DNA from: Nitrosopumilus sp.
Lineage (GTDB): Archaea > Thermoproteota > Nitrososphaeria > Nitrososphaerales > Nitrosopumilaceae
Reading direction: 5' to 3'
Length of the DNA: 64,000 bases
Assembly: GCA_965218695.1 (NCBI GenBank)
Contig: OZ244651.1
Location: 320,001-384,000 of the forward strand
This document shows positions 1 through 64,000 of this stretch, piece after piece; position 1 is the first letter of the stretch, and each line of letters begins with the position of its first letter. The notes below the pieces were generated by a model, which made no database searches, had not been told where the DNA came from, and saw only the letters and a program-made list of their open reading frames with translations. The position numbers and the translations under genes were made by a program.

Positions 1-1751
1 AACAGGTTGTATGTCTCAGGCTCCAGCGGACACTGGTCAAGCCCGTCTACGATGCCGTCATGATCCAAGTCGGCTGTCGGGTTGAATTCGTCAGGACAGC
101 CGTCAGTGTCCAAGAGACCGTTGAAGGTCTCAGGCTGGTTTGGACAAGAGTCTACAATGTCGATGATGCTGTCCCCGTCTGAATCAGCCACCACCGAACC
201 GTCTACAATGGCATCAGGGCATCCGTCCTCGTCTGCAATCCTATTGTAGGTCTCCCTGGAGTTTGGACACTGGTCAACATCGTTGTTTATCCCATCACGG
301 TCAGTATCACCTGTGGGACTGTATGTCACTGCATCAGGGCATCCGTCTTCATCCATGAATCCGTTGAATCGTTCTCCTATTGTCGGGCATAGATCATCGA
401 CATCTGGAATGCCGTCGTAGTCAGAGTCGGAAGGTGGAGGGGTTGAGATTCCGGAGACATCAGGACATCCGTCGTGATCAAGATAGTCGTTATAGTTTTC
501 AGGCATGTTCGGACATGCATCCCACCTGTCGTCTACTCCGTCAGCGTCAGCATCTGGGAATGTATAGCCGGTACCAAGATCGATTACAGCCATGTCAGGA
601 CATCCGTCAGAGTCCTGGAACAGGTTGTATGTCTCAGGCTCCAGCGGACACTGGTCAAGCCCGTCTACGATGCCGTCATGATCCAAGTCGGCTGTCGGAC
701 TGAATTCGTCAGGACAGCCGTCAGAGTCCAAGAAGCCGTTATAGACCTCCGGTTGGTTTGGGCAATAGTCCATGCGATCTATGATGCCGTCACCGTCAGA
801 GTCTGTCACCAGTTGGTGCTCCACTGCACTGTCAGGACAGCCGTCCTCATCTGCAATCTTGTTGTAGATCTCTGGGTGGAGGGGGCACTGGTCAAGGATA
901 TCTGAGATGCCGTCACCGTCACGGTCACGCTCAACATACAGGAGAACCTCGTCGGGACAGCCGTCGTCATCCTGGAATCCGTTATAGACCTCCCGCTCCA
1001 GTGGGCATGCGTCATCCGTGTCTAAAATATAGTCATAATCAGAATCTGCAGGTAATGGGTTGGAGATTCCCGGAACATCGGGACAGCCGTCCCAGTCAAG
1101 ATAGTTGTTGTAGTTTTCAGGCTCGTTCAGGCATGCATCCCGCCGGTCATCTATCCCGTCGGCATCAGCATCAGGGAATGCATAGCCTGCAAAGGGATCT
1201 ACTGCTACTGCATCAGGACATCCGTCTGCGTCTTGGAATCGGTTGTATGTCTCAGGTTCTGTGGGACACGAGTCTGAATTATCAGAGAGTCCGTCAGAGT
1301 CAGTATCAGTCAGGTTTGTATCATCGTCAGGACAGCCGTCAGTATCATCAAGGCCGTTGAATGTCTCAGGCAACGAGGGGCACAGATCCCGATAATCAGG
1401 ATAGCCGTCACCGTCAGAGTCCGGAATCGAGCTGCCGGTAATACCAATCAGATCAGGACAGCCGTCCTCGTCTGCAACCCGGTTGTAAGTCTCTTTTGTG
1501 GTGGGACAGTCATCAATGTGATCCTGTATCCCGTCAAAGTCAGCATCATACCATGGGACAAAGTCAGCAGGACATCCATCAATATTTTCACCATACTGTG
1601 GATCATAGTCCTCCTGGAGATTTGGGCACAGGTCTACGGAGTTTGGTACGCCGTCATCGTCAGAATCTGCATCTGCTGCATGCACATTAAGAGGCATCCC
1701 TATGGTTAACACAAGCAGGATCATGAATCCCATAATACAATATCTGTTCAT
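1..1751 (-). CDS. Secreted thrombospondin type 3 repeat protein (runs off the left edge of the window)
   Basis: Not in the ORF track because its stop is outside the window. Translated from ATG at 1751: MNRYCIMGFMILLVLTIGMPLNVHAADADSDDDGVPNSVDLCPNLQEDYDPQYGENIDGCPADFVPWYD..., i.e. signal peptide then DxDxDG..D.CP...E.YN...D.DGCPD repeats; N-terminus nearly identical to 2050..4215. Confidence 0.9.
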   Translation of the reverse strand, partial: MNRYCIMGFMILLVLTIGMPLNVHAADADSDDDGVPNSVDLCPNLQEDYDPQYGENIDGCPADFVPWYDADFDGIQDHIDDCPTTKETYNRVADEDGCPDLIGITGSSIPDSDGDGYPDYRDLCPSLPETFNGLDDTDGCPDDDTNLTDTDSDGLSDNSDSCPTEPETYNRFQDADGCPDAVAVDPFAGYAFPDADADGIDDRRDACLNEPENYNNYLDWDGCPDVPGISNPLPADSDYDYILDTDDACPLEREVYNGFQDDDGCPDEVLLYVERDRDGDGISDILDQCPLHPEIYNKIADEDGCPDSAVEHQLVTDSDGDGIIDRMDYCPNQPEVYNGFLDSDGCPDEFSPTADLDHDGIVDGLDQCPLEPETYNLFQDSDGCPDMAVIDLGTGYTFPDADADGVDDRWDACPNMPENYNDYLDHDGCPDVSGISTPPPSDSDYDGIPDVDDLCPTIGERFNGFMDEDGCPDAVTYSPTGDTDRDGINNDVDQCPNSRETYNRIADEDGCPDAIVDGSVVADSDGDSIIDIVDSCPNQPETFNGLLDTDGCPDEFNPTADLDHDGIVDGLDQCPLEPETYNL

Positions 1752-2049
1752 CTTTGCAATCTCAGATAGATTTTGGTATCTATTAAGTTTCACTAATGGG
1801 AATTCATCTCGTGATCGTGCCAAAAATATCACAGTAAGCGATGCACCACATGTCTAATAGAGGGGTTTGTATCTGTCAGGACATCTGCCTTCCATGAAGT
1901 TAAGAGTCATACGCACAGGACGACGGCCATGCCTGCAAAAAAGATTGGTTCCCGGATTCATGAGCGATTCTGTAGAGGCGGTATGCTATATCAAAGACTG
2001 ATGCAGGGAGATGAATCATTGGACAGTGCGATGGAATGATGATTATGCA

Positions 2050-4215
2050 CTATGGGTCATAACAGCCGTCTTCATCCATATAGCCATCATAATCCTCCTG
2101 CTCCATTGGACATGTATCCACGTCATTTATGATGCCGTCAAGATCGTCGTCATGGACGAACCTCTGCTGTTCTGGAGCCGTGTCAGGACATCCGTCGTAA
2201 TCTAGGTACTTGTTCCAAGTCTCAGGGCTTGTAGGGCAGCCGTCAATACTGTCAGGGTACCCGTCAGAGTCTGAATCAAGTACTATCGCTGCAACTGATT
2301 CTGCTCCCGGAGAGTCAGGGCAGCCGTCCCAGTCAAGATAGTCGTTGTAGTTTTCAGGCTCGGTTACGCAGGAGTCCCACCTGTCGTCTACCCCGTCGGC
2401 ATCAGCATCAGGGAAGGTAAACACGGACAGTACAATGTCCACCGAATCAGGACATCCGTCTGCATCCTGGAACTTGTTCCAAGTCTCGGGCATGAGAGGG
2501 CAGGTATCTAGATCATCAGGAATTCCGTCACGATCAACATCAGAGGATGACCGCGTACTGTCAGGGCAGCCGTCCCAGTCTGCCAGGCCGTTGTATGTCT
2601 CAGGCTGGGTGGGGCACAGGTCCAGCGTGTCAACCAGTCCGTCGCCGTCAGAGTCAGCAGCAATTCGGTTGTTGGCTATGTAGTCGGGGCAGCCGTCGTC
2701 ATCCATGAACCGGTTGTAGTTCTCTGGGATGTCTGGGCATTGATCCACATCATCATATATTCCGTCGCCGTCAGAGTCGATTACAGTCACATACACTATG
2801 CTGTCAGGGCAGCCGTCGTCGTCTTGGAATCCGTTGTATCGCTCGGCCAAATCAGGACACTCGTCCATAAGATCCGGCACCCCGTCAAAGTCAGCATCCA
2901 TTGTGGTCAGGTATGCAGTTCCAGGAACGTCAGGGCAGCCGTCCCAGTCAAGATAGTCGTTGTAGTTTTCAGGCTCGGTTACGCAGGAGTCCCACCTGTC
3001 GTCTACCCCGTCGGCATCAGCATCAGGGAAGGTAAACACGGACAGTATAATGTCCACCGAATCAGGACATCCGTCTGCATCCTGGAACCTGTTGTATACC
3101 TCAGGTTCCATTGGACAGGTGTCTGTCCCGTCAGAAATTCCATCATTGTCAGTATCGACGTGATCCGATACGTTGTCGGGGCAGCCGTCTAGATCATCAA
3201 TGCCGTTGAAGGTCTCAGGATCCAAGGGACACCTGTCGATCTGATCGATGAATCCGTCGCCGTCAGAGTCGCTGGCAGTCGTGTTGTCTACAACTGCATC
3301 AGGGCAGCCGTCGTCGTCTGCAATCCTGTTGTATGTCTCAGGTTGGAACGGACAGGAGTCGTCAGGATCCAGAATGTTGTCGCCATCAACATCACCGACA
3401 ACCGTAAACGCCAGTTCATCGGGGCAGCCGTCGTCGTCTTGGAACTTGTTAAAGTTCTCCCGTTCCAGAGGACAGGCATCAAGGTAATCAGGAATACTGT
3501 CAAAGTCGGTATCAGGTACCATGAGGGATTCGGCACCAGGGGAGTCAGGGCAGCCGTCCCAGTCAAGATAGTCGTTGTAGTTTTCAGGCTCGTTTACGCA
3601 GGAATCCCACCTGTCGTCCATCCCGTCGCCGTCAGAGTCCGGAAGAGAGTAGGTAAATGCCTCAACAGGTATCTGGTCAGGACATCCGTCTGTATCCATG
3701 AACCTGTTGTATGTCTCAGGCTCGGTAGGACAGCCGTCTGTGAGGTCGGAGAGTCCGTCAGAGTCTGTGTCATTCAGGGACGTGTCATCGTCAGGGCATC
3801 CGTCCCTGTCATCAATACCGTTGAAGGTCTCAGGCAATGTTGGGCACAGGTCCAGATAGTCCGGATAGCCGTCGCCGTCAGAGTCCGGAATCGAGACGCC
3901 GGTAACGCCAACCAGATCAGGACAACCGTCGTCGTCTGCAACCCGGTTGTAAGTCTCCTTTGTGGTGGGACAGTCATCAATGTGATCCTGTATTCCGTCA
4001 AAGTCATTGTCATACCACGGAACAAAGTCTGCAGGACAACCGTCTATGTTCTCGCCATACTGTGGATCATAGTCCTCCTGGAGATTGGGACACAGGTCAA
4101 CAGAGTTGGGAACACCATCATCATCAGAGTCGTTGTCAACTGCATGAGCGCCAGAAAGCATTCCAGCTGCGGATACAAACAAGAGTAGAAACCCTAGATG
4201 ATGCATTCCTTTCAT
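2050..4215 (-). CDS. Secreted thrombospondin type 3 (Ca-binding) repeat protein, 721 aa, about 17 repeat units
   Basis: Hydrophobic signal peptide followed by DxDxDGxxDxxDxCP...DGCPD repeats. Confidence 0.92.
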   Translation of the reverse strand: MKGMHHLGFLLLFVSAAGMLSGAHAVDNDSDDDGVPNSVDLCPNLQEDYDPQYGENIDGCPADFVPWYDNDFDGIQDHIDDCPTTKETYNRVADDDGCPDLVGVTGVSIPDSDGDGYPDYLDLCPTLPETFNGIDDRDGCPDDDTSLNDTDSDGLSDLTDGCPTEPETYNRFMDTDGCPDQIPVEAFTYSLPDSDGDGMDDRWDSCVNEPENYNDYLDWDGCPDSPGAESLMVPDTDFDSIPDYLDACPLERENFNKFQDDDGCPDELAFTVVGDVDGDNILDPDDSCPFQPETYNRIADDDGCPDAVVDNTTASDSDGDGFIDQIDRCPLDPETFNGIDDLDGCPDNVSDHVDTDNDGISDGTDTCPMEPEVYNRFQDADGCPDSVDIILSVFTFPDADADGVDDRWDSCVTEPENYNDYLDWDGCPDVPGTAYLTTMDADFDGVPDLMDECPDLAERYNGFQDDDGCPDSIVYVTVIDSDGDGIYDDVDQCPDIPENYNRFMDDDGCPDYIANNRIAADSDGDGLVDTLDLCPTQPETYNGLADWDGCPDSTRSSSDVDRDGIPDDLDTCPLMPETWNKFQDADGCPDSVDIVLSVFTFPDADADGVDDRWDSCVTEPENYNDYLDWDGCPDSPGAESVAAIVLDSDSDGYPDSIDGCPTSPETWNKYLDYDGCPDTAPEQQRFVHDDDLDGIINDVDTCPMEQEDYDGYMDEDGCYDP
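2314..3088. repeat. 160-bp near-identical direct repeat inside a TSP3 gene (2314-2473 and 2929-3088, 615 bp apart)
   Basis: Direct comparison shows one mismatch (tacaatg vs tataatg). Confidence 0.9.
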
Positions 4216-4227
4216 GCCAACAGGCTC

Positions 4228-6666
4228 CTATGCATCGGGGCAGCCGTCGCCATCAGAATTACCATCATAGTCTTCAGGTTCGAAAGGACACGCATCATTC
4301 TCGTTTATAATGTTGTCTAGATCGTGATCATGCTTGTAGCGGGACTGCTCGGGAATGATGTCAGGACATCCGTCATCGTCGTTGTACTTGTTCCAGTTCT
4401 CTGCAAGGCCTGGACACTGGTCAACATCATCAGGAAGACCGTCGTTGTCGCTGTCAGGAGTGCGCTCGAATACAGGCAACACGTCAGGGCATCCGTCATA
4501 GTCTACATACCTATTCCAGACCTCTGCCGTGTCAGGACACAGATCCATCACGTCTGCAACCCCGTCGCCGTCAGTATCAACCTGGGTGTCGTCCACGTCG
4601 GGGCATCCGTCGGCATCCTCATACCCGTTGAAGTTCTCTGCAACCAGTGGGCAGGCATCGTCTGCATCATAAAGTCCATCGTTATCAGAGTCGACAGTCA
4701 TGGACTCGACTATAAAGTCTGGACAGCCGTCAGTATCCTGATGGCGGTTCCACGTCTCAGGCGAGGTTGGACATGCGTCGATTCCGTCATGGATTCCATC
4801 ATTGTCCCGGTCAATTGATATGCTGTAATCGTCAGGGCAACCGTCCCTGTCAAGGACGCCGTTGAACGTCTCAGGCTGGTTCGGGCAGTGGTCCACATAG
4901 TCGTTGAGTCCGTCCCCGTCAGAGTCTGGTATTGGAGAAAAGTCCGGTACATAGTCTGGACATCCGTCCTCATCATTGAATCTGTTGTATATCTCTGGAA
5001 TCAGTTTGCATTGATCCACATCATCTGTGATTCCGTCAAAGTCCAGATCAGCTATCAGGGTGGTCTCAAGCTGGTCGGGGCAGCCATCATCATCTTCAAA
5101 TCCATTATAGGTCTCCCTGGCCAGCGGACACTGATCCAGCTCGTCCAGGATTCCATCATAATCAGAGTCAGATATTACGGGGTCGTCCGGACAGCCGTCA
5201 TGATCCAGATATCGGTTCCATGTCTCGGCTGTGTCAGGACACTGATCCTGTGAGTCCCGGACTCCGTCCCCGTCAGAGTCGGGCACCTCTTCATCAGGGC
5301 ATCCGTCGGCATCCTGATACCCGTTGAATATTTCTGACTGTAACGGACAGCTGTCCCTAAGGTCTACGATGCCGTCCCCGTCATAGTCAAGCGCCAAGAA
5401 TCCGGATGTGCTGTCAGGGCAGCCGTCCGTATCCTGGAAGTTGTTCCATATCTCCTGGACAAATGGACATGCATCCAGATCGTCAGGAACGCCGTCCAGA
5501 TCACGATCAGAGGTCGTAATAGAGTCAGGGCAGCCGTCTATATCAAACAGGCCGTTAAATATCTCAGGCTGGCTGGGACACAGATCCACGTAATCATTTA
5601 TCCCGTCCCCGTCAGAGTCTGGAATTCCTTTGTTGTCTGACTTGGAGTCAGGACAGCCGTCATTATCCTGGAATTGGTTGTAGGTTTCTGCGTTCTCCGG
5701 ACACTGGTCAAGGCTGTTGATGATTCCGTCAAAGTCAGAATCCTGTGCTGAGGTGTATGGTGGTATGTCAGGACAGCCGTCATCATCCATGAACTGGTTG
5801 TATCTTTCAGGTGCGTTCAGGCACTGATCTATATCATCAGGTATCTGATCGTGGTCTGCATCATCAGGGGCGCTTATGAAATGCGGAACAGAGTCGGGGC
5901 ATCCGTCATAGTCAGCAAACCTGTTGACAGTCTCGGGGTTTGAAGGACAGTTGTCAAACTGGTCGGCAATGCCGTCACCGTCAGCATCATCAGCAGATAC
6001 TTCGCGTACCACGTCGGCACATCCATCCACATCGCGATAGCCGTTGTATACCTCCGGTTCTTCAGGACACAGATCCAGGCGATCCTCGATTCCGTCGTTA
6101 TCAGTATCAGTAAAGGTGGTGTCAGCAGTAGAGTCAGGACAGCCGTCCTCATCTTGGAACCGGTTGTAGTTTTCTGCACTCAGCCGGCACTGGTCCAGGA
6201 TATCGTTAATACCGTCCCTGTCACGATCACCGCTGCTAAACGAGTCAGGACATCCGTCCCGGTCATCTACTCCGTTGAATGTCTCAGGCTGGTTCGGGCA
6301 CAGATCATTCCTGTCTGCAAAGCCATCATTATCAGAATCGTCTATGTTGCTGCCTGTATTCACTGGAGGGATGTCAGGACAGCCGTCCTCATCCTCGTAT
6401 CCGTTATAGTTCTCCCTGACGCTGGGACACATGTCGATATGATCCTCTACTGCGTCATAGTCCTCATCATACCATGGAACAAAGTTGGACGGACAGCCGT
6501 CCTCTGCACCCTCATAATCCTCCTGCAGGTTTGGGCACAGATCCACTACGTCAGATATTCCGTCATTATCCAGATCATCATCAGCAAAGATCGGACTGAA
6601 CGGCATGCTAGTCAATACTGCAACAAGTAATAGTAGAAATGAAATATTGTGTGTTTTTACCAACAC
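4228..6666 (-). CDS. Secreted thrombospondin type 3 repeat protein, 812 aa
   Basis: Signal peptide plus about 20 DxDxDG..D.CP..DGCPD units; ends 12 bp upstream of the next paralog. Confidence 0.92.
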   Translation of the reverse strand: MLVKTHNISFLLLLVAVLTSMPFSPIFADDDLDNDGISDVVDLCPNLQEDYEGAEDGCPSNFVPWYDEDYDAVEDHIDMCPSVRENYNGYEDEDGCPDIPPVNTGSNIDDSDNDGFADRNDLCPNQPETFNGVDDRDGCPDSFSSGDRDRDGINDILDQCRLSAENYNRFQDEDGCPDSTADTTFTDTDNDGIEDRLDLCPEEPEVYNGYRDVDGCADVVREVSADDADGDGIADQFDNCPSNPETVNRFADYDGCPDSVPHFISAPDDADHDQIPDDIDQCLNAPERYNQFMDDDGCPDIPPYTSAQDSDFDGIINSLDQCPENAETYNQFQDNDGCPDSKSDNKGIPDSDGDGINDYVDLCPSQPEIFNGLFDIDGCPDSITTSDRDLDGVPDDLDACPFVQEIWNNFQDTDGCPDSTSGFLALDYDGDGIVDLRDSCPLQSEIFNGYQDADGCPDEEVPDSDGDGVRDSQDQCPDTAETWNRYLDHDGCPDDPVISDSDYDGILDELDQCPLARETYNGFEDDDGCPDQLETTLIADLDFDGITDDVDQCKLIPEIYNRFNDEDGCPDYVPDFSPIPDSDGDGLNDYVDHCPNQPETFNGVLDRDGCPDDYSISIDRDNDGIHDGIDACPTSPETWNRHQDTDGCPDFIVESMTVDSDNDGLYDADDACPLVAENFNGYEDADGCPDVDDTQVDTDGDGVADVMDLCPDTAEVWNRYVDYDGCPDVLPVFERTPDSDNDGLPDDVDQCPGLAENWNKYNDDDGCPDIIPEQSRYKHDHDLDNIINENDACPFEPEDYDGNSDGDGCPDA

Positions 6667-6826
6667 AAAAGGTTTCTAAGATCCAGTAATTAAACCTCAC
6701 TGTAAGAGACTGAGCCCAGATTGGATTCGGGCACAAAATCAGACGTCATTATCCATGCCATGCATGAATGAACGGCAGCAGAAAAGGCCGGAACCACGTC
6801 CGGCGGGATCGGCGCCCGGCCCCCAC

Positions 6827-7282
6827 TCAGGCGATCCACTGACTAAACGAAAAGTACCTGTCATGGTATTTCATCAAATACCCTGGAACGCTCTCCCTCA
6901 ACCAGTCTCCGTGAAGTTCTGTCTGTATGGTCGACATGCTGATTCGCACGCGAATGTTGCCGTCAGAGTCGTTTATCCAGTAGGAGTTCAGCTCCCAGTC
7001 AAACAGCACAAAGCCGTCGTCCTCAGGCGGAAAGTCTTGTGCCAGCGCAACGTCCAGCATCCCCTTGATCCTGGGAACGTCTGCGAGATCCTCGTCAGAT
7101 ATCTCGGTTACCGACATGTACTGGTTGCCATCGATTATCTTGTCAGGATCGGTTTCCTCATAGTACGTGAGGCTGATTCCTTCCACGTACGGCGAGTAGC
7201 CGTTTGCAACAACGTACAGGTAGAACAGTCCCGCCGCCAGAACGAGGATGACGGGAACCAGGATCTTGGTTCTGGCCCTCAC
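6827..7282 (-). CDS. Hypothetical membrane-anchored protein
   Basis: N-terminal hydrophobic helix; GTGA overlap with the upstream ORF. Confidence 0.65.
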   Translation of the reverse strand: MRARTKILVPVILVLAAGLFYLYVVANGYSPYVEGISLTYYEETDPDKIIDGNQYMSVTEISDEDLADVPRIKGMLDVALAQDFPPEDDGFVLFDWELNSYWINDSDGNIRVRISMSTIQTELHGDWLRESVPGYLMKYHDRYFSFSQWIA

Positions 7283-7719
7283 TTTTCCCTCCTCCTGACC
7301 GCGAGCATGACTGCCAGGCCTGCTGCTGCTGCTGCCGGACCAGCCAAAATCATGATTTCCAGATAGCGCTGCGGTGAACTTTCCAGGAATGTAGCGTCGT
7401 ATGCAAACTGGCTTTGAATTTCACCGGTGGCGCGGTAGTAGGAGTAGACGTTGTGGTTCTCTTGCGCCCCTGCCCATTCCCCAAGAACCCCGTCCTCCAG
7501 CGCCTGATTCATTTCAATCCTTTTGCCTTCCATGAATTCTGCGCCCTTGTGGTCGTAGTATGGAGCCCATGCCGACCTGTACTCTTGCTCGCTTACCGGA
7601 TCCATGTCAAAGCACGGCGCGTCAGGCCAGTCCTCGTTGATGACGCATATCGAAAACCCTTGCGGAGCGACTAGGGGAATGGCCAGCATCACGGCCATCG
7701 CCAAAAATTCCGCCTTCAT
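7279..7719 (-). CDS. Hypothetical secreted protein with C-terminal membrane anchor
   Basis: Likely start MKAEFLAM at 7719 (signal peptide), CVINEDWPDAPC motif, C-terminal TM helix plus RRREK tail; the track extension to 7953 runs into an IS remnant. Confidence 0.7.
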   Translation of the reverse strand: MKAEFLAMAVMLAIPLVAPQGFSICVINEDWPDAPCFDMDPVSEQEYRSAWAPYYDHKGAEFMEGKRIEMNQALEDGVLGEWAGAQENHNVYSYYRATGEIQSQFAYDATFLESSPQRYLEIMILAGPAAAAAGLAVMLAVRRREK

Positions 7720-7857
7720 CCCTTTTCTGCACATGTTGCGGAAATAAATTATTCCACTGGCAGTCCCGCGACATCTTCCTAAATCCGACATAATGTTGAT
7801 GGTAATTGGGTTGTTAACCATTTGTTCACTGCCGGTTTTGGACGATCCGCGCAAATA

Positions 7858-8190
7858 GGGGTTGTCGCATAAATCAGGCAAATCATAATCTGTCTTGTCC
7901 TTGGGTTCCGTCTGACGTGGACTAGGCATTCGTTGTGGCTTTTTTCGTGTCATGCATAGACTACCTTGACTCCCAGATCTGCGGTATGCTCCAGCCTGTT
8001 GAGGACCCCAATGTTCCAGCCTATCGCCTTTAGCAGCCCGAACCTTCTCTGGTTCACGCCCTTGCGGAACCTGCAGTACAGCTGGTGGTGTTCTGTCTAC
8101 TCGGCTCCGAATATTCCCTCGATCATCCAGCGCTGTCTAGAGGATGGCATCGAACAGTCTGCTGCCTCTTTCCGATGCCTTTTGCCCTTC
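7858..8190 (-). pseudogene. Degenerate IS5-family (IS903-like) transposase C-terminal remnant with one terminal repeat
   Basis: Minus strand reads RQRWMIEGIFGAE*TEHHQLYCRFRKGVNQRRFGLLKAIGWNIGVLNR (broken YxxRxxxE DDE signature, internal stop); GGGGTTGTCGCATAAATC at 7858-7875 resembles IS903-group TIRs. Confidence 0.6.
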
Positions 8191-8242
8191 CCCCCCCAAG
8201 ATCCCGATCAATTTAAGTAAACCAACACAGAGAACGGGGACG

Positions 8243-9268
8243 ATGAGCTGTTCTGGAGAGACTGTTACAGAAGACGGGCTGATTCAGATCAGGCCTGCGG
8301 TATCTGCGCAGCTAAAAAAGGCAAAGTACGGCGTGGCAGACCACTCCACAGTGGAGCTGTGCCACTGGACAAAAAAATCATTCAAGCACGAGGGCAACTG
8401 CTACAAGCACAAGTTCTATGGAATCTCTACGCACAGGTGTATGGAGTTTTCCCCTGCAGGGATGCACTGTGAGAACCGCTGTGTCTACTGCTGGAGGCCC
8501 ATGGAGTTTTATGACTCCATGGAGATGAACCCCGAACAGGTGGCACCGCCTGAGGAGGTACTGACAAAACTGATGGCCGAGAGGAAGAGGCTTATCAACG
8601 GATACTATGGGGATTCCAGAAACGACAAACAGAGGCTTGACGAGTCGCTCCTGCCCAGCCACTATGCCATCTCGCTTTCAGGAGAGCCCACCATGTATCC
8701 CAGACTGCCGGAGCTTATCAGGTATCTCAACTCCATGGAGGCTACAAAGTCAGTCTTTCTTGTAACCAACGGCCAGGAGCCGGAGATGGTTCAGAGGCTA
8801 CAGGACGAGGACGCACTGCCTACACAGCTTTACCTGTCTACAAACGCAGCAGACTATGACTCTTTCATCAGGATAAACAAGCCAAGGTATGACGACTCGT
8901 GGGAGAGATGGAACAGTACCCTTGACATGCTAAGGCACCTTGATACCAGGACCGTCCTTAGGGTTACGCTGATCCGCGGGTATAACGATCACCAGGACAT
9001 GATCAAGCCGTTTGCAGAGATGTTCAGACGGTCAAGCCCCCATTTCATAGAGATAAAATCATACATGCACATAGGCCGTTCTACAAACAGGCTGGAGCAT
9101 TCAGACATGCTGGACATGCAGGAGGTCAGGGATTTCAGCAACATGGCTGCAGAACAGAGCGGGATCTTTTCAGTTATGGACGAAAGCTATGTCTCAAGAA
9201 TATCCGTCCTGCAGAACAACAGCCGTCCCATTGACCGGTTTATACGCGCCTATTCAGATACCACCTAG
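8243..9268 (+). CDS. taw1: 4-demethylwyosine synthase (radical SAM, TYW1/Taw1)
   Basis: CHWTK...CYKHKFYGISTHRC and CENRCVYCWRP motifs, SLSGEPT; start set at MSCSGE. Confidence 0.93.
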   Translation: MSCSGETVTEDGLIQIRPAVSAQLKKAKYGVADHSTVELCHWTKKSFKHEGNCYKHKFYGISTHRCMEFSPAGMHCENRCVYCWRPMEFYDSMEMNPEQVAPPEEVLTKLMAERKRLINGYYGDSRNDKQRLDESLLPSHYAISLSGEPTMYPRLPELIRYLNSMEATKSVFLVTNGQEPEMVQRLQDEDALPTQLYLSTNAADYDSFIRINKPRYDDSWERWNSTLDMLRHLDTRTVLRVTLIRGYNDHQDMIKPFAEMFRRSSPHFIEIKSYMHIGRSTNRLEHSDMLDMQEVRDFSNMAAEQSGIFSVMDESYVSRISVLQNNSRPIDRFIRAYSDTT

Positions 9269-9785
9269 AAAAGACCTCCAGGGAGCGATGCCTGTGGGAT
9301 ATTTCGTCCTTGACATCCATCTCGGCAAACGTCTGTTCTGATCCATCAGGTATGAAGACAGGGTCGTACCCCCAGCCGGCTCCCCTAGCGGACTCGGATA
9401 TGGTACCGCATATCCTGCCTTCAAACGACTTTAGGGCATCTCCGTCACAGTATACGACGACTGAGACAAACCTTGCCGTCCTGTCCTGCCCGGTCAGATT
9501 AATTATTCCCCTGCATCCGATGGTTCCAAGCACGTACGAGGAGTACGGTCCGGGGAATCCCTGCAGGGAGTCTATGAATAGCCCTGCATCCTCTACCAGT
9601 ACGGGCCTTGCAAACTCCGAGAATGCCTCCCTGGCCTTGGCCGATGCGATGATCTCCAGGGAGTCAGACTGGATCTCTGGGAGATCATGCCTGAGAAATT
9701 CAATGCTTACTCCAAGGGATTCCAGTATCGTCTGCGCCTCCCGGTACTTGTTCTGGTTTGATGAGACAAAGGCAAGATCAGACAA
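9240..9785 (-). CDS. rdgB: Non-canonical purine NTP pyrophosphatase (RdgB/HAM1)
   Basis: SSNQNK, EDAGL, GFPGPYS, GWGYDPVF, SHR motifs; start uncertain (TTG 9785 or 9812). Confidence 0.92.
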   Translation of the reverse strand: MSDLAFVSSNQNKYREAQTILESLGVSIEFLRHDLPEIQSDSLEIIASAKAREAFSEFARPVLVEDAGLFIDSLQGFPGPYSSYVLGTIGCRGIINLTGQDRTARFVSVVVYCDGDALKSFEGRICGTISESARGAGWGYDPVFIPDGSEQTFAEMDVKDEISHRHRSLEVFSRWYLNRRV

Positions 9786-10398
9786 CCCGAGCGTACCTCC
9801 CGCGTCCCTCAATCTCAGAGACCAGTCTTGTAATCATGGCAGAACGGGGACTCCCCACTGCAGACTTGTACCCTGCAAGAAAATTCTTCCACGCCTGCTC
9901 CATGATCTGGGCATGCGCACTGTTGAGAATCTCCTTGATCAACCTCAGGTCCACTGCATGATCCTCAGGCTTTATGGTGCTCTGGGACAGCCCAAAGTCG
10001 ATGATGAAGAGTGCATCCCCAAGGAGGATAAAGTTGGATGTGGTAAGATCCCCGTGCATTACGCCATTCCTGTGCAGTGTGCCGACCAGTCTCCCCATAC
10101 CTCCGGATACGTCTACTATCCTGGATTCTGGCAGGTCGTGAACCGGCGTTCCGCGAATCATCTGCATTACTATGGACGTCTGCCTGTGGTTTACAAAATA
10201 GACAAGCGGGGACGGAACCCCAAGGGACTTTACATGGGATATCATCTGCGACTCCCTTACGGTCCTCTGCCTCCGTATCCTAAGGTCAAGCACCGGGTTG
10301 CGGTATTTGCGGGATGTGCGGATCTTGAGGATCGCCTCTGCACCGCGCCAGACTGTCTGGTATATGTCAGCCTCCGCGCCCCTCTTTAGCAGCTTCAT
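9778..10398 (-). CDS. bud32: KEOPS complex kinase Bud32
   Basis: RGAEA, HGDLTTSN, IDFGL, ends RGRY. Confidence 0.93.
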   Translation of the reverse strand: MKLLKRGAEADIYQTVWRGAEAILKIRTSRKYRNPVLDLRIRRQRTVRESQMISHVKSLGVPSPLVYFVNHRQTSIVMQMIRGTPVHDLPESRIVDVSGGMGRLVGTLHRNGVMHGDLTTSNFILLGDALFIIDFGLSQSTIKPEDHAVDLRLIKEILNSAHAQIMEQAWKNFLAGYKSAVGSPRSAMITRLVSEIEGRGRYARVV

Positions 10399-10429
10399 TA
10401 ACGTTATAACCAGAGAAATTCAATAAAAG

Positions 10430-10753
10430 TTGATGGAGGATGGGGAGAAGAGGCTCAAGCAGGAGGACTGCAACGAGGACAAGCTAGGCCTTGGAATCCT
10501 GACCTTGACAAACCAGAGGCTGGCCTTTGACAAGACTCGCGCAAGGATGATGGATTTTTCAAAACACATCGGCGATACCATACTGGACGTGCCGCTAGGG
10601 GACGTTACAAGAGTGTGGAAGGAGGGCCTGCTTATGAAGAAGATATGTTTTACTGCAGAAACACAGGACGGTTCCCAGACATACAAGTTTGGCGTATTTA
10701 ACACAAAGGGCTGGCTCAAGTCCATCCAGGCTGCAATGGATGCAGCAGCGTAG
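10430..10753 (+). CDS. Hypothetical protein (PH/GRAM-like small beta domain)
   Basis: Clean 107-aa ORF between bud32 and kae1; GILTLTNQRLAF pattern. Confidence 0.7.
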   Translation: MMEDGEKRLKQEDCNEDKLGLGILTLTNQRLAFDKTRARMMDFSKHIGDTILDVPLGDVTRVWKEGLLMKKICFTAETQDGSQTYKFGVFNTKGWLKSIQAAMDAAA

Positions 10754-10790
10754 CAGTCTGTCCCTGCATAGCCTGCACCGGATCGAGGGT

Positions 10791-11774
10791 CTAGTATTTC
10801 ACAACCACTGAGTCCAGCCGCCATGACTGGGTGACAAAGGTATCCTCAAGAGGCGCACCCTCCTTGACCTTGGATTCAAGAAGGCCGGTCCAGCATATCT
10901 GGCTCCCACAGTCGCCGGCATACTTTAGCGGTACCACAAAAAGCCTGCATGCGTGCCTTGCACACACATCCCTTAGCATCTCAGAGAGCCTCTTGTTTGC
11001 CGCAACCCCTCCCACTATCATCAGCTCCCTCTTGCCTGTAAAGGACAGGGCGCGTTCCACTGTCTCGCAGATCATGGCAAAGGCTGTCTCTTGGAGCGAG
11101 TAACATGCATCATTTCTGCTGCCCTGCGCTGCAGACTTTGCAGCAGACAGCAGGCCCGAAAACGAGACGTCGTTTCCCTTTACAGAGTAGGGCAGCGGGA
11201 CGTACCCGGATGAGTCTGATGCAAGCCTCTCTATGTCAGGCCCGCACGGGGAGGCAAACCCGAGGGATCGTCCGAACTGGTCCAGCAGCTGCCCCAGTGT
11301 AATGTCAAGGGTCTCGCCAAAGACGCGCCACTGCCTGTTGAGAAACGCAAGAAGCATGGTGTGTCCTCCGGACACCAAAAGCACAAGCGGATTCCTTGCA
11401 CCAGTAAGTAATCGTCCCAGCTCGATGTGTCCTATTGCATGATTCACAGGATATATCGGAATGTCATAAAATGACGCAAGCGATCGCGCTACCACCGCGC
11501 CCACGCGCAGGCACGGCCCGAGTCCGGGTCCTGCAGCATACGAGACAATGTCAAGATCTCCTATTCGCACACCTGCATCAGCAAGGCACTGTGCCAACAC
11601 CTCCGAACTTTCTGCGGCATGGTGCCTTGATGCCTCCCGCGGATGAATCCCCTCACCCTTCTCGGGCCGGTATATCTTCCTGACATCAGACAGTATGCGT
11701 CCCTTGTCTCCGTTTCTCTCCATTACGGCACATGAGAACGTGTGCGCAGTGCTCTCTATTCCCAATCCCAGCAT
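10791..11774 (-). CDS. kae1: KEOPS t6A synthase Kae1
   Basis: GIESTAHT, GPGLGPCL, NHAIGHIE, VSGGHT, GGVAAN. Confidence 0.95.
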   Translation of the reverse strand: MLGLGIESTAHTFSCAVMERNGDKGRILSDVRKIYRPEKGEGIHPREASRHHAAESSEVLAQCLADAGVRIGDLDIVSYAAGPGLGPCLRVGAVVARSLASFYDIPIYPVNHAIGHIELGRLLTGARNPLVLLVSGGHTMLLAFLNRQWRVFGETLDITLGQLLDQFGRSLGFASPCGPDIERLASDSSGYVPLPYSVKGNDVSFSGLLSAAKSAAQGSRNDACYSLQETAFAMICETVERALSFTGKRELMIVGGVAANKRLSEMLRDVCARHACRLFVVPLKYAGDCGSQICWTGLLESKVKEGAPLEDTFVTQSWRLDSVVVKY

Positions 11775-11775
11775 A

Positions 11776-12963
11776 CTATCCCCTGCCCAGAGTCGATACC
11801 ACCTTGACTACGTCGCCGTCCTTGAGGACGTGGCTGCCCCCTATCCTCTGTCTGGTCTTGCAGTCGATTGCGTGCAAGAACCCCTTGGCAATATCTGCAT
11901 GAACCAATCCTGCCAGATCCCTGGCAGTGGAGCCCGGTGGGAGCAGTTTTGCATCCGGAAGTATTCGGCCGTTCTTGTCGGTAAGTTTTGTCTCATCCTC
12001 CACAGGATACGCCACGATATACCCCAGACTCTCAAAGACTGCAGTGTCCAGTATCTTTTGAATTCCGGTAGACGGAATCTTGGAGAAGACGGATCGTGCA
12101 AGATCAAGGGCCTTTTGCTGCGGGGGCGAGGGATTCACTCCCTCCCGTACTGCAAAGTCCCCGTCGCCAGGTGAGTATTTTATCATGCCTGCGCCGGATG
12201 CCTTTCGCAAAAGCAGTTCGGTTTCTGCGCTGCATGGAATTGCAACCGATTCAACCCTGTCAAGTATTGAAATGTCCCTGCACAGATCTGCCTTGTTTGC
12301 CGCAATTATCATGGGCTTGGTACCGCTCCTCAGCTCCTTGACGCATGCCATGATGTCAGGGTCTGTCCACTCCTTTGGATTCTTGGAGACAAGGCCAATC
12401 CTCTGCAGTACGTCCCGCACCTGTGAATCTGTAATTCCAAGACCTGTAAACCGCTTTGCAATGCCGTCTACAATCTTTGCCCTCTTTTGGTCCACCTCGC
12501 GGACAATCTTGTACCATTCCCTTCGGAGTATGTCTGCAAACCACTGGTCAAACTCGTCCTGGACAAAGGCGACATCCTCAAGGGGATCATGCGTTCCTGC
12601 AGGAACAGGCTGTCCCTGGATGTCGGTGGTTCCGGCAACATCAACCACATGCACCAGCACGTGTGCCTGCCGTGCATCATCTAGAAACTGGTTCCCGAGG
12701 CCCTTTCCGTCATGTGCGCCGGGAACCAGCCCTGCCACATCCACAAGCTTCACCGGAACAAGCCGGGTGCCGTTGAGGCACAGATCGTTTTGGTGCGTAA
12801 TGCCAAAGTGCCTGCATGCGCAGTCGGTCCGGATAAATGCCACACCGATGTTTGGCTCTATTGTGGTAAATGGAAAGTTGCCAGATGCCACATCAGTCTG
12901 TGTTGCAGCCGAGAAGAATGTCGACTTGCCCACGTTTGCCTTGCCTATCAGACCTATCTGCAC
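11776..12963 (-). CDS. ychF: Obg-like ATPase YchF with C-terminal TGS domain
   Basis: GKANVGKST, FPFTTIEPN, DVAGLVPGA, NKAD. Confidence 0.93.
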   Translation of the reverse strand: MQIGLIGKANVGKSTFFSAATQTDVASGNFPFTTIEPNIGVAFIRTDCACRHFGITHQNDLCLNGTRLVPVKLVDVAGLVPGAHDGKGLGNQFLDDARQAHVLVHVVDVAGTTDIQGQPVPAGTHDPLEDVAFVQDEFDQWFADILRREWYKIVREVDQKRAKIVDGIAKRFTGLGITDSQVRDVLQRIGLVSKNPKEWTDPDIMACVKELRSGTKPMIIAANKADLCRDISILDRVESVAIPCSAETELLLRKASGAGMIKYSPGDGDFAVREGVNPSPPQQKALDLARSVFSKIPSTGIQKILDTAVFESLGYIVAYPVEDETKLTDKNGRILPDAKLLPPGSTARDLAGLVHADIAKGFLHAIDCKTRQRIGGSHVLKDGDVVKVVSTLGRG

Positions 12964-13209
12964 ACATTCAGAAACATAATTCTACTTATTAGTATTAAGC
13001 CGTGGGGGTTTTCATGCACAGATGACTGCCAGATCGTCCATGGATAACACCATCCGGGACATGCTTTGTTTTCGGACATGGTTGATGTATGGATGATGGC
13101 CAATACACATCACCCGTATTTGGAGAAGAGCCGGCTGCATCATACGTGCTGCTGCGGCCTCAGTCACCAACCTGAAAATAATTTAACAAGGCTGCATCAA
13201 CTCCACACC

Positions 13210-13740
13210 ATGTCAGTAGTAATCACAGGAAGTCCTGGGGTCGGTAAACACACCATATCCAAAAAAATTGCCAAAAGGTTAGGATATGCCATCATCGACA
13301 CGAACAGAGTGGCAGCAGATGCAGGCCTTGCCGGTCCTGACGGCGTGGACACGGACATGCTTGGCAGCGTGATGGATCCCACAGACGAGGCAGTGATAGT
13401 GGGACACCTGGCACCGTACGCGCTGGATGCAGACCAGGCAGGCACAGTAATCATACTAAGGCGAAACCCGTACGAGCTGGTCCGGGTGTACCAGTCCAGG
13501 GGATACCCCAAGGAGAAGATAAGGGACAACGCAGGCAGCGAGATACTCGGAGTGATTGCAGCATACTCGCTTGAAAAGTTCGGAGAAAAGGCATTCGAGA
13601 TCGACATCACAGGATCCGGCATAGATGAGTCGACGTCGGCAGTAATGTCTGCAATATCAGGGGATGCACCGCACACCAGGATAGACTGGCTTGAAGAGGT
13701 GACACAAAAAGGCGATCTGCAAAGGTTCTTTGGCTATTGA
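13210..13740 (+). CDS. Adenylate kinase, AK6/Fap7-like
   Basis: ITGSPGVGKHT P-loop, VGH, RGY..EKI..N; start set at MSVVITG. Confidence 0.85.
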   Translation: MSVVITGSPGVGKHTISKKIAKRLGYAIIDTNRVAADAGLAGPDGVDTDMLGSVMDPTDEAVIVGHLAPYALDADQAGTVIILRRNPYELVRVYQSRGYPKEKIRDNAGSEILGVIAAYSLEKFGEKAFEIDITGSGIDESTSAVMSAISGDAPHTRIDWLEEVTQKGDLQRFFGY

Positions 13741-13771
13741 TTAAATACCCGGCAGCAGGGTGTGATGTTGC

Positions 13772-15280
13772 TTGTTTGAGATATACAAGACGGATCTGGC
13801 AGGAAGGATAGGTGCCATCCAGACAAACCATGGAAAGGTCATGACGCCTGCATACGTCCCGGTAGTCCACCCCGTCAAGCAGACCATCCCGGCCAAAGAG
13901 ATCAAAAAGATGGGCTTTGACCTGATAATCACCAACGCATACATCACCAGAAGCAGGTTCGGGGATGAGGCCGTAAAGAGGGGAATCCACGACATAACGG
14001 ACTTTGACGGCGCAGTCATGACAGACTCCGGAGGATACCAGGTTCTGGAGTACGGCGATCTCAGCGTCAAGCCCTCGGAGATAGCAGAGTTTGAGAGGGA
14101 GATCATGACGGACATTGCAATTCCGCTTGACCGGCCCACCGGATTCGGACTCCCGCTCAAAAAGGCAGAGTCGTACGTAAGACACACCCTGAGGGTCTCA
14201 AAACAGACCCTCAAGGACAGTGCAGACAACGGCCAGATATGGGTCGGCCCCATCCAGGGCGGCGAGCATTTTGATCTTGTGGCAGGATCAACCAGAGGCC
14301 TTGTACGCGCCGGCTTCCAGATGCTGGCCCTTGGAAGCCCGGTAGAGTTCATGGAGTCATATCAGTACAGGCTTCTAGCCCAGATGATAGTGGCGGCAAA
14401 AAGAAATATGCCGCACTCCATACCTCTGCACCTCTTTGGAGCCGGACACCCCCTTACCATACCGCTTGCAGTGGCACTGGGATGCGACACGTTTGACTCG
14501 GCATCATACATCCTCTATGCCAGACAGAACAGATACATCACAGATGACGGCACCAGAGACCTTGATGAGATATCGGTATTTCCCTGCGGATGCAGGATCT
14601 GTACAGGGCATACCCCTGCCGAGCTGCGCGGGCTTGAGGTAGGCGCAAGGACAGACAGCCTTGCCGTCCACAACCTGTACGCCATAGGCCTTGAAGTCAA
14701 CAGAACCAGACAGGCAATCCACGAGGGCAGACTCTGGGAGTATGTCATGAAGAAGGCAAGGGCCCACCCGAGGCTCTTTGAGGCAGCAGAGGTGCTTACC
14801 GGAAACTGCGATCTGCTAAGTACTGGCACGCCCCGGTTCAAGACAAAGGCCATATTCCTTTACGGACCTGAGGATCAGTTTCGCCCCGAGGTGGCGTCAT
14901 ACCATGGGATGGTCAGAAGGTTCAGGTCAAAAAAGAACATACTGCTAATCACAAGGGAATCAGAGGTAAAGCCAGGATACCTCTCGCCACAGTACGCCAG
15001 ACTCGGGAGAGACGTGCCCGATTTGGGTTCGGTACAGGTGTGCCAGTACAACCCCGTCTTGGGGCTGATCCCGATCGAGATATCAGATATATTCCCTGCC
15101 GCACACCACGAGACTGCCAGGATACGCTTTGACCCGGGACAATGCCAGGCATTTGCAGACACGTGGAGAATCTTCCTTGAAAACAACAGATTCTCAGAGG
15201 TACGCTACGACAAAGATGACGAGTTTCTAAGGTATTACGCAGGGACACTCCCGGACGGGTGCGCAGAAAATCCACTGTAA
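13772..15280 (+). CDS. tgtA: Archaeosine tRNA-guanine(15) transglycosylase
   Basis: MTDSGGYQ, GPIQGG, HLFGAGHP, GCDTFDSASY, CxCxxC zinc site. Confidence 0.94.
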   Translation: MFEIYKTDLAGRIGAIQTNHGKVMTPAYVPVVHPVKQTIPAKEIKKMGFDLIITNAYITRSRFGDEAVKRGIHDITDFDGAVMTDSGGYQVLEYGDLSVKPSEIAEFEREIMTDIAIPLDRPTGFGLPLKKAESYVRHTLRVSKQTLKDSADNGQIWVGPIQGGEHFDLVAGSTRGLVRAGFQMLALGSPVEFMESYQYRLLAQMIVAAKRNMPHSIPLHLFGAGHPLTIPLAVALGCDTFDSASYILYARQNRYITDDGTRDLDEISVFPCGCRICTGHTPAELRGLEVGARTDSLAVHNLYAIGLEVNRTRQAIHEGRLWEYVMKKARAHPRLFEAAEVLTGNCDLLSTGTPRFKTKAIFLYGPEDQFRPEVASYHGMVRRFRSKKNILLITRESEVKPGYLSPQYARLGRDVPDLGSVQVCQYNPVLGLIPIEISDIFPAAHHETARIRFDPGQCQAFADTWRIFLENNRFSEVRYDKDDEFLRYYAGTLPDGCAENPL

Positions 15281-15316
15281 CAAAAAAAGAAAAAAGAGTG
15301 TTGCAAAAGAACGCTG

Positions 15317-15619
15317 CTATAGTGCTGCGTCCTCTGCCCAACCCTTGACGAAGACACCATTCTGGTGAAGAGGTACTGGTTGTCCAGCAGTGTAGTTCAT
15401 TGGCCTCATCCAAAAGATGGACTTTGTTGGGCATACACCTATGCATGCACCATCAGAGATACATCTCTCAGGATAAAAGACAAATGCCTTACCCCTCTTC
15501 CAGCCTTCAACAGGTTTTACTCTAAGGACATCTGGACCAAGAGTTGTACAGATCTCTACGCACAGTGCGCATCCGATACATCTCTGCTCGTCAATGTCTG
15601 GAAGTATTGCTATTGGCAT
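15317..15619 (-). CDS. Di-cluster ferredoxin
   Basis: CIGCALCVEIC and CISDGACIGVCP motifs. Confidence 0.92.
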   Translation of the reverse strand: MPIAILPDIDEQRCIGCALCVEICTTLGPDVLRVKPVEGWKRGKAFVFYPERCISDGACIGVCPTKSIFWMRPMNYTAGQPVPLHQNGVFVKGWAEDAAL

Positions 15620-15644
15620 TATAAGACTACATCTGATGGATTGA

Positions 15645-15652
15645 TATTTAAA
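15645..15652 (-). promoter_or_regulatory. Putative archaeal TATA box of the ferredoxin gene
   Basis: TTTAAATA on the minus strand 26-33 nt upstream of the ATG at 15619. Confidence 0.55.
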
Positions 15653-15824
15653 CTATGATCAAAATTCATAACCCTGTTATGAAATGGCCTCGACCGAACG
15701 GCTACAGTCGGGCCGCATCACGAATGCGGCACGCCAGATACACGCCTGAAAATGTCGGTTCCGTTGGGAATGCATGCAGAGCGCCCGCTAGGAACTCTTA
15801 AAAAACAAAAAACCGTGTGTACGT

Positions 15825-16046
15825 CTATTTTCTCATTGCATCGATCTGACCGGAGGTTACCCAGTCAAGGAGCTCTGCAGAAGAGGGGTTCAGGTCAGCT
15901 CTCTTATTCATAAGATTGGCAACCCAAATCCAGTTAATCTGGTTTAGCAATGGCTTGTTTGCCTCGTCGCCTGCACGGGTCTTGGCTACGAGCCCCTGAT
16001 CTTGCTGATTTAACCATTCTTGGTAACTTCTTCCCATGAAAATCAA
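15825..16046 (-). CDS. Small hypothetical protein
   Basis: Clean ~70-aa ORF with AT-rich upstream box; true start probably MGRSYQEW. Confidence 0.7.
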   Translation of the reverse strand: MIFMGRSYQEWLNQQDQGLVAKTRAGDEANKPLLNQINWIWVANLMNKRADLNPSSAELLDWVTSGQIDAMRK

Positions 16047-16127
16047 TCTTAGCTTGCACTAATTAAAGCTTTTGAAGATTCCAACAGAAATATAATATCA
16101 TCAGGATTTGTTCCAGAAGGTATTAAC

Positions 16128-17414
16128 ATGGATGATGATTCATCAAAATTCTTGAATATCAAAGTACTTGGGGCGGCAGGCGAGGTAGGCAGATCCGGGT
16201 TTCTAGTAGAATCCGACCAGGCCAGTCTTCTGCTTGACTATGGCGTCATGTTTGGAAGACGTGGCACGCCTCCCGGATACCCCATGCATGTAAAGCCCAA
16301 GGATGTCGATGCAGTGGTGATTACCCATGCGCATCTGGATCACTCGGGCAACGTGCCATCTCTCTTTATGGGCGGAGGCACGGACGTCTACGCCACACCG
16401 CCCACGCTTGACCTTACAAGACTGCTCATAGAGGACATGCTGAAGATTGAAAAACAGCACATCTTTGAACTGCCAGAGCTTGACAACATGATGAGACATG
16501 CCAAGGATGTTGCCTTCAGGCAGAAGGTGGCAATAAAGGATGCCACGTTTGAGCTAAGGGAGTCCGGACATGTCATAGGCGGGAGCACCGTCCTTGTAGA
16601 GTCGGCCGGGAAGAGGTTGTTTTATACCGGGGACATCAAGACCAGCGGTTCAAGGATGTTGCGCGAGGCTGATCTGGACGTGGGGGAGATCGACATGCTA
16701 ATTACTGAAAGCACATACTCGCAGACTGCACAGAAGCCAAGGGTCGAATCAGAAAGGGAGCTTGTCGAGTTTGCAAACGAGGTGACCGAGAGGGGCGGCA
16801 CCATATTCATCCCGTCGTTTTCAGTGGAGAGATCCCAAGAGATCGCATGTATCCTGAGAAATGCAAGGTTCAAGCACAGGATAATCATGGACGGGATGGC
16901 ACTCAAGGTCAACGACATCATGTTCAGGCATCCAGAGTATCTGCGCGATCCTGAAATCTTTGAGGATGCCATAAACGGGGCCACGTCAGTAAGGAGCCAG
17001 AAGGAGCGCAGGCGCGCAATGGAGGAGCCGTGCGCAGTAATCTCGCCAGCAGGGATGCTGGTCGGCGGAAACGCCGTACTGTACCTGCAGAATCTTGCAT
17101 TTGACGAGAAGAACGGGATAGCGCTGGTATCGTACCAGGGCGATGGCACCCCTGGAAGAAGGCTTTTGGAGACAGGCAAGGTCGTTACCAGGGGCAGGGA
17201 GTCCAGGGCTACAGCCGAGGTGAGACAGTTTGAGTTTTCAGGCCATGCAGACAGGAACGAGCTCTTTGAGATGATAGGCAGGATCAAGGGGAACCCCAAG
17301 GTTCTTACGGTTCATGGCGATTCCGAGTCGTGTGATACCTTTGCCCAAGAGATTCACGAGAGGTTCGGCCTTGAGGCACACGCGCCGGAAGCCGGCCAGA
17401 CAGTGACTGTCTGA
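16128..17414 (+). CDS. Metallo-beta-lactamase/beta-CASP ribonuclease (aCPSF2-like)
   Basis: GAAGEVGRS, THAHLDH, GHVIG, YTGD, ESTY, FSGHAD, VHGD. Confidence 0.9.
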   Translation: MDDDSSKFLNIKVLGAAGEVGRSGFLVESDQASLLLDYGVMFGRRGTPPGYPMHVKPKDVDAVVITHAHLDHSGNVPSLFMGGGTDVYATPPTLDLTRLLIEDMLKIEKQHIFELPELDNMMRHAKDVAFRQKVAIKDATFELRESGHVIGGSTVLVESAGKRLFYTGDIKTSGSRMLREADLDVGEIDMLITESTYSQTAQKPRVESERELVEFANEVTERGGTIFIPSFSVERSQEIACILRNARFKHRIIMDGMALKVNDIMFRHPEYLRDPEIFEDAINGATSVRSQKERRRAMEEPCAVISPAGMLVGGNAVLYLQNLAFDEKNGIALVSYQGDGTPGRRLLETGKVVTRGRESRATAEVRQFEFSGHADRNELFEMIGRIKGNPKVLTVHGDSESCDTFAQEIHERFGLEAHAPEAGQTVTV

Positions 17415-17415
17415 G

Positions 17416-18231
17416 ATGGATTTTGACGTCTCCATAAACAGCGGCCAGGTATTCCTGTGGAGAAAGATTGGCGATGCGTGGTACGGCGTTGACGGCCAGA
17501 ATGTCATAAGACTGAATCCTACAGGGGTACTGTCCGGCCCGGCGGCAGACTTTGCAAGGTGCGGCGGCGACATGGATGCGATAATCAGATCAGTTTCCGG
17601 GGATGCCCTGGTAAGGGAAGCCGTTGCCATGTATCCAGGACTCAGGATATTCTGTCAGGATCCATTCCAGTGCCTGATATCGTTTGTCGTATCCTCCAAC
17701 TCCAGTATCCAGAAGATCAGGGCATGCCTGGAGAGGCTGTGCAGGATGTACGGGGAGGAAGTCACAGTCGACGGGGAGGAGTTTTTCGTGTTTCCAAGAC
17801 CAGAGAGGCTTGCAGGTGCCACCCCAGAAGAGATTGGCAGGTGCGGCACCGGGTACCGCTCTGGATTTGTTAGGGATGCTGCACGGATGGTGGCATCAGG
17901 CAGGATTGACCTGCAGGAGCTGCGCGATATGGACTACGAACATGCACGTGATGCAGTGTGCACAGTGCCCGGTGTCGGATACAAGGTGGCAGACTGCGTG
18001 ATGCTGTTCTCGCTTGAAAAGCCCGAGGCGTTTCCAATCGACAGGTGGACGACTAGGATTCTAAGGGAGCACTACCCGGGCAGATTCAGTCTTGACACAA
18101 AGACGATAACCCAGATGCAGTACCGCAGGATTCACGAGGAGGTTGTAGACTACTTTGGACCATATGCAGGATACGCCCAGCAGTTTCTCTTCAAGATGAA
18201 AAGGGAGAGACTCGGCAGAAGATGGCTGTAG
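17416..18231 (+). CDS. 8-oxoguanine DNA glycosylase (Ogg, HhH-GPD)
   Basis: SGQVFLW, QDPFQCL, GYRS, PGVGYKVADC, FPID, GYAQQFLF. Confidence 0.9.
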   Translation: MDFDVSINSGQVFLWRKIGDAWYGVDGQNVIRLNPTGVLSGPAADFARCGGDMDAIIRSVSGDALVREAVAMYPGLRIFCQDPFQCLISFVVSSNSSIQKIRACLERLCRMYGEEVTVDGEEFFVFPRPERLAGATPEEIGRCGTGYRSGFVRDAARMVASGRIDLQELRDMDYEHARDAVCTVPGVGYKVADCVMLFSLEKPEAFPIDRWTTRILREHYPGRFSLDTKTITQMQYRRIHEEVVDYFGPYAGYAQQFLFKMKRERLGRRWL

Positions 18232-18355
18232 ACACGGCTCTGGACGGTTCCATGCATGCTGCGACGTTCCTGCAGATTCCGCATGCCGTTCTGACTGCAT
18301 GACGGTATCCGTACGCATCAGACAGTTTCATACGCGCGTGGGATCGTGCCAGAGA

Positions 18356-18793
18356 CTAGTCCCGGTACATCTTTGTAAACCACATACTGAGGTTGATCAC
18401 TCCAAGGAAGATCACAAACGCAAAGGACTGTGCAATGACTGACGCAAGGTACGGATCGTAGGCGATATTTAGAAGATAATACTGTATGAGCCACCTGGAG
18501 ATGCCATATACCACCTCTGAGATTCCAAAGGAGGTAAATATCTTCTTCAGATCGCTTTTGAGTCTTGTCCTATCCGTATGCCCCGATTCTAGGAGATACC
18601 TCCTCCGGTTGTCAAGGTAGAACAAGCCACCAAACACCAAAAAGTAGACAGAATAATCGATGATTGTTACATAGGTGGAATTAAGATAGTCCGGCAGGTC
18701 GACGAGCATCTCGGCGGCGACTGCAGACACCGTAAGGGCCACTACAAACGATATCAAGATGTTCTTGTTGAATTGTACGTACCCAGATACCAT
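18356..18793 (-). CDS. Small 4-TM membrane protein (GtrA-like)
   Basis: Four hydrophobic segments in 145 aa. Confidence 0.65.
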   Translation of the reverse strand: MVSGYVQFNKNILISFVVALTVSAVAAEMLVDLPDYLNSTYVTIIDYSVYFLVFGGLFYLDNRRRYLLESGHTDRTRLKSDLKKIFTSFGISEVVYGISRWLIQYYLLNIAYDPYLASVIAQSFAFVIFLGVINLSMWFTKMYRD

Positions 18794-19039
18794 GAGACTT
18801 GCCTTGTAATCACATAATTAAATCCAATCCAGCGGCGGTGCATCAAAGAAGATGCAGTGTAGAACCGGGGAACATGCTGGACCATTTCAGGCCACGGGAC
18901 TGCTCAGATGCGTGGCTGTTTAGCTGCAGAACCAGACTGATGTGGAAATCTCAAACGGAGCAGCAGGCGCCATAACATTGAGGTTCCCGGCAGATTAGCG
19001 CTCTAAACCCTTAAAATGGCATTTGTCTTCTCAATTCTT

Positions 19040-19114
19040 GGGCCCATAGCTCAGCATGGATAGAGTGTTGGACTTCTAATCCAATGGTCAAGGGATCGAA
19101 GCCCTTTGGGCCCG
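19040..19114 (+). tRNA. tRNA-Arg(UCU)
   Basis: Acceptor GGGCCCA/TGGGCCC, anticodon arm TTGGA-CTTCTAA-TCCAA, T arm AAGGG-ATCGAAG-CCCTT; CTTAAAA box about 25 nt upstream. Confidence 0.95.
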
Positions 19115-19154
19115 CCTGATAAAATTATTTATGCAGACCCCGTGTGGGGGTAGC

Positions 19155-19505
19155 ATGAAGGACATCGGATTCTCCCTGAACACCACTGAGATCCATCCGG
19201 ACTCTGAGATAATTGGAACCGTGTCAGTGGCATACCCTGGAAGGTACGACGGGGTCGTCATCAACACCCAGATCGCAGACTCTAACGAGCACATAACCTA
19301 CAAATCCTACAACAAAAAGATCATCTCGCACAACGTCTCAAGGCTGTTCATACCTCGGGAGGCGATGCCTCAGGATACGGCAGAGTTTACAGCCACGATC
19401 AAGTTTGTTCCGGAACGCGAGTACGAGGTAAAGTTCAGGGCCTCGATAATAGAGCAGCACAAGGAGATCGAAAGCCAGATAATCTTTGCAAGATACTACG
19501 TCTAG
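19155..19505 (+). CDS. Hypothetical protein
   Basis: Clean ORF; likely start MKDIGFS. Confidence 0.7.
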   Translation: MKDIGFSLNTTEIHPDSEIIGTVSVAYPGRYDGVVINTQIADSNEHITYKSYNKKIISHNVSRLFIPREAMPQDTAEFTATIKFVPEREYEVKFRASIIEQHKEIESQIIFARYYV

Positions 19506-19963
19506 AACCTGCTCTTCTCAATTATTATGGAGCCCTTCATCCACGGGTGCGGCGTGCAGTGGTAGTGTATCTCTGCAGGCTCTGTGAACACAAACTCGTA
19601 TGTCTCGCCAGGCTTGATGACGCCGGGAGAATTAAACTCGCCGCTGTACGAATCTTCATACCTGTGGTCCGGCGTAACGGTGTGCGCAGTCTCGTCGCTG
19701 TTGGTCCACACCACATGGTTATCAACTGTCAGCAACACTTTGGAATCCTGCGGAATGTACGCATCATTGCCCTCGGTCAGTGCTCCGGGCACTATGTCGA
19801 TTGTAAGTATTTTCTCAGGATCCAGTATGTGCTCGTCTACGGACGGTTTTAACAGGGACTCTGGAAGATAAAATGACGTGTAAAATACGAAAACCACTGA
19901 CATTCCCACAATCAGTGAAATGACTCCTATGCCATAGGCGTGGCTGGATGCCTGGGCACTCAT
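19502..19963 (-). CDS. Membrane-anchored type 1 blue copper (plastocyanin-like) protein
   Basis: N-terminal TM helix; HTVT...CTPHPWM copper ligands; directly downstream of cytochrome b. Confidence 0.9.
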   Translation of the reverse strand: MSAQASSHAYGIGVISLIVGMSVVFVFYTSFYLPESLLKPSVDEHILDPEKILTIDIVPGALTEGNDAYIPQDSKVLLTVDNHVVWTNSDETAHTVTPDHRYEDSYSGEFNSPGVIKPGETYEFVFTEPAEIHYHCTPHPWMKGSIIIEKSRF

Positions 19964-20016
19964 TATCCAATCGACGCCTCCAAGTCATTATAAAGCTTCT
20001 TTGGGCCCATCACTCA

Positions 20017-21570
20017 TCACTTGGTACTGTCTGCACTCTTGCCTGCAGCAACAGCCGCCGCCCCAGTGCTTGCCGGTGGTGGAAGAACCTTGGTCTCTAC
20101 TACGATGTCGCCTACTTTGGGCACATCCTCAGAGTCCAGCTTGGGCTGCGTTGCCAGTTCGGACAGTTTTGGCTTTTCGACCATTATTGATGCAGGTGCC
20201 GGTGGCGGGACGCTCTTCTCCTGGCTCATGCCATACCTGTACACGTGGAAGAACGCTGCAAAGACCAGCAGTATTATTCCCACAAAGAACAGCGAGACGT
20301 TCTGCATGCCTGTCAGGGCGGCGTTGTATGCTGCAATGTTCAGGAAGACCTGGAATGCCAGCAGTGCCACAAGCACCCAGTTTATCCACTTTTCAGAAAA
20401 GTTGATGGTGGAAACCTTCTGCGGTCCGGTCTTTTTGGCAAGCTTTGACTTGCGCTCGGCCTCGTTTGCAAGCTTTATCATCATATAGGTGAACCCGAAT
20501 CCCAGCGGGACGAGCAGGATCATGGTACCGTAGAAGAATATGGGATCGATTACAAGGCGTTCCACCAGCGGAATCGAGATGTCCGGCGATATGTAGAAGC
20601 CCCAGTAGGTAGTCACCATTATCTGGGCCAGGCTGGTGATTCCAAAGGCCGTGATTATGGGTCGGTCCCTCCACGAGAACTTCTTGTACCGGTCTATGAA
20701 CGGTATCAGTATGAACGATATTATGAACAGCAACGGCCACAACAACCCGGTAACAAACTTGTCATACTGCGTCCGCATGAAGGCATAGATTCCAGTAAGG
20801 TACCATTCGGGAACGGTGACTCCGGGTGCGACTGACGGTTCAAACTTGAAGCCCAGGTCGATTGGAAACACACCTCCTGTAATCAGAATGGCCCCTGAAA
20901 TTGCCATGACCATCGGGACGTCAAACACCAGAAACCGCGGGAAGTGGACAGCCATGAGCCCCAGCATCACTATCGGGAGTAAGAAGACATGCTGGGCATA
21001 AAACCGCAATACAAAGTCGGAGAATCCGCTGCCAAGCGCAGCGTCCCGTATGAGCGGTCCCACCACGGGTATCGACGTGGTCAGCGACGCGGCAATGCTG
21101 ATGGCAAGCTCGGCCCTTTCACTGAATATCACATCGTACCCGGTAAAGGCCTCAAGGATTGTGACCACGCCAAGTATGACGCCGGTCATCCAGAGCACCT
21201 CGTTGCGTATCTTGTACCTCCCGCTGAAGTACTGGTAGTACATGTGAAGCACAGCAAGGAGCACCATGGCGTTGGATCCGTGATAGTGGATGTTTCTTAT
21301 GTGGAACCCGAATGGGACGTCGTCGTTGATGAACTGGACGCTGTCCCAGGCCCGGTCAAGTATGGGCTGATAGTAGAACATTAGAAGGGCGCCTGAGACA
21401 CCCAGTATGATAAAGACGATAAACGTAAGCATCCCAAGGAACCCGAACGGGCTTACAAACCTTGCCGGAAACGAGAACTTGATGGCGGTAAATATGGTCC
21501 TGTCTATGCCGTCCCAAAGCCAGTAGAAGAAGGCTACTACCCCTGTCCTTCTCTCAAGCGAAACGGCCAT
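20017..21570 (-). CDS. petB: Cytochrome b subunit of complex III
   Basis: RNIHYH, LHM, AQHV...VHF heme-ligand region, PEWY motif, many TM helices. Confidence 0.93.
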   Translation of the reverse strand: MAVSLERRTGVVAFFYWLWDGIDRTIFTAIKFSFPARFVSPFGFLGMLTFIVFIILGVSGALLMFYYQPILDRAWDSVQFINDDVPFGFHIRNIHYHGSNAMVLLAVLHMYYQYFSGRYKIRNEVLWMTGVILGVVTILEAFTGYDVIFSERAELAISIAASLTTSIPVVGPLIRDAALGSGFSDFVLRFYAQHVFLLPIVMLGLMAVHFPRFLVFDVPMVMAISGAILITGGVFPIDLGFKFEPSVAPGVTVPEWYLTGIYAFMRTQYDKFVTGLLWPLLFIISFILIPFIDRYKKFSWRDRPIITAFGITSLAQIMVTTYWGFYISPDISIPLVERLVIDPIFFYGTMILLVPLGFGFTYMMIKLANEAERKSKLAKKTGPQKVSTINFSEKWINWVLVALLAFQVFLNIAAYNAALTGMQNVSLFFVGIILLVFAAFFHVYRYGMSQEKSVPPPAPASIMVEKPKLSELATQPKLDSEDVPKVGDIVVETKVLPPPASTGAAAVAAGKSADSTK

Positions 21571-22159
21571 ATCCAATTACTCCGTTTTCGTGTGCGGTAA
21601 AGCTCGGCGGCAGTATGAAGATGAGTCCAGACGGTTCTACCTCAAGGGTGAGCTTTGGCAGCGTGTTTGATGGGGACGCCTGTACTGATGCAGGACCAAG
21701 AAATGCCGTTCCAGTGTCAGGGCTGTACATGGAACCATGACACGGACACTCGCCTCTCTTCCTGCCCTCATCGGGCCAGTACTTCCACAGGCACCACAGG
21801 TGGAGGCAGATCATGCTGAATACCCGGAGCGAGGAGATGTCGTTGTTTGCTCCCCCGAGCTCTTCGGGTAGCCTGATGAACTGCCACTTTCTAAACGCCT
21901 CTGCGTCAAGTGCCGGATCGCCGGTTGCAGGATAGGTGATGACATCTGCGGTGTTTATCGGGTATGTGTTGAGGTTGGCCTGCGTGCCATCCGGCAGTAT
22001 TACCGGGACCTTTTCAAGGGATGCCTGGTTTGGGTTGGGCATAAAGTTGCCAAACGGCACAAAAGGCGCAAAGGCCAGTCCTGTACCTGCAGCGCCGATC
22101 AGTTTCAGAAAGTCTCTTCGGGACAATCCGGAGGACTTTTTTGTTCCTAATTCCGACAT
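21554..22159 (-). CDS. Rieske [2Fe-2S] protein with Tat signal
   Basis: SRRDFLK, CLHLWC, CPCHGS. Confidence 0.94.
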   Translation of the reverse strand: MSELGTKKSSGLSRRDFLKLIGAAGTGLAFAPFVPFGNFMPNPNQASLEKVPVILPDGTQANLNTYPINTADVITYPATGDPALDAEAFRKWQFIRLPEELGGANNDISSLRVFSMICLHLWCLWKYWPDEGRKRGECPCHGSMYSPDTGTAFLGPASVQASPSNTLPKLTLEVEPSGLIFILPPSFTAHENGVIGYGRFA

Positions 22160-22298
22160 CCAAGTTCACATACCCGCCAATTTGGTTATAAACCTTGTTT
22201 AAGAGGGCTCTCAAGTTATCGGCACCTGTCGTTATTGTGTCGACTGTGTCTTATCAAGTGGCTTTATAACAAAACGGCACCATGAATTCCAAAGTCCA

Positions 22299-23102
22299 CT
22301 ACAACCTCACAGGAATTCCCCGCCCCTCCAGATACCTCTTGACGCCTTCCACCCCATATGACCTGTAATGGAATATGGATGCTGCAAGTGCTGCATCAAC
22401 CCCGGTGCTCTCAAAGACGTCTGCCATGTCTGAAGGGCTGCCGCAGCCGCCGGAGGCAATGACGGGAATCGAGACTGCATCCACGATCGACTTTGTGAGT
22501 AGGGTGTCATAGCCGTTCTTGGTGCCGTCCCGGTCTATGCTGGTAAGGAGTATCTCGCCTGCACCAAGGCCCTGCACCTGTTTTGCCCAAGATACTGCAT
22601 CAATCCCGGTCTCCCTGCTCCCCCCGTACACAAACACCTCAAACCAGAACTCCCTGCCATCCTCGCAGAATACGGTGGTTCCGTCCTTTGGGGAATAGTT
22701 GCGTTTGGCATCGACTGCCACCACCACGCACTGCCTCCCAAAGAGACCCATCAGTTCAGTCACCAGTCCCGGGTTCCTTACCGCCCCGGTGTTTATCCCG
22801 ACCTTGTCTGCGCCGTTCAGCAGTATTCCTCTTGCATCCTCAAGGGACGAGACCCCGCCGCCGACTGTAAACGGGATATCAAGAACCGATGCCACCCCCC
22901 GCACAAGATCCCGTATGGTCTTGCGGCCCTCGCCGGATGCCGTAATGTCCAGAAACACCAGCTCGTCTGCCCCCTCTTGGCCGTATCGCCTTGCAAGGTC
23001 CACAGGATCGCCTGCGTCTCTGATGGATTCAAAGTGGAGCCCCTTGACGACTCTGCCGTCCCGCACATCAAGGCACGGTATTATCCGCTTGGTCAGCGCC
23101 AT
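22299..23102 (-). CDS. hisF: Imidazole glycerol phosphate synthase cyclase subunit
   Basis: [37 protein letters not shown]. Confidence 0.96.
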
Positions 23103-23800
23103 GCCCCTGCTTCCCCGATTGTAATCTTGCCGTCATACAATGCCCGTCCCAGTATAACCCCCGAGGCACCTGCCCTCATGACCTGTTCCACATCATGCAC
23201 GCCGGATATCCCGCCGCTTGCAATGATGTGTGCCCCTTCCAGTTTGCACAGCTGTGCAAGGTAGTCAAGCTCGGGTCCCTTCAGCGTCCCGTCGCGACCC
23301 ACATCAGTCACAAGAAACTCTGTAAACCCGATGTCTAAAAACCCCTTCAGGGCATCCACAAGTGCTATTCCGGCGGATTTCTGCCACCCGCGGGTCACCA
23401 CGACTCCGTTCCGGTGATCAGCAGATATCACGATGCGATCAGGGCCCGGCGACGCATTCAGTTCTCTCAGAATGGCTGCATCCTCAAATGCCAGCGTACC
23501 TATTACGGCCCTGCCTGCCACGTCGGTTGCTGTGCGGACGGATTCTGCATTCCGCAGGCCGCCTGCAACCTGCACCGGAATCGAGACTGCATCCAATATG
23601 CTCCGGATTATGCCTGAGTTGGAGCCATGTCCCAGAGTGGCATCAAGATCCACCAGGTGCAGCATGTCAGCACCCTGCCTCTCCCACTCCCGGGCAACTG
23701 CGACAGGATCATTTCCGTAGACGGTCTTGCGTTCTGGATCCCCTTGGTACAGCCGTACCACCTGGCCTTCCATCAGATCGATTGCAGGAATTATCATCAT
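23093..23800 (-). CDS. hisA: ProFAR isomerase
   Basis: [33 protein letters not shown]. Confidence 0.95.
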
Positions 23801-24396
23801 CGCTTACACACATCAAGAAAGTTGCTTATCATCTGCCGCCCCACGGCCCCTGACTTTTCAGGATGAAACTGCGTCCCAAACAGGTTGTCCTGCTCCACCA
23901 CTGCAGGAACACTGATGCCATAGTCTGATGCTGCAGTTATCACACCGGCAGGATCAGGCCGTGCCATGTACGAATGGACAAAGTACACCCAAGAGCCGTC
24001 CTCAATTCCGTCAAGCAGCCTTCCTGGCCGCACCGTCTCAAGGCTGTTCCACCCCATGTGGGGCACCTTCATCACGGGGGGAAGGACTGCCACGTCTCCG
24101 CCCATCACGCCAAGGCCTGACTCGCTGCCTTCCTGACTGCTCTCAAAGAAGATCTCCATTCCAAGGCATATCCCAAGGACCGGCATCCCGTCTACATATT
24201 TGGTGAATTTCGTGCTGGATCCGATGCTGCGCACCGCAGGATCAAAGTGGCCCACACCCGGAAGGAGCAATCCCGAGTACGTGTTGGGCTCTTCAAAGTT
24301 TGTAATGACGTCGACTGTGGCCCCTGCCTTCTCAAGTGAATGCCTGAGGCTGAATATGTTTCCTGCTCCGTAGTCAAATATTGCAACATGCGTCAT
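23797..24396 (-). CDS. hisH: Imidazole glycerol phosphate synthase glutaminase subunit
   Basis: DYGAGN, LPGVG, GICLG, VPHMGWN, QFHPEKS. Confidence 0.96.
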
Positions 24397-24983
24397 CGCA
24401 TAGAACCCTTCGTACTGGGAGGGTCCATGGATACAGCATCCCTGGCGCAGGCCTGCCGAAGCGCCACTGCAAGTGACTTTATTGCAGACTCTGCCTTGTG
24501 GTGGTCGTTGCTCCCGTATCGTACCTCCAAGTGTATGCAGGAGTTCATGTTCTGGAGCAGGGAGAGGAAAAAGTGCTCCAGATCCTCCCGTGCAATCCCC
24601 TCGACGGAGTCACGCTGGAGCGGTAGTGTCAGTTTGGAGAATGGGCGCCTCACCAGATCCACGGCAGCCACTGCAAGGGATTCGTCCATCGGGACAGAGG
24701 CAAGGCCAAACCGCGTTATGCCGTCCCGCTCTCCCAGAGCCTCGTCTAGTGCCTGGCCCAGTGCTATTGCGGCATCCTCTATAAGGTGGTGGACTATTCT
24801 GTCGTTTGATTCTGCCCTTACCTCCAAGTCCAGCATGGCATGTCTGCCAAATGACGTTATAATGTGATCAAGAAAGTCAATCCCGGTGACAATATCGGTG
24901 CTGCCGGTACCGTCGATGTTGACAGATACTGATAGTGCAGTCTCCTTGGTGCCGCGCTGGATGGATGCCTTTCGGGGTTCCAT
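24393..24983 (-). CDS. hisB: Imidazoleglycerol-phosphate dehydratase
   Basis: RGTKET, FLDH, HHLIED, PMDE, NDHHKAE. Confidence 0.95.
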
Positions 24984-25058
24984 GGATTCATCATGGTGTC
25001 ATTCCAAATTTAACATCTTCGGAATGACGATTGGTGCAGGGTTGGGAATCTTGCCACC

Positions 25059-25973
25059 CTACTGCAGGTTCAACGCATTTGGAAGGTCCAGTGCCGATTC
25101 AACTATCAAGGCCGCCCCGCCCTTTTCAAACAGATCATGCCGGCGCGTACCGGATCCTGCAATCCCGCAGAACACGGCAGAGTCCACGGCGTCTGCCATC
25201 ATCATGTCTTCTGCAGAGTCCCCCACGTACAGCACCATGCCGCACCCCATGCATTCAATGGCCTCCACAAGGGAGTACGGGTTTGGCTTTGCATATTTGC
25301 GCGGCAGATCCTCAAGAAATTTCGAGCATGGCACATCAAAGTATCTCATCATGTCACCCAGGGTGTACCGGGCAGGTTCGTGCCCCCTTCCGGTCACCAT
25401 CGCCACCTTGGAGCCAAACCGTTGGCGCAGCACATCCATGGTGTAATCGTCAGGAATTATCCGGTCCGAGTCGATCAGGCCTGGATCAGAATGTGTAGAT
25501 TCTGTCCCGAACGCCTTTTTGTACAGGACAGGCCCGTAGAACAGCTCGTTGAACGTGCGATACACCACGCTCCCAAGGCGTCCCTCCGGATAATCCAGTC
25601 GTTCCATGACATCACGCATCCCGTCCACTCCGGCCAGCTGCTCCTCGACTGACCGTATGCCGGTGCAGTCGGCATTGCGTATCACCTCGAATACGTACGC
25701 ATCAGGCTCTCTTCCCAGAGTACTGGCAGCAGTAATACCAAGGATTGCAGCATACGCAAGATCAATCTCGTCGTTGAATCCGCCCGTATCCTTGAATCCC
25801 CCAATCATGGCGTGATTGATGCCTCCCGATACCCCCATGCCATCCAACACGCGCCGCACGGTCTGTATTATTGCAGCACTGTACGACTCTGTGACGTCCA
25901 CCAGCACGCCGTCGCAGTCAAATATGATGCCATCCAGATTCCGGATTACGCCCTTCAAGGTATCATCAGACAC
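25059..25973 (-). CDS. HAD-family hydrolase inside the his cluster (candidate histidinol-phosphatase)
   Basis: FDCDGVL motif I, VTGR, KP, YVGDSAED. Confidence 0.8.
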   Translation of the reverse strand: MSDDTLKGVIRNLDGIIFDCDGVLVDVTESYSAAIIQTVRRVLDGMGVSGGINHAMIGGFKDTGGFNDEIDLAYAAILGITAASTLGREPDAYVFEVIRNADCTGIRSVEEQLAGVDGMRDVMERLDYPEGRLGSVVYRTFNELFYGPVLYKKAFGTESTHSDPGLIDSDRIIPDDYTMDVLRQRFGSKVAMVTGRGHEPARYTLGDMMRYFDVPCSKFLEDLPRKYAKPNPYSLVEAIECMGCGMVLYVGDSAEDMMMADAVDSAVFCGIAGSGTRRHDLFEKGGAALIVESALDLPNALNLQ

Positions 25974-25979
25974 TGGCAG

Positions 25980-27047
25980 TCACCCCAACAGATCACGCAC
26001 GGCAAGCAGAAACTTTGAGTTCATCTCCTTTGTGCCCACAGTTACCCGGAGGCATCCCTCGTACTGCCCTATCCGGCCCAGCCTGCGGATTGAGATTCCC
26101 TGCTCGGCAAGGGCAGAATGAATCCTCTTGTACGCCCCGCCTGCATCAAACAGGACGAAGTTTGCGCTGGAGTCAAAGGCCTCAAAGGAATCGTAGCCTC
26201 TCAGCGTGCGGAGTATTCTGGCCCGCTCTGTCTTTGTCTTCTCTATGGCATTCCTCACAACATCCAGTCTTGCCATAGCCTCGATTCCGGCCTCGAGGGT
26301 TATGGTGCCAAGCGGGTACGGATACTGCAGTATATCGGTAAAGAGGCTGACAATATTTCTGTTTGATATGAAGTATCCCAGTCTGAGCCCTGCAAGTCCG
26401 AATGCCTTTGAAAGCGTCCTGGTCACTATCAGATTCTTCTGCCTCCGGACCAGTCCGGCTACGGTATAGTCTGCAAACTCTCCGTACGCCTCATCAATTA
26501 TTACAAGCCCTTCAAAGGACTTGATCAGCCTGTACAGTTCGGTCTTGGGAAACTGGAATCCTGTGGGGTTGTTCGGGGAGTCAAGGTACAGGATGTCTGT
26601 CTCAGAGAAGTTCCGGGTAAACACCTTTGCATCAAGTTTCATTCCGTCTGAGAACGGCACTTCGACCAGCGGAACAGAGTACAGCCTGCACCTCCTCTCA
26701 AAGAACTCGAACGTGGGATTTGAGACAAGCACCCTGGTGTCAGGGGATGCAAAGTTGGACAGTATTATATCCAGTATCTGATCAGAGCCGTTTCCAACGC
26801 CGATCATCGAGGGCGGAACCCCTGCATACCCGGAGATTGCCTTGATGAGGCGCTCTGGTCCTCCCAGAGGATATTCCCTTACATCAGAACTTTTTCGGGC
26901 CGACTGAATGATCTCGTTTTGGAACTGCTTTGGAATGGAATAGTTCTCGTTGGAATCAAGCTTGACGCTGCCCGGAAACAGATCCGGTTTCTTGTACCCC
27001 GGGATTTCCGAGAGGGTCTCCATTCGTTTCTCGAACCACCCCTTCAT
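25980..27047 (-). CDS. hisC: Histidinol-phosphate aminotransferase
   Basis: LDSNEN, GNGSDQ, SPNNPTG, DEAY, RTLSKAFGLAGLRLG. Confidence 0.95.
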   Translation of the reverse strand: MKGWFEKRMETLSEIPGYKKPDLFPGSVKLDSNENYSIPKQFQNEIIQSARKSSDVREYPLGGPERLIKAISGYAGVPPSMIGVGNGSDQILDIILSNFASPDTRVLVSNPTFEFFERRCRLYSVPLVEVPFSDGMKLDAKVFTRNFSETDILYLDSPNNPTGFQFPKTELYRLIKSFEGLVIIDEAYGEFADYTVAGLVRRQKNLIVTRTLSKAFGLAGLRLGYFISNRNIVSLFTDILQYPYPLGTITLEAGIEAMARLDVVRNAIEKTKTERARILRTLRGYDSFEAFDSSANFVLFDAGGAYKRIHSALAEQGISIRRLGRIGQYEGCLRVTVGTKEMNSKFLLAVRDLLG

Positions 27048-28312
27048 GACAGCCTGCTCCTGACTGCCTCGTAGTGGTTTGGCAGACCCTCTGCACGGGT
27101 CAGTGCCTCAAGGTGCCTTGATATCTTGGATAGTGATTTTTTTGATGCAGATACGTGTGTGGTCAGTTTTACAAAGTCCAACACGGACAGCGAGCCGCGG
27201 GTCTTGCCTTCTCCGTCGGTGGGAAGTATGTGGTTGGATCCAAGCAGGTAGTCGCTTGCAGCAGACGGGGTGTCATGCCCTAGCAGTATCAGGCCGGGGG
27301 TGGTAATCTCAGATGCGATGGATTCCGGGTCTGCAGTTATTATCTGGAGGTGTTCTGGGGCAAGCTCGTTGGCAAGTTCTATCATCATTTTCTTTGTCTT
27401 GCAGACTGCGATGAATCCGTGCGACAGGCTGTCATCCACGTGTTCCATCCGTTCTAGTCCCGGAAGAAGTCCGGGGATCATGCCGTTGACAGCATCTGCC
27501 AGACCATCAGAGGTCGTTATCAGAAAGCACGATGTGTCAGGACTGTGCTCAGCCTGTGATATCAGGTCCAAGGCTACTGTTCTGGGGTCAGCCGTCTCAT
27601 CTGCAATTATGCCAAGCTCTGTAGGCCCTGCAAGCATGTCTATGCCAGTGTACACGGAGATCTGTGCCTTTGCCTCAGTTACAAACGCACTACCGGGTCC
27701 CACTATCTTGTCGACTTTTGGAATGGATTTTGTGCCATACCCCAGGGCCGCAATCGCCTGTGCCCCACCGGTTCTGTAGATCTCAGAGGCACCGCAGACA
27801 TCGGCTGCTACAATTGTCATCGGATCCGGATTACCGTCAGCGCCAGACGGGGAGACCGCCACTATCCTCTTGACGCCTGCCACCCGTGCCGGAGTGATCG
27901 ACATTACAGCAGAGCTTGGATATCTTGCCCTTCCTCCTGGGACATAGCATCCGACGCTCCGAATCGGGATGAATCTTTTGTGTATTGTAATGCCATCGTT
28001 CCTGATGATTTTATCCTTCAAAAGGGACATGACTGTCCTTTCTGTCTTTTCAAGTCTCTCCTTTGCCAGATGTATTGCATCTAGCTGGTCCGTGGATATC
28101 TTCTTGTATGCACTCTTAATCTCTCTTTTGGACAGTCGTAATGAGGATGTCTTTAGGTTGCCAAACGTGTTTTCGTATTGGATTACTGCAGAATCGCCTT
28201 TCTCCCGAACCGCAGTTAGAATTGATTTGATGAGTTCAGCGTACGGCGATATCGGTTCAGGGGAAAATGTTGCCAGGAATTTTTTAGTGCTTGTTACTTT
28301 GACTTTTTCCAT
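27044..28312 (-). CDS. hisD: Histidinol dehydrogenase
   Basis: GCYVPGG, GGAQAI, AGPTE, SQAEH, APEHL, GSNHILPT; start at 28312 (TGATG overlap with hisG stop). Confidence 0.95.
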   Translation of the reverse strand: MEKVKVTSTKKFLATFSPEPISPYAELIKSILTAVREKGDSAVIQYENTFGNLKTSSLRLSKREIKSAYKKISTDQLDAIHLAKERLEKTERTVMSLLKDKIIRNDGITIHKRFIPIRSVGCYVPGGRARYPSSAVMSITPARVAGVKRIVAVSPSGADGNPDPMTIVAADVCGASEIYRTGGAQAIAALGYGTKSIPKVDKIVGPGSAFVTEAKAQISVYTGIDMLAGPTELGIIADETADPRTVALDLISQAEHSPDTSCFLITTSDGLADAVNGMIPGLLPGLERMEHVDDSLSHGFIAVCKTKKMMIELANELAPEHLQIITADPESIASEITTPGLILLGHDTPSAASDYLLGSNHILPTDGEGKTRGSLSVLDFVKLTTHVSASKKSLSKISRHLEALTRAEGLPNHYEAVRSRLS

Positions 28313-29298
28313 CAGTTCTCCTCGTCGCGTTTGATCTCCTCGAGCTCCAGTATCTGCCTTGGCTCGTGGACCACGAGGCCCTGGGCAATCTTTCTTAAAT
28401 GTGGGATTAGTTTGTGGAATTCGTCCTTTCGGATTACGGTGTTGACGCCAAACCATCCGGGTTCGGCAAGCGGGGATACTGTGGGTCTCTTGAGGGACGG
28501 CATCTCCTGCAAAAGCCTCTCAAGGTTCTTCTCCTCTACGTTCAGGTAGATGTGGAGGTACTTTTTGCCGTGCACGGCCCCCCTCAGCAGGGTTACAATG
28601 TCAAATATCTTCCCGCGTTTACCAGTATCCTTTAGGGAGTCCTGGTTTGCAATAAGGTGCGCACTGGATGTGAGGATCTCGTCTGCAATCCTCAGCTTGT
28701 TCTGCCTTAGAGTCGTGCCGGTCTCTGTCACATCAATAATGGCATCCACGTCCTCCGGCGGCTTGGCCTCGGTGGCCCCAAATGAGAGATGAATCTGTAC
28801 TTTTTTGTTCTGGCCCTGGCGAATCCACGGGGTGACGATCATCGGATCCTGGGTGCCGTGGTACTTTTTGTATGACTTTAGCTGCATGACATACCGTGCA
28901 GCAGTGGTTAGATATTCAGAGGATATTCTAAGGGTCCTGTTTCTTCTGGCATAGTCTGCAATCATGGCATCAAGACTACGGTACCTGTGGCTGTCCGGAA
29001 ATGCAACGACAAGCCTGATTGTGCCGTATTCCAGATCCAGCAGCGGATCCACATCGGAGTTGGTCTCCCCGACCCAGTCTTTGCCGGTAATTCCCACGTC
29101 ATAGAGTCCTTCTGCCACCAGTATCGGAATCTCCTGCGGCCTGAGCATCTTGACTACAATCTCAGGATCATCAAGATAGACACGGTACGTGCGGCTCTTT
29201 CTGTCAACACGCGTCCACGACCGCTCAAGCAGCTTAAAGGTGGCAGCCTCCAAGCTTCCCTTGGGGATTGCAAGTCTTACCTTGGACACATACATCAT
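28312..29298 (-). CDS. hisG: ATP phosphoribosyltransferase (long form)
   Basis: AIPKGSL, RPQEIP, GITGKD, GATE, ETGTTL, PTVSPL regulatory domain. Confidence 0.95.
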   Translation of the reverse strand: MMYVSKVRLAIPKGSLEAATFKLLERSWTRVDRKSRTYRVYLDDPEIVVKMLRPQEIPILVAEGLYDVGITGKDWVGETNSDVDPLLDLEYGTIRLVVAFPDSHRYRSLDAMIADYARRNRTLRISSEYLTTAARYVMQLKSYKKYHGTQDPMIVTPWIRQGQNKKVQIHLSFGATEAKPPEDVDAIIDVTETGTTLRQNKLRIADEILTSSAHLIANQDSLKDTGKRGKIFDIVTLLRGAVHGKKYLHIYLNVEEKNLERLLQEMPSLKRPTVSPLAEPGWFGVNTVIRKDEFHKLIPHLRKIAQGLVVHEPRQILELEEIKRDEEN

Positions 29299-29594
29299 GC
29301 TATGGTCTGGGTATATGAGGGTTAAGAGGAGAGCCGGTTGGAATTTCGTACAAAAAATGGCATACGGAATTCATGCAGGAAAGACGATTGGTTCCATGGC
29401 AGATATTTTCTGCCGTGTGTCATCCCACGTAAAGTCCCTTGGCAATGCCGTCAACCTGCCACTTACCGGAAATTGGAATATGGATCCGTTGGTGCTGGTT
29501 CCCCATATCGCTTCATAACACTCCTTCACACCAACGTACATCGTCATGCAGACATGGCATATCCAATGTCGTCGGGAATCTTACCAGTACGGGT

Positions 29595-30857
29595 TCATTC
29601 CTTTAGATCCCTTAGCAGTTCCCTTGCCCTGTCAACTGTAATGTTGCCCTCGTCTGCCATCATTCTGGCAATTCCTTCTATCTTGCCTGGTGCCGCCCCG
29701 GCAGCGGCTGCAATGTTTCTTGCATGCAGTCCCATGTGTCCCTTTTGTATTCCGTCGGTTGCAAGTGCCCGCATTGCGCTGTAGTTCTGCGCAAGGCCAA
29801 CAGAGACCATGACGCATGCAAGATCCTGCACAGACGAGACGCCAAGAATCTTGGAGCATATCCGTGCCACAGGATGAACCTTGACAACGCCGCCGATTAT
29901 CCCCACCGGAAGCGGGATCTCTATCTCTCCTACCAGGTTGCCCTCGCCGTCCTTGGCCCACCTTGTAAGGGAGCGGTACCTGCCTGATCTGGCCGCATAC
30001 GCATGAGCGGCTGCCTCTATTGCCCTGGAGTCCTGCCCCACTGCGTTTGCAACCGATATGATGCCGTTCATCACACCCTTGTTGTGCGTCACGGCCCTGT
30101 ACACATCACAATCGGCAAACTCAAAGGCCAGCACCATGTCATCGACTGTCCCCTCCCCACCCACTGCATCCTTGGCAAAGACCGCCCTTGCCCGTGCCAG
30201 CCTCCTGGTGGAATAGTTGGAGAGTATCCGGAGGAGTGCACGGCCGCCTGTAACCTCCTCTATCAGGGGGGAGACTGCCTCGCACATCGTATTTGTAATG
30301 TTGGCCCCCATAGCATCGCCTGCGTCTATTCCAATCTCCACTATAAGCATCCGTCCCGAGGGGGCGTCAATAATGCGGCAGTCAACATCCCGAGCACCCC
30401 TGCCCATGCCAGAAAGCGTCCTGCTCTGTGAGTTTGCAATGGATATTATCCGGTCTGCAGAATCCTGTATCGCCTGAACCGCCCGGGACATGTCGCAGTC
30501 CAGCACCTGTATCTGGCCTATACTGTAGGACGGGTCAGCCGACGCCTCAAAGCCTCCCATTACCCTTGCAGTCTTGGCGCCCTTGGATGCAGCAGCTATT
30601 ACCGAAGGCTCCTCTATTGCCATCGGAACCAGATGGTCCCGGGAGTTGATACAAAAGTTTGTCGCAATCCCCAGCGGCAGACCGAACGTTCCGATTGCAT
30701 TTTCCACCATCGTCTCGGCCCTCTCAAAGGGCACGCCGCCGTCACCACTCCACAGTACGTCCAGTTCATCCCGGGACAGACCTGCAAAGCCTGCAACCGC
30801 TGCCAGCCTCTCCTGGCGCGACTTTTTAAAGAATCCCGGCATGGACGAGTCTGCCAT
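29595..30857 (-). CDS. HMG-CoA reductase (class II type)
   Basis: ENAIG, EEPSVIAA, DAMGAN, THNKG, GIQKGHM. Confidence 0.93.
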   Translation of the reverse strand: MADSSMPGFFKKSRQERLAAVAGFAGLSRDELDVLWSGDGGVPFERAETMVENAIGTFGLPLGIATNFCINSRDHLVPMAIEEPSVIAAASKGAKTARVMGGFEASADPSYSIGQIQVLDCDMSRAVQAIQDSADRIISIANSQSRTLSGMGRGARDVDCRIIDAPSGRMLIVEIGIDAGDAMGANITNTMCEAVSPLIEEVTGGRALLRILSNYSTRRLARARAVFAKDAVGGEGTVDDMVLAFEFADCDVYRAVTHNKGVMNGIISVANAVGQDSRAIEAAAHAYAARSGRYRSLTRWAKDGEGNLVGEIEIPLPVGIIGGVVKVHPVARICSKILGVSSVQDLACVMVSVGLAQNYSAMRALATDGIQKGHMGLHARNIAAAAGAAPGKIEGIARMMADEGNITVDRARELLRDLKE

Positions 30858-30860
30858 CTC

Positions 30861-31952
30861 CTACCGTACCACCCTGAGCAGCTTGTCATCAGTGCCGTCT
30901 GCAAATCCCTTTCCGTCCGTGTTGGATGTGATCACGTAGATGCTGCCGTCCTCTCCCTGAACGGCATCGCGTATGCGCCCAATCCCGCTAAGAATCGACT
31001 TTTGCGAGCTCAAACCCTCTTCCAGATCCAGTTGGTACAGGTTGGAGGCCCGCAACGAGGCCATTACAAATTGATGTTCCAAATCAATCAGGCTACCCGA
31101 ATAAAACATGATTCCCCCCGGCTCTATGCTGGGATCGTAGCAGAGGGCGGCGCCCCGGAACTGCGAATCCCCTGCGCACTCGTGCTCGGGCCACCCGTAG
31201 TTGGCACCTGCCAGTATCAGGTTTATCTCATCGTTCTTTTCCGGCCCAAACTCTGCTGCAAACATCCTGCCCTCGTCATCCCATGCCATCCCCTGGGGGT
31301 TTCTGTGGCCAAGCGAGTACACCGGAGAATCCGCAAACGGATTGTCCTCAGGAATGCTGCCGTCATCATTAATTCGGAGGATCTTTCCTGCCAGAGAGTC
31401 AGGATCCTGTGGGAGGTGGGAGGCATCAAACGGGGTTCCGGTTCCCACATACAGCTTGCCGTCTGGTCCAAATTTTAAAAAGCCGCCGTTGGTAAAAGGC
31501 GAGCCGGGAATTCCCTCAAGGATGGTCGTTGCATTCTGCAGCCTGTTTTGTGACTCTGTTATCCTCATGATTCTGTTCCGGAGCTCCCCGTCCTCTGCAT
31601 ACGTCAAAAATACATAAATGAAATGGTTCTCGGCAAAATCGGGGTGCAGCGCAATGCCAAGCAGCCCGGCATCAAAGGCCTCTGCCGGACGCAGTACTGC
31701 CAACGGGGCATCCAGGAGCGTGCCGTTCTGTACCACCCTGACGCGGCCCTCCTTCTCGGTCACAAAGACCCTGTCTCCGTGGACTGCCATCGCGCGCGGC
31801 TGGTCAAGGTTTTGGGCAATAATGGAGACTGAGTCAGATTCAGGGCCCGAGCTTGGGGTAGGTATTGGGATGGGATCAGACGGGGACGTGAGTACCAGTA
31901 CGGAGAATATGACTGCGCCTGCTACTGCTGCAATCTGAATCCTCTTGTCCAC
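30861..31952 (-). CDS. Glucose/sorbosone (PQQ-type) beta-propeller dehydrogenase, membrane anchored
   Basis: GLLGIALHPDF, FGPDGKLY, GKILR, GHRNPQG, DEINLI..GANYGWP. Confidence 0.88.
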   Translation of the reverse strand: MDKRIQIAAVAGAVIFSVLVLTSPSDPIPIPTPSSGPESDSVSIIAQNLDQPRAMAVHGDRVFVTEKEGRVRVVQNGTLLDAPLAVLRPAEAFDAGLLGIALHPDFAENHFIYVFLTYAEDGELRNRIMRITESQNRLQNATTILEGIPGSPFTNGGFLKFGPDGKLYVGTGTPFDASHLPQDPDSLAGKILRINDDGSIPEDNPFADSPVYSLGHRNPQGMAWDDEGRMFAAEFGPEKNDEINLILAGANYGWPEHECAGDSQFRGAALCYDPSIEPGGIMFYSGSLIDLEHQFVMASLRASNLYQLDLEEGLSSQKSILSGIGRIRDAVQGEDGSIYVITSNTDGKGFADGTDDKLLRVVR

Positions 31953-32117
31953 ACGCTGTCAGGAGCCTGAAATGATATTAATTGTTTGCAGAAATGAGGC
32001 GGGCCGGTTAGTGGTTCTTTGACACACGAAACTCTGCTCTTGCATGCACAGAACCATTATGGTTGGTTGGTCATTCAGAACGGAACTTGCATTCTTGAAT
32101 AGTTGTAATTCTACAAA

Positions 32118-34175
32118 TTATTGTCCAGTGTCACCCCACCACTGCCCCATCTGGGATGCGGGGATGTGGTCGACTACCTTTTGCAGGATGGAGCCGAGTA
32201 TTGGATTCTGGTTGCTGTATCCTACATCAAGGTCGTATTGGTGTCCTGTGGGGCCTGCATCATACACGTCGATTCCTGCCAGTCCGGCATAGTGCACAAC
32301 GACCGGCCACGTGGCTGCAAACGCGTTTGCCTCGCCTGCCTTCATAAGTTCAAGTCCCTCGGCAAAGCCGCTTACGGAGATGTATTCCACGTCAGGATAA
32401 TTCTCATCAAGCCATGATTCTATGGCATAGCCGGTTATGGTGATTAGTCGGAGATCCTCATCATCCATGGCGAACTGCCTGTCCTCAGATGCTGCTATTC
32501 TTGTCTCCACTGTATAGTGTGAGGTTGTAAAGCTCATGTATTCAAGCCTGTCAGCAGTGGTGGCTACCATGTACATGACGTCGGCCTCACCATTCTGCAT
32601 CATCGCAAGGGCATCACTCCAACTGGCTGCTGCAGGAACCCCTACAAAGTCAGATCCTGTCAGTCTGGAAAACTCTGCTGCATACTGGAGCGTGACTCCT
32701 GCAAGGTTTCCTTCCTCATCAGCGTACTCTATTGGAGTCCAGCCGGGGTCAAAGGCTACGCGTATGGTGTCATTCTCTTCCAGCCATGCAGTCTCTTCTG
32801 CAGTAAGTCCCAGGTATGATTTGGCAGGTGTCGCATCATTCCACCACTGTTCTATCTGGGATGCGGGGATGTGGTCGACTACCTTTTGCAGGATGGAGCC
32901 GAGTATTGGATTCTGGTTGCTGTATCCTACATCAAGGTCGTATCGGTGTCCTGTGGGGCCTGCATCATACACGTCGATTCCTGCCAGTCCGGCATAGTGC
33001 ACAACGACCGGCCACGTGGCTGCAAACGCGTTTGCCTCGCCTGCCTTCATAAGTTCAAGTCCCTCGGCAAAGCCGCTTACGGAGATGTATTCCACGTCAG
33101 GATAATTCTCATCAAGCCATGATTCTATGGCATAGCCGGTTATGGTGATTAGTCGGAGATCCTCATCATCCATGGCGAACTGCCTGTCCTCAGATGCTGC
33201 TATTCTTGTCTCCACTGCGTAGTGTGAGGTTGTAAAGCTCATGTATTCAAGCCTGTCAGCAGTGGTGGCTACCATGTACATGACGTCGGCCTCACCATTC
33301 TGCATCATCGCAAGGGCATCACTCCAACTGGCTGCTGCAGGAACCCCTACAAAGTCAGATCCTGTCAGTCTGGAAAACTCTGCTGCATACTGGAGCGTGA
33401 CTCCTGCAAGGTTTCCTTCCTCATCAGCGTACTCTATTGGAGTCCAGCCGGGGTCAAAGGCTACGCGTATGGTGTCATTCTCTTCCAGCCATGCAGTCTC
33501 TTCTGCAGTCAGTTCCAGTGAAGACATTGCGTCAGTCATCGCGTCGTCAGATGCAGCATAGTATCCGGAGCCAAAGACGTACCCATCATGCAGCATAATC
33601 AGGGAGCGCTTGTTCTGTTCTGTCCCGGTTGCGGGGTTGTTGAATACATACTCTACCCACACCTCTCCCTCCTGAAGTTCTGATATAATCACGTCAGGTG
33701 GTTTGTTGGTGGATGCAATCAATACGCTGTCGACACCGACACGGTCAGGATTTGCTCCGTGTGCCACAATGATGCCATCAGAGTCTACTACAAACGGATA
33801 CGATGGGTCAGTCGACATCATTGCGGTTATGGTTGCAAACGCGCCATCCGGGTCTGAGTCGTAGAGGGCGATCGTGTCCTCGACCACTCCCCTGACTACA
33901 GACTCTGACGTGGATGGCAGGGAAAGGCTTACGCCTCGGTCCAACAACATTTCGTACGTGTCTGAGTACAGGCAGACAGGCATGTCAGAACCAGTTACAT
34001 ATAGATCTCTTGGGTCATTGCACTGTATCTCATGCAATGCAGTCCCAGCATTATACTGCTCCAATGGGGACGGATACTGTGTGTCCTCCATGGCATCGGA
34101 CAAGGCATATGCAGGCAACGCCGACACTAGTGTTACAATGGATAATACTCCTAAAAGGAAGAGATACTGTTTCAT
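32118..34175 (-). CDS. Secreted protein: SP(L)xQ..C..C cap, single Cache-like domain, two tandem family-3 solute-binding (Venus flytrap) domains
   Basis: Signal peptide; PSPLEQ..IQC..PVC; YPFVVD..GIIVAHG..WVEY.F.NP..G.EQ.K..GSGYY (Cache-like); two LTAEE.AWL...IRVAFDPGW.PIEY domains; no TM or kinase at the C-terminus. Confidence 0.8.
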   Translation of the reverse strand: MKQYLFLLGVLSIVTLVSALPAYALSDAMEDTQYPSPLEQYNAGTALHEIQCNDPRDLYVTGSDMPVCLYSDTYEMLLDRGVSLSLPSTSESVVRGVVEDTIALYDSDPDGAFATITAMMSTDPSYPFVVDSDGIIVAHGANPDRVGVDSVLIASTNKPPDVIISELQEGEVWVEYVFNNPATGTEQNKRSLIMLHDGYVFGSGYYAASDDAMTDAMSSLELTAEETAWLEENDTIRVAFDPGWTPIEYADEEGNLAGVTLQYAAEFSRLTGSDFVGVPAAASWSDALAMMQNGEADVMYMVATTADRLEYMSFTTSHYAVETRIAASEDRQFAMDDEDLRLITITGYAIESWLDENYPDVEYISVSGFAEGLELMKAGEANAFAATWPVVVHYAGLAGIDVYDAGPTGHRYDLDVGYSNQNPILGSILQKVVDHIPASQIEQWWNDATPAKSYLGLTAEETAWLEENDTIRVAFDPGWTPIEYADEEGNLAGVTLQYAAEFSRLTGSDFVGVPAAASWSDALAMMQNGEADVMYMVATTADRLEYMSFTTSHYTVETRIAASEDRQFAMDDEDLRLITITGYAIESWLDENYPDVEYISVSGFAEGLELMKAGEANAFAATWPVVVHYAGLAGIDVYDAGPTGHQYDLDVGYSNQNPILGSILQKVVDHIPASQMGQWWGDTGQ
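32149..33509. repeat. Near-perfect internal tandem duplication (32149-32804 and 32854-33509, period 705 bp)
   Basis: About 656 bp with about 3 mismatches seen by eye (HYTVE/HYAVE, GHQY/GHRY). Confidence 0.92.
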
Positions 34176-34348
34176 TTTATAATAGAAGCCATGCGTAATC
34201 CCTCCATTTCGTTGGGTTAAACCAGAAAAACCCAGAAAATATTAAAAATTCTGATTTAATTCTCGCCATGTTAGCCATGTGGGGATCCTGTCCTGCCAGA
34301 AATACAAAATAACGTGCGCAACCTTGCAGCACCACGATGTGCACGGAA

Positions 34349-35662
34349 TTAATTGTTTGAAACGGCGCTGCCGGGGACGTTTGCCTCTTCCCAGTTTATT
34401 ACCGGCCCCAGCGTGCTACCTGAAGGAGGTCCTTTCTTCATCTGGTTCCACAGGAGGTCCAGGTTTACGAGTCCGGTTATTATGTTAAATTCCCTGTTAA
34501 AGTCGCCAATCTTTCCCTTGTATGGCGCGGTAAGCCGGCCGTACCGCTTCAGCCTGCCGATGGAGTGCTCCACCTTTACCCTGGCCGAGTTGACGGCGTG
34601 GTTGTGCTCCTTTTCCTCCTTTGTAAAGCGCTTGTGGTTCTTGGTCTTCTTGTGCGGCTGCAGGGTGTTTGTGCCGGGCAGATCCTTTGCGATTCCCTTG
34701 TAGCCGCGGTCAGTAAGGGTGTGGATCCTGTCCTCTTCGGGGGTGTCCTCGTCGCACATGCGGTCCCACCATTTTCCAAACGGCAGCGGGCTCTCCCTGA
34801 GCAGCGTGATGTCGTGGACGGATCCCACGGTGCTGCCGGATATGGCGACTATCACCCCGTTTTCATTTATGCAGACTGTGGTGTTGAGCGTGAATTTCTT
34901 CTTCTTGCCCGAATACATCATGCTCCTCATCTGTTTTTCGTCCGGCCTCTGTATGGGGCAGTGCGTGCCGTCGATCATCATGATGCCCCCGTCAGGCCCG
35001 GAAATTATTTTTTTGAGATCCTCTTTTGTCTCCGTGCCTGCTATCTCCTTTGATATGTTGGCAGCAGTGGGCAGCGCCGCCTCGAGTACCGCGTCCATGA
35101 CGTCGATGTACCTGGACACGGTCGCCTGGTCTATTCCAAAGAATGCCGCAAGCGCGCCCTGCGTGGGGTTGCCCTTTTTGTACATCAGTGACATGAGTAG
35201 CGCGTGCCTTGGGTACAGCTTGCAGCGGTTCCCGGGATCCGACGCCCTCGTCTCGTCGTTCCTGAAGAGCGGGGATTTGCCGCTTTGTCTTATCCATGCC
35301 TCGGCCCTGTCAAGTATGTACTGGAATTGCCCCCTGCCCTTCAGCGTCGCGTCATGAAGCTTCTTCCCGACGCCGATGACGTCGTCAAACACCTCCACGC
35401 GGTGCAGCAGGGCGGGCTCCCCTGCGGCTCCGGACTCGGAGCCGTCCCGCGTGCTCCACAGGCTTTGCTCGTGCTTGGCGGCTGCCTCCAAGCGCTTGAT
35501 GTCAGCGTCCTGGCGCTTGATGTCAGCGTCCTGGCGCTTGATGTCAGCGTCCTGGCGCTTGATCATGTATCTGAGAGCCTTGTTCTCTTTTTGCAGGTCA
35601 CTTGTTTCCTGATTCGACAACAGTATGAACCGGCATATTCTGGTTTTAATTGGATGGATCAT
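34349..35662 (-). CDS. DDE_Tnp_4-type transposase with N-terminal heptad repeats
   Basis: FGIDQATVSR HTH, IDGT, YSGKKK, GSVHD, DRGYKG, RVKVEHSIGRLK. Confidence 0.9.
   Translation of the reverse strand: MIHPIKTRICRFILLSNQETSDLQKENKALRYMIKRQDADIKRQDADIKRQDADIKRLEAAAKHEQSLWSTRDGSESGAAGEPALLHRVEVFDDVIGVGKKLHDATLKGRGQFQYILDRAEAWIRQSGKSPLFRNDETRASDPGNRCKLYPRHALLMSLMYKKGNPTQGALAAFFGIDQATVSRYIDVMDAVLEAALPTAANISKEIAGTETKEDLKKIISGPDGGIMMIDGTHCPIQRPDEKQMRSMMYSGKKKKFTLNTTVCINENGVIVAISGSTVGSVHDITLLRESPLPFGKWWDRMCDEDTPEEDRIHTLTDRGYKGIAKDLPGTNTLQPHKKTKNHKRFTKEEKEHNHAVNSARVKVEHSIGRLKRYGRLTAPYKGKIGDFNREFNIITGLVNLDLLWNQMKKGPPSGSTLGPVINWEEANVPGSAVSNN
35492..35563. repeat. 21-bp tandem repeat x3.4 encoding KRQDADI
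   Basis: gcgcttgatgtcagcgtcctg starts at 35492, 35513, 35534 and partially at 35555. Confidence 0.9.
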
Positions 35663-35970
35663 AAATTTTTGACAGCAGGGCTAACATGTCAGCGCGGAGT
35701 TTGAAAAAGTTCCGGATTACGCATATTTTCTAATATGTTTTAGTCACCTATATTTATCATTATCTTGTAACTTGCATGATATGAAACTATGTTCTACAAA
35801 CATTAAATCATTTCTGCAACAGCGCAGTCTGTAACTGGAACATTACAGGTAAATGAAACACCAGTGAATCTGACATGACAGGGAATGTGACATGGCAGTT
35901 ATTTTGGAAAACGATCCGACAAGAATGCCACTTGATAAAGCGTATATACTGCTGATCTTCACTTATCTTC

Positions 35971-36060
35971 AGCGGGGTGGGGAAGTCAGACTCATCAGGG
36001 CTAGGTCATCCCGGCGGGCTCATAACCCGCAAATCAGTAGTTCAAATCTACTCCCCGCTA
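35971..36060 (+). tRNA. Initiator tRNA-Met(CAU) with a ~15-nt insertion (probable non-canonical intron) in the D-loop
   Basis: A1-U72 acceptor AGCGGGG/CCCCGCT, anticodon arm GCGGG-CTCATAA-CCCGC (three G-C pairs), T arm AGTAG-TTCAAAT-CTACT; 90 nt total with extra sequence at about 35986-36000. Confidence 0.9.
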
Positions 36061-37370
36061 TCATTACTATAAAACCACGAAACCGACTCGTCAAAGTGCG
36101 CAGTGTTACACCTTCCAATCCGCTCCGGGGGACGGGTAAGGTGCCGCCGGGCAGATGCTACAGGCGTGTACGTCTGGCACCGAATCAATCTGGGCATGAC
36201 GGTATCCTCTTTCCTCTCCGATGTCGTGCCGCAACGGACGCACTTGAATCCCTGCCCGCGCCCCTTGGATTTCATCCTCTTGGAGCACTCCGGGCATCGT
36301 GGGTTTGAGGGGACAGCGTCGGTCTGAAGGTTCTGCACATCAAGGAACTCCAGGCTGATCGTCCTGGGATGGTTCGGGGATGCGCGCCTTATGCCGCCGC
36401 CCACGCACACCCTATCTCCTAGCATCAGGTGCGAGGCTACAGTGGAGAATCCCGTGGGACGGTATACTGCGCATCCGAACTCAACTCCGTCCGATTTTAC
36501 ACCAAACGTGACGTGTCCGCCGCGCATGATTCGCGGCCGGGCAGACACGGTTCCGGTGATTCTTCCAGAGGTGTAGGGTGTCATGGTACTTTCATCCAGG
36601 TCATGCCTGAGATGGTCGCCCGTGCCCTGGTTTGACTTGAATATCATGTGGCCGACTGGCCGCTCGTCACTTTCGAGCATTCCTGCTGCCAGTACCAACC
36701 GGTCGGCTCGCTCCCCACGGATCCCGTAGAATACCGGATCGGGTCCGTGCGGCGCTATCAGCACGCGCCCGCTTGCGTCGTCAACGCTGCCAAAGGTGTC
36801 GGGAAACGTCTTTGCCTGCATGGCCTTGACGCTGCTGGCAGATATTCTTCTCTTTTGCCCCAGCATGCCTCTTGCGCGGTATGCCAAAAGTTCTAGCGTG
36901 TGATCCCCAAACTCGTACCCTATCGCGCCTATCGCACCAACCAAGCCCTGGCCATTCCCTAGGGAAAGGTGGTCAAGTTTGCTCCTTTGAACCAGTCGTC
37001 TTGCGCTGCCCCGGCTGACAAGCTGCCACAGCGCCAGGCGGCCAAGGTCTGCAAATTCCGGCGGAATCTCGTCTCCCTCAACAAACACCAACCCGGGATT
37101 GGCCCCGTTGGCAGTGTCAGAGTACCGTGTCACGGCATCCCGCACCAGTTCCTTGGCACGGTCGGGATTGTCAGTGGAGATCTTCATCGAGACTGCCCCG
37201 TTTCCCCGGGTCTTCCACGGTATGTTGGGGTTGAAGCGAACTAGCCTTGGAAAGTCCAAAAACACGTCCCCTTGCTTGAGCAGCATGCCTGCCGTCTTGT
37301 ATGCAAGAAACGTGGTGCACATTCCCTCGGGGGAGTCGGTATCGTCAAACCCGACGTGCAGAGTCGCCAT
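36048..37370 (-). CDS. tiaS: tRNA(Ile2) 2-agmatinylcytidine synthetase
   Basis: GFDDTDSPEGMCTT, NPNIPWKTRGNGA, PHGPDPVFYGIRG, SNQGT, C-terminal CPEC..CVRC zinc ribbon. Confidence 0.94.
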   Translation of the reverse strand: MATLHVGFDDTDSPEGMCTTFLAYKTAGMLLKQGDVFLDFPRLVRFNPNIPWKTRGNGAVSMKISTDNPDRAKELVRDAVTRYSDTANGANPGLVFVEGDEIPPEFADLGRLALWQLVSRGSARRLVQRSKLDHLSLGNGQGLVGAIGAIGYEFGDHTLELLAYRARGMLGQKRRISASSVKAMQAKTFPDTFGSVDDASGRVLIAPHGPDPVFYGIRGERADRLVLAAGMLESDERPVGHMIFKSNQGTGDHLRHDLDESTMTPYTSGRITGTVSARPRIMRGGHVTFGVKSDGVEFGCAVYRPTGFSTVASHLMLGDRVCVGGGIRRASPNHPRTISLEFLDVQNLQTDAVPSNPRCPECSKRMKSKGRGQGFKCVRCGTTSERKEDTVMPRLIRCQTYTPVASARRHLTRPPERIGRCNTAHFDESVSWFYSNDSGE

Positions 37371-37557
37371 GGAGTCAGTATGGCGTGGGTGTTTTTAGTT
37401 GTTGGCGGTTCCCGTAGGTGAATGGTCAACAGCAGGTCTGCGCTTGCCAGTCCAAGTCTGCGTACCAATCCAAACGAATTCTTATCTGTCCAGGCATCTG
37501 TTCTGACACGGCAAAGCCACTTGGTTTAAATTAAAAGCACAGCACCACAATCTGACA

Positions 37558-38553
37558 TTGATAGTAATAGACGAGGAGAGGATATTCGAGGAGATTGAAA
37601 AGAGGCAGCCGGCATCTGTCTCGCTCAACGGCCCGGAGGGGATAATTGCCGGCGTTCAGAACACGGCAGTAAAGATAACAGAAAGGTTTGGAATCCCGGC
37701 ATACGTCATTGCAGACACGACGTGGGGGACATGCGACCTCAACGCCAAGGGTGCCGAGGTTCTTGGTGCCGGAATACACTTCAACATAGGCCACACCATA
37801 AACACCGAGTCCCCGGACGGGATCACGATACTGGTTGACGCATTTGACGACGTGGGATTTGACAGCGTGGCAAAAAAGTGCGCAACCATGCTTGCAGGCA
37901 GGACAGTCGGGCTTGTCACCGACAGCCAGCACCTGCTCCAGATGGAGCCGGTCAGGGAAATACTTGAAACCGACGGAGTCAAGGTCGTGATAGGCAGCGG
38001 AAAGGGCCAGCTAAACGACGGACAGGTGTTTGGCTGCGAGTTTTACCCCGCAACGGAACTAAAGAAGACGGTGGATGCGTACGTCTTTCTCGGGCAGAGC
38101 AACTTTCATGCGGCAGGAGTCGCGCTCTCCACCGGACTGCCGACGTACGTGCTGGATCCGTATTTCAACGAGGTAAGGGAGGTGAGCGAGTTTGCGCAAA
38201 AGCTCAAGAGAAAGTCCACGCTGGCAGTGTACAAGGCAGCGCAGGCAAAAACGTTCGGGGTGATAGTGGGGCTCAAGGAAGGGCAGCTGTCAAAGGTGTT
38301 TGCCCTGAAGATCAAAAGGGAGCTTGAAAAAGAAGGCAAGAAGGTCCAGTTGTTTGCGATGACAGACATAACAAACGAGAGGCTCAGAAACATCACCGGT
38401 ATTGACGCCTTTGTCCAAGTGGCATGCCCCAGAATCTCCACTGACAACCAGTTTGACATGCCTGTCCTGTCCACACCGCAGGCAAACGCCCTGCTCAAGG
38501 TTCTGCGAAACGAGGACGTCGAGGAGTATCTGGAGATTCCCCACTGGCTGTAG
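37558..38553 (+). CDS. dph2: Diphthamide biosynthesis enzyme Dph2
   Basis: WGTCD, GQVFGC, FHA.G, ACPRIS. Confidence 0.92.
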   Translation: MIVIDEERIFEEIEKRQPASVSLNGPEGIIAGVQNTAVKITERFGIPAYVIADTTWGTCDLNAKGAEVLGAGIHFNIGHTINTESPDGITILVDAFDDVGFDSVAKKCATMLAGRTVGLVTDSQHLLQMEPVREILETDGVKVVIGSGKGQLNDGQVFGCEFYPATELKKTVDAYVFLGQSNFHAAGVALSTGLPTYVLDPYFNEVREVSEFAQKLKRKSTLAVYKAAQAKTFGVIVGLKEGQLSKVFALKIKRELEKEGKKVQLFAMTDITNERLRNITGIDAFVQVACPRISTDNQFDMPVLSTPQANALLKVLRNEDVEEYLEIPHWL

Positions 38554-38571
38554 CCGGATGGTGTTTGCGCC

Positions 38572-39648
38572 CTACAGGTGTGGCTTTATCAGGATCTTTC
38601 CAAACAGCCCCTTGCCACGCAGCATTCTCGTGTGCGCCTGGACTGCATCCTCTAGCTGATACACAGAGTCTATGACGGACCTTATCTGGCCTTTGGACAT
38701 CCAGTAGAGTCCCTGTTCCAGCTCGGCCCGGGTACCCTGGGTGGATCCGAGTATGTTGATTCCCTTGAAGAATATGTGGCGCAGGTCGGTCCGGGCGTCA
38801 TACCCGGTCGTGGCACCGGTGGTGACTATGGTTCCGCCGTAGTTGAGCAGTGTTAGCTCCCGGTTCCAGTGGGATCCCCCTATATGCTCAAATATCACGT
38901 CCACGCCGGGCACGTCGCCGTATGGTACCGGAAGGCCGGCTGCAATCTGCCTCACCTGCCTGTGCCAGTCGTCCTGCCGGTGGTCGACTGCATAGTCTGC
39001 CCCCAGTTCCAGCAGCCTGTCAAGCTTGTCCGGGCTGGCAGTGGCAATCACCACACACCCGTGCATCTTGGCGATCTGGATGCCATAGTTGCCAACCCCC
39101 GAACCGCCACCCATTACCAACACCAGCTGACCCGGCTGTATCCTGGCCCGGCCCACAAGCATGTGCCATGACGTCATCAGGGTCATGGATGCAGCAGCTG
39201 CATCATCGTATGACACGCCGTCGGGAATCCTGACTGCGTTGTACTCGGGAAGGTGGGCATACTCGCAGTATCCGCCCCACAGGGGTCCTGTCTCAAAGCC
39301 CCAGATGGATCTTTTTGGGCAGTTGTACTCTTTTCCGCCGGTGCATGCGCTACAGACCCGGCAGGACAGGTTTCCGTGCGAGACTATCCTGTCGCCCATA
39401 CTGATGCCGCGGACGTCGCTTCCCACCGCGACCACCTCGCCGGCAGCGTCTGTGCCGGAGATGTGGGGTAGCGGGACTGCCAGGGGCTTGCCCCTCATGC
39501 CCCAGATGTCGTCATAGTTGAGCGCGGCGGCCTCGACACGGAATACGACCTGATCGGGGCCGGGAGTCGGGCGGGGAACATCCCGGATCTGAAGTATCTT
39601 GGAATAGTCGTCGTCAACTGCATACCTGTCGTACACCAGCGCCCTCAT
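38572..39648 (-). CDS. Zinc-binding MDR-family dehydrogenase/oxidoreductase
   Basis: PHISGTDAAG, CRVCSAC...C structural zinc site, GGGSGVG. Confidence 0.88.
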   Translation of the reverse strand: MRALVYDRYAVDDDYSKILQIRDVPRPTPGPDQVVFRVEAAALNYDDIWGMRGKPLAVPLPHISGTDAAGEVVAVGSDVRGISMGDRIVSHGNLSCRVCSACTGGKEYNCPKRSIWGFETGPLWGGYCEYAHLPEYNAVRIPDGVSYDDAAAASMTLMTSWHMLVGRARIQPGQLVLVMGGGSGVGNYGIQIAKMHGCVVIATASPDKLDRLLELGADYAVDHRQDDWHRQVRQIAAGLPVPYGDVPGVDVIFEHIGGSHWNRELTLLNYGGTIVTTGATTGYDARTDLRHIFFKGINILGSTQGTRAELEQGLYWMSKGQIRSVIDSVYQLEDAVQAHTRMLRGKGLFGKILIKPHL

Positions 39649-40604
39649 TGCACATCTGGATACTTGGAGATATATCAGTGTAAGATACGGTTTGTCACGG
39701 CAGGGGTTGTTCAGGCCCCGAGCAGGTACGACACCGTGGTTACGAACTCGTTAACTGTGATATCACCTAGCGAGGCCATTCTGCCCAAGTTTGGCTTTAC
39801 CCATGACGGGATTTCTCCGTCCTGCGGCAGGTTCAGTGCCGCAAGCAGTTCGACGTCGGTTGCAGTCGTGGAGTCAAATCCTGCCCACATGCGGATGGCC
39901 AACAGCATGTCAGCCTCGGAAGTTCCCGGGTCAGGTGCGGGAACTACGGGGTCTGCCGGAATCGGCGTTGCAGTGGCGTTGGCTGCAGGTATTACCGTGA
40001 TTGCATCTATCATGTGTGCCAGCGTGGTGGAGGATCGACTGTCCCATGTTCTGGCCACCAGATTGGTGTTTCCCATTGTCTCATTAAACGTGACAAGGAA
40101 GTTGACATTGGTCTTGAACGAATATTTCTCATCTGTCTCCTGCGTCACAGTAACGTTTGAAAGCCAGCCGTTCGGATCCGTTACCAGGGTGTTGCCGTTG
40201 TCAAGCCTGATGAACGTGTCGCTGTTGAAGTAGTGTATGTCCATATCATGCAGGTTCATGTAGAGGGTAAAGTGGGCAATTGTGTTGTAGTCGTATAGGA
40301 CAAAGTCGATGCTGGTCGGCTGGTCGGCCACAACTTCCTGCGAGTCAAGCGTGTTGGACAGACCTGCTAGCGGATACCCCAGACCGTTTATCGTCACTGG
40401 GTAGTCAAACGTGCCGTTGACGACAATCGGGGATATGGGCGTGCGCCAGTCAGGGTCGTGGACGATTTGCAGTAATGCAGATGGGATATCTATGTTAAAT
40501 TGGGAATCGCGCAGTGCGTTAAGATCCAAGACCGGGGGATCATTGTTGCTGCCGCTCGAGCTGGATCTGTGATTGTTATTGGAGACGATTCCGGATGAGC
40601 CCGG

Positions 40605-40679
40605 GTTGCCGTTGCCGCCGTTGCCGCCGTTGCCGCCGTTGCCGCCGTTGGTGTTGGTGTTGGTGTTGGTGTTGATGTT
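40605..40679. repeat. Coding microsatellites (GTTGCCGCC)n and (GTTGGT)n encoding GGN and NT runs
   Basis: Seen directly; they encode NTNTNTNTNGGNGGNGGNGGNGN. Confidence 0.9.
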
Positions 40680-43600
40680 CTGTGTATCATCATCATCGTC
40701 CCCTAAGCTCTGTTGTTGTTCTGCTATTAGTGGACCAAAAAATACTGGCTTTTCACGATCATCAAATGTGACGGATTCGACGGGATACAAAGGAAAGTAT
40801 TCAGTATCTATGTCTTCAAAAATGTTTCCTGAAAGATCCTCTATGGTTCCGGATGTCCGGTTATATGTGATATACGGGTCGACGCTGGATATATCAACAG
40901 GCAGGCTAGCAGTTAGCGTCAACTTGATTTCATCGCCGAAGATTTCGATCTTGGATGCTGGAATTTTGGTACCGTCGTACTCCACTGCAAAGTCCCCAGG
41001 GGCGGCATTCACGTCGACGATATCCTCGAGTAAATACAGGTTAACCACGTTAGTGGGGGACCCGATTGCGATGATGAGTCTGGGCGGAATTATGTCCACT
41101 ACGGTAAACTCGTCAAGGAAGGGCAGAATCTGATTTGGGGTGGTCGCATTATCAGACACGGCGCCGCGTTTGATGCCAAACAACGGGGTGTCCAGATAGT
41201 GGATTTCAGACTGGTGGGGCTGGTCAAACCAGACTGTAATGGATTGGTTGGTTATCGGGTCTTGCTTGGACATGTTATGGGACATGTTAAGGGACACGTA
41301 ATTTACGTAGTCGCGCACATACAGGTCTGCAAGATCCGGCTCGGTTACTGGTTCGGTGAACATGAGCGTCATGTTACCGAATTCCGGGTGGTATACGGCA
41401 GATGTGATTATCGGCGCAACAACGTGTTTCATCTTGTATGCGGCATATTCAACCGACGGCCGGGTGGTATCATTTATGGTAATTGGGATGTCGATGCGGG
41501 TGGTAATTTCATTTTTAGAGTAGTCGCGCACGGCATCCTGGTCGACGTCCAGCTTGGGTGTGGACATTGCGTTGAATTCATCTACCAAGCCCGAGTCTAG
41601 TATGGCATACATCATGGTGCCTGTCTGGTGTATTCGCGGAATGTCGTCAAACGGAATGCCGCCGGTGTGGATACCAGAGTCGCGGATGTGCAGTCCGGAA
41701 TCGTCCTGTATACGTACCGGCTCGTCAAACATGATGCTCAGCATTTCCAGACTGGTATCGTATTCCACCGATTCCACAATCGGCAGGTCCGTGTCGACTT
41801 TGGTGATTGGCCGGTCCGTCGCGACGGCAATAGGATTGCTCGATTCATCAGACACGGCACCGGCATCAATGTCCAGCTGGGGTGTTGTGCCAAGAGCTAC
41901 AAATGCGTCATTTTGGGACTCGTCAAACGTGACACTGAGGGAATTCATACTCCGCTGTCTCTGCGAGACATCACCAAGCGTGATGCCGCCCATATCGCTG
42001 CCGGATCCGCGTATGTGCATCTTTGAATAGTCCGGATTAGGTATGGATTCGTCAAACGTGACAGTTGTCGTGTTCAGAGCTGCATCATACGTGGATGATA
42101 CAAACGCAGGTGGAGTAGTATCGGATACGTTGATGGAAAGGCTGCCTGGCAGTACGGCATTGGCAGACATGTCGTATGCCGCAGCCGTTTCGTATGCCGC
42201 AGACCTGTCTATCCTAAGGTTGTGGTTTTCCATGGTCTCAAAGGCGGTCCTCTGGAGCTGGTCGAGTGTGGCAGTCATGGTATCGGTACCGGCGGTATGT
42301 TGTATTGAGGCGACATCGGCAAGGCTGATGCCCCAGCCGAGGAAATTCAAGTCGATGATGTGCATCTTTGCATAGTTCAGCAGAGATATCGGCTCGCTAA
42401 ACACGACAGTCAGCATGCCGTCACCGGTGGTGTATGTTGCAGAATCAAGTTCCGGGGGAATGGTGTCGGGTATGCTGAGAGTCAGGTTGGCAGCTGGCCG
42501 AATCGTGTTTGAGGCATCGGCAGCATCCGATACCGCACCGGCATCGATGTCCAATTGCGGCGCTGCCATGGATTCTATCGCCTCCTCCTGGGTGTCGGAA
42601 AGCAGGACAGTCATGTTGTTGCGTTCAGTGTGTTGATGATGGGTGATGTTAAACTGAATGCTGCCCACATCGGCGCCAGAATCGTGTATGCGTAGCTTTG
42701 TGTAGTCCGGATTGTCCACGTGCATGCTGAATGTGAGATATACTGTGTCGTCATCTGGGGAGTATTCAGCGTGAACCAGCGCAGGCGGCACGGCATCGTC
42801 TATGATTATCTCCAAGTCCGCAGCAGGCGCTATCTCGTTGTCCGAACCGTCAGACACCGTACCCTGAGGGATGTGCAGCCGCGGGGCGTGCATGCCGTCT
42901 ACAGTACCCACTTGGGACGGATTCAGCGTGGCGTTTACGACGTTGCCCGGTGTGGAGCTGAGATCGGCTGTGCCAAGGGATATGCCGCTGGTATGATTGT
43001 GGTTGACATCATGGATGTACAGTCTCTGAGAGCTGCCGACAGTCACGTTCTCGCTGAACGTGATGGACAGTATATCATCGCCGGTGCTGTAACGTGCAGA
43101 CTCGAAGACCGGCCGGATGGTATCGCTTATCACTATTGGGATGTCGTTTTGGGCTGCTATGCCGTTTCCAGAAAAATCAGACACCGCACCAGAATCCATG
43201 TCCAGCTGGGGTTCAGACATTTCGTCGAATGTTGCCTTCTTGTTACCATCAAGCAAGACAGACACTGTATTGGCGGTATTATGATGTCTGGGGGATATGG
43301 AAGAGAGCGTGATGCCGCCCGTGCTGTTGCCGGTATCTCGTATGTGCATCTTTGTATAATGCAGTGCCGTTACCGGATCGTCAAACGTGATGAACAGCAG
43401 TCTCAGATTGGTATCGTATGTCACCGATTCCACCGACGGCGGCGTAGTCGTGCCGTATGTGTCGATTGTCTGGTCCGGTGCGGCGAGAATCAGATTGCCC
43501 GATTCATCAGACACGGCGCCGGCATCAATGTCCAGTTGTGGCATGTCAAACTCTCCAAATGCGTCATTGTGGGAGCGAAGATTAACAATTATGGTGTTGC

Positions 43601-43754
43601 CGTGATAATGTACATTCGAAGTAGAGATAAGCGTGATGCCGCCCGTGTTGTTGCCGGATTCGCGGAGATGCAGTTTTGAATAATCATCAGGTGTTGATCT
43701 GGACCCCTGTTTTTGGTACCACTTTTTGCATCTTTTTCCGAATAATCCTGCCTC

Positions 43755-44588
43755 TCATTTATTCCCAACCTCCATCTTGCCTACAAACTCATCAGGTGTA
43801 AGATATCCCAGCGCCGAATGGATCCTGTCCTTGTTGTAGTCCTCAAAGGCCTTTGCAAGCACGACCTCGGCATCCTGAAAGCGTGCAAATTCATGCGGCC
43901 AGATGTACTCCCTCTTGAGCGTCCCGTGGAATGACTCCACGTGTCCGTTCTGCTCCGGCGTCTGCTTCCAGATGAACTCGTGTCTTATCCCCAGTGCCTG
44001 CATGGCCTTTTTGAATTCGCGGCTGCTGTACTGGGAACCGTTGTCGGTCCTGAGCCTCAGGTTTGAGATCTCTCCTGCAGACGACACCGCCTTTAGCACC
44101 GATTGCACTGCCGTGTGGGCAGGAGCCGTGGTGTCAAACATGTACGCCACCCACTTTCTGGTGAACACGTCAAGGACGTTGAAACAGTAGCACCATCCAT
44201 CAATCCCGCAGTGGATGTACGTTATGTCAGTCTCCCATAGCTGGTTGGGTGCGGTGGGCTTGAACCTCCTGCGCCTTGAGGCACGAATGATGTCGTTTTT
44301 AGTCTTTTTGGGCTCGATCCAGCCTATTTTGTGATATATTCGCTGTATTCTCTTGCGATTTGTTGGAATGTTTGTCTCCCTGGTGACCTGCGCTGCCATG
44401 CGCCTGGTTCCGTACGTGGGACGCTTGGAGGCTATGGTTCTTACCACGTCAACCACGTCCGGGTCCATGGCCACGTCTCTTGGCTTCTTGGTGTAGTACC
44501 AGGCATGCTTGGACATGCCGCAGTACTGCAGGGCCTTGTTCAGGCTCATACGCTTGCTTACATCACTGATGGCCTGCATCTTCATCAC
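43755..44588 (-). CDS. IS3 transposase OrfB (rve integrase core)
   Basis: YGTRR, PNQLWETDITY, TDNGSQY, PEQNGHVESF, YN..RIHSALGY.TP. Confidence 0.93.
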   Translation of the reverse strand: MMKMQAISDVSKRMSLNKALQYCGMSKHAWYYTKKPRDVAMDPDVVDVVRTIASKRPTYGTRRMAAQVTRETNIPTNRKRIQRIYHKIGWIEPKKTKNDIIRASRRRRFKPTAPNQLWETDITYIHCGIDGWCYCFNVLDVFTRKWVAYMFDTTAPAHTAVQSVLKAVSSAGEISNLRLRTDNGSQYSSREFKKAMQALGIRHEFIWKQTPEQNGHVESFHGTLKREYIWPHEFARFQDAEVVLAKAFEDYNKDRIHSALGYLTPDEFVGKMEVGNK

Positions 44589-44863
44589 TTTGTTCCCTCC
44601 AAAGTTTTTTTTAAAATATCGTTGGCTACGGTGATCTCACCGATTATGCGCTTGAGGTTTTCCACCTCTGCCAAATGGTTTTTGGCCGCATCTCCCCTGT
44701 TTATGAGAGCATGTTTGCCTCCCTGCAGGAACTTGCCCTTCCAGTCCTGAAAGGTTGCAGGAGATATGTTGTGCTTTCGGCACAGCTCGGCAGCCGGCAC
44801 ATTGGTGGTAAAAAATTCCATCACTATCATGACCTTGTCTTGTGGACTTCGCCTCTTGCTCAT
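44585..44863 (-). CDS. IS3 transposase OrfA (HTH plus coiled coil)
   Basis: ELCRKHNIS..TF..WK..F; ENLKRIIGE...NDILKK; A8 slippery run at 44605-44612. Confidence 0.9.
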   Translation of the reverse strand: MSKRRSPQDKVMIVMEFFTTNVPAAELCRKHNISPATFQDWKGKFLQGGKHALINRGDAAKNHLAEVENLKRIIGEITVANDILKKTLEGTK

Positions 44864-45474
44864 GCCCTTCCCTCGACCCCCTGCTCCAAAAAACATTCGG
44901 ATTTGATCGGTCTCATTCTAGCGGGGTCCGGCCCAGTGTGACGATCCTTTCGTCAAACGTGATGCGTACCTGGCGATCAGTTGCATTGTATATAGCAGAT
45001 ACAAACTCGGGAGGCGTGGTGTCATGTATGGTAATGATGTGTCTTCCTTCCAGAATCGGGGTGTCAATCCGGCCGTGTACGGCGGCATGATCCACTGCCA
45101 GCCTGGGAAGGAGCATGGTCTCAAAGGTCGTCTTCTGGTTGAAATCAAACGTTGCAGTTATGGTGTTGGTGTTGGTATCGTACTGTTTGACGGACACGTC
45201 TGCAAGTGTAATGCTGATGTCACCACCACGTATGTGTATCTTTGAATAGTCGATCATGGTTACCGGCTCGCTGAACTCTATGACGATCACACCGTCATTG
45301 GTGGTATACGTGGTAGAACTTGGCGCCGGCGGGAGCAGGCCGTATGCGGTGCCATATCCGGCAAGCAATACAGACACTGCCAAGACGGGCAGCAGGATCC
45401 AAGATCTGTTCAACAACTATGTTGTAGACATACAATATAGCACAAACAGCAACAATCCGTGTTTACCAACAAGC

Positions 45475-47621
45475 GTAAGAGGTCGCCTTTGCGAAGCGAT
45501 TCCGTGCCTGATCTGTTCCGATTAATTACCAACTGAGCTACGTTTTTGACCATAAATACCCGATTAATTGCACGTTATCAACACGGTCCTCAGGCAGGGC
45601 GGTTTTCGGATCAAGGCTCTTCCGGTTGGATCTTTTGCGCCGCATTTTCCGGCAGGCGCTGCGTGCCCAAAAGCTTTATGGATCATGCCTTCCCGTGTTA
45701 TGGCGTGGTGCCTGTAATCGACTTGGAAAAGATTGACTGGAACTCCGTAACCGACACCAAGTCCCTCTTCGAATCCGTCTTGGACATGCTCAAATCCAAG
45801 GACGAGGAGAGCATGGCACTGAGAAAAGACATCGAGCAGCTGAAGGAGGAGGCAGAGGCCTTCTCAGGGGAACACGCGATGCTGACGGAGATGGATGCCA
45901 GGATCAAACTGCTGGAAGAAGAGAATGTGCAAAAGGACTCCGAGATAGAGAAACTGAGGGCAGAGAATGCCGCCCTCCTGCAGGGATGCGACGTCTCGCA
46001 GGCAGTCATGGACAGGATAGCCCGCCTGGAACGGCAGGCATCAGAGCATGCCTCTCAGTTAAGGGAGGCGCGCGCGGCCAACTCGGCGCTGGCAGCCGAG
46101 AATCTGGGCATCAAAAGCCGCCGCTCCCAGAAGCGGCTCCGGGAATCACCCGGGCCTGCGCCGGACCCGTTCAGGAAGGTCGTCTGCCTGCGCACCGGCC
46201 GTGATCCTCCCCCGATATCCGAAAAAAAGCTAGTCGACATGCCCGCCTGCCCGCACGGCCATGCCCTCTCGAAGGAGCCCACCGAGGTGACCATCCGGGT
46301 AGTCGAGGAGATCATCGACGGGAAGCTGACCGGCATCCAGTATACCGTCGTCCGCAGGTACTGCGGGGAATGCGGCAGGCAGTTTGCCCCCGAGATCCCA
46401 GGGGTCGTCCCAGGGGGGCGGTTCGGCGCCAGCCTGACGTGCCTTGAGACGACGATGAGGATGTACAACATTCCCTACGAACCCATCCGCAAGCTGATCA
46501 ACATAATCTACCACGCAGGCCTTGCCAAGTCGACAGTCATCAGCCACGTGGATGCCGTTACGGGATCCCTCCACCCGCTCTACGAGGAGATGCTCGAGGA
46601 TATATTCTTCTCAGGGCATGTCTTTGGCGACGAGACCAGCTGGAGGGTAGCCGGGATACTGTACTGGCTGTGGATACTAGTCGGTGACAACTCGACTGTC
46701 TTTTACGTGGACAAGAGCCGGGGAGGAGACGTGCTGGAGACCCTGCTTGGAGGGTACGGCGGCCACGTCACCTCTGATTCACACGCTGCGTGGAACCGCA
46801 TCGGCAGGACCCACCAAAAGTGCCACTACCACTACCTCCGCGAGATCCTCCGCACCCTGACCATGAAGAACCCCGGGCCCGAATTCAAAAAGTTCGCCAA
46901 GGCCCTGAAGGGGATAATCACCGATTCCTGGTTCCCGGAGAAGGGACTCGACCCGGACGACGACGAGGCCACGCGAAACCTCAAGGTGCGCAACCTATTG
47001 GCCAGGGTGAGGCGCCTGATCTCCGGCGAGTATACAGACGCCCACTGCAAGCGGTTTGTCAAGCGGCTGCGGCGCGAGATCACCCACCTGTTCCCATTCA
47101 TCCGCCTCAACACAAAGTGCCATAACAACGATGCCGAGCGCCCCCTGCGGCCCAGCGTCGCATCCCGGAAGGTCTCAGGCGGCAGCAAGAGCCTTGCCGG
47201 CGCATACAACCACGCCGTCCTGGCCACCGTCCGCGAGACGTGCAGGAGGCGCGGAGTCAACCCGCATGACTTTTTGGTTGACTATATGCACGGTCTTGTC
47301 GAAAAAATTCCGACAGGAGCAGCAGCAACTGCATAAATCCTGCAAAATCCACTCCCTGACTGTTCCATGCAGACCCGTCGCGCCGGCAGCCTGGCATAAC
47401 CTCGCCTGATCCCGGCACAATTCACCGCCCGGCCGCTTCAAAAAAGGCCACTTCGCAAACCCGATCACCGGATCGGCCAAAACGTAGCTCAGTCTGACCC
47501 TCCCGGAAAAAACCTGAAATAATGCCAATTAAATGGGCATTTACGGCCGAAAACGTAGCTCAGTTGGTAATTAATCGGGGCAGATCAGGCACGGAATCGC
47601 TTCGCAAAGGCGACCTCTTAC
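45475..47621 (+). mobile_element. IS66-family (single-ORF, ISBst12-like) element, copy A, with ~72-bp TIRs and no matching target duplication
   Basis: GTAAGAGGTCGCCTTTGCGAAGCGATTCCGTGCCTGATCTG..CCGATTAATTACCAACTGAGCTACGTTTT at both ends (2 mismatches); flanks CAACAAGC vs CCTGTATG. Confidence 0.92.
45705..47336 (+). CDS. IS66-family transposase
   Basis: Coiled coil, CPHGH..CGECG zinc finger, DETSW, SDSH, QKCHYH, NNDAERPLR; start approximate. Confidence 0.92.
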   Translation: MVPVIDLEKIDWNSVTDTKSLFESVLDMLKSKDEESMALRKDIEQLKEEAEAFSGEHAMLTEMDARIKLLEEENVQKDSEIEKLRAENAALLQGCDVSQAVMDRIARLERQASEHASQLREARAANSALAAENLGIKSRRSQKRLRESPGPAPDPFRKVVCLRTGRDPPPISEKKLVDMPACPHGHALSKEPTEVTIRVVEEIIDGKLTGIQYTVVRRYCGECGRQFAPEIPGVVPGGRFGASLTCLETTMRMYNIPYEPIRKLINIIYHAGLAKSTVISHVDAVTGSLHPLYEEMLEDIFFSGHVFGDETSWRVAGILYWLWILVGDNSTVFYVDKSRGGDVLETLLGGYGGHVTSDSHAAWNRIGRTHQKCHYHYLREILRTLTMKNPGPEFKKFAKALKGIITDSWFPEKGLDPDDDEATRNLKVRNLLARVRRLISGEYTDAHCKRFVKRLRREITHLFPFIRLNTKCHNNDAERPLRPSVASRKVSGGSKSLAGAYNHAVLATVRETCRRRGVNPHDFLVDYMHGLVEKIPTGAAATA

Positions 47622-50016
47622 CCTGTATGTCACCGATCTTCCCCATCAGCCTGCCTACCAATACGAGTAGCTCGTCAAGCTCCCTGTCCGGAAAGCACTC
47701 CCTAGAGTGCACCGTATCGTACACGCTAGTAAGCCTGTCCACCCTGCCGATTCTCTGCACCAACCTCATGGGGTTCCACGGCAGGTCGTAATTGACCACA
47801 TAGTTGCAGTCCTGCAGGTTCTGCCCCTCAGACATCACCTCTGTCGAGACCAGTATGTCGATCTCTTCGTCCGGTCTTTCTTCCTCTTCTGACAAGTTAG
47901 CGGTAGGCGAAAACGCCTTTATGATCTTGGGACGGTCAGATTTCCTTACGCTGCCCGTGATCAGGCCGACCCTACTCCCCTCGAACTTGCCCTGTAGGTA
48001 TTTTTGCACGTACTTGGCAGTGGCCGTATACTCCGTGAACACTAACACCTTCCTGCTACCTGACTCTAGAGCCCCGTCCTCCCGGATCGTCTCGGCCACG
48101 ACTGCCGCCTTCTTGTCGTCTCCTCGTATGGCATTCAGGGCATCCAGATATTTTTTCAGATGAGCCAAGTCGGACTTTATGTCTCCCTTCATGCGTCCCA
48201 CGTCGTACTTGCTTGCGTCTTGCTGGGGCAGTCGCGTTATCTCATCCATGAACTCCTCATCTCTTGGCTCGCCCTCATCACCATCGCCTTCCATGTCCTT
48301 GGCGTTCCACCTTAGCATGATGCGGTTCAGCTCTTTTGGCGCCACGATGCGGTTCTCATCCAAGAGTCTGCCAAAATACTTGAACAGTCTGATCTTGTTT
48401 TCTAGGCTGGCCGTTATGGCACCAATGCTGCTCTCGAACCTCTTTAGGAGCAGTATGGTCTGGAGATGCGCCAGCACCTTGTACCTTTGCTTCTCCTCGT
48501 CGGTGAGGGTGGTGTTGTACATCTCCACCCCGTATGGTGTCATGTGGAGGGAGTTTATCGTGTCAAGCAGGTCTTGGTATATGTTGCCGAAGCGTTCTGT
48601 CATGCTGTACCGGATCGGCCTGTAGTTCCTTTCAGGAAACGTGATGGGTTTTCCACCAAGTGCCACATCCGGGTACACTTCCCTGATGAACGTCCTTGTC
48701 CGCCTCACCATAATGGCCTCGAGAAGCAGTTGGACTTTCTCCAGTCCCTCGTCGATCTTGTGGTTTGCTGCCCTTCTCATGTAATCGTACAGGTCTGGTA
48801 TCCCAATGTCGGCAAAATGATCGTCCTTCTCGCCGGTGATTATGGATACCTGATAGTAGAGATCCATGAGGGAGTTGTTGATCGGCGTGGCCGTCATCAA
48901 CAGGACCTGCTTCCTAGGCCCCAGACTGAGCAATTTCATCAGGTTATGCCGCCTGCCGGTGATGCGTGAGCGGAAGTTTTGGCTTTCGTCTATCACTGCA
49001 AAGTCGTACTTTTTGTACTTGAATACGTCAAAGTCTCTCCTGCCGGGCTCCTCAACGCCTATGGTTTTTGCCCTGATCTGTGCCTCATCGAGCTTGTCCT
49101 CCCAGACCGTGTCCCTTACCTGTGCCGGGGCTATCAGAAGTATCTTCCTGTTCTCGGCCATCTTTTTGCGCATAACCTCCAAGCCTATGTGCGTCTTGCC
49201 CAACCCGGTAGAGTCGGCAAGCATCGCCCCGCCGTGCTCGTCCATTGTCTGGAGCAGCACGGATACGGCGTCCTGCTGGAACTTGGGCAGATCGGCAGAT
49301 ATGTGGCCTTCCTCATCACCCATCGCCGTCAGCGCCCTCCTGTACTTTTCAAAGAGCATCTTCAGGTACACCTCGTGCGGCGATGCGGGCATGCCGAACT
49401 TGGACTGCTCCAGCACCTGAAGCATATCCTCCTTGGCGTCCCTTGCACCATCCCACATCCTCTCGTACCAGTCGCGTATCTTCTTCCAAGTTGATGTAAC
49501 AAAGATGCCCGCGTTCAGCTCGTCATTTTTAGATAGGCCCGCCTCCGTAAAGTTGCTGGAGCCTATGATGGCACCCTCCTGGCCCAGTATGTAACACTTT
49601 GCGTGGTTGAACCTGGATCTTCCCAAGCGCACCTGCACGTTATCACGCCTCAGCAGCTTGATCAGTCCAGTGACGTCGTCCATACGATCCGTGTCAAGCT
49701 CCTCCCCACCTAAGCCCGATTCCAAGGTCTCAGGAAGCGTGTTGGCGTATTTGGTATACTCTTCAAACGCGTCAAAGGACGGGGGCCTCAGGGCGTCCTT
49801 GCCAACTAGCAGCCTGAACCTGAACGAATCATTTGATGCTGCCCTCTCAAGTGCCTCTCGCACGGCCCCGTATCCGTTGACCTCAAAGTACCCGGTGGAG
49901 ACGTCAAGGAAGTTTATCCTGTCCAGATTCATGTTGATGACGCTTGCCATGTCATGTTTCCTGTTGTCAATGATGTCCGGCTCGGCCTTTTCCTTGTCAA
50001 AATTAGGCATAGTCAT
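47622..50016 (-). pseudogene. PLD-nuclease/SNF2-type helicase fusion, C-terminally truncated by IS66 copy A
   Basis: HAK..GSSN.T..GL..N.ELN (PLD), LADSTGLGKT, DESQN, TATPINN, SEGQNLQ, YDLPWNPMRLVQRIGRVDR; reading frame runs into the IS TIR at 47621. Confidence 0.88.
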
Positions 50017-50485
50017 GGCGATCCTCCAGCGATCTTGTCATAGCATGTGGGGGCCAGTTTGCGAACCTCGCCGTAGAACTGTCGCAGGACCTTGTTGTCA
50101 TTAAAGTCGGCCGACTTAGCCGTTAGAAGGTCGGAGTTTTCAAGGAATTTGAAGGACTTTAGGATTGTTTCGTATTCTTTTTTTGTCAGTCCGTACGCGT
50201 GGGCGACCAGCGCGTCCAGTTTGGCAGTTGTACGGATACGTTCAGAGGGAGTCAGGAAGACATTCTCCATTCTCAGAGACTCGGCAAACCCCTCGAATTC
50301 ATCAGGACCCAAGACAAGTTTGGCAGACAGTTGCACCACATCATCGTAATGCTGCCTGTTTGGAATTGAGACTGTCTTGATGACCGTCGACACATGCATC
50401 TGAACCTTCGAGCGGGATACAAAATCAAACGGCATGGAGTTGAGGATACCGCACAGGTACGCTATTTGTTTGTTGTAGTCATCGC

Positions 50486-51732
50486 CAGCTAAGCGAAAAG
50501 TGCCTCATCTGAGATCAGGTAGGCGGTTTGGACTGGCGTATGAGGAGTGATTCCAACTGCACCTTGAACGTGAGCATGGTCATGACACTCTGCCTTTCGG
50601 TACCGTCAGAAAGCATTGCCCTGACGATTATCCATTCATTGTACAATGTTAGGGAATAGTAAAAACACAACATCCGCGATTCCATGTCCGAAATCCGCGT
50701 CTTGGCCCTGCACTCCTCGATTTTACCGTACCCGGTCTCTATTCCCCATCTTTTGGCATAAGCCTCCGTCTTGATTGTGGGGTGGTTTGTTGCAAACCCG
50801 ATGTATTTCTCTTCCGGGACATCAGGGTCTTTGGCGTTTTTTCTTTCAGTTATTATCATGGAATATTCGACGGAGCCCTGGTTGTTCTCAATCACGTTTG
50901 TTGAGATCCTTTCCCTCTTTCCTTGTGCAAAATCCTGCAGGGCTTCCACCACGTTGGGCGTGTTCCTGCACGGCATCAGGTACCTTACGCCGTTTGCCCG
51001 CAGCCTGCTTATCGTGTCGACTGAGAAGAATTCCCGGTCAAGCAGCGCCAGGCGGATCCTGATGCCCATCCCTGCCATGGTCTTGAGGACTGCATCCACG
51101 TAATCAGGCACGAATTCGAGCCTTTTGAGGTATGATGCTGCAAGGACCATGCGCATCTTGTCGTTTACGCACTGGACTGTCATGTAACGCTCAAAATACG
51201 TGGTTCCGTTTTTGTATTTGGAACGGGTCAGCTCCCCTCCGGGTGCCCGGTCATAACGCGGTATGAGGTGCATGTCGATTGCGATGTCCAGTCCTTCTTT
51301 TGGGAATTTGCCCAGTTTTTTGAATGTGTCAAGTTGCACTGCCACCATTTCTTCGAATGCGCGCTGAACCGTGCCCTGCTCCATCCCCTTGATTGCCGAT
51401 GCATGCCACCTGTCGGAGGGAGCGTCGCAGTGCGTGCGCTTTACCGCGTTTGCGCACCCGCCTACGGACGAATCCATGGTGGCTCCCCTCAGCATGCCGT
51501 GATTTAGATCGTCTGTTCCAAATACCGCATTGTACCTGTTTGACGTGTTGGCGCAGGCAAGCATGTTTTTCATGCCGCTTGCGACATCTTGATATATTCT
51601 TGGATTGTTCAGTAGATCGCGGCCCTGCTTGGTTTTTTGTCTAGACAACAAAAACCATAGGGCCGTACCCTTATTGATCTGCTTGCATTCTTGTCAGATT
51701 TTGCCTAGATCAAAGCACATTTCGCTTAGCTG
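50486..51732 (-). mobile_element. ISH3/IS4-like element, 1247 bp, flanked by 6-bp direct repeat CATCGC
   Basis: TIRs CAGCTAAGCGAAA.GTGC at both ends; CATCGC at 50480-50485 and 51733-51738. Confidence 0.92.
50515..51651 (-). CDS. ISH3/IS4-like DDE transposase
   Basis: IAIDMH.IPRY, LLDREF, FATN, YAKRWGIETGY, LYNEW. Confidence 0.92.
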   Translation of the reverse strand: MLSRQKTKQGRDLLNNPRIYQDVASGMKNMLACANTSNRYNAVFGTDDLNHGMLRGATMDSSVGGCANAVKRTHCDAPSDRWHASAIKGMEQGTVQRAFEEMVAVQLDTFKKLGKFPKEGLDIAIDMHLIPRYDRAPGGELTRSKYKNGTTYFERYMTVQCVNDKMRMVLAASYLKRLEFVPDYVDAVLKTMAGMGIRIRLALLDREFFSVDTISRLRANGVRYLMPCRNTPNVVEALQDFAQGKRERISTNVIENNQGSVEYSMIITERKNAKDPDVPEEKYIGFATNHPTIKTEAYAKRWGIETGYGKIEECRAKTRISDMESRMLCFYYSLTLYNEWIIVRAMLSDGTERQSVMTMLTFKVQLESLLIRQSKPPT

Positions 51733-54700
51733 CATCGCTGGTCTCTAGGCGTCCGTTACGGGTCAGCACGACGGAGCGCATTGAATATGTATGAAATCTT
51801 TGCGGCGGGATTATTGCTGCTATCGTTGTTCGCATGTTGGTTGAACTAGATATGTCGCGAAACGCCAGTCTGAATGAATGGCAGAATTTTCTGGAGTCAT
51901 TCTTGTATGCGCGCTTGTGTTTTTCCCTTTGCAGGCCTGCGGACATGGGAGTGGTAAATATGGGCCTTGCAAAGGCATGGTTGAACTGGTGGATGTTGTT
52001 TCCCTCAAGCACCGGCCAGCCCTTCCCGCCGTCAGTCAGGAGGTCGGCATCGTTTGTCTTATGAAAACCACTTGAGAGTGCCACGCTCCAGCCGCCCCCC
52101 AATCCCATTCCCAACGTATCACACGCAGACATACTGGCCAGCACGGCAAGAATCTTCCCGTCAACCTCGGGGATGTGGAGATCGTCAGGAGACAGGTCGC
52201 GGATCATTCTCTTGGAGATCGTATGGAATTTTTCTTTCTCTGCGTCCTTGGTTTCAAGCGATGACAGGTTGTGCAGGTAGAATCCGGAAGGAATGTCGTC
52301 CCCTCCAGGCAGGTTTTTGATTGTCAGGAGCACGAACCGATACCTGCTGTCTATGGGGAATATCTTTTTGCGGTTCTCAAAAACGTACATCTGCCGCACG
52401 TCTGAATCCAGAATCTGTTCCCGCATTCCTGCCGAGCCCGTGTTTGAGAGTACCTGGGAGGGAATGAGTACGGATATGACGCCTCCCTCCGACACCAATG
52501 CCAGCATGCGCTCCATCATTATCTGCCACATGTCCCTGTCTCCCACGCCTTGCAGGGCATACGTTTTGTAGAATTCCGACTTTTCACGAAACGACTGGCG
52601 AAAATCGTCGTACTCTTTCCGGATGGCGGGATCTTTTAGGATCTCATCCTGTTTGGTTATTTTTTTCGGTTTGGTGTCGATGGCGCGAAATGCCGGGTAG
52701 TGCCGGGTAAAGAATTCGTCATCGGATGGTTTTACCTTGTCCCACGGCGGGTTTCCCACGATCAGGTCAAAGCCGTGCCGGGCATCCACAAACGCGTCCA
52801 TCATCTCAAGCTCCCAGTGGAAGAACCCATACTTGCTTTTCAGCCGCCGTGCAGTCGCAAGCGTATTTTGCATGTCTGCGTCTTCTGCTATCCGGCCGGA
52901 GAACCGGCGTATGTAGCCTGCCGCGTTCTTGCGAGCCGTTTTAGGTATCGCATTCTTGTCGATCTGTGCAGTGCAGTACACGTCCAGCATCTCCTTGTGG
53001 GGGGACATCACTCGTTCATACTCGTCGTGAGCGTCCTTACTCCGGTGGACCTGCTTTATGGTGACGTCTGCACTCTTGCTGACGCGATCGATTATGACTC
53101 CTATGTTGTCTGTTTTCTCCATCCAATCATCCAGCGATGCGCCCTTTGGATCCCCTATGTCGCGGCGCCACGCTCCCATGGTAGAGTCGCCTGCCTTGAT
53201 GTGATGATTCAGGTATGTCAAAGGAACGCCAATTGCAAAAGAGTCAAGCCACAGTGAGACGCGGGCAAGCTCGACTGCAAGCGGGTTGACGTCAACTCCA
53301 AATATGCACCGCTTCATCACGCGGCGCTTGAGCAGAACGTCATAAGTCAGCAATCTCTCGTTTATGGTTATGCCGTGTTTCTTCTGTTCGGATATTACTG
53401 TCTGCCTGTCTTTTTCTATATCGGCAAGCAACGGGTGTTGTGGGTATTTCCTGAGCATGCCGGTGGCCCATTTCGTAATCTGGTTCAACGCCTCAACCAG
53501 AAAGTGGCCGCTGCCCATGGAAGGATCCAATACCTGTATGTCAAGCAGTCTGTCCGTGCATGCGCGGATGTTTTTCTCATTTGGCATGTCTCCGTACCTG
53601 CTGAGATCAGGCGGCAGTAATTTTTCGCGTTCGTCAAATATCGGCTCAAGTCCGCGCTTGACCAAAAACGATACCATCTCCTGCGGGGTGTAGTAGCTTC
53701 CAGATGATTTTCTCGAGAGCGAACCTGTCCTTGACACTATGTAGAGGTCATTTTTCTTGTACGAGTACGTGGATTCGGCACGGGATGCAACCTCACGCAC
53801 AGCCTTGCCGTCTTCTACCAGCATGATGTCCCGATCTGCCTAGCGTACCTCGAATTCCATCAGAGTCTCGTAGATGTTTCCCAAGTGCCGTACGCCCAAA
53901 CTGGCATAGTCTACAGGTTCCCCGTCCTTTTCCATGAACCCCCTCAGCGTCCGGACCGCGTGGAAATTCCTGATGTTGATGCCGTCAATCTGCGGAGCAC
54001 TCCTGAAGAGGTCGCTGTTGTATTGCGGCAGGTTATGCTCCGGACTCCCATTCCTGACCCCTCGGAACAGATTCAGGACATGCTTCCAGCAACCGTACGA
54101 GTCAGGATCCGACTCCATGTCGTCAAGAGAATAGCGTAGCGCCAACAGGGACAACGGAGCGTATTTTTTGTCCCTGACAGGTAGCAAGTCACGCGATTCT
54201 GCATACAACAGGAACCATATGCGGTACATGATCTTTAGCGCAACCTCCTTGGCAGAGGCCAGATCGCCCGACTCGTACCTCCGAGTACCGTCATACCCCA
54301 GCACGCCTTTTACCAAGTCCACAAAGATGCCATCCGGCCTCAAAATCCGCTCAGCCAAGTTCGCCTCGAGATCTTGTACGTAGTCCCTGCCGTCGTCGAA
54401 TACCACGTCTATTTTGGCCTTGCCGTTTATCCTCACGTACGACGCGGCGCCGAATACGGCCGCCAAGTACCGCAGGACTGACTTTTTCCTAGATTTCAGG
54501 TTTATCTCAAAGTAGTTGGTGGTGGATGCAGATACCCTCGACGTGTAAAGCCTCCACGTGATCCCGTCCGTGAGGATGACCCACGGCGTCACGGCAAGTT
54601 CTGCCACCGCCCTGTAGCTTGGTGCCACCTCGGCCTGGTTCCTCTGGATTCCAAAGTCCGTCCCCTTCCCAACCACCACTATCGATGCTTCTGGAAAGGA

Positions 54701-55661
54701 ATGAGAACGGTAAACGCCATCATCATGATATTCAAGATCCGACCAGCCAAGCAACTCAAGCGACTTTGCAGAATCTCCATCCCATGCATCCTCCAAGCCA
54801 TCCAGTTTTGTCGCACCGCCTTCAAGCAGTCTGGTCTTTAGGTAGTGTGTAGAGAAGACGCCCTTGTTGATGAAATCTACGGCAGTGGTGGGTATGTTCT
54901 GTATAGTACTCTTGATGGCCCGCCGCATCTTCAGGCTGGTGCCGGCAGACGCAAAACCGGCAGAAGAAAGCGCCGTGACCACCTGTTCGCAGGCGTCAGT
55001 GCCGTCTAATGCAAAGACCAAGCTGCTTGATGCAGACTTGAAGTAGAGGCTGTAGTTTGATTTCAGACAGAGCAACACAGCACAGTGAAAGATGCCGGAG
55101 ACCTGTCGTTTTGCGTCCGGGATAGCCTTGGCCTTGTGCTCAAATAGTAATACCGGGATTGGAGTGTCGTTACCGTCAGCCCGCGTGAACCTGTACCGTC
55201 CCCATCCGGCGGAGTTGTTGTCGGGGAGGGGCCTGCATTCTTCGGATAGACCCATGGAATCCAAGACTCCTTTGATCCTGTTTGGAAATTGAGGGGTTTT
55301 TTCAGAATCTTTTGTCACTACACTACCGCCATTGTTTATTGGATTGGCACAGGTTCAGTGATAAACGTATTGACATTAAGATTAGTGGGGGTTATCTTAC
55401 GTGTAGCCTGTTGCGTAATTTCCTCCGCTCAGACTGAACGTGCACAAGCACCGTATGTATAATCCTGCACCACCCACGCCCCCATTATCAATCTGTTGTA
55501 CCTGGGCAACAAAACACGGTGCTGCATACAATTCGTTGATCGACATATTGCCCGTCTGGCACGCTCATCAATCATCCATTTCGCGGTCCGCTACGGCACC
55601 GAGATGCCTTCGAACCATAGAAATAGGTACGCTTATAGATCCCATTTTGTGAATGTGCCTA

Positions 55662-56048
55662 ATGCTGAAAACCAAGTCCATATATGCGCCGTCGGATCCT
55701 AACGACGGGGAGCGCGTTCTGGTCACTAGGTTCTATCCGCGCGGCGTAAAACGGGAGCGCTTCCACGAATGGCGGCGCGAGTTGGCGCCTAGCGTCAGGC
55801 TGCTCAAACAATACAAAGAGATGGAAATATCCGAAGATGAGTTTGAGCGATGCTTCAAGATTGAAATGAATGCCGTTGCAAGCAGACAGGCCATCAAAGA
55901 CTTGAGAACACGTGCAATGGTATCCAACGTGACGCTCCTGTGCTACGAACCGGAAGGAGAGATGTGCCACCGCAACATCTTGCAGGAGATCATACGCAAC
56001 ATGTTACACGCTTCGCTTAAATCTAAATACGCTGATTACCATGAATGA
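55662..56048 (+). CDS. DUF488 (YeaO-like) family protein with intact CxE...CHR motif
   Basis: DGERVLVTRFYPRGVK, W..ELAPS, F..C F..EM, TLLCYEPEGEMCHR; start 55653 or 55662. Confidence 0.85.
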   Translation: MLKTKSIYAPSDPNDGERVLVTRFYPRGVKRERFHEWRRELAPSVRLLKQYKEMEISEDEFERCFKIEMNAVASRQAIKDLRTRAMVSNVTLLCYEPEGEMCHRNILQEIIRNMLHASLKSKYADYHE

Positions 56049-56768
56049 ATTTCTGTGTTGAGCCGCGTTACCCACCAGGAAATATTTGTCAAAATTCGGA
56101 TCGGTGATGCCCAGGTTTGTCAGTCCCTGTTCCATGTTAGCAGGGTTCTTTCTCATCCATTCATAGATGCCCCATTCTAGAATCTGCTGATCGTGAGGTT
56201 TTGCTGACCGGCAGCCCGAACAGTGATACTGTACGCGAGGCTGTTTCTGGTAGTTGTGTATCGTGAGGAACAGCACGTCAGAATCCAGCGTGGATTGCAC
56301 GGATGGGTTGTAGTTTTTTCTGTCTGCCATCCAGCTCTTGATTATCTTTGGTTTGATTATGCCCAAACTTCGTTTGGCGTCGTTAAGGTCCTGTACACAG
56401 CTGACACCGAATTCATTGTACAGTTTTTTTAGCAAATCAATCTGTTTTGGACGTGTCAGTTTGTCAACTACTTGGATCTTCTCTCTTAGTCTAGACCATT
56501 CGTCTTTCGATCCCTGAACTTTCCAGCTTTCGGCTCTGGTGTCTTGCGGGTTTTTTTCTAAAGGCATGCTTACGACATTCCATCGAGGCATCTTAGCTTC
56601 GGGCGGCACGGGGTATATCCTAACAAGTCCGTGTTTGGGAGAGTAACACGCCGTGCATACGGTTCTTCGGCTGTCGCTTATCTCATCAGGAACTGCGTTT
56701 CCCAACATAATAAGATCGTCCATTACAACTCTGTCCGGATCCACATTACCAAGTATGGTCAGTATCAT
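56004..56768 (-). CDS. Hypothetical 254-aa protein of a family often found next to DUF488 (possible OB-fold, possible C/H zinc site)
   Basis: TVCTA...RIYPV, D.R.ESW, SLGIIKP, YHCSGC....H..QILEWG, FLVGN pattern; overlaps the DUF488 gene tail-to-tail by 45 bp. Confidence 0.75.
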   Translation of the reverse strand: MILTILGNVDPDRVVMDDLIMLGNAVPDEISDSRRTVCTACYSPKHGLVRIYPVPPEAKMPRWNVVSMPLEKNPQDTRAESWKVQGSKDEWSRLREKIQVVDKLTRPKQIDLLKKLYNEFGVSCVQDLNDAKRSLGIIKPKIIKSWMADRKNYNPSVQSTLDSDVLFLTIHNYQKQPRVQYHCSGCRSAKPHDQQILEWGIYEWMRKNPANMEQGLTNLGITDPNFDKYFLVGNAAQHRNSFMVISVFRFKRSV

Positions 56769-57270
56769 AAATCATTATCTATAGCTAAGATCAAAAGTTC
56801 GTGAATACATGATAACCCTGCCCACCCACCACATGTAGCGGGCTGACCCCTAAATACACATGGTCACAAAGACCTAGTTCGTGAATGAGGCTATCCGAGC
56901 TGCTGTGTTACTGACCATCCGAGCCCTTGGATGTTAGTTACATGTCTTGATCCCGTACTTGTACTCAAACAGGTACAGGCCGTAGTCCACGCATTCCATG
57001 GCAAGCGCAATGTCCCTCATGGTTTTGTCCCAACCATGCGTGTGGTTTCGTCCTGCACGTATTAAAGACCCCCTGTAATCATGGCAACAGTTCTTCCAGA
57101 AGCATACCAAGTGCTGGCCGTCACATGGCGGCATCATTTTCTACGTGCCGTGCCTCACGTCCTCCATGGCATGCATGTTTTGCGGCAAGAGGCACGGCCA
57201 ATACCAGATCATTGGATCCGCACGCCCTTCGTTTTATTTGCACGAATTTTGGCGTGTCATCATGAATGGT

Positions 57271-57715
57271 TTATTCGTCTAACAAATGACGATCGTCGCC
57301 TTTCATACGGTCACGCAACTTTTTCAAGTTTTGTGCTCGTGCAACCTGATCATTGTTTTCACATATCTCTCGTAGAACAGTCACTTGAGACGCACTCATG
57401 TATTTACTGCCCAGTAGATCAACAATTCTATCGATAATCTTGTTTGCTGTATCAAAATTATAGGCTCCCGATAATAGTTTTAGCAACATATCCGGATTAT
57501 CGGGTTCTAATGCCATCATGATGTCACACGCCAAACCGACATAATTTGGATTTGAATGATTCAGACGTGGACAATGATGCCCGCCTGTAAATCCGATTGG
57601 AACTTTGCCGTCAAAAGTTACCGGGACTATTGTTTTCTTCAAAGCTAGAGCCATGCCTGCCTCCTGTTCCGTAAAATTTGCACCGTGATAATCTACAGAA
57701 ATTAGTTGAATAAAG
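57271..57715 (-). pseudogene. TIR-domain protein, 5'-truncated by an IS66
   Basis: Frame stays open upstream of the track ATG to the IS junction: FIQLISVDYHGANFTEQEAGMALALKKTIVPVTFDGKVPIGF (TIR betaC-alphaC-betaD with catalytic-position Glu), then a C-terminal helical domain. Confidence 0.75.
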
Positions 57716-59241
57716 GTAAGTGTTCACGTCGTGCCTAATTCAGTTCACTCTTGGGTAAATTTTGTGCAAACCACAGATCCAAATAGGATGGTAATCCAAA
57801 CCCGATGTGAAAAGCCAGGCTGAACTCAAAAAGATGTACACGGATCTCAAGACTGAGAACATCAAGCTCAAGCAGACGATTGAGATGCAAGGGCAGATAA
57901 TTGAGGAATTGAATCTGGCAGTTGCTGATCTTAAGCGCAGGCTGGTGCGGCATGACAATTACAACACCCCGTCATCACAAAAAAGGGGGCCCGGATGGCC
58001 TGACACAAAGGGAAAAGGCGACGAAAAGAATGCCTACAATAAATCCACAAAAGCCTCCCGGGATCAAAAGGACCGCGTGGATGCGGCCGGCAGCGGGAAG
58101 TCGCGCGGGGGGCAAAAAGGCCACATGGGCCGCACCCGCAAGCCAAAACCCACCGAGTTTGAGGAACACACCCCGGAGGCCTGCCCCGAATGCGGCTCGG
58201 GTAGCCTTTCCATAGTGCAGTCAGAAAAACGCGACATTACCAGGGTGGAGCGCACGATAAAGGTCATCACCACGCGCCACACCATAAACACGTGTCGCTG
58301 CTCCTGCGGTCTGGTGGACATCAAGCCCGAGACCGGCCTTCCAGACAAGGGCAGCTACGATCCGAGCATAACGACTGATGTTGCAGACGATTACGTGTGT
58401 CGCATGCCGTTTAGGATGATCGCAGACCACATGTCGCGGTACGGAATTACACTCTCCTCGGGCACGGCGCACAACATAATGCGCAGGCTGGGAACGTCGC
58501 TGGGCGCCCCTGCGGCAGCCATTGCCGCCATGATACGCAAGGCCAAGATACTGCACGCCGACGAGACATCGATTCACCTAAACGGCCGCAACGTCTGGGT
58601 GTGGATACTGCACGATCCGCTGACCGGGCACGCGCTGTACGTGATACGGGACAGCCGGGGGGCAAAGGTTCTGAAAGAAGCGCTTGGGGGTTGGGACGGC
58701 ACGTTAGTGTGCGACGGCTGGACGGCGTACGGAAAATACCGCGTCCAGCGCTGCTGGTCGCACATAATACGCGAGGCCAGGGACATCTGCAACCGCAATC
58801 CGGACTGCCCAGGCGCGCGCAACGTCCTGAAGCACCTGCGCATAATCTATGATTATGCCAGAAGGGCAAGCAGGAAACGCTCGCGCTCTCTCCGGGACAA
58901 CGCGTCTGCCATGCTGACGTCATGCATCGAAAAGATCGTTGCAAGGTACGCCGACGATCCAATATTGGAAAAATTCATGGTCAAGATCAGCAATGCTGGC
59001 AGCGACCTGTTCCGGTTCGTGCTGAACCCAAAGATCCCGCCTACAAACAATGCTGCAGAACGCGGGTTGCGCGAGATAGTCGTGCACAGAAAAATACGGG
59101 GCAGCATAAGGGCAGAGGAGACGATGACGTGGATGGCGAATTTCTTTTCATGTGTAATGACATGGAAAAACAAGAAATTGGATTACTTGGCGGAGATTGC
59201 AAAATACGCCTAAAAATGAGTTAAACCACGTGAACACTTAC
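57716..59241 (+). mobile_element. IS66-family element (second type), no matching target duplication
   Basis: TIRs GTAAGTGTTCACGT / ACGTGAACACTTAC; flanks GAATAAAG vs GAATTTCT. Confidence 0.9.
57807..59213 (+). CDS. IS66-family transposase
   Basis: NYNTPSS, GGQKGHMG, CPECG, ADET, CDGW, QRCWSH, TNNAAERGLR. Confidence 0.93.
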   Translation: MKSQAELKKMYTDLKTENIKLKQTIEMQGQIIEELNLAVADLKRRLVRHDNYNTPSSQKRGPGWPDTKGKGDEKNAYNKSTKASRDQKDRVDAAGSGKSRGGQKGHMGRTRKPKPTEFEEHTPEACPECGSGSLSIVQSEKRDITRVERTIKVITTRHTINTCRCSCGLVDIKPETGLPDKGSYDPSITTDVADDYVCRMPFRMIADHMSRYGITLSSGTAHNIMRRLGTSLGAPAAAIAAMIRKAKILHADETSIHLNGRNVWVWILHDPLTGHALYVIRDSRGAKVLKEALGGWDGTLVCDGWTAYGKYRVQRCWSHIIREARDICNRNPDCPGARNVLKHLRIIYDYARRASRKRSRSLRDNASAMLTSCIEKIVARYADDPILEKFMVKISNAGSDLFRFVLNPKIPPTNNAAERGLREIVVHRKIRGSIRAEETMTWMANFFSCVMTWKNKKLDYLAEIAKYA

Positions 59242-59305
59242 GAATTTCTTATGAAATATCCGGAATTTAAAAACGAAACGTAACTGAAGTATTAATTAAA
59301 AAACA

Positions 59306-60946
59306 GTATCTGTGTAGTTTTTTGATCAAATGTTGAACTCCATATCTACAATCAGAAAATCCGCGTCTGTCTAATTTTTTAAAACTATTTTTGATCACTT
59401 GATCGAGTTTTTCTCTCCGTCCTAATTTTTAGATCATTGTTGCCCACGGTTTGCATATGTCTGATGATAATTCCGAGTCAAGGATTGCAGAACTGGAGGA
59501 AAAAGTGGGTATGATGGCAGAGCAGATGGCCGAAAAAGACCGGCAGATGGCCGAAAAAGACCGGCAGATGGCCAAACTCGCTGATCTTTACGCTGCCGCC
59601 CTCAAACAGATCCAGGATCTCACGGCAGAGTTGCAGGAGGCAAAGGGCATCATATCGGCTGCCGTTGCAAGGAGCATCGGCGCAAAACCGGACAAAAAGA
59701 CCGGCAGTACCCGGCGCCGCGCAAAGGGCAAGGGCAAGGCCAAGGGCAAGCCAAGTGACCACAAACGCACGGGCCTTGCGCGTCCTGAAAGAATAGACGC
59801 AGAGGAGACGGCAGATCCCCACACGTGCGACAACTGCGGCAGCTCCGACCTCTCAGAATGCGTGTCCACGTACACAAAGGTGGTAAGGGAGGCTGCCAAG
59901 ACGGAACTAAAGCACATCAAGGTGACAGTAAAGAGAAGGCGTTGCAGGAACTGCAAGAGGACCGTGTCCGGCAGGACTCCGCTGGCACTGCCAAACTCCA
60001 GGTACGGGATCAACTTTATGATAATGATGGTCATCCTCCGGCTGCACGGCATGTCAGACCTCAGAATATGCAATATTGTCATGATGATGTACTCGGCAAG
60101 AATCACGGAATCTGCGATAAACCGCATGGTGTGCAGGATGGCCCGGGAGCTCGGGCCGCTGTACGAGAAGATCAAGGAGGAGGTAAGAAACTCGCGTGCG
60201 ATAAACGGGGACGAGACAATCTGGCGCGTCGACGGCACGAACTATTGGCTGTGGGTGGCTGTAGCCAGGTACGCCGTAATCTACGAGGTGCACCGCCACA
60301 GGAACTCGAAGGTTCCAAAAAAGATGCTCGGCAAGGACTACCCGGGATGCGTCACGTCTGACTCGTGGGCCGCGTGGAACGTCATCGGATCCGAACACCA
60401 AAAGTGCCACCTTCATTACGCCCGGGACATCAAGGACACCCTGAAATACAAGAATCCCGGCTACGACTACAAGCGTCACGCAAGGACGCTGCGCGCGATA
60501 CTGTGGGACTCGCACATCGACGGCGCCGTTCCGGGAGGGGCAGACGCGCTTGCCGCAAAGAAGAGGCTGGATCGTCGTATCGCGTCACTTATCGGCAGGC
60601 TCGAAAAGGACCGCGACTGCAAGCACTGCAACAGGATGCGCAAGAGGCTGGTGCGGGAAAAAGGCCACCTGTTTGCGTTTCTGGAGACAGACGGCGTCGA
60701 ATACCACAACAACCGGGCAGAGCGGGCCATCAGGCCGTGCGTCATCCTGCGCAAGAACAGCAACGGGAGCAGGTCAAAGAAGGGTGCAGATGCCATTGCC
60801 ACGCTGATGAGCATCAAGCAGACATGCAAGGCAAGGGGAGATGATCTTGGCACGATCCTGCGCGAGGGCCTGGCTCCACGTCAAAAAACTGCATAGACGC
60901 GCGTAGGCATGGAGTTCAACATTTGATCAAAAAACTATGCAGTTAC
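59306..60946 (+). mobile_element. IS66-family element (third type) with perfect 8-bp target duplication AAAAAACA
   Basis: ~38-bp TIRs GTA.CTG..TAGTTTTTTGATCAAATGTTGAACTCCAT; AAAAAACA at 59298-59305 and 60947-60954. Confidence 0.92.
59457..60896 (+). CDS. IS66-family transposase with N-terminal QMAEKDR heptad repeats
   Basis: CDNCG..CRNC, GDETIW, SDSW, QKCHLH, HNNRAERAIRP. Confidence 0.93.
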   Translation: MSDDNSESRIAELEEKVGMMAEQMAEKDRQMAEKDRQMAKLADLYAAALKQIQDLTAELQEAKGIISAAVARSIGAKPDKKTGSTRRRAKGKGKAKGKPSDHKRTGLARPERIDAEETADPHTCDNCGSSDLSECVSTYTKVVREAAKTELKHIKVTVKRRRCRNCKRTVSGRTPLALPNSRYGINFMIMMVILRLHGMSDLRICNIVMMMYSARITESAINRMVCRMARELGPLYEKIKEEVRNSRAINGDETIWRVDGTNYWLWVAVARYAVIYEVHRHRNSKVPKKMLGKDYPGCVTSDSWAAWNVIGSEHQKCHLHYARDIKDTLKYKNPGYDYKRHARTLRAILWDSHIDGAVPGGADALAAKKRLDRRIASLIGRLEKDRDCKHCNRMRKRLVREKGHLFAFLETDGVEYHNNRAERAIRPCVILRKNSNGSRSKKGADAIATLMSIKQTCKARGDDLGTILREGLAPRQKTA

Positions 60947-61488
60947 AAAAAACAAAAAATCCCACTGTGCCGTACGAAATAGGGCTTACCCCTGTCCGGA
61001 GGGCAGGGAATATGGGAAGCCAGGTGATCCCCCAGCCTAGTAAAAATGCCGACGTGTAGGTCAGGCCAAGACATGCCAGCCTGTGGCATCCTATTGGCAG
61101 TATGAGAATTCGCGTAATGCCAAAACTGGTTCAATCCAAGGCATGATGATCGGGGGCAAAAGTGAATCGCCAATGCACAAATAGCTGAAACCATGAATGT
61201 CTTCACGCGCCGGATCAGGGAACTCTGGGTCTGACACCTGGAACCGAGCCCTGACAGCATGAATCCCAGTAGAATTTCCTTTTTCCCTTGCAATGCAGGA
61301 CATCTTGTACTGTAGGTGCTGAAAGAAAAATTTGCCCTCCTGATGACAGATAGCTTTGCCCATTATTACATAGCGCTACGGGAATCCGAAAATCTTTTGA
61401 ATCCACGTTTTATTCACGGATGCGTTCAATCCCAGGATTCCTAAATAAATGGTCGGAACAGATAAATTTCTTCCCACGAACCTTATTC

Positions 61489-61854
61489 ATGGAAAGAAAC
61501 CTTGAGCTCGAAGACAATGCAAGGGGGCTCGTGGTTCGTTTTATAGAATCGCTTAGTCAAAATGATCTCAAAAGTGCCAGAAACTGCGTAAATGATGATT
61601 TTGAATATATAAGCCCACTTGGGAATTATGATAGAGCAGAGCCATTCTTCAAACGCATGGAAGCGTCGCCTCTAAAATTTAACATCAAAAAAACCTTTGT
61701 AGATGGAAACGAGGTATGCGTGTTTGTTGATGTTCCTTTGGGATCTTTAACCCTGCTTGCATGTGGCCGGTACACTGTGGAAGAACAAAAAATCCGTTCA
61801 TTAAATCTAATATATGATCCACGGGTATTCCTAGAGGGAATATCCAACAAATAA
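61489..61854 (+). CDS. NTF2/SnoaL-like domain protein
   Basis: VVRFIESL..ND, DDF.Y.SP, FVDGNEVCVF, VEEQKI..L..IYDP; AT-rich relative to surroundings. Confidence 0.8.
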   Translation: MERNLELEDNARGLVVRFIESLSQNDLKSARNCVNDDFEYISPLGNYDRAEPFFKRMEASPLKFNIKKTFVDGNEVCVFVDVPLGSLTLLACGRYTVEEQKIRSLNLIYDPRVFLEGISNK

Positions 61855-62237
61855 TATTTTTCTTAGATTACCTGAGTGCCGCTCGCGAGTAACTGCCCGT
61901 CCCGGATAACCGTAAATGCCCGCCGGCAGGCGTTAGTTGCAGGCGTTGTGACAGAATCAGTCGTCTGAGGCCTTGGCTCGTGATTTGGTGTCCTGTCCTG
62001 CGCCTGCCGCAGGCGCCACGGCTTAGATTTCAGGCACCGCGAGTATTCTTGCCTCGCTTGGCATTGCAACACCGCCACGAACCCGGCATCGCTTATCTGC
62101 CAGTTCCCTCAAAGGAGGGTCTGCCACGATTCGACTGCCCAACGTCTAAACTCGAACCGCTGCGGCACGCAATGACTAACCGTGCCGAACCCGACTGCCG
62201 GAATTGAAAAGACTTCCGTGAAAAAACAAGTGGAAAA

Positions 62238-64000
62238 GTAAGAGGTCGCCTTTGCGAAGCGATTCCGTGCCTGATCTGCCCCGATTAATTACCAACTGAG
62301 CTACGTTTTCGGCCGTAAATGCCCATTTAATTGGCATTATTTCAGGTTTTTTCCGGGAGGGTCAGACTGAGCTACGTTTTGGCCGATCCGGTGATCGGGT
62401 TTGCGAAGTGGCCTTTTTTGAAGCGGCCGGGCGGTGAATTGTGCCGGGATCAGGCGAGGTTATGCCAGGCTGCCGGCGCGACGGGTCTGCATGGAACAGT
62501 CAGGGAGTGGATTTTGCAGGATTTATGCAGTTGCTGCTGCTCCTGTCGGAATTTTTTCGACAAGACCGTGCATATAGTCAACCAAAAAGTCATGCGGGTT
62601 GACTCCGCGCCTCCTGCACGTCTCGCGGACGGTGGCCAGGACGGCGTGGTTGTATGCGCCGGCAAGGCTCTTGCTGCCGCCTGAGACCTTCCGGGATGCG
62701 ACGCTGGGCCGCAGGGGGCGCTCGGCATCGTTGTTATGGCACTTTGTGTTGAGGCGGATGAATGGGAACAGGTGGGTGATCTCGCGCCGCAGCCGCTTGA
62801 CAAACCGCTTGCAGTGGGCGTCTGTATACTCGCCGGAGATCAGGCGCCTCACCCTGGCCAATAGGTTGCGCACCTTGAGGTTTCGCGTGGCCTCGTCGTC
62901 GTCCGGGTCGAGTCCCTTCTCCGGGAACCAGGAATCGGTGATTATCCCCTTCAGGGCCTTGGCGAACTTTTTGAATTCGGGCCCGGGGTTCTTCATGGTC
63001 AGGGTGCGGAGGATCTCGCGGAGGTAGTGGTAGTGGCACTTTTGGTGGGTCCTGCCGATGCGGTTCCACGCAGCGTGTGAATCAGAGGTGACGTGGCCGC
63101 CGTACCCTCCAAGCAGGGTCTCCAGCACGTCTCCTCCCCGGCTCTTGTCCACGTAAAAGACAGTCGAGTTGTCACCGACTAGTATCCACAGCCAGTACAG
63201 TATCCCGGCTACCCTCCAGCTGGTCTCGTCGCCAAAGACATGCCCTGAGAAGAATATATCCTCGAGCATCTCCTCGTAGAGCGGGTGGAGGGATCCCGTA
63301 ACGGCATCCACGTGGCTGATGACTGTCGACTTGGCAAGGCCTGCGTGGTAGATTATGTTGATCAGCTTGCGGATGGGTTCGTAGGGAATGTTGTACATCC
63401 TCATCGTCGTCTCAAGGCACGTCAGGCTGGCGCCGAACCGCCCCCCTGGGACGACCCCTGGGATCTCGGGGGCAAACTGCCTGCCGCATTCCCCGCAGTA
63501 CCTGCGGACGACGGTATACTGGATGCCGGTCAGCTTCCCGTCGATGATCTCCTCGACTACCCGGATGGTCACCTCGGTGGGCTCCTTCGAGAGGGCATGG
63601 CCGTGCGGGCAGGCGGGCATGTCGACTAGCTTTTTTTCGGATATCGGGGGAGGATCACGGCCGGTGCGCAGGCAGACGACCTTCCTGAACGGGTCCGGCG
63701 CAGGCCCTGGTGATTCCCGGAGCCGCTTCTGGGAGCGGCGGCTTTTGATGCCCAGATTCTCGGCTGCCAGCGCCGAGTTGGCCGCGCGCGCCTCCCTTAA
63801 CTGAGAGGCATGCTCTGATGCCTGCCGTTCCAGGCGGGCTATCCTGTCCATGACTGCCTGCGAGACGTCGCATCCCTGCAGGAGGGCGGCATTCTCTGCC
63901 CTCAGTTTCTCTATCTCGGAGTCCTTTTGCACATTCTCTTCTTCCAGCAGTTTGATCCTGGCATCCATCTCCGTCAGCATCGCGTGTTCCCCTGAGAAGG
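62238..64000 (-). mobile_element. IS66-family element copy B, inverted near-identical copy of 45475-47621, cut by the window edge
   Basis: Same TIR at 62238; identical protein; one synonymous CCC/CCA difference seen. Confidence 0.95.
62523..64000 (-). CDS. IS66-family transposase (5' end outside the window)
   Basis: Translation identical to the corresponding part of copy A. Confidence 0.93.
   Translation of the reverse strand, partial: FSGEHAMLTEMDARIKLLEEENVQKDSEIEKLRAENAALLQGCDVSQAVMDRIARLERQASEHASQLREARAANSALAAENLGIKSRRSQKRLRESPGPAPDPFRKVVCLRTGRDPPPISEKKLVDMPACPHGHALSKEPTEVTIRVVEEIIDGKLTGIQYTVVRRYCGECGRQFAPEIPGVVPGGRFGASLTCLETTMRMYNIPYEPIRKLINIIYHAGLAKSTVISHVDAVTGSLHPLYEEMLEDIFFSGHVFGDETSWRVAGILYWLWILVGDNSTVFYVDKSRGGDVLETLLGGYGGHVTSDSHAAWNRIGRTHQKCHYHYLREILRTLTMKNPGPEFKKFAKALKGIITDSWFPEKGLDPDDDEATRNLKVRNLLARVRRLISGEYTDAHCKRFVKRLRREITHLFPFIRLNTKCHNNDAERPLRPSVASRKVSGGSKSLAGAYNHAVLATVRETCRRRGVNPHDFLVDYMHGLVEKIPTGAAATA

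Follow-up and report, generated by a model that had tools for sequence, protein, structure and literature searches.

Why does the reading frame of a short gene annotated as "hypothetical" stay open beyond its own start codon, right up to the edge of an insertion sequence (IS), and what did that frame once encode? The question arises at one locus of Nitrosopumilus sp. The window analysed here is a stretch of 64,000 nt of contig OZ244651.1 (positions 320,001-384,000, forward strand; assembly GCA_965218695.1), and all coordinates refer to positions in it. The genome encodes an archaeal AmoA (E = 3.4e-116), so the host is an ammonia oxidizer, in agreement with the first-pass annotation of this DNA. 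The features of the locus itself are as follows.

57271..57715, minus strand: probable 3' remnant of a gene for a TIR domain plus a C-terminal helical domain (from the translation, the family profile and the alignment to protein P0001)
57271-57654, minus strand: annotated 127-aa "hypothetical" ORF, with its annotated ATG at 57654
57550..57714, minus strand: putative TIR half that survives, residues 1-55 of the peptide (from the invariant columns of alignment A1, the secondary structure of the models and the alignment with AbTIR, Cat1 and SARM1)
57274..57549, minus strand: C-terminal all-helical domain, peptide residues 56-147 (from alignment A1, the model and a match to the PADLOC PD-T7-3 model)

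The remnant comprises 147 codons, a stop codon and one nucleotide of a cut codon. Upstream of the annotated ATG, the frame is open for 20 more codons (57655-57714) and runs into the left inverted repeat of the IS, whose end lies at 57716. This extension had been pointed out in the first-pass annotation, and the 42-residue string given there was recovered exactly. The translation of 57271-57774 on the minus strand reads ...T(stop)TLTFIQLISVDYHGANFTEQEAGMALALKK...HLLDE(stop). Its first complete codon outside the IS is TTT at 57712-57714 (F1 of the peptide); the three codons that precede it, T-L-T, are IS sequence, with a stop just beyond them. Neither a stop nor a frameshift interrupts the 147 codons. 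The remnant has a GC content of 40.4%, compared with 52.8% genome-wide, and this offset indicates that the gene is of foreign origin and was acquired horizontally.

The pattern of a TIR domain had been recognized in this peptide by eye, together with a Glu at the catalytic position, and a TIR_2 profile search and a Foldseek search with the 147-aa peptide had been proposed as proof. On the peptide alone, that proof failed. Neither Pfam nor NCBIfam gave a match at E ≤ 1, and the curated threshold of TIR_2 or TIR was not reached; a Foldseek search of the fragment model against solved structures gave none at E ≤ 0.001, the TIR chains being weak (SpbK at E = 0.31 and 8fz9 at E = 0.57); and PADLOC returned nothing besides PD-T7-3 (E = 0.018). 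The fragment fails these profile and fold tests because only half a TIR domain remains in it. Consequently, the putative TIR assignment rests on transitive homology, that is, on the relatives of the fragment.

A word-indexed search led to P0001 (224 aa; 42% identity, E = 2.0e-24), to whose residues 66-210 the peptide residues 1-145 align without a gap. An exhaustive search of 1.84 billion representatives retrieved 49 proteins at E ≤ 1e-3; in the best of them, P0002 (E = 2.4e-32), the peptide is aligned from its first residue to residues 69-214. At least 35 residues precede the aligned start in 42 of the 49 representatives, so the intact homologs do not start at the methionine of MALALKK, the annotated start. 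That start usually falls at position 60-90 of proteins of 206-250 aa, and 12 representatives carry longer N-terminal extensions. Another six are short (125-191 aa), beginning inside or just ahead of the aligned region; these look like fragments or other broken copies, and N-terminally short forms thus recur. A 1243-aa protein, P0025, with 11 matched stretches, was rejected as a relative: it is repetitive, its Pfam matches are scattered over unrelated families, and no stretch of it is significant. Alignment A1 has 31 rows, made up of 29 of the 49 representatives, P0001 and the remnant peptide; it excludes P0025, P0043 and all of the six short and twelve long proteins.

All 30 aligned relatives match Pfam TIR_2 (best E = 1.4e-20), and 25 match Pfam TIR as well; P0001 scores 55.9 bits against TIR_2, for which the cut-off is 28. 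A family profile built without the window sequence matches the remnant frame with E = 1.8e-32 over profile positions 63-208 of 222, and the next-best match in the genome has E = 1.1, so the match of the remnant is not a chance one. Furthermore, an AlphaFold2 model of P0002, built from alignment A1 (pLDDT 92.2, pTM 0.86), gave 52 Foldseek matches in the PDB at E ≤ 0.001, in which TIR domains had a probability of 1.00. The leading matches were the TIR-APAZ of SPARTA, SpbK, a Hydra TIR and the TIR domains of SARM1 and MyD88 (E from 1e-5 to 1e-3). Thus, the intact relative P0002 is predicted to have the flavodoxin-like, five-stranded alpha/beta TIR fold. These comparisons support the reading that the short "hypothetical" is probably the rear two-thirds of a TIR-type gene.

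Within the surviving TIR half, we found strand C (FIQLIS), helix C with Glu18 at its start (codon 57661-57663), strand D (IVPV) and the PIGF loop with Gly41. Glu18 and Gly41 are invariant in all 31 sequences of A1, which bears out the catalytic-position Glu of the first-pass pattern. A profile search of PDB sequences found Cat1, AbTIR and SARM1 among others, and in the alignment the conserved Glu of the family is paired with that of WTNYE (AbTIR) and that of WCWDE (Cat1), the same motif being present in SARM1. By chain count, rather than from a numbered structure, the aligned residue is AbTir 208. The E208A mutant of AbTir has lost its NADase activity (PMC10641520). The helical domain that had been noticed behind the TIR half is likewise a conserved domain of the whole family, in which Gln110 (in an S..Q motif) and Asn121 (in N.Q) are invariant or nearly so. 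The model of the 147-aa fragment has a pLDDT of 87.1 overall and of 91-97 over residues 71-140; of the TIR sheet, it contains strands C and D plus a short bridge only. About 65 N-terminal residues are absent, and with them strand A (FLSY), helix A, strand B, the BB-loop and helix B. Without these elements, the remnant can form neither the TIR fold nor the NAD+ pocket. It is non-functional as an enzyme even though the catalytic-position Glu is kept, and no function is expected.

What cut the gene can be read from the elements on its 5' side.

57716..59241, plus strand: IS66-family element of 1526 bp, with a 468-aa transposase at 57807-59213 (DDE_Tnp_IS66, E = 3.3e-40)
59242..59305, no strand: AT-rich spacer of 64 bp to the right of the 1526-bp element, unrelated to the TIR gene (from its sequence; no match to the TIR N-terminal half)
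59306..60946, plus strand: second IS66-family element of 1641 bp, with a 481-aa transposase at 59451-60896 and 44-nt inverted repeats

The first element has 17-nt terminal inverted repeats that begin with GTAAG (57716-57732 and 59225-59241), and its border at 57715|57716 is also fixed by the 30 full-length copies in the genome, which start and end at the same bases. Its transposase, its terminal inverted repeats and the perfect 8-bp target duplication found at 22 of the 30 copies place it in the IS66 family. It differs from canonical IS66 in having a single transposase ORF and a length of only 1.5 kb, and its copy at the remnant lacks the duplication. Canonical three-ORF IS66 elements are larger. 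As the first-pass annotation had noticed, the flanks of this copy, GAATAAAG on the left and GAATTTCT on the right, form no 8-bp duplication. The departures from the rule among the 30 copies fall into distinct kinds. Three copies are composites with partial tandem copies and have the duplication in their outer flanks. Two others (C1:1021727-1023252 and C1:1092028-1093553), mutually inverted, have swapped their 8-bp duplications (GTTATTTT and GTTTGCAC), and three, that of the remnant included, have unrelated flanks. The swapped flanks imply an inversion of about 70 kb through recombination between IS copies, or else an assembly flip; they show, with the same reservation, that such IS-IS recombination occurs in this genome. 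The second element in the window does have its target duplication: the 8 bp AAAAAACA recur without a mismatch at 59298-59305 and 60947-60954.

The genome carries a massive load of these elements. Besides the 30 full-length copies of the 1526-bp element there are fragmentary ones; the 1641-bp element is present in about 20 copies (90-100% identity) and a 1248-bp element in at least 10.

A simple insertion would leave the front of the gene on the far side of the IS. A profile search of the spacer and the right side found no N-terminal TIR half there, as the first reading of this DNA had also concluded. Moreover, a 61-position profile of the family N terminus, run against the 59,354 six-frame open stretches (≥25 aa) of the whole genome, gave a best match of E = 8.2; the assembly searched has 9 contigs and is 99.99% complete. 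The idea that the missing half might lie beside another copy of the same IS was thus not borne out, and the reciprocal flanks, GAATAAAG on the right or GAATTTCT on the left, occur at none of the 30 genomic copies either.

Comparison with G129, a genome of the same genus, added a further line of evidence. Left of the remnant, three collinear blocks over 47621-56803 are about 97% identical to G129 near 0.276 Mb, the only interruptions being a 1.25-kb IS (50485-51733) and 3.2 kb that G129 has and the window lacks. Beyond the right end of the two IS elements, positions 61255-62238 correspond to a G129 site near 1.594 Mb. The two flanks therefore map to distant G129 sites, and the IS cluster is a rearrangement junction. 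No relative of the TIR gene was found in three G129 regions, which cover about 38 kb at the syntenic locus and 16 kb at the other matching site. The absent duplication, the genome-wide absence of the front half and the break in synteny support the view, already held in the first-pass annotation, that the 5' half was probably deleted, that is, lost by IS-mediated deletion or recombination and not hidden across a simple insertion.

Two further observations concern the stretch between the remnant and the end of the G129 synteny. Positions 57017-57198 are 85% identical to G129 sequence near 1.920 Mb. A repeat of about 120 bp at 56805-56926 has 15 blastn matches in the genome and a very high contig depth in four sequencing runs, and Rfam and tRNA scans of the flank, this repeat included, gave no match. 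Lying exactly where the G129 synteny ends, it may be a MITE-like element.

For the breakage itself, we infer the following order of events. The IS66-family element would have landed in the codons of ...C|FIQ..., where the TIR fold passes from helix B to strand C. The 5' part of about 65 codons would then have been removed, along with the promoter and the right-hand target duplication, in a later event mediated by the IS, either a recombination between this copy and another one of the element or an adjacent deletion. The truncation appears to be recent, since 29 of the 30 IS copies are at least 99.8% identical (one is at 94.8%) and the 147 codons have acquired no stop or frameshift. Taken as a whole, the segment at 57271-57715 on the minus strand is very probably a pseudogene, the last 147 codons of a horizontally acquired TIR plus helical-domain gene of about 215-235 codons that was beheaded at the IS.

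The remnant is not the only damaged gene at this locus. On its 3' side lie the following features.

56004..56768, minus strand: intact 254-aa gene, PADLOC candidate PDC-M19B (E = 1.2e-13; 97% DNA identity to G129)
55653..56048, plus strand: intact DUF488 gene, 131 aa (DUF488-N3a, E = 7.5e-29)
51710..55318, minus strand: type IIG restriction-methylase pseudogene, in ORFs of 492 and 704 aa (PADLOC REase_MTase_IIG, E = 4.6e-70)

The DUF488 and PDC-M19B-like genes are convergent with a 45-bp overlap, and both are about 97% identical to G129; the pair (55653-56768) is a candidate two-gene defence module. The type IIG gene, an intact 1242-aa ORF in G129, has three lesions here: an in-frame TAG at 53840-53842 (CAG in G129), a frame change near codon 26, and the loss of its last ~150 codons to the 1248-bp IS at 50485-51733. 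Thus, of the cluster with DUF488 and a restriction-modification-like module that had been described around the remnant, both neighbours are real and the restriction gene itself is broken. Two defence genes of this locus, the TIR gene and the type IIG restriction-methylase, are dead, and the defence island is decaying.

To place the remnant among its kin, we searched 401 genomes of the archaeal class with the family profile. A match at E ≤ 1e-5 was present in 74 of them, the unpublished genomes G326 and G231 among these with TIR-only matches, and most matches covered the TIR part only. Both domains were matched in 11 of the 400 other genomes (G122, G152, G186, G135, G304, G250, G117, G305, G335, G283 and G106), some of which have 2-4 copies. 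A pattern search of genome contigs based on a 6-row alignment gave 8 matches, none of them confirmed. Some family copies are broken by stops or frame changes, namely L022 (G303:C1:1444078-1444723), one on G305:C15 and one at G283:C1:1628119-1628760, and decay of the TIR plus helical-domain gene recurs in the genus.

At nine of ten relatives' loci, the central ORF matches TIR_2, the exception being the broken copy of G303. No conserved neighbour gene emerged among the 123 ORFs around these ten copies. Transposases are present at five of the ten loci and an integrase at one, and the neighbours include N6_N4 methylases, Mrr_cat, Hypoth_Ymh, a STAND-like ATPase, a ThsB-type TIR, a UvrD/PD-(D/E)XK protein and a ResIII helicase. 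In the class genomes searched, family copies always lie in variable or mobile regions. The first-pass annotation had brought up Thoeris, CBASS and short Argonautes as the setting of such TIR domains; neither at the window locus nor at the ten relatives' loci was a ThsA, SIR2, SLOG or Argonaute partner found, and the 123 ORFs contain no Macro gene. A link to any one of these three systems in particular is not supported. The best-supported picture of the intact relatives is that of a TIR effector which consists of a single, stand-alone protein and includes a domain for regulation or sensing.

Three other accounts compete with parts of this interpretation. According to one of them, the junction is an assembly artefact, in which the contig was misjoined through one of the ~30 identical IS copies, while in the real genome the TIR gene is intact or simply interrupted by an IS. 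Three circumstances are in its favour: a 1.5-kb repeat with 30 full-length copies is the kind of sequence involved, the synteny with G129 stops exactly at the IS cluster, and the sole bridging contig that we saw (run X1) extends just 26 nt into the IS. A misjoin, however, would leave the 5' half somewhere else, and it was found in none of the 9 contigs (best E = 8.2); nor does GAATAAAG, the reciprocal flank, occur at the right end of any IS copy. The contigs of four sequencing runs contain no intact allele and no loose end at 57715, with thin cover at 57598-57658 in three of them. In none does the gene continue into non-IS sequence at 57715, which counts weakly, given that contigs can drop variants. 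We regard an artefact as very improbable. An equally improbable account holds that translation from the MALALKK methionine yields a functional 127-aa protein, a helical domain standing alone that might serve as, for example, sensor, decoy or regulator. The frame is indeed intact over 147 codons, AGGAGG lies 5 nt ahead of the ATG, the C-terminal domain is complete and confidently modelled, and a database protein, P0012 (125 aa), has a similar start. Yet the homology runs on for 20 codons 5' of the ATG, up to the IS border, the proteins are full-length in 42 of the 49 representatives, and the AGGAGG merely belongs to the codons for E-Q-E-A-G. Such a protein would also open with one-third of a TIR domain, a piece unable to fold by itself; the original promoter is gone, and the exact 127-aa sequence is absent from a collection of 15 billion proteins. 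A beheaded pseudogene accordingly remains our reading of the segment.

The remaining account concerns the intact family members, which might be TIR-fold proteins of the nucleoside 2-deoxyribosyltransferase type, or purely scaffolding ones, and not NAD+-consuming defence effectors. Pfam Nuc_deoxyrib_tr is indeed also matched by 5 of the 31 members at E ≤ 0.01, and Foldseek lists deoxyribosyltransferases at E of about 4e-4. The TIR models nevertheless do far better (30 of 31 matched, with E = 1.4e-20 as the best for TIR_2), the leading structural matches are NADase TIRs, the Glu of the family aligns with the catalytic-motif Glu of AbTIR, Cat1 and SARM1, and the genes sit in mobile and defence neighbourhoods. 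This account therefore seems unlikely, if less so than the two preceding ones. Archaeal TIR domains can cleave NAD+. Judging by sequence and predicted structure, we infer NADase activity and a role in defence for the intact relatives, in which the helical domain would sense a cue of infection and thereby bring about self-association of the TIR domains and cleavage of NAD+.

How closely does this presumed TIR effector family resemble known systems? With the prokaryotic TIR NADases (AbTir, the TIR-APAZ of SPARTA, SpbK and Cat1; TIR_2, PF13676), it shares the TIR_2 match of the relatives and the superposition of the P0002 model. It differs from them in its own C-terminal helical domain, and the window copy keeps strand C onward only. 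The family has no APAZ/Argonaute, coiled-coil or CARF partner. Thoeris ThsB is likewise a small TIR protein of about 200 aa, and up to 23 of the 31 members match the PADLOC ThsB models (best E = 1.7e-9); these matches, however, cover only the TIR part of the family, and no neighbouring ThsA gene (SIR2, Macro or SLOG) was found beside the window gene or in the 123 ORFs around the ten relatives' copies. The PADLOC single-gene candidate PDC-S66 stands alone too and is matched by 28 of the 31 A1 sequences (best E = 2.3e-9), but only over its profile positions ~144-225 of 282, the TIR core; the remaining architecture differs. A literature search retrieved no description of this TIR plus helical-domain family and no NAD+ cleavage assay of it.

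A further, possible likeness concerns the helical domain. The C-terminal ~110 positions of the PADLOC PD-T7-3 model are matched by 13 of the 31 members, best by residues 113-217 of P0006 (positions 320-427 of 432; E = 4.9e-8); the remnant's own tail matches model positions 347-403 with E = 0.006-0.018. PD-T7-3 has been renamed DARNA and is a HEPN RNase whose C-terminal domain binds ssDNA, which activates the enzyme (10.64898/2026.02.22.705581). The effector of DARNA is a HEPN RNase with an Rx4H motif, whereas the N-terminal domain of the family is a TIR domain. Several searches for this likeness gave little. Among 11 archaeal tails, the only match was that of the window itself; none of 8 intact archaeal relatives matched the PD-T7-3 model at E ≤ 0.01, and none of the 401 class genomes did so at E ≤ 0.001, a search in which the controls also gave no match. 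No DARNA chain turned up in our copy of the PDB, the C-terminal-domain profile reached at best E = 0.2 among PDB sequences, and the best score of an ESM Atlas search with the domain, 0.77, was too low to be useful. No longer protein sharing the C-terminal domain of P0006 was found among 445 candidates at E ≤ 0.01. Two longer ORFs, in G263 and G071, were considered as fusions carrying the domain and were discarded: one overlaps a phage-integrase match and the other is without a family. The accessible portions of the DARNA (PD-T7-3) literature make no mention of TIR fusions of such a domain.

Kinship between the helical domain of the family and the ssDNA sensor of DARNA is thus a weak lead, and we consider it rather doubtful. 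A bolder proposal, to which we give the same small chance, is that the intact relatives form an undescribed one-protein abortive-infection system, in which a DARNA-like domain would detect viral ssDNA and switch on a TIR NADase. If this were true, the same sensor module would be wired to two effectors, HEPN and TIR, and the system would be present in 11 of the 400 other class genomes and in many metagenomic proteins, with the window copy as a casualty of the IS burst that is dismantling the island.

For the locus itself, the consequence is that a "hypothetical protein" annotation becomes a defined pseudogene, which adds to the known TIR-domain genes and is an ordinary finding in that respect. 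It shows how the antiviral genes of an ammonia-oxidizing archaeon are eroded as ISs expand, one element having reached 30 full-length copies here and at least two further IS types being involved. Furthermore, it defines a compact TIR plus helical-domain family that recurs in the archaeal class, in mobile or variable regions and without a partner gene. To our knowledge, almost no archaeal defence system has been tested so far, and TIR-based immunity in archaea could reasonably be tested on this family. One of its loci, L018 (G117:C1:2100000-2119999), is a TIR-rich variable island: its 20 kb hold two full family copies, a TIR-only match, a ThsB_TIR protein, an Mrr-type nuclease and several transposases.
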